NCBI RefSeq assembly: GCF_003334765.1
Contig: NZ_QOWT01000027.1
Source of the DNA: Escherichia coli
GTDB taxonomy: Bacteria > Pseudomonadota > Gammaproteobacteria > Enterobacterales > Enterobacteriaceae
DNA length: 57,545 nt
Reading direction: 5' to 3' (one strand)
Part shown: positions 1 to 57,545 of the stretch, one piece after another
How the letters are laid out: each line of letters starts with the position of its first letter
Position numbering within the stretch: position 1 is the first letter of the stretch
Position numbers and translations under genes: made by a program
Notes under the pieces: generated by a model
The model's input: only the letters and a program-made list of their open reading frames with translations
What the model was told of the DNA's origin: nothing
The model's database searches: none

Positions 1-16815: not shown

Positions 16816-17771
16816 TGAGTAAATCACACCCGCGCTGGCGCTTAGCAAAGAAGATCCTCACCTGGCTGTTTTTTATCGCGGTGATTGTGTTGCTGGTGGT
16901 CTACGCCAAAAAAGTGGACTGGGAAGAGGTCTGGAAGGTCATCCGCGACTACAATCGCGTTGCGCTGCTTAGTGCGGTCGGGCTGGTGGTCGTCAGCTAT
17001 CTGATTTACGGCTGCTATGACCTGCTCGCCCGCTTTTACTGCGGTCACAAACTGGCGAAGCGCCAGGTGATGCTGGTGTCGTTTATCTGCTACGCCTTCA
17101 ACCTGACGCTCAGTACCTGGGTCGGCGGCATTGGTATGCGCTATCGTTTGTACTCTCGTCTGGGGTTGCCCGGTAGCACTATTACGCGGATTTTCTCGCT
17201 CAGTATTACCACCAACTGGCTGGGCTACATTTTACTGGCAGGGATTATCTTTACCGCAGGCGTGGTGGAGTTGCCGGATCACTGGTATGTCGATCAAACT
17301 ACGCTGCGTATTCTCGGCATTGGCTTACTGATGATTATCGCGGTTTATTTGTGGTTTTGCGCTTTCGCGAAGCACCGCCATATGACCATCAAAGGGCAAA
17401 AGCTGGTGCTGCCTTCATGGAAATTCGCCCTCGCTCAGATGCTGATTTCCAGCGTTAACTGGATGGTAATGGGGGCGATTATCTGGCTGTTACTTGGTCA
17501 AAGCGTGAACTATTTCTTTGTACTGGGCGTGTTACTGGTTAGTAGTATTGCTGGCGTCATCGTGCATATTCCGGCGGGGATCGGTGTGCTGGAAGCGGTG
17601 TTTATCGCACTACTGGCTGGGGAGCATACCTCCAAAGGTACAATTATCGCCGCCCTACTCGCTTACCGTGTGCTGTATTACTTTATCCCACTGCTGCTGG
17701 CGCTGATCTGTTACCTGTTGCTGGAAAGCCAGGCGAAGAAGCTACGGGCGAAAAATGAAGCGGCGATGTGA
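16815..17771 (+). CDS. ybhN: inner membrane protein, UPF0104 / lysylphosphatidylglycerol-synthase-like TM domain
   Basis: 318-aa polytopic membrane ORF; start overlaps the clsB stop (TGATGA). Confidence 0.85.
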   Translation: MSKSHPRWRLAKKILTWLFFIAVIVLLVVYAKKVDWEEVWKVIRDYNRVALLSAVGLVVVSYLIYGCYDLLARFYCGHKLAKRQVMLVSFICYAFNLTLSTWVGGIGMRYRLYSRLGLPGSTITRIFSLSITTNWLGYILLAGIIFTAGVVELPDHWYVDQTTLRILGIGLLMIIAVYLWFCAFAKHRHMTIKGQKLVLPSWKFALAQMLISSVNWMVMGAIIWLLLGQSVNYFFVLGVLLVSSIAGVIVHIPAGIGVLEAVFIALLAGEHTSKGTIIAALLAYRVLYYFIPLLLALICYLLLESQAKKLRAKNEAAM

Positions 17772-17806
17772 AGTTTAGTTAAGTTCTTTAGTATGTGCAT
17801 TTACGG

Positions 17807-18520
17807 CTAATGAAAAAAACGCGTATGCCTTTGCCAGACAAGCGTTATAGCTATCGCGGCAAGTATCCCAAAGAAGCCGATAAAATAGTAATAGAGTGTT
17901 AATGCACCTGTAAAAGCGCAACGAACCGGACTCCACAACTCTTCACTATGGCATTTCCCCGCCAATTCAAGGAGCTTATTTCGTCCATGCGAGATAATGC
18001 CTGACCATAACACAATCATTAAGCAACTTATTACCCAAATGGGCCGTTCACTCATTAATGCCGCATTCACGATGATTACCAGGGCCAACCCTGTCAACGT
18101 CATCATAATGATAAAACGGTGAGAACCAGGATCAACATTAAATAATAAACCGGCCAGCATACTGATTAAAAACATCGCGCCCGCAGTGCTGAACACGATG
18201 ATAATGGCATATACAGGAACTAAACTTGCAACGACAATCGCCACCAAAGAGAGTAAAAACAGATATATTACGCCCGCGATGGCGGCATTTATCTTGTTGA
18301 TATCCTTACTTAAGCCATACATACAAAGTAATAATAACCCTATGGCGACATACATTGGTGGTGAATCATATTTGGTTGCCGTAATTTCGAGATACTTAGC
18401 TCCCCAGGCTAGTCCTGCGGTTGCCACCAAACCTAAAGCGGTAATGAGCCATATACCGTTTAATATCCTGGCCTCGTGCTGAAAATCTAATTTATTGCTG
18501 TTTTGCGAGTATGATTCCAT
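17807..18520 (-). CDS. ybhM: BAX inhibitor-1 (BI-1/YccA) family inner membrane protein
   Basis: 237-aa 7-TM-like ORF; visibly AT-rich (about 40% GC in sampled 60-mers). Confidence 0.8.
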   Translation of the reverse strand: MESYSQNSNKLDFQHEARILNGIWLITALGLVATAGLAWGAKYLEITATKYDSPPMYVAIGLLLLCMYGLSKDINKINAAIAGVIYLFLLSLVAIVVASLVPVYAIIIVFSTAGAMFLISMLAGLLFNVDPGSHRFIIMMTLTGLALVIIVNAALMSERPIWVISCLMIVLWSGIISHGRNKLLELAGKCHSEELWSPVRCAFTGALTLYYYFIGFFGILAAIAITLVWQRHTRFFH

Positions 18521-18724
18521 TCTTTTAGTTATCCTTAGAAAAAATATTAATATTCACCATCAATAAATTTAAAACCACGCATACAAAATACTTTTGCATT
18601 TATGGATACAGAAAACGCTTCCGCTCGTCCATAAGGCATATTTTATACCTGGTACTTGTTAAGTGTCGTTTTTAGTAAGAAAAAAATCCCGACACATGGC
18701 CGGGATAGTGATGGTGAAAAAGAA

Positions 18725-19429
18725 TTAACGGCGGTTGCCGAAGATCCGCAACAACATCAGGAACAGGTTGATGAAGTCCAGATACAAGGTTAACGCGCCA
18801 AGAATGGAATATTTGCGCAGGTTCGACGTGTCGCGGGTATCAATCTGCTCACCCATATTTTTCAGTTTCTGCGTGTCATACGCCGTCAATCCGACAAAGA
18901 CAATCACGCCGATGTAGGTAACTGCCCACATCAATGCTTCGCTTTTCAACCAGAAGTTGACCAGCGATGCCAGCACAATGCCGATTAACGCCATAAACAG
19001 CATATTGCCAAAGCCACTTAAATCGCGCTTCGTGGTGTAACCGTACAGGCTCATTGCGCCGAACATCCCGGCAGTAACGACGAAAGTACTGGCGATAGAA
19101 GCAGCGGTATAGACAATGAATATACTGGAAAGCGTAAGACCCGTCAGCGCCGAATAAAGCATAAAGAGCATCGTCGTTACACCTGCGCTCAGCTTTTGAA
19201 TCATCGCTGATAACACAATAACCAATGCTAATTGCGCGATGATCAGACCGATTAAAAAGACACGGTTAGTGAACAACAGCTCCATCACGGCCGCGGAATT
19301 AGCCGCATACCAGGCAACAAATGCGGTCAGCAACAAGCCAACGGTCATCCAGCCATAGACTTGAGCCATATAAGTTTGCAAGCCAGCCCGGGGTTGTACG
19401 ATTGAATCAGAACGTGGGAATCTGTCCAT
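18725..19429 (-). CDS. ybhL: BAX inhibitor-1 (BI-1/YccA) family inner membrane protein
   Basis: 234-aa polytopic ORF, paralogous family to ybhM. Confidence 0.85.
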   Translation of the reverse strand: MDRFPRSDSIVQPRAGLQTYMAQVYGWMTVGLLLTAFVAWYAANSAAVMELLFTNRVFLIGLIIAQLALVIVLSAMIQKLSAGVTTMLFMLYSALTGLTLSSIFIVYTAASIASTFVVTAGMFGAMSLYGYTTKRDLSGFGNMLFMALIGIVLASLVNFWLKSEALMWAVTYIGVIVFVGLTAYDTQKLKNMGEQIDTRDTSNLRKYSILGALTLYLDFINLFLMLLRIFGNRR

Positions 19430-19565
19430 GACGATCTCCTGAAGATATAAGGAATATCTTAAGGATACTGCAAAATGATGAGGCTGTGCATCGACGCAGC
19501 GTAAACGTATGTACTGAGCGGTGAAATTGCCGGACGCAGCGGTGCCTTATCCGGCTAACAAAAAA

Positions 19566-20018
19566 CTACCAGCGTTTTGCCGCCTGCTGATCGCTCTCCC
19601 GAGCTTCAACCCAGCGGTCGCCTTCCGGCGTGGCTTCGCGCTTCCAGAACGGTGCGCGGGTTTTGAGATAATCCATAATAAACTGCCCGGCTTCAAACGC
19701 ACTGCTGCGATGCGCACTGGTGACACCGACAAAAACGATTTCATCGCCCGGCCATAATTCCCCGATGCGGTGAATCACAGTGACGCGCCCCAGCGGCCAG
19801 CGGTTACGCGCTTCATCAACAATTTCTGCCAGTGCTTTTTCAGTCATCCCCGGATAGTGTTCGAGGGTTAATGCGTTGACGCTGTCGCCCAGGTTATGGT
19901 TGCGCACCTTACCAGTAAAGGTGACTACCGCACCGTCTTCGTCACGCTCCGCCAGCCACGGGTACTCTTCTCCTACGCTGAACGGCTGCGGACCAACAAC
20001 AATTTTGGTTTCTGCCAT
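19566..20018 (-). CDS. moaE: molybdopterin synthase catalytic subunit
   Basis: 150-aa ORF, last gene of the moaABCDE block. Confidence 0.9.
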   Translation of the reverse strand: MAETKIVVGPQPFSVGEEYPWLAERDEDGAVVTFTGKVRNHNLGDSVNALTLEHYPGMTEKALAEIVDEARNRWPLGRVTVIHRIGELWPGDEIVFVGVTSAHRSSAFEAGQFIMDYLKTRAPFWKREATPEGDRWVEARESDQQAAKRW

Positions 20019-20019
20019 C

Positions 20020-20265
20020 TTAACCTCCGGTTACCGGCGGGAAGAAAGCTACTTCGTCGCCGTCAGTCAGCGGATGGTCAAAACTCACCAGCGTCTGGTT
20101 GACGGCAGCCAGTAATTTGCCATCTTCCAGCGCCAGCGCCCAGCGATCGCTCTGCGCAGCCATGTGCTGGCGTAACGCTTCAACAGTTGGGAAATCCGCA
20201 GCCACTTCGGTTGCATCTGTTCCCACCAACTCGCGCACCTGGGCGAAAAAAAGAACTTTAATCAT
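20020..20265 (-). CDS. moaD: molybdopterin synthase sulfur-carrier subunit
   Basis: Start at internal Met ([12 protein letters not shown]...), 81 aa ending in the ubiquitin-like GG C-terminus; ORF track extends upstream to 20328. Confidence 0.85.
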
Positions 20266-20743
20266 CCGCTTCCACCTTAAAGTCACCCGACTTGCCGCCG
20301 CTCTTCGCCAGCAAACGTACCGGACCAATCACCATATCTTTTTGCACCGCTTTGCACATGTCATAAATGGTCAGCGCCGCCACGGAGGCCGCGGTTAATG
20401 CTTCCATTTCGACACCGGTTTTCCCGGTCAGGCGGCATAAGGTTTCTATACGCACCCGATTGTGCTCCGGCTCGGCCTGTAAATTGACTTCAACTTTGCT
20501 GAGCATCAGCGGATGACAGAGCGGGATCAGATCCCAGGTGCGTTTTGCCGCCTGAATACCGGCAATACGCGCAGTGGCAAATACGTCGCCTTTGTGGTGG
20601 CGACCATCAATAATCATCGCCAGCGTCTCGCTGCGCATGGTGACAAAGGCTTCCGCCCGCGCTTCACGCACGGTTTCCGCTTTGGCGGAGACATCCACCA
20701 TGTGCGCTTCGCCAGCGGCGTTGATATGGGTCAGTTGCGACAT
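20258..20743 (-). CDS. moaC: cyclic pyranopterin monophosphate synthase
   Basis: 161-aa ORF ([19 protein letters not shown]...). Confidence 0.9.
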
Positions 20744-20745
20744 AC

Positions 20746-21258
20746 TTATTTCTTCAAATGTGGATGGAAATTACACGGACGCGTACGGGCATCCAGCTGC
20801 GGCGCGATGATATTTTCCCATGCGGTACGGCACGCTTTGGTCGAACCCGGCATGGCGAAAATCAGCGTTTTGTTGGCGACGCCCGCTACCGCACGAGATT
20901 GCAACGTGGAAGTGCCAATCTCTTCAAACGACAACATCCGGAACACTTCACCAAAACCTTCAACTTCACGGTCGAACAACGGCAGCAATGCTTCGGGAGC
21001 CTGATCACCTTCCGTCAGGCCAGTACCACCCGTAATCAATACCACTTGTACATCGTCGCTGGCGATCCACGCAGATACCTGAGCGCGAATAGCATAGCGG
21101 TTTTCTTTCACAATGGCTTTATCGACAACGTGATGGCCCGCTTCTTGCGCCGAATCGCGCAGATAGTGACCGGAGGTATCGTCTTCTTCACCGCGACGAT
21201 TAGAAACCGTAAGAATAGCAATACGGGTCGGGATAAATTCAGTGCTTACCTGACTCAT
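20746..21258 (-). CDS. moaB: molybdenum cofactor biosynthesis protein B
   Basis: 170-aa MoaB/MogA-fold ORF. Confidence 0.9.
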
Positions 21259-21279
21259 CTGATCTCTCCTTTTGACGTT

Positions 21280-22269
21280 TTAGCCGCCAATGTACGATAA
21301 GTTTTGCGTAATACCGGTGTTGTTTTGATGCAGGAAATGGGTCTGTTTCTTCTCCCGCAGCGCCGCTGAAATACGCGCTTCCAGCGCCTGTTGCTGGGTA
21401 TCGTCTTCCAGCAGATCGCGCAGGTTAACGCCGCCTTCACCAAACAGGCAGAGATGGAGTTTACCAATGGAGGAAACGCGCAGGCGGTTGCAAGTGGCGC
21501 AGAAGTCTTTTTCATACGGCATGATAAGGCCAATCTCTCCGGCGTAATCTGGATGGCAAAAGACTTGCGCGGGACCGTCGCTGCGTTGACGTAATTGGTG
21601 GATCCAGCCGCGACGCAGTAGCTCGTCACGCAGAACCTGACCAGAGATGTGATGCTTACGGAAGAGCTCGCTGCCCTCGCCCGTTTCCATCAGTTCGATG
21701 AAACGCAGCTGGATAGGGCGATGCTGGATCCAGTTCAGAAAGGTGTCGAGCTGGTGATGATTAACATCACGCATCAGCACGGTATTGACTTTGACCTTCT
21801 CAAAACCGGCCTCAAATGCAGCATCAATCCCTGCCATGACCTGGTTGAATTTATCCTGCCCGGTAATAGCGTGAAACTGGCGGGCGTCCAGACTGTCGAC
21901 ACTGACGTTAATGCCAGTAAGTCCCGCATCGCGCCAGCTCGCCACATCGCGTTCCAGACGGTAACCATTGGTTGTGACCGCAATCTGGCGGATAGCGTCG
22001 TTTTCCCGCACAGCGGCGATGATATCGGTAAAGTCGCGGCGTAAAGACGGCTCTCCTCCTGTCAGGCGCACTTTTTCGGTGCCCAGACTGGCGAAGGCGC
22101 GCGTAACCCGGCGAATTTCATCGACGGTAAGAAAGCCTTTATTGGTGACGCCGCTCGGTTTGTAGCCATCCGGCAGGCAGTAGGTGCAACGAAAGTTACA
22201 CACATCGGTAATCGACAGGCGCAAGTAGTAAAACTTACGCGCAAATGCATCAGTCAGTTGTGAAGCCAT
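21280..22269 (-). CDS. moaA: GTP 3',8-cyclase (radical SAM)
   Basis: Start at Met 22269 ([15 protein letters not shown]...), 329 aa; radical-[11 protein letters not shown] and C-terminal second-cluster cysteines; the ORF-track extension to 22350 lies in the leader. Confidence 0.9.
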
Positions 22270-22274
22270 GTACA

Positions 22275-22415
22275 CCTTTCCAGATACGGGAGGCGAAGTC
22301 ATTTCTTCCTTCGCCCTGGTGGCAATCTTTACGAGCATTGTCACGGCCAAAGCACCGTATCAGTTGACCCAGGTGCAGAGGCTAGAGTGTTTAGTGGTTA
22401 TGCCGATACTAGCGT
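22275..22415 (-). ncRNA. moaA 5' leader, expected position of the Moco riboswitch
   Basis: Long structured leader between the ModE box and the moaA RBS. Placement is from knowledge of the E. coli moaA leader; exact boundaries are not determined. Confidence 0.55.
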
Positions 22416-22444
22416 GTAAATGAGATTTTTACCATCCACACTTT

Positions 22445-22468
22445 CGCTATGTAATCATGTATATAGCG
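22445..22468 (-). promoter_or_regulatory. ModE-binding palindrome in the moaA promoter
   Basis: Perfect inverted repeat cgctat-gtaatcatgt-atatagcg upstream of the moaA leader. Confidence 0.7.
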
Positions 22469-22605
22469 TCATGGTCGTGCTATTTCGCTACAGAATAAGG
22501 GAAAATGGCGGTTTTACTTTGATATACATCATCAGGGAGGCATAGCGTGCATCGTCCTTTAGAGGTAGAAGAAAATAGTTTGTATCCTCAATATTGGCAG
22601 GTTAA

Positions 22606-23574
<969 letters not shown>

Positions 23575-23630
23575 CGGAAATCCGAAGGAAAATTCCGGCT
23601 TCCTATTGAAGACAAAGTGCGCGTTGTTTA

Positions 23631-23730
23631 TGCCGGATGCGGCGTGAACGCCTTATCCGGCCTACAAACCGCGCAAATTCAATATATTGCGGAGAAAATG
23701 TAGGCCTGATAAGCGTAGCGCATCAGGCTG
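23631..23730. repeat. RIP/BIME element (REP - IHF site - inverted REP)
   Basis: tgccggatgcggcgtgaacgccttatccggcctac ... caaattcaatatattgc ... gtaggcctgataagcgtagcgcatcaggc; near-identical to the copy at 6927..7025. Confidence 0.8.
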
Positions 23731-23765
23731 TTTTCCGTTTGTCATCAGTCTTCTTCGCTATCCTG

Positions 23766-25787
<2,022 letters not shown>

Positions 25788-25861
25788 GAGTCGCTACCTG
25801 AAGGAGTTGGGCGGGCAGGTATGTAATTTTACTCGTCGTACTTAATTATGCCAACAAATTA

Positions 25862-25881
25862 TACTGGATAAAAAAACAGTT
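25862..25881 (-). promoter_or_regulatory. LexA (SOS) box of uvrB
   Basis: tactggataaaaaaacagtt is the reverse complement of the known uvrB SOS box AACTGTTTTTTTATCCAGTA. Confidence 0.85.
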
Positions 25882-26183
25882 CATCACCATAATATTTCTG
25901 ATACAGCGTAAACTCCGCTGTCAATCATGAGCAAAATTTACTCTGTGGCGAGATAAAACTCCGGCCTTACCGGGTTATCCCCAAAGCAACGGCTTTTTTA
26001 ACATTTGTCAAGATGAGTGATGACAGTTTTATGGCAAGAGATGCCTGTTCAGTGACTGCCATTGCATTTATCTAACCAGTTAAAAAATAAAAGATATTTC
26101 TTTGAGCCGTCTTTAACGCCAATTCGCGTGCAAGCCGCGTATTCTCTCGCTTGCCTCGTGTTTTCTAACTCTAATACACATGG

Positions 26184-26206
26184 TTATCCACAGGAATAGT
26201 GGATAA
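26184..26206. promoter_or_regulatory. pair of inverted DnaA-box-like 9-mers in the uvrB upstream region
   Basis: ttatccaca (26184..26192) and agtggataa (26198..26206) 5 bp apart. Confidence 0.55.
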
Positions 26207-26365
26207 CTGTCTCCAGCCCCTATCCCCCGCCGCCTGGGCAATTCCCACATTCGCCGCATGAGGCGGAAGTAAAATTTTTTTCGTGATTATTTTAGAATTT
26301 AATTGGTTAAATTGCAGTCAATCGAAGACGCGATCTCGCTCGCAATTTAACCAAATACAGAATGG

Positions 26366-27043
26366 CTACAACAAGGCAAGGTTTATGTACTTTCCGGTTG
26401 CCGCATTTTCTGGATTTTCTGCAAGCCAGGGGATCTCTCCCAGCAGCGGCGCGGGAATCATGCGGGTGAGCGTGGTCATATATTCAGCGTGACGTTTTCC
26501 CGGAGGCGTAACATCGTTCGCCACCCAACCCGCCAGAGTCAGTCCGGCGTGTTGTATTACCTGTGCAGTCAACATCGCGTGATTAATACAGCCGAGTTTC
26601 ACACCAACTACCAGTATCACCGGCAGTTGTTCCTGTGTTACCCAATCTGCAAAAGTGAAAGTGTCAGAAAGCGGCGTAAACCAGCCGCCAGCACCTTCCA
26701 CTAACACCCAGTCAGCCTGTTGTTCAAGCGCGCGTAATCCGGCGCTCATTACCAATGATTCTATCGGTCTGCCCTCTTGCGCGCTGATGATGTGCGGCGA
26801 AGTGGGTTCTGCGAAGGTGTAAGGATTTACTGTTGCGTAATCCAGCTGCAGGCTGCTGTTGCGCTGTAACGCCAGCGCGTCGCTATTGCGTAAACCTTCC
26901 GGGGTCTTTTCGCTGCCAGAGGCGACCGGTTTATAACCTGCCGTCCGGTAGCCTGCTGCCTTTGCGGCTTGTAAAAGTGCACAACTGGCGACAGTTTTCC
27001 CCACTTCGGTATCCGTTCCGGTGACAAAATAACGTTTACTCAC
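26366..27043 (-). CDS. bioD: dethiobiotin synthetase
   Basis: 225 aa from the GTG start ([18 protein letters not shown]-loop); ORF track starts 2 codons upstream at ATG 27049. Confidence 0.85.
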
Positions 27044-27791
27044 GAGCAATCACTCCCAAAAAAAGATGATACGTCAGAGGATATCGCCCCTGCTGTTGCG
27101 GCCAGGCCAGTTGCAATCGCTGCAACTGCGAACGCGTTAATATTCGCGGGTCGCGCCCTTCATGAAGATGCGTGGCACCGATGCCTTTCAGCGAACGCAT
27201 GGCACTGAGCGCATCATCAAACCACAGCGTGATGGGCTGAATATGATGTTGATAATGCACGCCGTTCAGCGACTGTTCGATTTCATCTGGCGGTAAAAAG
27301 CGATTAGCATGCGGACGCTCGTCCACCGCCTGCCACGCCTGATGCAGTTCGGGTAACGATCCCTGCACCAGCGTGGTAAACGCGACCACGCCTTTGGGGC
27401 GCACCACCCGATACAGCTCGCGGAGTGCCGTGGATAAATTACCGCACCACTGCACTGCGAGATTGCTCCATGCAAGATCGAACGTCGCAGTCGCTAACGG
27501 CAGGGATTCGATATCTCCCGCCAGATAATGGTCTGCGGCATCCTTCTGGCGTGCCTGAACAAGCATTGGCGGCGAGAGATCTAAGGCCGTCACCTGCGCG
27601 TGACGTTCCCGCCAGTGGCGGCTCATCCAGCCAGGTCCACAACCCGCGTCCAGTACGTGGGTGTATTTACGCTGTGGAAGCATTGCCAGTAAGGCGTCAG
27701 CACTCTGGCGCTGTAGATCTGCATGTTGCTCATAGTGTGCGGCTGCCCGACCAAATGCCGCTGCAATGGCTTGTTTATTAACCGTTGCCAT
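27036..27791 (-). CDS. bioC: malonyl-ACP O-methyltransferase
   Basis: Start at internal Met ([22 protein letters not shown]...), 251 aa; SAM-binding DAGCGPG motif. Confidence 0.85.
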
Positions 27792-28932
27792 GCAGCACCT
27801 CCAGCAGACGGTCGATATCCTGCATTTCATGCGCAGCGGTTAGCGTTAAGCGCAGTCGCGCAGTACCAGCGGGTACGGTTGGCGGGCGAATCGCCGTGAC
27901 CCAGCAGCCTTGCTGGCGCAGTTTTTCTGCCAGTTGTAACGCACGGCTGTTATCACCGACAATCAATGGCTGGATGGCGCTGCATGAATCAGCAAGCGTA
28001 AACGGCAAATCCTGTACTCCGGCACGAAAACGCGTAATGAGTGCCGCCAGTTTTTCGCGCCGTGCATCACCCTCATCACTGCGAATGACCGCCAGCGACG
28101 CACGTAATGCCTGCGCCTGAGCGGGCGGCATACTGGTGCTGTAGATAAGGTGGCGGGCGAATTGCAGCAGATAATCCGCCACCGTACTGGAGCAAAGCAC
28201 CGCTGCCCCGCTGACGCCAAATCCTTTGCCAAAAGTCACTACCAGCAATTCTGGTTTTACCTTTTGCAGCCAGCAGCTGCCGCGCCCCTGCTCCCCGATA
28301 ACGCCCGTGCCGTGGGCATCATCGACCATCAACCAGCCATTGTGCTGTTGCGTTACCTGCTGGATTTCCGCCAGTGGCGCACTATCGCCGTCCATGCTGA
28401 ACACGCCTTCTGTCACCACCATTTGCTGCCCCGGACAGGGGGAAGCAAGCAATCGCGCCAAATGAGTGACATCGTTATGAGCAAAACGGCGAAGCTGCGA
28501 CGGGCTTAAACTGGCAGCTTCCAGCAATGAGGCATGGCTAAGCCGGTCGGCAGCAATACGGTCCTCTTTCGCCATCATCGCGGCAATAACTGCCTGATTA
28601 GCGGCGAAACCAGAGATAAACAGCAGTGCCCGCGAATAGCCAAGCCACTCGGCCAGCTCTTCTTCCAGTGCCTGATGCACCACGCTATAACCGCTGACGT
28701 GACCGGAGCCGCCGCTACCGATGCCAAATTGCTCCGCCCCCTGCTGCCAGGCACGGATAATTTGCGGATGATGGCTTAAACCTAAATAATCGTTACTGGA
28801 AAAGTTCAGATACTGGCGATCATCCGCCACCAGCCAGCGTCCGGCTCCTTGCGCCACCGGATAACGGCGACGCAGGGCATCGGCAGCACGCCGCGCATCG
28901 AGCGCCGCGTTGATTTTCTCCTGCCAGCTCAT
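27778..28932 (-). CDS. bioF: 8-amino-7-oxononanoate synthase
   Basis: 384-aa PLP-dependent aminotransferase class II ORF. Confidence 0.9.
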
Positions 28933-29969
28933 AATGCTGCCGCGTTGTAATATTCGTCGGTGTCCGGGGTCATCAGCGCCTGTTCAAGACGTTGCTGTTG
29001 TTCGTTATCCCCTGCCAGCACGGCAGTTTGCTGCGGATTTAGCCCCAGTTTGCGGAACAGTTGCAGGTCTTTATCTTCTTCCGGATTCGGCGTGGTCAGC
29101 AGTTTGCAACCGTAGAAAATCGAGTTTGCGCCTGCCATAAAGCACATCGCCTGAGTCTGTTCGTTCATCTGCTCGCGTCCGGCAGAAAGGCGCACGTAAG
29201 AGGTTGGCATCATGATCCGCGCGACCGCAATGGTGCGAATAAAATCAAAGGCATCGACATCATCGTTATCGGCAAGCGGCGTGCCTTTCACCTTCACCAG
29301 CATGTTGATTGGCACGCTTTCCGGCGGCGTCGGCAGGTTTGCCAGTTGCAGCAATAATCCGGCGCGATCTTTTACCGTTTCGCCTAAGCCCACAATGCCG
29401 CCAGAACAGACTTTGATCCCGGCATCGCGCACTTTTTCCAGCGTATCGAGGCGTTCCTGATAAGTGCGTGTGGTGATGATATTGCCGTAAAACTCCGGCG
29501 AGGTGTCCAGGTTGTGGTTGTAGTAATCCAGCCCGGCGTTCGCGAGGCGCTGCGCCTGAGATTCACTCAACGTGCCCAGCGTCATACACGCCTCCAGCCC
29601 CATCGCTTTTACCCCCTGCACCATTTGTTCCAGGTACGGCATATCGCGTTCGTGGGGATTCTTCCACGCCGCGCCCATACAGAAGCGCGTCGATCCTGCC
29701 GCTTTCGCTTTGCGCGCCGACTCCAGCACCTGTTCAACTTCCATCAACCGCTCGGCTTCCAGCCCGGTTTTGTAGCGCGAGCTTTGCGGGCAGTATTTGC
29801 AATCTTCCGGACAAGCTCCGGTCTTAATCGACAGCAACGTGCTGACCTGCACCTGACGAGGATCGAAATGCTGGCGATGCACCTGCTGCGCTTCAAACAG
29901 CAGATCCAGCAACGGTTTTTCAAATAATTCTGTGACTTGCGACAATGTCCAGCGTGGGCGGTGAGCCAT
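28929..29969 (-). CDS. bioB: biotin synthase (radical SAM)
   Basis: 346-aa ORF with CPEDCKYC radical-SAM motif. Confidence 0.9.
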
Positions 29970-30012
29970 GGGGCTTCTCCAAAACGTGTTTTTTGTTGTT
30001 AATTCGGTGTAG

Positions 30013-30050
30013 ACTTGTAAACCTAAATCTTTTCAATTTGGTTTACAAGT
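30013..30050. promoter_or_regulatory. bio operator (BirA binding site) within the divergent bioA/bioBFCD promoter
   Basis: Long palindrome acttgtaaacc-taaatcttttcaattt-ggtttacaagt between the bioB and bioA starts. Confidence 0.85.
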
Positions 30051-30055
30051 CGATT

Positions 30056-42761: not shown

Positions 42762-43451
42762 TTAGCGCCCCGCCCGTTCACGGCTGATTCTGGCCAGCCA
42801 TTCTGAAATCAACAGGGAGATCATCGCCAGCGCAATAGAAATAATGCACAGTCTCGCCGCTCCACTTTCCCCGCCGGGGGTCTGGATCAGGGTATACATG
42901 GCAGAAGGAATGGTTCGCGTTTCACCAGGAATGTTCGACACAAAGGTGATGGTTGCACCAAACTCACCGAGAGAACGAGCAAAAGCCAGTACCGTACCAA
43001 CAATAATTCCCGGTAAGGTCAGCGGTAACGTGATAGTAAAGAAAACGCGCCAGCGCCCGGCCCCCAGTGTTCTTGCGGCCTGTTCCAGTTTGACATCAAC
43101 CCCTTCCAGCGCCAGACGAATTGCCCGCACCATCAGCGGAAACGACATGACGGCGGCAGCGAGAACCGCGCCGCGCCAGCTAAAGGCGAAGGTAATACCA
43201 AACCAGTCATACAGACGTTCACCGATAAATCCGCGCCGTCCCATCGAAACTAATAATAAGTAACCGACGACCACGGGCGGTAACACCAGCGGTAGATGCA
43301 GTACGCTGTCGAGCAGAGCTTTGCCCGGAAACGTGCAACGCACCAGTAACCAGGCAAAAAAGATCCCAAACGGCAGGCTAAACAGCACAGCCAGGGAAGA
43401 AACTTTCAGGCTTAATAAAACTGCCTGCCATTCTGGATCGGTCAGTATCAT
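42762..43451 (-). CDS. modB: molybdate ABC transporter permease
   Basis: 229-aa membrane ORF between modA and modC. Confidence 0.9.
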
Positions 43452-44224
43452 TACTTGATTGTAAATCCGTAACGTTTAAAGATTTCCGCTGCCTGCGGTC
43501 CCTTCAGATAATCATAAAATGCTTTCACTGTCGCATTGTTATGCCCTTCCACAACAGCAACCGGATATTCCACTTTTTTATGTGAATCTTCCGGGAAGGT
43601 GGCAACCACTTTTACCCCTTTGCTGGCAACTGCGTCAGAACCGTAGACAATGCCCAGAGGCGCTTCGTTACGTTCGACCAGCGCCAGCGCCCCACGAACA
43701 TCTTCCGCTGGGGCCAGTTTCGGAGAGAGCGTATCCCATGCGCCCAGTTTTTGCAGTGCTTCTTTTGCATAAATGCCAGCGGGAACATGTTCCGGATCGC
43801 CAACCGCCAGGCGACCGCCATTCAGCAGTGAAGTCCAGTTGGTTTTGCTGTCGATGGTGAAATCTTTCTGCACGCTGGCTTTCGGTGCTACAACGACCAG
43901 GCTATTGCCGAGCAGTGTCTGACGCGTAGCTGTATCGATCGCTTTTTTATCAACCGCATAATCCATCCATTTCTGATCGGCAGAAATAAACAGATCCGCA
44001 GGCGCACCCGCTTCAATCTGACGGGCGAGAGTAGATGACGAAGCGAAAGAAGAAACCACATCCACGCCTTTCTCTTTTTTAAACTGCGTAGCAATGTCCT
44101 GCATTGCGTTAGTCAGTGATGCGGCGGCGAACACCGTGATTTTCCCTTCATCTGCCAGTGCATTGCCAGCAACAGCGAAAGAGAGTGCCGCCCCGGCAAA
44201 CAAGTTCAACCATTTACGAGCCAT
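43451..44224 (-). CDS. modA: molybdate-binding periplasmic protein
   Basis: 257-aa ORF with signal peptide (MARKWLNLFAGAALSFAVAGNALA). Confidence 0.9.
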   Translation of the reverse strand: MARKWLNLFAGAALSFAVAGNALADEGKITVFAAASLTNAMQDIATQFKKEKGVDVVSSFASSSTLARQIEAGAPADLFISADQKWMDYAVDKKAIDTATRQTLLGNSLVVVAPKASVQKDFTIDSKTNWTSLLNGGRLAVGDPEHVPAGIYAKEALQKLGAWDTLSPKLAPAEDVRGALALVERNEAPLGIVYGSDAVASKGVKVVATFPEDSHKKVEYPVAVVEGHNNATVKAFYDYLKGPQAAEIFKRYGFTIK

Positions 44225-44243
44225 TGGTAACCCCTTAATGTAA

Positions 44244-44267
44244 CGTTATGTAGGCGACAATATAACG
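44244..44267 (-). promoter_or_regulatory. ModE operator of the modABC promoter
   Basis: Reverse complement reads cgttatattgtcgcctacataacg, the known modA operator sequence. Confidence 0.8.
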
Positions 44268-44353
44268 ACTAACTCGGAATTTTCCCAGCAGTTATTGCTA
44301 ACCTTTGTGAGGTAGATAAGAAAAAATATCGGCAGGAAAAGCAGGAAGTTGAG

Positions 44354-44383
44354 AAAAAGAAAATGCCCGACTAAGCGGGCATT
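44354..44383 (-). terminator. rho-independent terminator downstream of acrZ
   Basis: Minus-strand hairpin atgcccgcttagtcgggcat followed by a T-rich tract (tttcttttt). Confidence 0.6.
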
Positions 44384-44390
44384 CAGGGAA

Positions 44391-44558
<168 letters not shown>

Positions 44559-44668
44559 TCATGAGACTATTCTAACCGCTAAGCACAGAAAAGCACTCCC
44601 CTTTTGTGCGGTCAGCTTTGCGTGGCGTTCGTTTTCCGTCACAATAAGACTTTTGCCAGGACATTGTT

Positions 44669-45457
44669 ATGCAGGCCGAAATCCTTCTCACCCTTAAGCT
44701 CCAACAAAAATTATTCGCCGACCCGCGCCGCATTTCGCTACTAAAACACATTGCGCTTTCCGGTTCCATTAGCCAGGGAGCGAAAGATGCCGGTATTAGC
44801 TATAAAAGCGCCTGGGATGCCATTAACGAGATGAATCAGTTAAGTGAGCATATTCTGGTCGAGCGCGCAACAGGCGGTAAAGGTGGCGGCGGCGCAGTAC
44901 TGACCCGCTATGGTCAGCGACTGATTCAGCTCTATGACTTACTGGCGCAAATCCAGCAAAAAGCCTTTGATGTGTTAAGTGACGATGACGCCCTGCCGCT
45001 GAACAGCCTGCTGGCCGCGATCTCACGTTTTTCACTGCAAACCAGCGCCCGTAACCAGTGGTTCGGTACCATCACCGCCCGCGATCATGATGACGTTCAA
45101 CAGCATGTTGATGTCTTACTGGCTGACGGAAAAACACGCCTGAAAGTCGCAATTACCGCACAAAGCGGCGCGCGTCTGGGGCTGGATGAAGGCAAAGAAG
45201 TGTTGATATTGCTAAAAGCGCCGTGGGTAGGTATTACTCAGGACGAGGCGGTCGCGCAAAACGCTGACAACCAATTACCGGGTATTATTAGTCATATTGA
45301 GCGCGGCGCAGAGCAGTGCGAAGTATTAATGGCGCTACCCGACGGGCAAACACTGTGCGCCACAGTGCCGGTAAATGAAGCGACTTCTCTTCAGCAAGGA
45401 CAGAATGTCACGGCCTACTTTAATGCCGACAGCGTGATTATCGCCACGCTGTGCTAA
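44669..45457 (+). CDS. modE: molybdate-responsive transcriptional regulator
   Basis: 262-aa ORF: N-terminal HTH plus tandem Mop domains. Confidence 0.9.
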   Translation: MQAEILLTLKLQQKLFADPRRISLLKHIALSGSISQGAKDAGISYKSAWDAINEMNQLSEHILVERATGGKGGGGAVLTRYGQRLIQLYDLLAQIQQKAFDVLSDDDALPLNSLLAAISRFSLQTSARNQWFGTITARDHDDVQQHVDVLLADGKTRLKVAITAQSGARLGLDEGKEVLILLKAPWVGITQDEAVAQNADNQLPGIISHIERGAEQCEVLMALPDGQTLCATVPVNEATSLQQGQNVTAYFNADSVIIATLC

Positions 45458-45524
45458 GCGTGTTGACAATTTGTTATGAAACACGTATCCCTGTCAGTAA
45501 TCGCTGCACAAAGTGGGATATAAA

Positions 45525-46997
45525 ATGTCATCGTTGCAAATTTTGCAAGGCACGTTTCGTCTTAGCGACACAAAAACGCTGCAATTGCCTCAGCTAACGT
45601 TAAACGCGGGTGATAGTTGGGCGTTTGTCGGTTCGAATGGAAGCGGGAAATCGGCCCTGGCCCGCGCGCTGGCGGGGGAACTTCCGCTTTTGAAAGGTGA
45701 ACGGCAAAGCCAGTTTTCCCACATCACTCGTCTCTCCTTCGAGCAATTGCAAAAACTCGTCAGCGACGAATGGCAGCGGAATAACACCGATATGCTCGGC
45801 CCTGGCGAAGATGACACCGGACGCACTACGGCTGAGATCATTCAGGATGAAGTAAAGGATGCACCGCGTTGCATGCAACTGGCGCAGCAGTTCGGTATTA
45901 CCGCCCTCCTCGACCGACGCTTTAAATACCTTTCCACTGGCGAGACGCGAAAAACCCTGCTGTGTCAGGCGCTGATGTCGGAGCCTGACTTGTTGATTCT
46001 TGATGAGCCGTTCGATGGCCTGGATGTTGCCTCACGTCAGCAGCTGGCTGAGCGACTCGCCTCGTTACATCAGTCCGGTATTACTCTGGTACTGGTGCTC
46101 AATCGCTTCGATGAGATCCCGGAGTTTGTCCAGTTTGCTGGCGTGCTGGCGGATTGCACGTTAGCGGAAACTGGCGCTAAAGAGGAACTGCTCCAACAAG
46201 CACTCGTCGCGCAACTGGCGCATAGTGAACAGCTTGAAGGTGTGCAACTGCCGGAGCCGGATGAACCTTCAGCACGTCACGCCTTACCCGCCAACGAACC
46301 GCGCATTGTGCTGAACAATGGCGTGGTTTCTTATAACGATCGCCCCATTCTTAATAACCTTAGCTGGCAGGTGAATCCAGGCGAACACTGGCAAATTGTC
46401 GGGCCAAATGGTGCAGGAAAATCGACGTTATTAAGCCTGGTTACTGGCGATCATCCGCAAGGTTACAGCAACGATTTGACGCTTTTCGGACGACGTCGCG
46501 GCAGCGGCGAAACCATCTGGGATATCAAAAAGCATATCGGTTACGTCAGCAGTAGTTTGCATCTGGATTACCGGGTCAGCACTACCGTGCGTAATGTGAT
46601 TCTTTCTGGCTATTTTGATTCGATTGGCATTTATCAGGCCGTTTCGGATCGCCAGCAAAAACTGGTGCAGCAGTGGCTGGATATTCTCGGCATTGATAAA
46701 CGCACGGCTGACGCTCCGTTCCATAGTCTTTCCTGGGGACAGCAGCGTCTGGCGCTGATTGTCCGCGCACTGGTGAAACATCCGACGTTGCTTATTCTCG
46801 ATGAACCACTACAGGGGCTTGATCCGCTGAATCGCCAGCTTATCCGCCGTTTTGTTGATGTGCTGATTAGCGAAGGTGAAACGCAATTGTTGTTTGTTTC
46901 GCACCACGCTGAAGATGCGCCTGCCTGTATTACCCATCGTCTTGAGTTCGTGCCGGACGGTGGACTCTATCGCTATGTGCTGACAAAAATATATTGA
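45525..46997 (+). CDS. modF: ABC-type ATPase with two nucleotide-binding domains
   Basis: Start at Met 45525 (MSSLQILQGTF...), 490 aa; Walker A GSNGSGKS and GPNGAGKST. Confidence 0.85.
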   Translation: MSSLQILQGTFRLSDTKTLQLPQLTLNAGDSWAFVGSNGSGKSALARALAGELPLLKGERQSQFSHITRLSFEQLQKLVSDEWQRNNTDMLGPGEDDTGRTTAEIIQDEVKDAPRCMQLAQQFGITALLDRRFKYLSTGETRKTLLCQALMSEPDLLILDEPFDGLDVASRQQLAERLASLHQSGITLVLVLNRFDEIPEFVQFAGVLADCTLAETGAKEELLQQALVAQLAHSEQLEGVQLPEPDEPSARHALPANEPRIVLNNGVVSYNDRPILNNLSWQVNPGEHWQIVGPNGAGKSTLLSLVTGDHPQGYSNDLTLFGRRRGSGETIWDIKKHIGYVSSSLHLDYRVSTTVRNVILSGYFDSIGIYQAVSDRQQKLVQQWLDILGIDKRTADAPFHSLSWGQQRLALIVRALVKHPTLLILDEPLQGLDPLNRQLIRRFVDVLISEGETQLLFVSHHAEDAPACITHRLEFVPDGGLYRYVLTKIY

Positions 46998-47054
46998 GTC
47001 GGTAGTGCTGACCTTGCCGGAGGCGGCCTTAGCGCCCTCTCCGGCCAACGGTTC

Positions 47055-47087
47055 GACGCATGCAGGCATGAAACCGCGTCTTTTTTC
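47055..47087 (+). terminator. putative terminator after modEF
   Basis: gacgc ... gcgtc stem followed by tttttt. Confidence 0.45.
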
Positions 47088-47163
47088 AGATAAAAAGCGC
47101 AATCATTCATAAACCCTCTGTTTTATAATCACTTAATCGCGCATAAAAAACGGCTAAATTCTT

Positions 47164-47179
47164 GTGTAAACGATTCCAC
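47164..47179. promoter_or_regulatory. gal operator OE (GalR/GalS site)
   Basis: gtgtaaacgattccac upstream of the gal P1/P2 promoters. Confidence 0.85.
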
Positions 47180-47180
47180 T

Positions 47181-47257
47181 AATTTATTCCATGTCACACT
47201 TTTCGCATCTTTGTTATGCTATGGTTATTTCATACCATAAGCCTAATGGAGCGAATT
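47181..47257 (+). promoter_or_regulatory. gal P1/P2 promoter region with CRP site
   Basis: aatttattccatgtcacacttttcgcatctttgttatgctatggttatttcatacc immediately upstream of galE. Confidence 0.7.
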
Positions 47258-48274
47258 ATGAGAGTTCTGGTTACCGGTGGTAGCGGTTACATTGGAAGTC
47301 ATACCTGTGTGCAATTACTGCAAAACGGTCATGATGTCATCATTCTTGATAACCTCTGTAACAGTAAGCGCAGCGTACTGCCTGTTATCGAGCGTTTAGG
47401 CGGCAAACATCCAACGTTTGTTGAAGGCGATATTCGTAACGAAGCGTTGATGACCGAGATCCTGCACGATCACGCTATCGACACCGTGATCCACTTCGCC
47501 GGGCTGAAAGCCGTGGGCGAATCGGTACAAAAACCGCTGGAATATTACGACAACAATGTCAACGGCACTCTGCGCCTGATTAGCGCCATGCGCGCCGCTA
47601 ACGTCAAAAACTTTATTTTTAGCTCCTCCGCCACCGTTTATGGCGATCAGCCCAAAATTCCATACGTTGAAAGCTTCCCGACCGGCACACCGCAAAGCCC
47701 TTACGGCAAAAGCAAGCTGATGGTGGAACAGATCCTCACCGATCTGCAAAAAGCCCAGCCGGACTGGAGCATTGCCCTGCTGCGCTACTTCAACCCGGTT
47801 GGCGCGCATCCGTCGGGCGATATGGGCGAAGATCCGCAAGGCATTCCGAATAACCTGATGCCATACATCGCCCAGGTTGCTGTAGGCCGTCGCGACTCGC
47901 TGGCGATTTTTGGTAACGATTATCCGACCGAAGATGGTACTGGCGTACGCGATTACATCCACGTAATGGATCTGGCGGACGGTCACGTCGTGGCGATGGA
48001 AAAACTGGCGAACAAGCCAGGCGTACACATCTACAACCTCGGCGCTGGCGTAGGCAACAGCGTGCTGGACGTGGTTAATGCCTTCAGCAAAGCCTGCGGC
48101 AAACCGGTTAATTATCATTTTGCACCGCGTCGCGAGGGCGACCTTCCGGCCTACTGGGCGGACGCCAGCAAAGCCGACCGTGAACTGAACTGGCGCGTAA
48201 CGCGCACACTCGATGAAATGGCGCAGGACACCTGGCACTGGCAGTCACGCCATCCACAGGGATATCCCGATTAA
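47258..48274 (+). CDS. galE: UDP-glucose 4-epimerase
   Basis: Start at ATG 47258 (MRVLVTGGSGYIGSH, Rossmann GxxGxxG), 338 aa. Confidence 0.95.
   Translation: MRVLVTGGSGYIGSHTCVQLLQNGHDVIILDNLCNSKRSVLPVIERLGGKHPTFVEGDIRNEALMTEILHDHAIDTVIHFAGLKAVGESVQKPLEYYDNNVNGTLRLISAMRAANVKNFIFSSSATVYGDQPKIPYVESFPTGTPQSPYGKSKLMVEQILTDLQKAQPDWSIALLRYFNPVGAHPSGDMGEDPQGIPNNLMPYIAQVAVGRRDSLAIFGNDYPTEDGTGVRDYIHVMDLADGHVVAMEKLANKPGVHIYNLGAGVGNSVLDVVNAFSKACGKPVNYHFAPRREGDLPAYWADASKADRELNWRVTRTLDEMAQDTWHWQSRHPQGYPD
47277..47292. promoter_or_regulatory. gal operator OI (internal GalR site inside galE)
   Basis: gtggtagcggttacat within the first codons of galE. Confidence 0.85.
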
Positions 48275-48283
48275 GGAACGACC

Positions 48284-49330
48284 ATGACGCAATTTAATCC
48301 CGTTGATCATCCACATCGCCGCTACAACCCGCTCACCGGGCAATGGATTCTGGTTTCACCGCACCGCGCTAAGCGCCCCTGGCAGGGGGCGCAGGAAACG
48401 CCAGCCAAACAGGTGTTACCTGCGCACGATCCAGATTGCTTCCTCTGCGCAGGTAATGTGCGGGTGACAGGCGATAAAAACCCCGATTACACCGGGACTT
48501 ACGTTTTCACTAATGACTTTGCGGCTTTGATGTCTGACACGCCAGATGCGCCAGAAAGTCACGATCCGCTGATGCGTTGCCAGAGCGCGCGCGGCACCAG
48601 CCGGGTGATCTGCTTTTCACCGGATCACAGTAAAACGCTGCCAGAGCTCAGCGTTGCAGCATTGACGGAAATCGTCAAAACCTGGCAGGAGCAAACCGCA
48701 GAACTGGGGAAAACGTACCCATGGGTGCAGGTTTTTGAAAACAAAGGCGCGGCGATGGGCTGCTCTAACCCGCATCCGCACGGTCAGATTTGGGCAAATA
48801 GCTTCCTGCCTAACGAAGCTGAGCGCGAAGACCGCCTGCAAAAAGAATATTTTGCCGAACAGAAATCACCAATGCTGGTGGATTATGTTCAGCGCGAGCT
48901 GGCAGACGGTAGCCGTACCGTTGTCGAAACCGAACACTGGTTAGCCGTCGTGCCTTACTGGGCTGCCTGGCCGTTCGAAACGCTACTGCTGCCCAAAGCC
49001 CACGTTTTACGGATCACCGATTTGACCGACGCCCAGCGCAGCGATCTGGCGCTGGCGTTGAAAAAGCTGACCAGTCGTTATGACAACCTCTTCCAGTGCT
49101 CCTTCCCCTACTCTATGGGCTGGCACGGCGCGCCATTTAATGGCGAAGAGAATCAACACTGGCAGCTGCACGCGCACTTTTATCCGCCTCTGCTGCGCTC
49201 CGCCACCGTACGTAAATTTATGGTTGGTTATGAAATGCTGGCAGAGACCCAGCGAGACCTGACCGCAGAACAGGCAGCAGAGCGTTTGCGCGCAGTCAGC
49301 GATATCCATTTTCGCGAATCCGGAGTGTAA
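48284..49330 (+). CDS. galT: galactose-1-phosphate uridylyltransferase
   Basis: 348-aa ORF; HPH active-site motif (CSNPHPHGQ), Zn-binding Cys/His. Confidence 0.95.
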
Positions 49331-49333
49331 GAA

Positions 49334-50482
49334 ATGAGTCTGAAAGAAAAAACACAATCTCTGTTTGCCAACGCATTTGGCTACCCTGCCACTCACACCA
49401 TTCAGGCGCCTGGCCGCGTGAATTTGATTGGTGAACACACCGACTACAACGACGGTTTCGTTCTGCCCTGCGCGATTGATTATCAAACCGTGATCAGTTG
49501 TGCACCACGCGATGACCGTAAAGTTCGCGTGATGGCAGCCGATTATGAAAATCAGCTCGACGAGTTTTCCCTCGATGCGCCCATTGTCGCACATGAAAAC
49601 TATCAATGGGCTAACTACGTTCGTGGCGTGGTGAAACATCTGCAACTGCGTAACAACAGCTTCGGCGGCGTGGACATGGTGATCAGCGGCAATGTGCCGC
49701 AGGGTGCCGGGTTAAGTTCTTCCGCTTCACTGGAAGTCGCGGTCGGAACCGTATTGCAGCAGCTTTATCATCTGCCGCTGGACGGCGCACAAATCGCGCT
49801 TAACGGTCAGGAAGCAGAAAACCAGTTTGTAGGCTGTAACTGCGGGATCATGGATCAGCTAATTTCCGCGCTCGGCAAGAAAGATCATGCCTTGCTGATC
49901 GATTGCCGCTCACTGGGGACCAAAGCAGTTTCCATGCCCAAAGGTGTGGCTGTCGTCATCATCAACAGTAACTTCAAACGTACCCTGGTTGGCAGCGAAT
50001 ACAACACCCGTCGTGAACAGTGCGAAACCGGTGCGCGTTTCTTCCAGCAGCCAGCCCTGCGTGATGTCACCATTGAAGAGTTCAACGCTGTTGCGCATGA
50101 ACTGGACCCGATCGTGGCAAAACGCGTGCGTCATATACTGACTGAAAACGCCCGCACCGTTGAAGCTGCCAGCGCGCTGGAGCAAGGCGACCTGAAACGT
50201 ATGGGCGAGTTGATGGCGGAGTCTCATGCCTCTATGCGCGATGATTTCGAAATCACCGTGCCGCAAATTGACACTCTGGTAGAAATCGTCAAAGCTGTGA
50301 TTGGCGACAAAGGTGGCGTACGCATGACCGGCGGCGGATTTGGCGGCTGTATCGTCGCGCTGATCCCGGAAGAGCTGGTGCCTGCCGTACAGCAAGCTGT
50401 CGCTGAACAATATGAAGCAAAAACAGGTATTAAAGAGACTTTTTACGTTTGTAAACCATCACAAGGAGCAGGACAGTGCTGA
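49334..50482 (+). CDS. galK: galactokinase
   Basis: 382-aa GHMP kinase ORF ([25 protein letters not shown]). Confidence 0.95.
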
Positions 50483-51516
50483 ACGAAACTCCCGCACTGG
50501 CACCCGATGGTCAGCCGTACCGACTGTTAACTTTGCGTAACAACGCAGGGATGGTAGTCACGCTGATGGACTGGGGTGCGACTTTACTTTCCGCCCGTAT
50601 TCCGCTTTCCGATGGCAGCGTCCGCGAGGCGCTGCTCGGCTGTGCCAGCCCGGAATGCTATCAGGATCAGGCCGCGTTTCTGGGGGCCTCTATTGGTCGT
50701 TATGCCAACCGTATCGCCAATAGCCGTTATACCTTTGACGGTGAAACCGTGACGCTTTCGCCAAGTCAGGGCGTTAACCAGCTGCACGGCGGGCCGGAAG
50801 GGTTCGACAAACGTCGCTGGCAGATTGTGAACCAGAACGATCGTCAGGTGCTGTTTGCCCTGAGTTCAGATGATGGTGATCAGGGCTTCCCGGGTAATCT
50901 CGGCGCGACGGTGCAATATCGTCTGACCGACGATAACCGTATCTCCATTACTTATCGCGCCACAGTTGATAAACCTTGCCCGGTGAATATGACTAATCAC
51001 GTCTATTTCAATCTTGACGGCGAGCAGTCTGACGTGCGCAATCACAAGTTGCAGATTCTGGCGGACGAATATCTGCCGGTTGATGAAGGCGGCATTCCGC
51101 ACGACGGCCTGAAATCTGTCGCCGGAACGTCTTTTGATTTCCGCAGCGCCAAAATCATCGCCAGTGAGTTTCTTGCCGACGACGATCAGCGCAAAGTGAA
51201 AGGTTACGATCACGCATTCTTGTTACAGGCCAAAGGCGATGGCAAGAAAGTGGCGGCGCATGTCTGGTCAGCAGATGAAAAATTGCAGCTGAAGGTCTAC
51301 ACCACCGCTCCGGCTCTGCAATTCTACTCCGGCAACTTCCTCGGCGGCACACCGTCGCGGGGAACCGAACCTTACGCCGACTGGCAAGGGCTGGCTCTGG
51401 AAAGCGAGTTTCTACCGGACAGCCCGAACCACCCTGAATGGCCGCAACCGGACTGCTTCCTGCGTCCTGGCGAAGAGTATTCCAGCCTGACGGAATATCA
51501 GTTTATTGCTGAGTAA
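50476..51516 (+). CDS. galM: aldose 1-epimerase (galactose mutarotase)
   Basis: 346-aa ORF overlapping the galK stop. Confidence 0.9.
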
Positions 51517-51520
51517 TGTT

Positions 51521-51547
51521 ACGCCCTCGTCATGAGGGCTTTATCTC
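51521..51547 (+). terminator. putative gal operon terminator
   Basis: Hairpin gccctcgtcatgagggc followed by tttatct. Confidence 0.5.
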
Positions 51548-51671
51548 ATATTGTTCAAATCACCAGCAAACACCGACATATTTGCAACTCAATATTCACA
51601 ACAACCTTACACTGCGCCACTATTTTCGCTATGGTTATGCGTAAGCATTGCTGTTGCTTCGTCGCGGCAAT

Positions 51672-51693
51672 ATAATGAGAATTATTATCATTA
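51672..51693. promoter_or_regulatory. Fur box upstream of gpmA
   Basis: ataatgagaattattatcatt resembles the GATAATGATAATCATTATC Fur consensus. Confidence 0.65.
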
Positions 51694-51717
51694 AAAGATG
51701 ATTTGAGGAGTAAGTAT

Positions 51718-52470
51718 ATGGCTGTAACTAAGCTGGTTCTGGTTCGTCATGGCGAAAGTCAGTGGAACAAAGAAAACCGTTTCACCGGTTGGTACGACGT
51801 GGATCTGTCTGAGAAAGGCGTAAGCGAAGCAAAAGCAGCAGGTAAGCTGCTGAAAGAGGAAGGTTACAGCTTTGACTTTGCTTACACTTCTGTGCTGAAA
51901 CGCGCTATCCATACCCTGTGGAATGTGCTGGACGAACTGGATCAGGCATGGCTGCCCGTTGAGAAATCCTGGAAACTGAACGAACGTCACTACGGTGCGT
52001 TGCAGGGTCTGAACAAAGCGGAAACTGCTGAAAAGTATGGCGACGAGCAGGTGAAACAGTGGCGTCGTGGTTTTGCAGTGACTCCGCCGGAACTGACTAA
52101 AGATGATGAGCGTTATCCGGGTCACGATCCGCGTTACGCGAAACTGAGCGAGAAAGAACTGCCGCTGACGGAAAGCCTGGCGCTGACCATTGACCGCGTG
52201 ATCCCTTACTGGAATGAAACTATTCTGCCGCGTATGAAGAGCGGTGAGCGCGTGATCATCGCTGCACACGGTAACTCTTTACGTGCGCTGGTGAAATATC
52301 TTGATAACATGAGCGAAGAAGAGATTCTTGAGCTTAATATCCCGACTGGCGTGCCGCTGGTGTATGAGTTCGACGAGAATTTCAAACCGCTGAAACGCTA
52401 TTATCTGGGTAATGCTGACGAGATCGCAGCGAAAGCAGCGGCGGTTGCAAACCAGGGTAAAGCGAAGTAA
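51718..52470 (+). CDS. gpmA: 2,3-bisphosphoglycerate-dependent phosphoglycerate mutase
   Basis: Start at ATG 51718 ([21 protein letters not shown] catalytic motif) with RBS gaggag, 250 aa. Confidence 0.9.
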
Positions 52471-52491
52471 ACGTCATTCGTTTAAAATGAG

Positions 52492-52522
52492 AAAGCCGAC
52501 TGCAAGTGAGTCGGCTTTTTTG
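52492..52522 (+). terminator. rho-independent terminator of gpmA
   Basis: agccgactgcaagtgagtcggc hairpin followed by ttttttg. Confidence 0.75.
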
Positions 52523-52543
52523 TTGCTAACAATGGAGCACATT

Positions 52544-52620
52544 GCCTGATGCGACGCTGCGCGACTTATCAGGCCTGTGGTGATTCATCGGATACGCCAC
52601 TCTGACGGCGCATCCGACAA
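52544..52620. repeat. REP element pair
   Basis: gcctgatgcgacgctgcgcgacttatcaggcc ... cggatacgccactctgacggcgcatccgaca. Confidence 0.7.
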
Positions 52621-52627
52621 TTAAACC

Positions 52628-53680
52628 TTACCCGCGACGCGCTTTTACTGCATTCGCCAGTTGACGTAACAGAGCATCGGTATCTTCCCAGCCGATGCAG
52701 GCATCGGTGATGCTCTTACCGTAGGCCAGCGGCTCCCCGCTCTCGAGGCTCTGATTGCCTTCCACCAGATGGCTTTCCACCATCACGCCAATAATGGCCT
52801 TTTCGCCACCGGCAATCTGCTGGCAAACGTCAGCACAAACATCCATCTGCTTTTTGAATTGTTTGGACGAGTTAGCATGGCTGAAATCGATCATCACCTG
52901 TGCTGGCAGGCCTGCTTTGTTCAGCCCTTCTTTCACTTCAGCAACGTGCTTCGCGCTGTAGTTAGGCTCTTTACCGCCGCGCAGAATGATATGGCAATCG
53001 CCGTTACCGCTGGTATTCACAATCGCCGAATGCCCCCATTTCGTTACGGACAGGAAGCAGTGCGGCGCACCGGCGGCATTAATGGCATCGATAGCCACTT
53101 TAATCGTACCGTCGGTGCCATTTTTGAAGCCGACCGGACAAGAAAGCCCTGATGCCAGTTCGCGGTGCACCTGCGATTCGGTGGTACGTGCGCCAATTGC
53201 GCCCCAGCTCATCAGGTCAGCGAGATATTGTGGGGTGATCATATCGAGAAACTCACCTGCCGCTGGCAGACCGCTGTCGTTAATATCAAGCAGCAATTTA
53301 CGGGCTATACGCAGACCGTCGTTGATCTGGAAGCTATTATCCATATGCGGATCGTTAATCAGCCCTTTCCAGCCCACCGTGGTACGCGGCTTTTCAAAAT
53401 AGACGCGCATTACGATTTCCAGCTCATCTTTCAGCTCTTCACGCAGCGCCAGCAAGCGAGTGGCATACTCTTTTGCCGCGACAGGATCATGAATTGAGCA
53501 TGGGCCAATCACAACCAACAGGCGATCATCATTACCTTTCAGGATCTTATGGATCGCTTTTCGGGCATGGGCAACCGTATTCGCGGCATTTTCAGTAGCG
53601 GGGAATTTTTCCAGCAATGCGACAGGAGGAAGTAACTCTTTGATTTCTTTGATGCGTAAATCGTCGTTCTGATAATTCAT
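52628..53680 (-). CDS. aroG: 3-deoxy-7-phosphoheptulonate (DAHP) synthase, Phe-sensitive
   Basis: 350-aa ORF (MNYQNDDLRIKEIKELLPPVALLEKFPATE...). Confidence 0.9.
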   Translation of the reverse strand: MNYQNDDLRIKEIKELLPPVALLEKFPATENAANTVAHARKAIHKILKGNDDRLLVVIGPCSIHDPVAAKEYATRLLALREELKDELEIVMRVYFEKPRTTVGWKGLINDPHMDNSFQINDGLRIARKLLLDINDSGLPAAGEFLDMITPQYLADLMSWGAIGARTTESQVHRELASGLSCPVGFKNGTDGTIKVAIDAINAAGAPHCFLSVTKWGHSAIVNTSGNGDCHIILRGGKEPNYSAKHVAEVKEGLNKAGLPAQVMIDFSHANSSKQFKKQMDVCADVCQQIAGGEKAIIGVMVESHLVEGNQSLESGEPLAYGKSITDACIGWEDTDALLRQLANAVKARRG

Positions 53681-53750
53681 GTCTGTTCCAGTGTTGCCAT
53701 ACTTATCTTAGTGAATGCAATACTTCCAATCTATATCTTCCGTCAGAATG

Positions 53751-53768
53751 TGTAAACGGGGTTTTACA
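53751..53768. promoter_or_regulatory. TyrR box upstream of aroG
   Basis: tgtaaa-cggggt-tttaca matches TGTAAA-N6-TTTACA. Confidence 0.8.
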
Positions 53769-53995
53769 CTATGAACGGATTAATCCTGGAATTAGCAAGA
53801 AAAACGCCAGATTGTCGCGAAAAACGAGATCTCTCCTACAATTTCTAACTGTAACTCCTTTGTTTGTTAATTATTTCAAGATTCTCTGCTGCGTTTCATA
53901 ACCTGGCTGAAATCTTAAACCAATGCCTTATATTCACCTGCAAATGCACTGTTGGAAGAGGTTATCCGACATAACGACCATAACAGGAGCATCCT

Positions 53996-54376
53996 ATGAA
54001 AATGACAAAACTGGCCACATTATTTCTGACTGCCACTCTAAGCCTTGCCAGCGGTGCCGCACTGGCTGCCGATAGCGGAGCGCAAACTAATAACGGCCAG
54101 GCAAACGCCGCAGCTGATGCGGGCCAGGTAGCCCCTGACGCCCGTGAAAATGTCGCGCCAAATAACGTCGACAATAACGGGGTAAATACCGGTTCTGGCG
54201 GCACAATGCTGCATTCGGATGGTTCTTCAATGAACAATGACGGAATGACCAAAGATGAAGAGCACAAGAACACCATGTGCAAAGATGGTCGCTGTCCGGA
54301 TATCAATAAAAAGGTACAAACCGGTGATGGCATCAATAATGATGTCGATACCAAAACCGACGGTACCACGCAGTAA
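53996..54376 (+). CDS. ybgS: secreted low-complexity protein YbgS
   Basis: 126-aa ORF with signal peptide and N/D/G-rich body. Confidence 0.8.
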
Positions 54377-54397
54377 CCCTGCAAAATAGCCAATAAT

Positions 54398-57545: not shown

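What the first reader, a model, noticed from the sequence alone, without database searches (positions are those of the whole stretch)
17807..19429. Two adjacent BAX-inhibitor-1-family membrane genes (ybhM, ybhL), one markedly AT-rich
Two paralogous BI-1/YccA-family genes lie on the same strand 204 bp apart. ybhM appears about 40% GC in sampled stretches, well below its neighbours, consistent with either a horizontally acquired duplicate or an H-NS-silenced gene. BI-1 family proteins modulate FtsH and ion/acetate flux; a tandem pair is unusual.
Basis: seen in the sequence. Interest (0 to 1): 0.35.

Follow-up and report, generated by a model that had tools for sequence, protein, structure and literature searches.

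The report
ybhM: remnant of a variable membrane-gene island
The two neighbouring genes are the known E. coli genes ybhL and ybhM: ybhL is a conserved housekeeping-type membrane protein, while AT-rich ybhM is what remains in K-12 of a fast-evolving inserted island of odd BI-1-like membrane genes that may protect cells against membrane-attacking toxins from rival bacteria.

Summary
ybhM (17807-18520) and ybhL (18725-19429) lie on the minus strand, 204 bp apart. Both match Pfam Bax1-I and are 25% identical. ybhM has the lowest GC (42.6%) and the poorest codon fit of about 46 genes in the window.

In most Enterobacterales, ybhL and ybhN converge with only a 50-150 bp gap. ybhM lies in a roughly 0.9 kb AT-rich insertion at that junction. 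Other Escherichia carry up to three divergent BI-1-like genes there, plus small accessory genes. K-12 keeps a 15-bp scar of one deleted gene.

An exhaustive search of 1.84 billion proteins finds YbhM-like proteins in only a few enterobacterial genera, at 35% identity or less. Nearly all have lost one or both aspartates of the BI-1 pH sensor, which YbhL keeps. YbhM has lost both.

Within E. coli, ybhM is nearly universal and has the same dS as its neighbours, but its dN/dS is about ten times higher (0.32 against 0.02-0.03).

Relatives sit beside Sip4-like, SUKH-4 and TsiV immunity-type genes and a VgrG. This suggests, but does not prove, an orphan-immunity role. The genes are already annotated, so interest is modest.

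The parts
18725..19429 (-). ybhL, the conserved YbhL-type BI-1 family inner-membrane protein (234 aa). It keeps both sensor aspartates, D185 and D218.
   Evidence: ORF. Pfam Bax1-I 1.1e-62. Matches BsYetJ chains at 1e-8, with 'YD' and 'LYLDFINLF' aligned. The protein is identical (same accession, WP_000373624.1) in six of the eight annotated E. coli loci examined (two differ). It is 72-100% identical across 80 Enterobacterales species. dN/dS is 0.023.
19462..19490 (-). Reported sigma-70 promoter of ybhL (TGCACA-17-TATCCT) in the moaE-ybhL spacer.
   Evidence: The sequence was read. The promoter is listed in the Genomic SELEX table of PMC3946193.
18679..18706 (-). Intrinsic-terminator-like hairpin ATCCCGGCCATGTGTCGGGAT plus a T-run just after the ybhL stop. 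It marks the left edge of the island.
   Evidence: Terminator scan. In the empty-site E. coli genome L016, the same hairpin is followed directly by the ybhN 3' end.
17778..18683 (.). AT-rich inserted island in its K-12 form (about 906 bp), lying between the ybhL terminator and the ybhN stop. It holds the ybhM promoter and ybhM.
   Evidence: Boundaries come from comparison with the empty site in L016. The ybhL-ybhN gap is 50-150 bp in Citrobacter, Enterobacter, Klebsiella, Pantoea, Erwinia and others. GC is 0.37-0.45 across the segment.
18554..18678 (-). A 125-bp segment specific to the K-12-type haplotype, containing the ybhM promoter. In 754 of 5426 E. coli genomes it is replaced by 840 bp carrying a third BI-1-like gene.
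   Evidence: blastn breakpoints. Frequency. A 72%-identical copy lies upstream of the ybhM remnant in E. albertii.
18642..18669 (-). ybhM promoter, ACGACA-16-TATAAA.
   Evidence: The sequence was read. The consensus scan finds the same -35 hexamer. It is reported as an RpoD holoenzyme site, with an H-NS site in the same spacer, in PMC3946193.
18532..18536 (-). Shine-Dalgarno-like AAGGA, 11 nt upstream of the ybhM ATG.
   Evidence: Read directly from the sequence.
17807..18520 (-). ybhM, a divergent BI-1-fold membrane protein with 7 predicted helices (237 aa). It lacks the di-aspartyl sensor, having G179 and Y212 instead.
   Evidence: ORF. Pfam Bax1-I 1.1e-20. AF2 model has pLDDT 84.9, pTM 0.80 and 7 helices. 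Sensor columns. dN/dS is 0.32. GC and codon outlier status.
17775..17789 (-). Scar AAAGAACTTAACTAA (K-E-L-N-stop). This is the 3' end of a 73-aa gene that follows a fourth paralog and a DUF3969 gene in fuller Escherichia islands.
   Evidence: blastn of K-12 against L008 and L014: window 17789-17741 matches the end of the 73-aa ORF plus the ybhN 3' end.
16815..17771 (+). ybhN (LPG_synthase_TM family), the convergent right flank of the island.
   Evidence: ORF. Annotation. It is adjacent to ybhL in most species.

Best explanation
Shown: ybhL is the conserved, vertically inherited BI-1 family gene at the end of the moa cluster. ybhM is not a simple local twin of it. It is the only surviving gene, in K-12-type strains, of an AT-rich, strain-variable island inserted at the convergent ybhL/ybhN terminator junction.

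Fuller versions of the island in Escherichia carry up to three mutually divergent BI-1-like genes, plus DUF3969, a 73-aa gene and other small genes. K-12 lost the others by deletion.

YbhM belongs to a small, fast-evolving subfamily confined to Enterobacteriaceae. The subfamily keeps the seven-helix BI-1 architecture but has mostly lost the di-aspartyl pH sensor. Within E. coli the gene is old, nearly universal and still under purifying selection, though about ten times weaker than its neighbours. It has its own promoter and a published in vitro H-NS site.

Inferred (about 30%): YbhM-like proteins no longer act as pH-gated cation-leak channels. Instead they work as protective, immunity-like inner-membrane proteins against membrane-depolarising toxins delivered by competitors, for example T6SS pore-forming effectors. 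On this reading the island is an orphan-immunity island that is kept largely silent by H-NS.
For: Insertion at an ancestral junction. The ybhL-ybhN gap is 50-150 bp in most of the 45 survey loci where both genes were found. An empty site exists in E. coli L016.

Variable island. A third paralog is present in 754 of 5426 genomes. A fourth paralog, DUF3969 and a 73-aa gene occur in L008, L009, L014 and L015. A deletion scar lies at window 17775-17789. The island is AT-rich in Salmonella, Pseudocitrobacter and an unknown enterobacterium as well.

Narrow subfamily. An exhaustive phmmer search of 1.84e9 representatives gave only 97 hits. The nearest full-length non-self hits are 25-35% identical, and all named ones are Enterobacteriaceae.

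Sensor loss. 44 of 52 generic BI-1 proteins have Asp at each sensor column, and YbhL has D185 and D218. YbhM has G and Y. In the subfamily, the first column is E5, K4, D1, G1 and the second is S7, D1, G1, C1, Y1. The importance of the di-Asp pair is described in PMC8589314.

Selection. ybhM has dN/dS 0.32 at dS 0.175, against 0.023-0.033 for ybhL, ybhN and moaE.

Regulation. Terminator, promoter and H-NS site are documented.

Immunity context.
- In Salmonella the YbhM-like gene is followed by two membrane proteins. All four copies, at two loci, hit NCBIfam 'immunity protein Sip4' at 1e-7 to 3e-4.
- The three-gene module has co-diverged between the two loci, at 44%, 35% and 40% identity.
- The second locus lies beside a TsiV-family gene (1.8e-34) and a Sel1-repeat gene.
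- The E. coli GF4-3 island holds a SUKH-4 immunity-family gene, 3.7e-5.
- In Superficieibacter the YbhM-like gene lies 3.3 kb upstream of a VgrG, TIGR03361 1e-123.
- The same junction in Enterobacter sp. BIGb0383 carries a PLD-type enzyme plus three Sel1/DUF6396 lipoproteins.
Against: No toxin gene was found directly paired with any YbhM-like gene. No paper in the searched library links BI-1 proteins to immunity.

The Sip4 hits are far below the curated cut-off (21-34 bits against 240). The SUKH-4 hit is weak.

PADLOC and PHROGs gave nothing meaningful.

About 11% of complete E. coli genomes carry a 324-bp in-frame deletion of ybhM, and IS insertions are common. So the gene is dispensable in many lineages.

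Overall dN/dS is below 1, which fits relaxed constraint as well as diversifying selection does.

Confidence: 0.55

Rival explanations
1. ybhM is a decaying, H-NS-silenced relic. It is a former cargo gene of the island with no current function in E. coli, and it persists only because loss is slow.
For: The gene is AT-rich with the poorest codon fit in the window. An H-NS site lies in its promoter spacer. dN/dS is about ten times that of its neighbours. Roughly 11% of genomes carry a 324-bp internal deletion and many others carry IS insertions. The key family residues are lost. The rest of the island has already been deleted in K-12.
Against: dN/dS of 0.32 at dS 0.175 is clearly below neutrality. 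The full-length reading frame is kept in about 88% of 5426 genomes and in E. fergusonii and cryptic Escherichia clades. The C-terminal half and the loops are well conserved, and variation concentrates in the N-terminal tail. The gene keeps its own promoter and a Shine-Dalgarno sequence.
Confidence: 0.25
2. YbhM is a YccA-like modulator or decoy substrate of the FtsH/HflKC protease, specialised for some stress. Its variable N-terminal tail would tune recognition by FtsH.
For: YccA is the best-studied E. coli BI-1 homologue and acts through its N-terminal tail (established knowledge, not tested here). In YbhM alleles, 12 of the 19 N-tail positions vary while the membrane core is conserved. This function does not need the di-Asp sensor.
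Against: YbhM has no hit to the NCBIfam YccA model, and YbhL hits it only at 23 bits against a cut-off of 353. This reading does not explain the tandem arrays of divergent paralogs, the AT-rich island, or the association with immunity-type genes and VgrG.
Confidence: 0.12
3. YbhM is an ordinary BI-1/TMBIM cation-leak channel paralog. It does the same job as YbhL under different regulation.
For: It has a full-length Pfam Bax1-I match and seven predicted helices. Its model resembles AFDB models of generic BI-1/YccA proteins at TM about 0.7-0.76.
Against: Both aspartates of the pH sensor and Ca2+ site are replaced, by G179 and Y212, although they are present in 44 of 52 generic homologues and in YbhL. 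Mutating these residues abolishes or alters conductance in BsYetJ, BI-1, GAAP and RECS1 (PMC8589314). The YbhM-like profile finds no PDB chain at E<=1.
Confidence: 0.08

Closest known systems
BI-1/TMBIM family (Pfam PF01027 Bax1-I), with Bacillus subtilis YetJ as structural prototype and E. coli YbhL and YccA as members
   Same: Both ORFs match the family profile over their full length. Both are about 235 aa. The YbhM model has seven helices. YbhL aligns to YetJ with both sensor aspartates conserved.
   Different: YbhM and its relatives replace one or both aspartates of the di-aspartyl pH sensor. They are at most 35% identical to anything outside their own cluster. They are AT-rich, island-borne and confined to a few Enterobacteriaceae genera. 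The YbhM model does not superpose convincingly on the YetJ crystal structures.
Orphan immunity gene arrays, also called acquired interbacterial defence (AID) clusters, described in Bacteroidales (bioRxiv 10.1101/471110)
   Same: A strain-variable array of divergent paralogs and small genes sits at one chromosomal hot spot. Recognised immunity families appear in some versions: SUKH-4, Sip4-like, and TsiV at the sister locus. No toxin gene is present in the island.
   Different: No integrase or recombinase and no repeated attachment sites were seen in the E. coli island. The main cargo, the BI-1-like genes, is not a known immunity family. Protection against any toxin is untested.
Sip4, the four-TM inner-membrane immunity protein against the T6SS pore-forming effector Ssp4 of Serratia marcescens (PMC12669606)
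   Same: [quoted passage not shown] Weakly Sip4-like genes sit directly downstream of YbhM-like genes at two Salmonella loci.
   Different: YbhM itself has no sequence similarity to Sip4. The Salmonella hits are far below the curated threshold. K-12 has no Sip4-like gene at this locus.
H-NS-silenced xenogeneic genes of E. coli
   Same: The gene has low GC and atypical codon usage, is an insertion relative to related species, and has an H-NS site reported in its promoter spacer.
   Different: It is nearly universal in E. coli and has co-diverged with its flanks, so it is ancient rather than strain-specific. In vivo H-NS occupancy and derepression were not examined here.

Membership tests
BI-1/TMBIM (Pfam PF01027 Bax1-I) | Significant full-length match to the family profile | tested here: met
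   ybhM scores 1.1e-20 over residues 19-222 against model positions 3-205 of 207. ybhL scores 1.1e-62 over residues 18-230 against model positions 1-207.
BI-1/TMBIM (Pfam PF01027 Bax1-I) | Seven transmembrane helices | tested here: met
   The AF2 model of YbhM (pLDDT 84.9, pTM 0.80) has seven helices: 3-43, 54-76, 79-100, 103-127, 134-154, 159-192 and 198-236. This is a prediction only.
BI-1/TMBIM (Pfam PF01027 Bax1-I) | Fold superposable on the solved BsYetJ structure | tested here: inconclusive
BI-1/TMBIM (Pfam PF01027 Bax1-I) | Di-aspartyl pH sensor (BsYetJ Asp171 and Asp195) | tested here: not met
   YbhL has D185 and D218. YbhM has G179 and Y212. 44 of 52 generic homologues have Asp at each column. 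The feature is met for ybhL and not met for ybhM.
BI-1/TMBIM (Pfam PF01027 Bax1-I) | pH-dependent Ca2+/cation leak activity | not testable with these tools
   This needs flux assays on purified protein.
YccA-type FtsH modulator (NCBIfam NF007765) | Match to the YccA equivalog model above its cut-off | tested here: not met
   YbhM has no hit. YbhL scores 23.3 bits against a cut-off of 353.
YccA-type FtsH modulator (NCBIfam NF007765) | Binding to and degradation by FtsH via the N-terminal tail | not testable with these tools
   Only the observation that the N-tail is the most variable part of YbhM, with 12 of 19 positions varying.
H-NS-silenced horizontally acquired gene | AT-rich composition and atypical codon usage relative to the host genome | tested here: met
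   GC is 42.6% against a window mean of 53.0% (sd 3.0). The codon score has z = -3.45.
H-NS-silenced horizontally acquired gene | Absent from the orthologous site in related species (an insertion) | tested here: met
   The ybhL-ybhN gap is 50-150 bp in most Enterobacterales. An empty site is seen in E. coli L016.
H-NS-silenced horizontally acquired gene | H-NS occupancy and derepression in hns mutants | not testable with these tools
   Only an in vitro Genomic SELEX H-NS site in the ybhL-ybhM spacer, from PMC3946193.
Orphan immunity / acquired interbacterial defence island | Strain-variable array of divergent genes at one locus, without a toxin gene | tested here: met
   At least five Escherichia haplotypes carry 0-3 YbhM-like genes plus accessory genes. 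No toxin-like ORF occurs in them.
Orphan immunity / acquired interbacterial defence island | Contains members of recognised immunity protein families | tested here: inconclusive
   SUKH-4 at 3.7e-5 in E. coli GF4-3. Sip4-like at 1e-7 to 3e-4 in Salmonella. TsiV at 1.8e-34 at the Salmonella sister locus. None is present in the K-12 window, and the hits are mostly weak.
Orphan immunity / acquired interbacterial defence island | Mobility genes (integrase or recombinase) associated with the cluster | tested here: not met
   No such ORF occurs in the K-12 island or in L008, L014 or L015. Only a transposase lies near the Salmonella guaA-locus copy.
Orphan immunity / acquired interbacterial defence island | Protection of the carrier against a defined toxin | not testable with these tools
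   This needs competition or intoxication assays.

The most novel reading that the evidence does not exclude
YbhM-like proteins are a previously unrecognised class of immunity or protective proteins. They would be built on the BI-1 seven-helix fold with the ion-sensing aspartates discarded. They would neutralise membrane-depolarising pore-forming effectors (T6SS, CDI or colicin-type). They would be collected, together with Sip4-like and SUKH-type genes, in an H-NS-silenced orphan-immunity island at the ybhL/ybhN junction of Escherichia, Salmonella and a few other Enterobacteriaceae.
Probability: 0.25. Interest if true: 0.7.

Novelty: new variant of a known kind. Interest (0 to 1): 0.4.

Why it matters
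ybhM is one of the E. coli K-12 'y-genes' that has never been assigned a function. This analysis shows three things:
- It is the leftover of a variable island rather than a simple twin of ybhL.
- Its subfamily has dropped the residues that define BI-1 channel gating.
- Its relatives keep company with interbacterial-immunity genes and a T6SS spike gene.

Together these give a concrete, cheap, testable hypothesis: protection against membrane-targeting toxins.

If true, it would add a new fold to the known immunity proteins. It would also show that the conserved anti-cell-death BI-1 scaffold has been re-used for bacterial warfare. And it would identify an orphan-immunity hot spot in the best-studied bacterial genomes.

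If false, ybhM remains a well-documented example of an old, H-NS-associated, slowly decaying acquired gene.

Tried and rejected
- PADLOC defence models gave no hit for YbhM, the third or fourth paralogs, or the accessory genes.
- PHROGs gave only E>0.01 noise.
- tblastn of YbhM against phages found nothing. The seven 'plasmid' hits are mislabelled chromosomal records. So no mobile-element source was found.
- Rfam found nothing in 17600-19700 at E<=1, so the 204-bp spacer holds no known RNA.
- The PDB sequence search with the YbhM-like profile gave no hit at E<=1.
I used YbhL as the anchor instead.
- The word-indexed searches with YbhM, with the subfamily alignment and with the Salmonella Sip4-like alignment found only the same enterobacterial groups.
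- The 864-aa protein between the Superficieibacter YbhM-like gene and VgrG has no Pfam, NCBIfam or PDB match. It cannot be called an effector.
- P0105 looked like a new subfamily member but is only an N-terminally shifted version of the third paralog.
- I tested whether YbhM derives from the resident ybhL. The YbhM-like HMM scores YbhL (94 bits) no higher than YbhL-type proteins of other taxa (84-100 bits), so the origin is unresolved.
- Literature searches linking BI-1 or YccA to immunity, YccA to YbhL, and DUF3969 found nothing useful.
Full report
1. THE OBSERVATION

The window is an E. coli K-12-type stretch with the gene order ybhP-clsB-ybhN, then ybhM, ybhL and moaEDCBA on the opposite strand.

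ybhM is 17807-18520 and ybhL is 18725-19429. Both are on the minus strand, with 204 bp between them.

Both match Pfam Bax1-I over their whole length, at 1.1e-20 and 1.1e-62. They align to each other at 25% identity, E 1e-12.

Composition figures are as follows:
- ybhM is 42.6% GC, with GC3 45%.
- ybhL is 48.7% GC, with GC3 62%.
- The flanking genes are 52-57% GC, with GC3 51-67%.

Among 48 long ORFs in the window, ybhM has the lowest GC (mean 0.530, sd 0.030). A leave-one-out codon-adaptation score built from the window's own genes puts it last of 46, at 0.506, z = -3.45. It uses 9 ATA and 16 TTA codons.

2. LOCAL ANATOMY

A terminator-like hairpin (18706-18686) with a T-run follows the ybhL stop.

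About 15 bp further on lies ACGACA-16-TATAAA (18669-18642). Shimada et al. list this as an RpoD-holoenzyme site for ybhM, and they flag an H-NS site in the same spacer (PMC3946193). An AAGGA lies 11 nt upstream of the ATG.

The two genes are therefore separate transcription units. No Rfam family matches the region.

3. ybhM IS AN INSERTION, AND K-12 HOLDS ONLY A REMNANT

I anchored on YbhL and fetched 80 Enterobacterales species representatives. In most of the 45 loci where both genes were found, ybhL and ybhN are convergent and only 50-150 bp apart. These include Citrobacter, Enterobacter, Klebsiella, Lelliottia, Trabulsiella, Pantoea, Erwinia and others.

One E. coli genome (L016) shows this empty state. 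There the ybhL hairpin runs straight into the ybhN 3' end. Against it, the K-12 island is about 17778-18683.

Other Escherichia carry more at this site:
- 754 of 5426 complete E. coli genomes have a third BI-1-like gene between ybhL and ybhM. It is 234 aa and 43.5% GC.
- About 28 genomes add DUF3969 plus a 73-aa gene.
- Strain GF4-3 and cryptic-clade Escherichia also carry a fourth BI-1-like gene of 232 aa and 35.5% GC.

In K-12, the bases 17789-17775 (AAAGAACTTAACTAA) are the last codons of that 73-aa gene. K-12 therefore descends from a fuller array by deletion.

The 125 bp that carries the ybhM promoter (18554-18678) replaces the third gene's 840 bp. It is old, because a diverged copy sits upstream of the ybhM remnant in E. 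albertii.

4. HOW COMMON AND HOW OLD IS ybhM

ybhM matches in 5400 of 5426 complete E. coli genomes, and at 80% coverage or more in 4788.

Most of the remainder carry a 324-bp in-frame deletion between short repeats, which gives a 129-aa product. IS1, IS3, IS5 and IS91 events also occur.

I compared eight diverse Escherichia alleles:
- ybhM has dS 0.175, like ybhL (0.164) and ybhN (0.181).
- Its dN/dS is 0.32, against 0.023, 0.033 and 0.033 for ybhL, ybhN and moaE.
- The third paralog gives 0.36.

Replacements pile up in the N-terminal tail, where 12 of 19 positions vary. The loops and the TM6-TM7 region are conserved.

The gene is thus ancient in the species and still constrained, but only weakly.

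5. WHAT KIND OF PROTEIN IS YbhM

An exhaustive phmmer search of 1.84 billion cluster representatives returned only 97 hits at E<=1e-3. Beyond YbhM's own cluster and its fragments, the best full-length hits are only 25-35% identical.

Those hits come from Escherichia (the third and fourth paralogs), Salmonella enterica (two types), Kluyvera georgiana, Superficieibacter electus, Pseudocitrobacter and two unnamed enterobacterial contigs. AFDB adds E. fergusonii, Kosakonia cowanii and Phytobacter.

An AF2 model built from the subfamily alignment is confident (pLDDT 84.9, pTM 0.80) and has seven helices. It matches AFDB models of the subfamily at TM 0.8-0.94, and generic BI-1/YccA models at about 0.7-0.76. 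It does not superpose convincingly on the BsYetJ crystal structures.

The family's di-aspartyl pH sensor corresponds to BsYetJ Asp171 and Asp195. Its role is reviewed in PMC8589314. The sensor is intact in YbhL (D185, D218) and in 44 of 52 generic homologues. YbhM has G179 and Y212 instead. The subfamily shows E, K, D or G at the first position and mostly S at the second.

YbhM gives no hit to the NCBIfam YccA model.

Its origin is unresolved. YbhL-type proteins are the nearest ordinary relatives, but the resident YbhL is no closer than YbhL-type proteins of other taxa. No phage or genuine plasmid copy exists in the collections searched.

6. CONTEXT OF THE RELATIVES

The YbhM-like genes of Salmonella, Kluyvera, Pseudocitrobacter, Phytobacter and an unnamed enterobacterium sit at the same place, just downstream of ybhL. 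Except in Kluyvera and Phytobacter, they lie within AT-rich islands that also hold small unannotated ORFs.

Salmonella. The YbhM-like gene is followed by two membrane proteins of 202 and 186 aa. A second, diverged copy of the whole three-gene module lies downstream of guaA. The modules are 44%, 35% and 40% identical gene by gene. All four membrane proteins hit NCBIfam 'immunity protein Sip4' at 1e-7 to 3e-4, far below the curated cut-off. Sip4 is the inner-membrane immunity protein against the T6SS pore-forming effector Ssp4 (PMC12669606). That second locus also holds a TsiV-family gene (1.8e-34), a Sel1-repeat gene and a DUF1266 gene.

E. coli GF4-3. The island ends with a SUKH-4 immunity-family gene, at 3.7e-5.

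Superficieibacter. The YbhM-like gene is not at the ybhL locus. It lies 3.3 kb upstream of, and on the same strand as, a bona fide VgrG (1e-123). An 864-aa protein of unknown family lies between them.

Other cargo at the same junction:
- In Enterobacter sp. BIGb0383, a PLD-type enzyme with three tandem Sel1/DUF6396 lipoproteins. This layout resembles a phospholipase effector with its immunity genes, which is my inference.
- In Siccibacter, a pair of small ORFs that I read as toxin-antitoxin-like, though they were not searched against any family library.
- In E. albertii, a phosphoethanolamine transferase.

7. INTERPRETATION

Solid conclusions:
- ybhL is the conserved family member.
- ybhM is the K-12 remnant of an old, AT-rich, strain-variable island inserted at the ybhL/ybhN terminator.
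- It encodes a member of a small, rapidly diverging, Enterobacteriaceae-only BI-1 subfamily that has lost the channel's sensor residues.

Inferred conclusion: arrays of divergent paralogs, elevated dN/dS, absence of toxin genes, and repeated proximity to immunity-type genes and a T6SS spike gene fit an orphan-immunity island. In it, the BI-1 scaffold would be re-used to protect the inner membrane from depolarising toxins. I put this at roughly 25-30%.

The main rival is a slowly decaying, H-NS-silenced relic (about 25%). A YccA-like FtsH modulator (about 12%) and an ordinary BI-1 channel (about 8%) are less likely.

No paper in the searchable library connects BI-1 proteins with immunity, and ybhM has essentially no functional literature.

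8. VERDICT

Its interpretation is partly right: the gene is acquired, AT-rich and H-NS-associated. It is incomplete because it missed the island and the sensor loss, and it is wrong to suggest a recent acquisition.

The genes themselves are already annotated. The new elements are the island structure, the sensor-less subfamily and the immunity hypothesis. Interest is modest (0.4) unless the immunity function is demonstrated.

Noticed in passing
L001 2491-3195 (E. coli O113:H21); absent from the window, where 18554-18678 takes its place: A third BI-1-like gene (234 aa, GC 43.5%, 27% identical to YbhM) sits between ybhL and ybhM in 754 of 5426 complete E. coli genomes. There ybhM lies only 69 bp downstream of it and probably shares its transcript.
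   Followed up: yes
L002 1707-2096 (E. coli SW070910): A 324-bp in-frame internal deletion of ybhM, with an 11-bp overlap at the junction, leaves a 129-aa product lacking roughly TM2-TM5. About 11% of complete E. coli genomes show this partial coverage.
   Followed up: partly
L016 6700-6760 (E. coli SCPM-O-B-8794): This E. coli genome has an empty site: the ybhL terminator hairpin is joined directly to the ybhN 3' end, with a 51-bp gap. The adjacent ybhL 3' flank is only about 81% identical to K-12, which hints at an imported segment.
   Followed up: partly
L017 7063-8724 (E. albertii NBRC 107761): A 553-aa phosphoethanolamine-transferase gene (CptA/EptA-like, 1e-41, GC 0.37) sits in the island. 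It is followed by a K-12-like promoter piece, an internally deleted ybhM (81-aa C-terminal remnant), the fourth paralog and DUF3969.
   Followed up: partly
L044 6763-11553 (Enterobacter sp. BIGb0383): The same ybhL/ybhN junction carries a 611-aa PLD-type enzyme (two HxK motifs, PLDc_2) and three tandem Sel1/DUF6396 lipoproteins. This looks like a phospholipase effector with multiple immunity genes.
   Followed up: partly
L096 8001-13275 (Superficieibacter electus): A YbhM-like gene lies away from the ybhL locus. On the same strand it is followed by an 864-aa protein with no Pfam, NCBIfam or PDB match, and then by a VgrG (TIGR03361 1e-123).
   Followed up: partly
L011 and L012 5600-11400 (Salmonella enterica, downstream of guaA): A second island carries a diverged copy of the BI-1-like plus two Sip4-like gene module. 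Beside it lie a Sel1-repeat gene, DUF1266, a DnaJ/DjlB-like gene, a TsiV-family gene and a transposase.
   Followed up: partly
L010 900-5450 and L013 5100-7800 (unnamed enterobacterium; Pseudocitrobacter corydidari): The islands hold several conserved small ORFs (about 104-163 aa), interleaved with one or two YbhM-like genes. Those submitted to Pfam or NCBIfam gave no match. A probable YbhM-like pseudogene lies at L010 2557-3037.
   Followed up: partly
window 37502-38554 (-), 38675-39691 (+), 56185-57228 (-): Three other long ORFs in the window have low GC3 (0.44-0.46). The one at 38675-39691 also has low overall GC (0.444) and the second-poorest codon score (0.547).
   Followed up: no
window about 22257-22401 (-), upstream of moaA: The matching K-12 RefSeq record annotates a molybdenum-cofactor riboswitch here, converted from L003 7658-7802. 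I did not re-scan this stretch.
   Followed up: no
window 18186-18482 (+): A 98-aa ORF lies antisense inside ybhM. It is most likely a chance ORF in AT-rich coding DNA.
   Followed up: no
L101 1692-4634 (E. coli EC14): An IS91-family transposase is associated with deletion of the clsB 3' end, ybhN, ybhM and the ybhL 3' end. This shows the whole junction can be lost.
   Followed up: no

Follow-up and report, generated by a model that had tools for sequence, protein, structure and literature searches.

The three DnaA boxes found in the bioD-uvrB spacer are almost certainly the core of DARS1 (DnaA-reactivating sequence 1) of E. coli. They were identified in a window of 57,545 nucleotides of E. 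coli DNA, by which we mean the whole stretch that was analysed. The spacer between the two genes (25788-26365, 578 bp) is 100% identical over 578 bp to positions 812948-813525 of K-12 MG1655 (NC_000913.3), so that the cluster has the sequence and the location of the characterised element. Because of this identity, and because the three-box geometry equals both the DARS2 core and the published description, the cluster was assigned to DARS1. The finding is a rediscovery of an already known element, which is credited to Fujimitsu et al. 2009 in PMC5742627, PMC6868365 and PMC4585315. The identity with K-12, the geometry of the boxes, its non-randomness and its conservation were established here; DnaA binding, ADP release, repression and the in vivo phenotypes are taken from the literature.

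The positions of the boxes and of the neighbouring features are collected in Table 1. Positions 26184-26206 read ggTTATCCACAggaatAGTGGATAActg, that is TTATCCACA ggaat AGTGGATAA, and the initial annotation of a facing TTATCCACA/TTATCCACT pair 5 bp apart in the 578-bp spacer is therefore exact to the nucleotide. The pair lies within a perfect palindrome, GTTATCCAC-N7-GTGGATAAC, at 26183-26207. That annotation named two of the three boxes and missed TAATACACA, with which the layout in the window becomes III-3 bp-II-5 bp-inverted I, box I being opposed to boxes II and III. The published definition of the DARS1 core likewise comprises boxes I-III, with I and II opposed across a 5-bp space and II of full consensus (PMC6868365, PMC5742627). 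Compared with DARS1 of E. coli K-12 (17.5 min), sequence, boxes, spacing, orientation and position are all equal, and no difference was found.

Table 1. Features of the bioD-uvrB region in the window (positions are those of the whole stretch)
Feature	Position	Strand	Sequence and remarks
uvrB coding sequence	23766-25787	-	ATG 397 bp from box II
Sigma-70-like hexamers	25826-25854	-	TTGGCA-17-TAAAAT, just downstream of the LexA box; consensus scan, 10/12 matches; context
LexA box 1 of uvrBp2	25864-25879		CTGGATAAAAAAACAG, CTG-N10-CAG; context, outside DARS1
Conserved flank, box-III side	26128-26171		Borders approximate; probably corresponds to the ~50-bp DARS1 regulatory region with degenerate box III'
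DARS1 box III (DnaA-box5 of uvrBp3)	26172-26180	+	TAATACACA; box II orientation, 3 bp from box II
DARS1 box II (DnaA-box6 of uvrBp3)	26184-26192	+	TTATCCACA; full consensus
DARS1 box I (DnaA-box7 of uvrBp3)	26198-26206	-	TTATCCACT; one mismatch to TTWTNCACA, at position 9
bioD coding sequence	26366-27043	-	Last gene of bioBFCD; stop at 26366; 678 bp as annotated in MG1655

Several other elements of the region were recorded. A 16-nt inverted repeat, TAATTGGTTAAATTGC/GCAATTTAACCAAATA, with 94% complementarity and a 26-nt loop, occupies 26300-26357 and starts 9 bp past the bioD stop; on the bio strand no U tract follows it, and it shows little conservation between genera. The DARS1 core is overlapped by two ORFs called mechanically, of 45 aa at 26062-26199 (+) and of 48 aa at 26113-26259 (-), both of them absent from the MG1655 annotation. 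At 31971-31985 (-) the sequence is identical to the phage lambda attB core, GCTTTTTTATACTAA, which fits the gal-att-bio neighbourhood of the window.

Single DnaA-like 9-mers in the window are at chance frequency, and a consensus box alone is unremarkable: TTATNCACA has 1 match in 57.5 kb, whereas 1.63 were expected, and boxes with at most one mismatch number 93 versus 93.1 in second-order Markov simulations. The facing arrangement is non-random. The palindrome with at most three mismatches is expected 0.02 times per window, and in the simulation two boxes with at most one mismatch each, placed head-to-head across a 5-bp gap, are expected 0.05 times per window.

As for conservation, the pattern TTATCCACANNNNNAGTGGATAA was searched in one genome per species and gave at least 120 loci, mostly in Gammaproteobacteria, far above the roughly 9 chance matches estimated for the whole collection (2 x 298e9 / 4^18). 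These cross-species loci were chosen by exact boxes I and II, so that the conservation of these two boxes is built into the choice and independent evidence comes solely from the spacer, from box III and from the flanks. With a third box scored as at least 7 of 9 matching positions, such a box stood at exactly 3 bp on the box-II side in 78 of the 120 matches listed, versus 12 of 120 on the mirror side, and the 3-bp II-III spacing was found in all 78 loci with a good third box. Judged from this asymmetry in the listed matches, the unit under conservation is an asymmetric three-box core and not a mere palindrome. Among the same matches, 53 loci contain uvrB, and in every one its side and strand agree with those in the window. 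The distance of uvrB was 301-498 bp in 37 of these 53 (397 bp in the window), which belong to Enterobacterales, Vibrio, Aliivibrio, Shewanella and Ferrimonas, and about 1.6-2.1 kb in Alteromonas, Colwellia, Thalassotalea and relatives. One Moritella locus was situated between rppH and mutH, which is the DARS2 position, and was the sole non-uvrB locus of this kind among the matches listed. DARS-like sequences at the uvrB and mutH positions have already been reported in V. cholerae.

In an alignment of 20 Enterobacterales, 26128-26207 formed the best-conserved island of the uvrB upstream region, with identities to the window of 0.74-0.99 (except 0.62 at block 26148-26157) over a background of 0.3-0.5. 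Within this island the spacer between boxes I and II reached 0.98 and the flank on the box-III side 0.62-0.86; the LexA box/uvrBp2 region was next best conserved, at 0.83-0.85. The 76-bp core was present at 95% identity or more in 5425 of 5426 complete E. coli genomes, where it carries no RefSeq feature. A reading made from the letters alone had hit upon a real regulatory element, validated by experiment, for which RefSeq has no annotation.

Some individual matches deserve mention. In E. coli VL7S7 (locus L123), an IS1 with a 9-bp target duplication sits at window positions 25882-25890, just upstream of the LexA box, and parts DARS1 and uvrBp3 from uvrBp1-2 and uvrB, so that this strain is a natural uncoupling mutant. 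A 366-bp contig from the assembly of Leeuwenhoekiella nanhaiensis (Flavobacteriia; L113) is identical to the E. coli DARS1 region over the 73 bp of context that were compared, and is probably a contamination of that assembly. Lineage-specific DARS-like head-to-head pairs were also seen away from uvrB and mutH (L021, L031, L037, L049, L069, L082, L100, L108; L005, L084, L092, L101; L027, L087, L095), in three classes with unrelated neighbouring genes. Box III is present in two of the classes, that of Pseudomonas (TGTTCACAaggTTATCCACAgctttAGTGGATAA), which adjoins a gene for an FKBP-type isomerase, and that of Alteromonas, which is about 0.9 kb away from a gene for 4-hydroxyphenylpyruvate dioxygenase. 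The Vibrio class, in which the pair is followed by AGTTTGGGATAAC, adjoins a ybbP-like ABC permease gene and shows no obvious box III.

According to published work on the identical sequence, ADP-DnaA binds the consensus box II first and then recruits further protomers, to box I by a head-to-head AAA+ contact that needs Gln208 and to box III by a contact of the head-to-tail kind. ADP is released by the protomers on boxes I and II, and the resulting apo-DnaA leaves the DNA and binds ATP, by which initiation-competent ATP-DnaA is regenerated. The same three boxes being located in the distal promoter uvrBp3, their occupancy by DnaA also represses this promoter, in parallel to LexA at uvrBp1-2. The head-to-head contact has been ascribed to AAA+ domain III of the box I and box II protomers, with dependence on Gln208 (PMC6868365), and the box III protomer supports the assembly without ADP release (PMC6868365, PMC5742627). 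DiaA stimulates the DARS1 reaction moderately (PMC6868365, PMC5742627). Binding of ADP-DnaA, ADP release and nucleotide exchange have all been published for a 70-bp fragment with the core (PMC6868365). The complete DARS1 measures 101 bp, consists of the core and a regulatory flank of about 50 bp, and is active in vitro without IHF or Fis (PMC5742627); in vitro more ADP is released when the flank is present, and the degenerate box III' lies within it (PMC6868365, PMC5742627).

In published deletion mutants of DARS1, the concentration of origins is reduced, initiation is delayed in vivo and fitness is lost, with a strong effect when mice are colonised. A smaller fraction of DnaA is bound to DNA in such mutants, and origin number and cell size are altered. 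As strains without DARS1, DARS2, datA and hda are viable, DARS1 is modulatory and not essential. Together with RIDA (regulatory inactivation of DnaA), datA and DARS2, it makes up the four extrinsic controls known to act on the ATP/ADP state of DnaA, and it helps to set the timing of the replication start in E. coli. Its overlap with the promoter of an SOS gene is a known link from replication control to DNA repair.

Besides the boxes, the initial annotation had proposed DnaA input into uvrB expression beside SOS control, with DnaA footprinting or ChIP and promoter mapping as checks. Such input, like results from each of these kinds of check, is already published for the identical sequence. The three boxes have been mapped within uvrBp3, and DNase I footprints showed that ATP-DnaA strongly protects them (PMC6015884). 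The same nucleotides have been described as an operator under the names DnaA-box5, DnaA-box6 and DnaA-box7 (van den Berg et al. 1985; Arikan et al. 1986; Wurihan et al. 2018, PMC6015884); the numbering runs from proximal to distal relative to uvrBp1. The LexA box placed in the spacer by the initial annotation was also found, since CTGGATAAAAAAACAG matches the published uvrBp2 operator AACTGTTTTTTTATCCAGTA (PMC6015884). The sigma-70-like hexamers just downstream of it stand where uvrBp1 is expected and presumably represent this promoter. A simple consensus scan gave no convincing sigma-70 -35/-10 pair for uvrBp3 around the DnaA boxes.

A published DnaA ChIP-seq study also reports a bound region here, listing DARS1 with the double box cTAATACACAtggTTATCCACAg (PMC11317965). 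Although that paper labels its coordinates NC_000913.2, they agree with version.3. For 'DARS1' it gives a peak centre of 813,331, which corresponds to about 25982 in the window, some 200 bp nearer to uvrB than the core, and hence ChIP alone does not pin binding to the DARS1 boxes. At this position lie two boxes with one mismatch each, TTATCCCCA (25975-25983) and TTTTTAACA (25995-26003), which coincide with secondary conserved islands (0.77 and 0.84, respectively) in the enterobacterial alignment.

The strongest competing explanation holds that the boxes have been selected mainly as a DnaA operator of uvrB, by which excision repair is tuned to the replication cycle, and that DnaA reactivation is a by-product. 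A TG to CA change in the consensus box (DnaA-box6) raises uvrBp3 activity 5.9-fold, and chromosomal uvrB expression is more than threefold higher in dnaA(A345S) cells (PMC6015884); furthermore, linkage to uvrB and its orientation are kept throughout the 53 uvrB-containing loci among the matches listed, which span three orders. Yet of the promoter cluster's activity uvrBp3 alone supplies only about 20% (PMC6015884), and the same geometry is seen beside mutH, in DARS2, and at loci that have no uvrB. Neither an opposed pair with a fixed 5-bp gap nor a tandem box at 3 bp is needed by an operator, and the effects of the DARS1 deletion on origin number and cell size also speak against a primary role in repair. 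We therefore regard this explanation as unlikely. The operator and DnaA-reactivation roles are not mutually exclusive, and only the word 'mainly' is doubted. Regulation of uvrB is the lesser of two published functions of the element, so the initial annotation was right but incomplete in seeing the site solely as a transcriptional operator.

The strict linkage could also be read in the opposite direction, with the activity of DARS1 itself being controlled by transcription from uvrBp3 or by LexA. The reading is based on the uniform orientation (53/53 among the matches listed) and on a start-codon distance that stays near 300-500 bp in Escherichia, Vibrio and Shewanella alike, which would make the linkage ancient; we consider this reading rather improbable. 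If it were true, firing of uvrBp3, or LexA at the overlapping weak site, could switch DnaA reactivation on or off, and the SOS state would directly gate the supply of ATP-DnaA, beyond DnaA merely regulating uvrB. The occurrence of DARS-like sequences next to uvrB has already been described for V. cholerae; control of DARS1 by promoter activity is the hypothetical part.

LexA also enters the third explanation, in which the site would be a low-affinity LexA site ('LexA-box4', with CTG at its left end only) relaying SOS control to uvrBp3. A weak LexA site does overlap DnaA-box5 and DnaA-box6, and in footprints LexA at high concentration protects the DARS site, where DnaA displaces it (PMC6015884). 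The palindrome lacks the CAG half of the CTG-N10-CAG motif, which in the spacer occurs only in LexA box 1 of uvrBp2. To this explanation we give only a slim chance, and it would be an extra layer on top of DARS1 rather than an alternative identity.

The palindrome might instead act as an RNA hairpin, for example as the intrinsic terminator of the bioBFCD transcript coming from bioD. It was listed by the consensus scan as terminator-like on the - strand, with a 9-bp stem, and its RNA fold has -13.9 kcal/mol (z = -2.4). Nevertheless, the tail reads CAUGUGUAUU and is not a U run, and only 4 of the 9 stem pairs are G-C; lacking a G+C-rich hairpin with a U tract, the palindrome was rejected as an intrinsic terminator. 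In addition, the palindrome does not include the conserved third box, which fits the DnaA consensus, and DnaA protects the site in vitro (PMC6015884). A hairpin function is thus very unlikely. An Rfam search of the spacer returned no family, only a sub-threshold miRNA match that is meaningless. Finally, a chance palindrome without function, to which the chance frequency of single 9-mers in the window might point, is excluded for practical purposes by the expected 0.02-0.05 pairs per window and by the conservation of spacer, box III and flank across genera, together with the published binding of DnaA.

With the cluster taken as DARS1, a close counterpart is DARS2 of E. coli, situated in the rppH/ygdT-mutH spacer. 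The MG1655 DARS2 core, TTCTTCACAactCTATCCACAgaaaaGGTGAATAA, likewise reads III-3 bp-II-5 bp-inverted I, and ADP is released there by the same head-to-head mechanism. DARS2 differs in its weaker box sequences, CTATCCACA and TTATTCACC, and in its size and needs: it extends over 455 bp, contains sites for IHF and Fis and is scarcely active when these are lacking, whereas the 101-bp DARS1 requires no added factors in vitro. Another pair placed head-to-head across 5 bp, TTATCCACAgaaagCTGGGATAA, was noticed at 1452-1474 of the MG1655 DARS2-region sequence (L002), inside the annotated ygdT ORF. It has CTTACACCA at 2 bp on its upstream side, is very similar to the core of DARS1, and lies near a ChIP-seq peak at 2,969,501 (coverage 213).

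Other DnaA-box systems share less with the element. datA, oriC and the DnaA-repressed promoters dnaA, mioC and nrdAB have the same 9-mer consensus and bind DnaA cooperatively at close boxes, which are typically tandem pairs 2-3 bp apart (PMC11317965). In contrast to DARS1, however, their boxes work head-to-tail, and the outcome is ATP hydrolysis at datA, unwinding at oriC and repression at the promoters. An opposed pair with a 5-bp gap, as found between bioD and uvrB, is specific to DARS (PMC6868365).

Follow-up and report, generated by a model that had tools for sequence, protein, structure and literature searches.

YbgS of Escherichia coli: an exported, disulfide-bonded stress protein with hydrophilin composition and a possible protective role in the periplasm

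Introduction

The E. coli y-gene ybgS encodes a prominent stationary-phase protein peak, and the question raised by this locus is what such a protein does in the cell. We analyzed ybgS in a stretch of 57,545 nucleotides of an E. coli contig (NZ_QOWT01000027.1), referred to below as the window, for which an earlier note had described a secreted, low-complexity protein rich in Asn, Asp and Gly and had pointed to a metal- or stress-associated function next to the zinc exporter gene zitB. If YbgS were shown to be a protectant or an envelope ligand, this would close a minor gap in our picture of the stress responses governed by RpoS and Rcs, and the role of the protein may bear on the survival of enteric bacteria outside the host.

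Results

Identity and coding sequence of ybgS

The ybgS coding sequence (53996–54376, plus strand) comprises 126 codons plus the stop and is supported by the open reading frame list, Pfam family PF13985 and the RefSeq annotation. The earlier note had placed it exactly to the base, all of the peptides quoted there are present in the translation, and the name was right, since the PF13985 (YbgS) model matched at full length, with residues 3–126 of the protein aligned to positions 1–124 of 124 (E = 8.6e-62, 207 bits), and the RefSeq annotation agrees. This was the sole match in the Pfam scan. The NCBIfam scan returned only CycA, MXKDX, TrbL and a bacteriocin-like family, all far under their cutoffs, and the PADLOC defence models gave no match. 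An 801-bp region with ybgS, annotated as such, was found at an identity of at least 95% in 5426 of 5426 complete E. coli genomes. The protein is the same as YbgS of E. coli K-12 (UniProt P0AAV6, PF13985), with which it shares the signal peptide, the Cys pair and the synteny with aroG and zitB. The gene is a catalogued and already known monocistronic core gene of Enterobacteriaceae, and the window contains a correctly read, ordinary and previously annotated copy of it.

The Shine-Dalgarno sequence AGGAG (53985–53989, plus strand), as read from the sequence, lies 6 nt 5′ of the ATG, and the surrounding ACAGGAG is unchanged in all 16 aligned genera. The longer open reading frames of Citrobacter, Superficieibacter and Pseudenterobacter raised the possibility of an upstream in-frame extension of ybgS; this was rejected, as E. 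coli has a TAA in frame 15 nt upstream, and it is also ruled out by frame-shifting indels between genera.

Export and disulfide bond

Residues 1–24 of YbgS (53996–54067, plus strand) have the features of a Sec signal peptide with cleavage after the sequence ALA: inspection of the N-terminus showed K2 and K5, a hydrophobic stretch and A-L-A at −3 to −1, and the GRAVY value of the segment is +1.15. Neither a lipobox Cys nor a twin-arginine motif was seen at the inspected N-terminus. We also dismissed a lipoprotein reading, given that residues 1–94 are devoid of Cys and that the mature N-terminus is Ala25. The secretion and the signal peptide proposed in the earlier note are borne out by published top-down mass spectrometry, in which 24 residues were found to be removed from YbgS (PMC8629258; PMC5594050). 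In these two independent studies, the cleaved protein of 102 residues carries a C95–C100 disulfide, as inferred from MS/MS (PMC8629258; PMC5594050). The codons of this loop, C95-K-D-G-R-C100, are located at 54278–54295 (plus strand), and the two Cys are found in all 50 aligned family members. The six-residue disulfide loop C95-KDGR-C100 is the sole covalent constraint of mature YbgS.

YbgS forms a prominent MALDI peak and is abundant in stationary phase, it appears in mass spectra alongside the stationary-phase proteins HdeA, HdeB and YahO, and supernatants of lysed or induced cultures contain it (PMC8629258). Other spectra show it alongside YmdF, YciG and YjbJ (PMC5594050). In vesicles, YbgS was listed only for the tolA mutant, in a table that also contains OsmY, SurA and TolB.

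Stress regulation

Published data place ybgS in several stress responses. The gene is RpoS-dependent (value 82 in the table of PMC2907692), it is included in the list of the Crl regulon, and it has been termed a ‘known target gene of RcsB’; Hengge's reply names it beside bdm in a biofilm context. When the sorting of lipoproteins was blocked with a LolCDE inhibitor, ybgS was up 15–32-fold, alongside rcsA, wza-type genes, cpxP and osmY-linked genes. Activation of Rcs co-induces ybgS with the colanic-acid genes wzc and wcaF and with yjbEFG, and a hub of genes upregulated in multiple stresses contains ybgS together with osmY, dps and otsAB. In Salmonella, deletion of ybgS slightly reduces the carriage cost of an IncHI2 plasmid. 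In the literature we found no desiccation or osmotic phenotype of a ybgS mutant, and the open-access literature yielded no documentation of osmotic induction. The stress association suggested in the earlier note is well founded in view of the RpoS and Crl regulons, the RcsB target status, the response to the LolCDE inhibitor and the tolA vesicles, and the RpoS/Rcs induction together with the detected protein shows that ybgS is expressed.

Composition and predicted disorder

The results of the composition analysis confirmed the Asn/Asp/Gly bias described earlier. Mature YbgS has 102 residues, a pI of 4.4 and a net charge of −8, with 16 acidic against 8 basic residues, and Asn plus Asp amount to 28. 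Together, Asn, Asp and Gly make up 41 of the 102 residues, compared with 16.2% in the 48 long open reading frames of the window (binomial P = 6e-9), and Phe, Trp and Tyr are completely missing (P about 2e-4). The GRAVY value of −1.15 is lower than that of the most hydrophilic long open reading frame of the window (−0.76). Gly accounts for 12.7% of the mature protein (8.1–14.9% in the family).

Hydrophilins are defined numerically by a glycine content above 6% and a hydrophilicity index above 1, which corresponds to a mean Kyte-Doolittle value below −1. For these criteria, PMC5437024 cites Garay-Arroyo et al. 2000. Both values of YbgS lie within these limits, and the same holds for all but one of the 50 family members (49 of 50); in 50 of 50 members aromatic residues are absent and Cys occurs exactly twice. 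In the Uversky plot, YbgS is on the unfolded side of the boundary (mean hydropathy 0.372 vs 0.441). The AlphaFold2 model calculated from the 50-sequence alignment had a mean pLDDT of 52 and a pTM of 0.13, so that no stable fold is predicted for the mature protein; such a low pLDDT is compatible with disorder and does not prove it. A profile search of the Protein Data Bank with YbgS revealed no relative at E values up to 10.

Conservation and distribution of the family

The alignment of 50 family members divides the mature protein into three parts. The N-terminal motif (residues 32–64; 54089–54187, plus strand) contains the invariant residues N37 and P55, while N33, G34, A40, A42, G43, P47, A49, N52 and N64 are conserved in at least 90% of the members. 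It is followed by a spacer rich in G, S, T and N (residues 65–83; 54188–54244, plus strand), which varies in length, accommodates nearly all of the intergeneric indels and grows to T/G/S repeats in Pseudenterobacter, Phytobacter and Superficieibacter. The C-terminal module (residues 84–126; 54245–54373, plus strand) has the pattern M.KDE.HKN.MCKDG[RK]CPD.NKKV.TG...TKTDGT.Q, in which C95, D97, G98 and C100 are invariant in the 50 sequences and M84, H90, K91, N92, K96, P101, D102, K120, D122, G123 and T124 are conserved in at least 90%. Both the CKDG[RK]C loop and the TKTDGT[TS]Q tail of the family are present in YbgS of the window.

Within E. coli, in-frame duplications and deletions are rare and affect mostly the signal peptide, the N-terminal motif and the spacer. 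The exception is a variant (P0010, 105 member sequences) in which the C-terminal tail, at residues 111–125, shows substitutions and a gap of 2 residues. The disulfide loop is untouched by any in-frame indel seen within E. coli. The dN/dS ratio of ybgS in comparison with E. whittamii is 0.029, which is similar to the ratios of aroG, zitB and pnuC; at about 0.03, it indicates that purifying selection on YbgS is strong. The earlier view of a low-complexity, disordered body was therefore only partly upheld, in that the disorder agrees with the pLDDT and pTM values, whereas the conserved motifs and the purifying selection speak against a merely low-complexity sequence.

An exhaustive phmmer search of 1.84 billion representatives gave 61 matches, all of them YbgS proteins or fragments, and a profile of mature sequences found 637 clusters, of which the best 120 of the 637 were all PF13985. 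As to the phylogenetic distribution, which the earlier note had proposed to check, the sequence searches and the genome-wide scan showed, among the matches listed, a family restricted to Enterobacterales. The most divergent homologue (P0178) has kept the N-terminal motif and is missing both Cys. A reading of CKDGRC as an NGR/DGR homing peptide was dismissed, as the Arg swaps with Lys across the family.

Terminator and gene neighbourhood

The terminator scan found an intrinsic terminator of ybgS at 54398–54427 (plus strand), composed of GGGAGAG, CGGAGT and CTCTCCC followed by a T-run. Its stem (54398–54417) has 7 bp, 5 of which are G-C pairs, and continues into TTTTAATTTT. A GGAGAGC/GCTCTCC hairpin plus T-run is located 3′ of ybgS in 16 of 16 genera, so that the claim that the gene has a terminator of its own holds beyond E. 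coli. On account of this conservation, ybgS and zitB, which is located downstream at 54490–55431, are regarded as separate transcription units; RNA polymerase binding sites have also been mapped separately within the ybgS–zitB spacer.

The order aroG-ybgS-zitB-pnuC was found in 80 of 80 loci long enough to show it, and it is part of a syntenic block of six genes, gpmA-aroG-ybgS-zitB-pnuC-nadA. aroG on the minus strand was followed by ybgS on the plus strand in all 81 loci and in 4 further contigs. One locus (L085) has a divergent ybgS homologue between aroG and pnuC and is devoid of zitB. The adjacency of ybgS and zitB comes from the inherited order of the entire block, and no specific signal can be read from it.

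Residues that could serve as metal ligands are variable. Across the family, mature proteins contain between 0 and 5 His, none of them invariant; three members have Asp in place of H90, and in others Gln, Ile or Ala stands at the position of M94. By inspection, YbgS contains no canonical EF-hand or DxDxDG calcium loop. The 8 open-access papers naming both ybgS and zinc, judged by title and abstract, contained no link between them and no zinc response. A GTTAT-N5-ATAAC repeat in the 5′ UTR was considered as a Zur box. In Zur boxes the spacing is fixed at 3; the spacing of the repeat varies from 5 to 7 between genera, and this reading was rejected.

Upstream region

The presumed promoter and 5′ UTR were examined for conserved elements. 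The sequence CTACAAT (53836–53842, plus strand), which has C at −13, is proposed on the basis of conservation as a candidate −10 element of the sigma-S type. It belongs to a gap-free conserved block, CTACAAT or CTACACT is found in 69 of 86 loci, mostly 148–169 nt 5′ of the ATG, and it resembles the sigma-S −10 consensus, CTAYRCT, in which C likewise occupies −13. Further upstream, a conserved palindromic sequence ACGGATTAATCCTGGAAT (53775–53792, assigned to neither strand) is a candidate RcsB-like box that could serve ybgS, aroG or both. The box at 53775–53788 has the core RGA-N4-TCY, which is retained in 72 of 86 loci. Of the 14 positions of TAAGAATATTCCTA, the RcsB consensus, the E. coli box matches 8 and the boxes of other genera up to 11. 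The distance from the box to the −10-like element is 61 bp in 66 of 67 loci, which puts the box at about −67 relative to the inferred start, not beside a −35 element, and equally well placed for aroG. This start is predicted near 53849, about 147 nt 5′ of the ATG. A sigma-70-like sequence, CTGAAA-16-TATATT (53907–53934), was rejected as the main promoter, as this stretch is not conserved between genera.

Two candidate structures are located in the presumed 5′ UTR. An inverted repeat (53878–53916, plus strand) may form a hairpin, with a predicted minimum free energy of −9.2 kcal/mol (z = −2.1) in E. coli. About 10 of 15 genera have a comparable predicted hairpin with other stem sequences, and none is predicted in Klebsiella, Raoultella, Cedecea and Buttiauxella. 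The other element is a block at 53945–53993 (plus strand) that is highly conserved in the alignment and the 5′ arm of which, UGCACUGUU, can pair with the Shine-Dalgarno region AACAGGAGCA. The RNAalifold consensus of this block has 10 pairs with almost no covariation, and its single-sequence folds mostly gave z values from −0.7 to −2.3, with +0.2 and +0.6 in Phytobacter and Pluralibacter. The conservation of the sequence is thus evident, and the pairing is a candidate structure only. The Rfam search of 53600–54550, at E values up to 1, gave only a chance match to MicX (17 bits vs a gathering threshold of 75).

Comparison with other small stress proteins

The sigma-S hydrophilins YciG, YmdF and YjbJ resemble YbgS in their small size, high Gly content, strong hydrophilicity, dependence on RpoS and abundance in stationary phase. 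YbgS matched neither the KGG-repeat nor the YjbJ family in Pfam and NCBIfam, and there is thus no detectable sequence relationship. YciG and YmdF are rich in Lys and Gly, whereas YbgS is acidic and rich in Asn and Asp. All three were identified in the same top-down experiment as YbgS, in which they showed no signal peptide and YmdF and YciG lost the initiator Met only, in contrast with the exported and disulfide-bonded YbgS (PMC5594050).

OsmY is periplasmic like YbgS and shares with it the multi-stress hub, the tolA vesicles and the response to the LolCDE inhibitor; both genes are also among the Salmonella genes whose mutation or deletion eases plasmid cost. The two proteins are not homologous, and OsmY is a folded protein with two BON domains, whereas no fold is predicted for YbgS. 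The periplasmic proteins ZraP, Spy, CpxP and ZinT are likewise small and induced by envelope stress. They are folded proteins, of which ZraP and ZinT rely on defined sites rich in His; YbgS shows no homology to any of the four in Pfam, appears unfolded, has no invariant His and carries its Cys in the oxidised form.

The MXKDX proteins (TIGR02953) are small and bear a signal peptide, as does YbgS, and the latter contains two MxKDx units, MTKDE and MCKDG, five residues apart, its C-terminal half being readable in a five-residue register. Membership of YbgS in TIGR02953 was rejected, as residues 78–116 scored 12.6 bits against a cutoff of 41 (E = 0.098), and the resemblance may be due to chance.

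Discussion

The identity, export and stress regulation of ybgS are near certain. As for its function, the reading that we prefer is that YbgS is a stress-phase periplasmic protectant of the hydrophilin type, and we hold it tentatively, at somewhat less than an even chance. The gene is transcribed from the aroG–ybgS intergenic region under the control of sigma-S/Crl and the Rcs envelope-stress phosphorelay, and the transcript ends at the terminator of the gene itself. YbgS is exported by Sec, cleaved, and accumulates in the periplasm of stationary-phase or envelope-stressed cells. According to our proposal, it would there be a periplasmic hydrophilin resembling late-embryogenesis-abundant (LEA) proteins, strongly hydrated, negatively charged and non-aggregating, that shields envelope proteins and surfaces upon a drop in water activity, turgor or outer-membrane integrity. 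The N-terminal motif and the disulfide loop would then be contact sites for one or more envelope partners, and the variable G/S/T/N stretch could serve as a flexible spacer. The range of the family counts against a generic protectant, since such proteins tend to be widespread and YbgS is confined to Enterobacterales.

Purifying selection this strong, acting at the level of motifs, is seen more typically in proteins with a specific partner than in bulk protectants that depend on composition only. In an alternative model, the disordered YbgS would bind one defined envelope protein via the CKDG[RK]CPD loop and/or the N-terminal motif and modulate it during stress, the candidates being an Rcs or Cpx sensor, a protease, or a factor in the assembly of peptidoglycan or the outer membrane. 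The four invariant loop residues and about 20 more positions with at least 90% conservation in an otherwise unfolded protein, the dN/dS of about 0.03 and the loop free of indels are in keeping with this possibility; the narrow taxonomic range and the fixed locus would fit co-evolution with a lineage-specific partner, and genetic interactions of YbgS with several partners have been stated (PMC5594050). However, the neighbouring genes offer no candidate, the homologue P0178 without both Cys indicates that the loop is dispensable somewhere, and the abundance in stationary phase suits a stoichiometric protectant better than a signalling ligand. A single specific partner appears rather unlikely to us. 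A role in metal handling, in which YbgS would buffer or chaperone Zn, or Ca, Mg or Cu, in cooperation with the CDF exporter ZitB, would have at its disposal the carboxyl and amide groups of Asp and Asn (16 acidic against 8 basic residues, and 28 Asn plus Asp) or a Met84/His90/Met94/Cys cluster, in which M84, H90 and both Cys are conserved residues lying close together, and zitB adjoins ybgS in all sufficiently long loci but one. We nevertheless find it very improbable: the terminator conserved in 16 of 16 genera and the separate RNA polymerase sites divide the two genes, the six-gene block is frozen as a whole, and L085 has ybgS without zitB. Moreover, H90 and M94 are replaceable and His varies from 0 to 5, the Cys pair is oxidised in the cell, a canonical EF-hand or DxDxDG loop was not seen on inspection, and the GTTAT-N5-ATAAC spacing of 5–7 differs from that of a Zur box. 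The regulation, which is via RpoS and Rcs, points in the same direction, the open-access literature naming ybgS and zinc having reported no zinc response. The zinc hint of the earlier note was accordingly abandoned; a functional coupling of YbgS to ZitB is unsupported, and the zinc association is an artefact of the inherited order of the genes.

Even less probable, in our opinion, is that YbgS is released, for instance in vesicles, as a component or organiser of the extracellular matrix or capsule induced by Rcs. Such a role would parallel other low-complexity secreted products of the Rcs regulon, and the co-induction with wzc, wcaF and yjbEFG, the citation with bdm in a biofilm context, and the occurrence of YbgS in tolA-mutant vesicles and culture supernatants can be cited in its favor. 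On the other hand, any abundant periplasmic protein is expected in vesicles, YbgS has no secretion signal past Sec, no polysaccharide-synthesis gene is located nearby, and a biofilm phenotype of ybgS was not found in the literature covered.

Returning to the periplasmic protectant, a more far-reaching version can be formulated, in which YbgS would represent the first LEA-like hydrophilin in the periplasm of enteric bacteria, abundant, acidic and disordered, induced by sigma-S and Rcs, and guarding the envelope against drying, osmotic upshift or damage to the outer membrane; it would be anchored to a specific envelope partner by its disulfide loop, with a structured 5′ UTR adding translational control by masking the Shine-Dalgarno sequence; taken as a whole, we consider this version unlikely.

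A legacy name of YbgS, ‘homeobox/DNA-binding protein’, was also considered. It was rejected, as PF13985 is the only Pfam family in the protein, which has no homeodomain, and as the protein is exported and hence not cytoplasmic. The label still occurs in UniRef entries for YbgS and in PMC12282026; it is wrong for an exported, unfolded protein and still misleads network analyses (PMC12282026).

Identity of ybgS and its surroundings

The open reading frame at window 53996–54376 (+) proved to be exactly as reported in the earlier note, every peptide quoted there was found in the translation, and a Shine-Dalgarno sequence, AGGAG, lies 6 nt upstream of the ATG. The window is E. coli chromosomal DNA: an 801-base region that includes ybgS matched 5426 of 5426 complete E. 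coli genomes with at least 95% identity, and the RefSeq annotation under that match reads 'ybgS: YbgS-like family protein', then 'zitB: CDF family zinc transporter ZitB'. The gene order at the locus is galM, gpmA, aroG(−), ybgS(+), zitB(+), pnuC(−), nadA(−). The sole Pfam match of the protein was full-length PF13985 (YbgS; E = 8.6e-62), and scans with NCBIfam and PADLOC gave no match above threshold. YbgS is the founding protein of PF13985, and ybgS is a core gene that was known and annotated before, with no assigned molecular function.

With window 53700–54500 as the query, 5432 matching places were found in E. coli genomes, 2 of them on plasmid-classed records; a few genomes had two copies of the region. 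An antisense ORF of 143 codons (53962–54393, −) spans all of ybgS and another of 50 codons (53923–54075, +) overlaps its start in a different frame; both are probably by-products of ORF listing.

Export and expression

It is shown that YbgS, a protein conserved in sequence, is induced by stress, exported by Sec to the periplasm, and disulfide-bonded. By top-down mass spectrometry, two independent studies found the mature protein without its 24-residue signal peptide and with C71 joined to C76 (mature numbering; C95 and C100 of the precursor) by an intramolecular disulfide (PMC8629258; PMC5594050). Thus, the signal peptide is cleaved and the protein is expressed, the opposite of the two outcomes that the earlier note had named as refuting its reading. 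One top-down study also reported a +1.02 Da shift, likely a deamidation, with no position assigned.

The YbgS peak was prominent among the stationary-phase stress proteins HdeA, HdeB, and YahO (PMC8629258) and alongside YmdF, YciG, and YjbJ (PMC5594050). Expression is RpoS-dependent in O157:H7 (PMC2907692), the Crl regulon list includes ybgS, and the gene has been called a known target of RcsB. Inhibition of LolCDE raised ybgS 15- to 32-fold and induced rcsA, capsule genes, and cpxP as well. The suggested association with stress is therefore well founded. Acrylic acid increased ybgS 5.4-fold, and the gene is a hub among multi-stress upregulated genes. Vesicles of a tolA mutant contain YbgS, and wild-type vesicles do not. 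In Salmonella adapting to an IncHI2 plasmid, ybgS was recurrently mutated, and its deletion slightly eased the plasmid cost.

Composition, predicted disorder, and conservation

In mature YbgS, 41 of the 102 residues are N, D, or G; the corresponding share in the window's 48 long ORFs is 16% (P = 6e-9). Aromatic residues are absent (P about 2e-4), and the GRAVY of −1.15 is well under that of every long ORF in the window. The compositional bias is beyond chance. The physico-chemical properties hold across the family (n = 50), in which all members lacked aromatics and had exactly two Cys, 49 combined Gly >6% with GRAVY < −1, and the median net charge was −6. Both compositional criteria of hydrophilins apply to YbgS. 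The dN/dS of ybgS against E. whittamii was 0.029 at an unsaturated dS of 0.47, and the values for aroG, zitB, and pnuC were 0.018–0.029; purifying selection on ybgS is as strong as on its housekeeping neighbours.

The E. coli protein falls on the unfolded side of a charge-hydropathy plot, AlphaFold2 with the 50-sequence alignment produced no fold (mean pLDDT 52, pTM 0.13, 0 residues above 70), and no match at E up to 10 emerged when the Protein Data Bank was searched with a profile. From this consistent evidence we infer that YbgS is intrinsically disordered, as had been expected from its low-complexity body.

The alignment of 50 members from at least 20 genera divided the protein into four: signal peptide, conserved N-terminal motif, variable spacer, and conserved C-terminal module (M.KDE.HKN.MCKDG[RK]CPD.NKKV.TG...TKTDGT.Q), with C95, D97, G98, and C100 invariant. 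The spacer is G/S/T/N-rich and may be nearly absent or run to some 50 residues of T/G/S repeats. Such repeat expansions (e.g. TGTSATGTTGTTGTSATGTTGT) were seen in Pseudenterobacter, Phytobacter, and Superficieibacter (loci L060:4001–4492, L053:4001–4441, and L025:4001–4426).

In E. coli, length differences are rare and due to in-frame duplications or deletions, mostly in the signal peptide, N-terminal motif, or spacer; none of them touches the disulfide loop. Slippage alleles occurred among the variants P0003, P0004, P0005, P0010, P0011, and P0015 (aligned to window 53996–54373): GQANAAADA is duplicated, SGAALAAD is duplicated over the signal-peptide cleavage site, or 4 to 9 residues are deleted. 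In P0010, the C-terminal tail carries substitutions and a small gap. An Asn-Gly pair is a classic site of spontaneous deamidation, and the protein contains N33-G34 (window 54092–54097; at least 90% conserved) and N60-N61-G62 (54173–54181).

Transcription unit and upstream region

Downstream of ybgS, at 54398–54427 (+), a 7-bp stem with 5 G-C pairs is followed by a T-run, and an equivalent GGAGAGC/GCTCTCC hairpin with T-run lies 3' of the gene in 16 of 16 genera. The terminator claimed for ybgS is thus real, and since it is conserved, the gene is monocistronic.

The upstream region was read from an alignment of 16 genera. A perfectly conserved palindrome at 53751–53768, TGTAAA-N6-TTTACA, fits the TyrR consensus and is read as the TyrR box of aroG; it overlaps the −35 (TTTACA) of a minus-strand candidate aroG promoter, TTTACA-17-TAGATT (53756–53728). 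A second conserved palindromic box, ACGGATTAATCCTGGAAT (AGAATATTCCTGGAA in other genera), at 53775–53792 resembles an RcsB box, and a conserved CTACAAT or CTACACT at 53836–53842 is a candidate sigma-S-like −10 element. In 66 of 67 loci, exactly 61 bp separate the two, and the −10-like element lies 148 to 262 nt from the ATG. Because all of 53717–53860 is gap-free, the RcsB-like box is not assignable to ybgS over aroG and, lying between the divergent genes, could serve either. As sequence-based assignments, both elements of the ybgS promoter are putative. In vitro, genomic SELEX with RNA polymerase holoenzyme has located binding sites in two separate places, the spacer between aroG and ybgS and the one between ybgS and zitB.

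An inverted repeat at 53878–53916 may form a hairpin (−9.2 kcal/mol, z = −2.1). About 10 of 15 genera have one predicted at this position, with different stem sequences, but none was predicted for Klebsiella, Raoultella, Cedecea, or Buttiauxella. Closer to the gene, a nearly invariant 5' UTR block (53945–53993) has a 5' arm, UGCACUGUU, that is pairable with the Shine-Dalgarno region, AACAGGAGCA; it shows almost no covariation, and three genera diverge. The block could function as a translational mask or be targeted by an sRNA. No Rfam family matched in the upstream region.

Family distribution and synteny

The family is very small, with 61 representative clusters among 1.84 billion proteins and members in 163 of about 100,000 species genomes. 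It occurs in Escherichia, Salmonella, Citrobacter, Klebsiella, Raoultella, Enterobacter, Lelliottia, Kosakonia, Buttiauxella, Cedecea, Pluralibacter, Phytobacter, and others, with Rahnella, Nissabacter, and Pantoea as outliers. In 81 of 81 loci analysed, aroG(−) preceded ybgS(+), and zitB(+) and pnuC(−) followed in every locus long enough. Since the whole six-gene block is frozen, the adjacency of zitB carries no specific functional signal. ZitB (window 54490–55431) has His-rich tails at both ends, with the C-terminus GHSHHHH; only two His are present in mature YbgS. P0178 (L085:5001–5288), the most divergent homologue, has both cysteines missing and lies between aroG and pnuC, without zitB.

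The complete enterobacterial block, gpmA-aroG-ybgS-zitB-pnuC-nadA, is present at a locus labelled Chryseobacterium sp. 18061 (L014). Other YbgS entries bear the labels Providencia rettgeri (P0186; 100% identity to E. coli across the aligned mature region) and Serratia marcescens (P0205; on a 2.8-kb contig). All three look like mislabelled or contaminated assemblies.

Possible function

Because disorder is inferred and both hydrophilin criteria apply, we tentatively favour a role of YbgS as a periplasmic hydrophilin-type protectant, in which the conserved motifs would be contact sites. The main rival, that YbgS is a ligand or regulator of a specific partner, is favoured by the motif-level conservation but appears rather less probable; the two models are compatible, not exclusive. 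A role in matrix or vesicles is improbable.

The earlier note had compared the composition with that of metal- or stress-associated proteins and pointed to the neighbouring zinc exporter. A metal-related function is improbable, as ybgS is followed by a conserved terminator, the family has no invariant His, the Cys pair is oxidised, P0178 has no zitB neighbour, and no report of a zinc response of ybgS was found in the searchable literature. The earlier interpretation is thus partly supported: secretion, disorder, and the stress association hold, whereas the link to zinc does not.

Related systems and naming

In behaviour, YbgS resembles the sigma-S hydrophilins YciG, YmdF, and YjbJ but is not homologous to them, and with OsmY it has regulation and compartment, but not ancestry, in common. 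It shows two MxKDx units and a five-residue register, as in MXKDX repeat proteins; membership of that family was rejected, the score being 12.6 bits against a cutoff of 41. The name 'homeobox protein' is unfounded, as Pfam gives only PF13985. This legacy name, 'homeobox protein YbgS', persists in UniRef entries, and it is the reason why a 2025 proteomics paper treats YbgS, which is exported and unfolded, as a network driver that binds DNA (PMC12282026).
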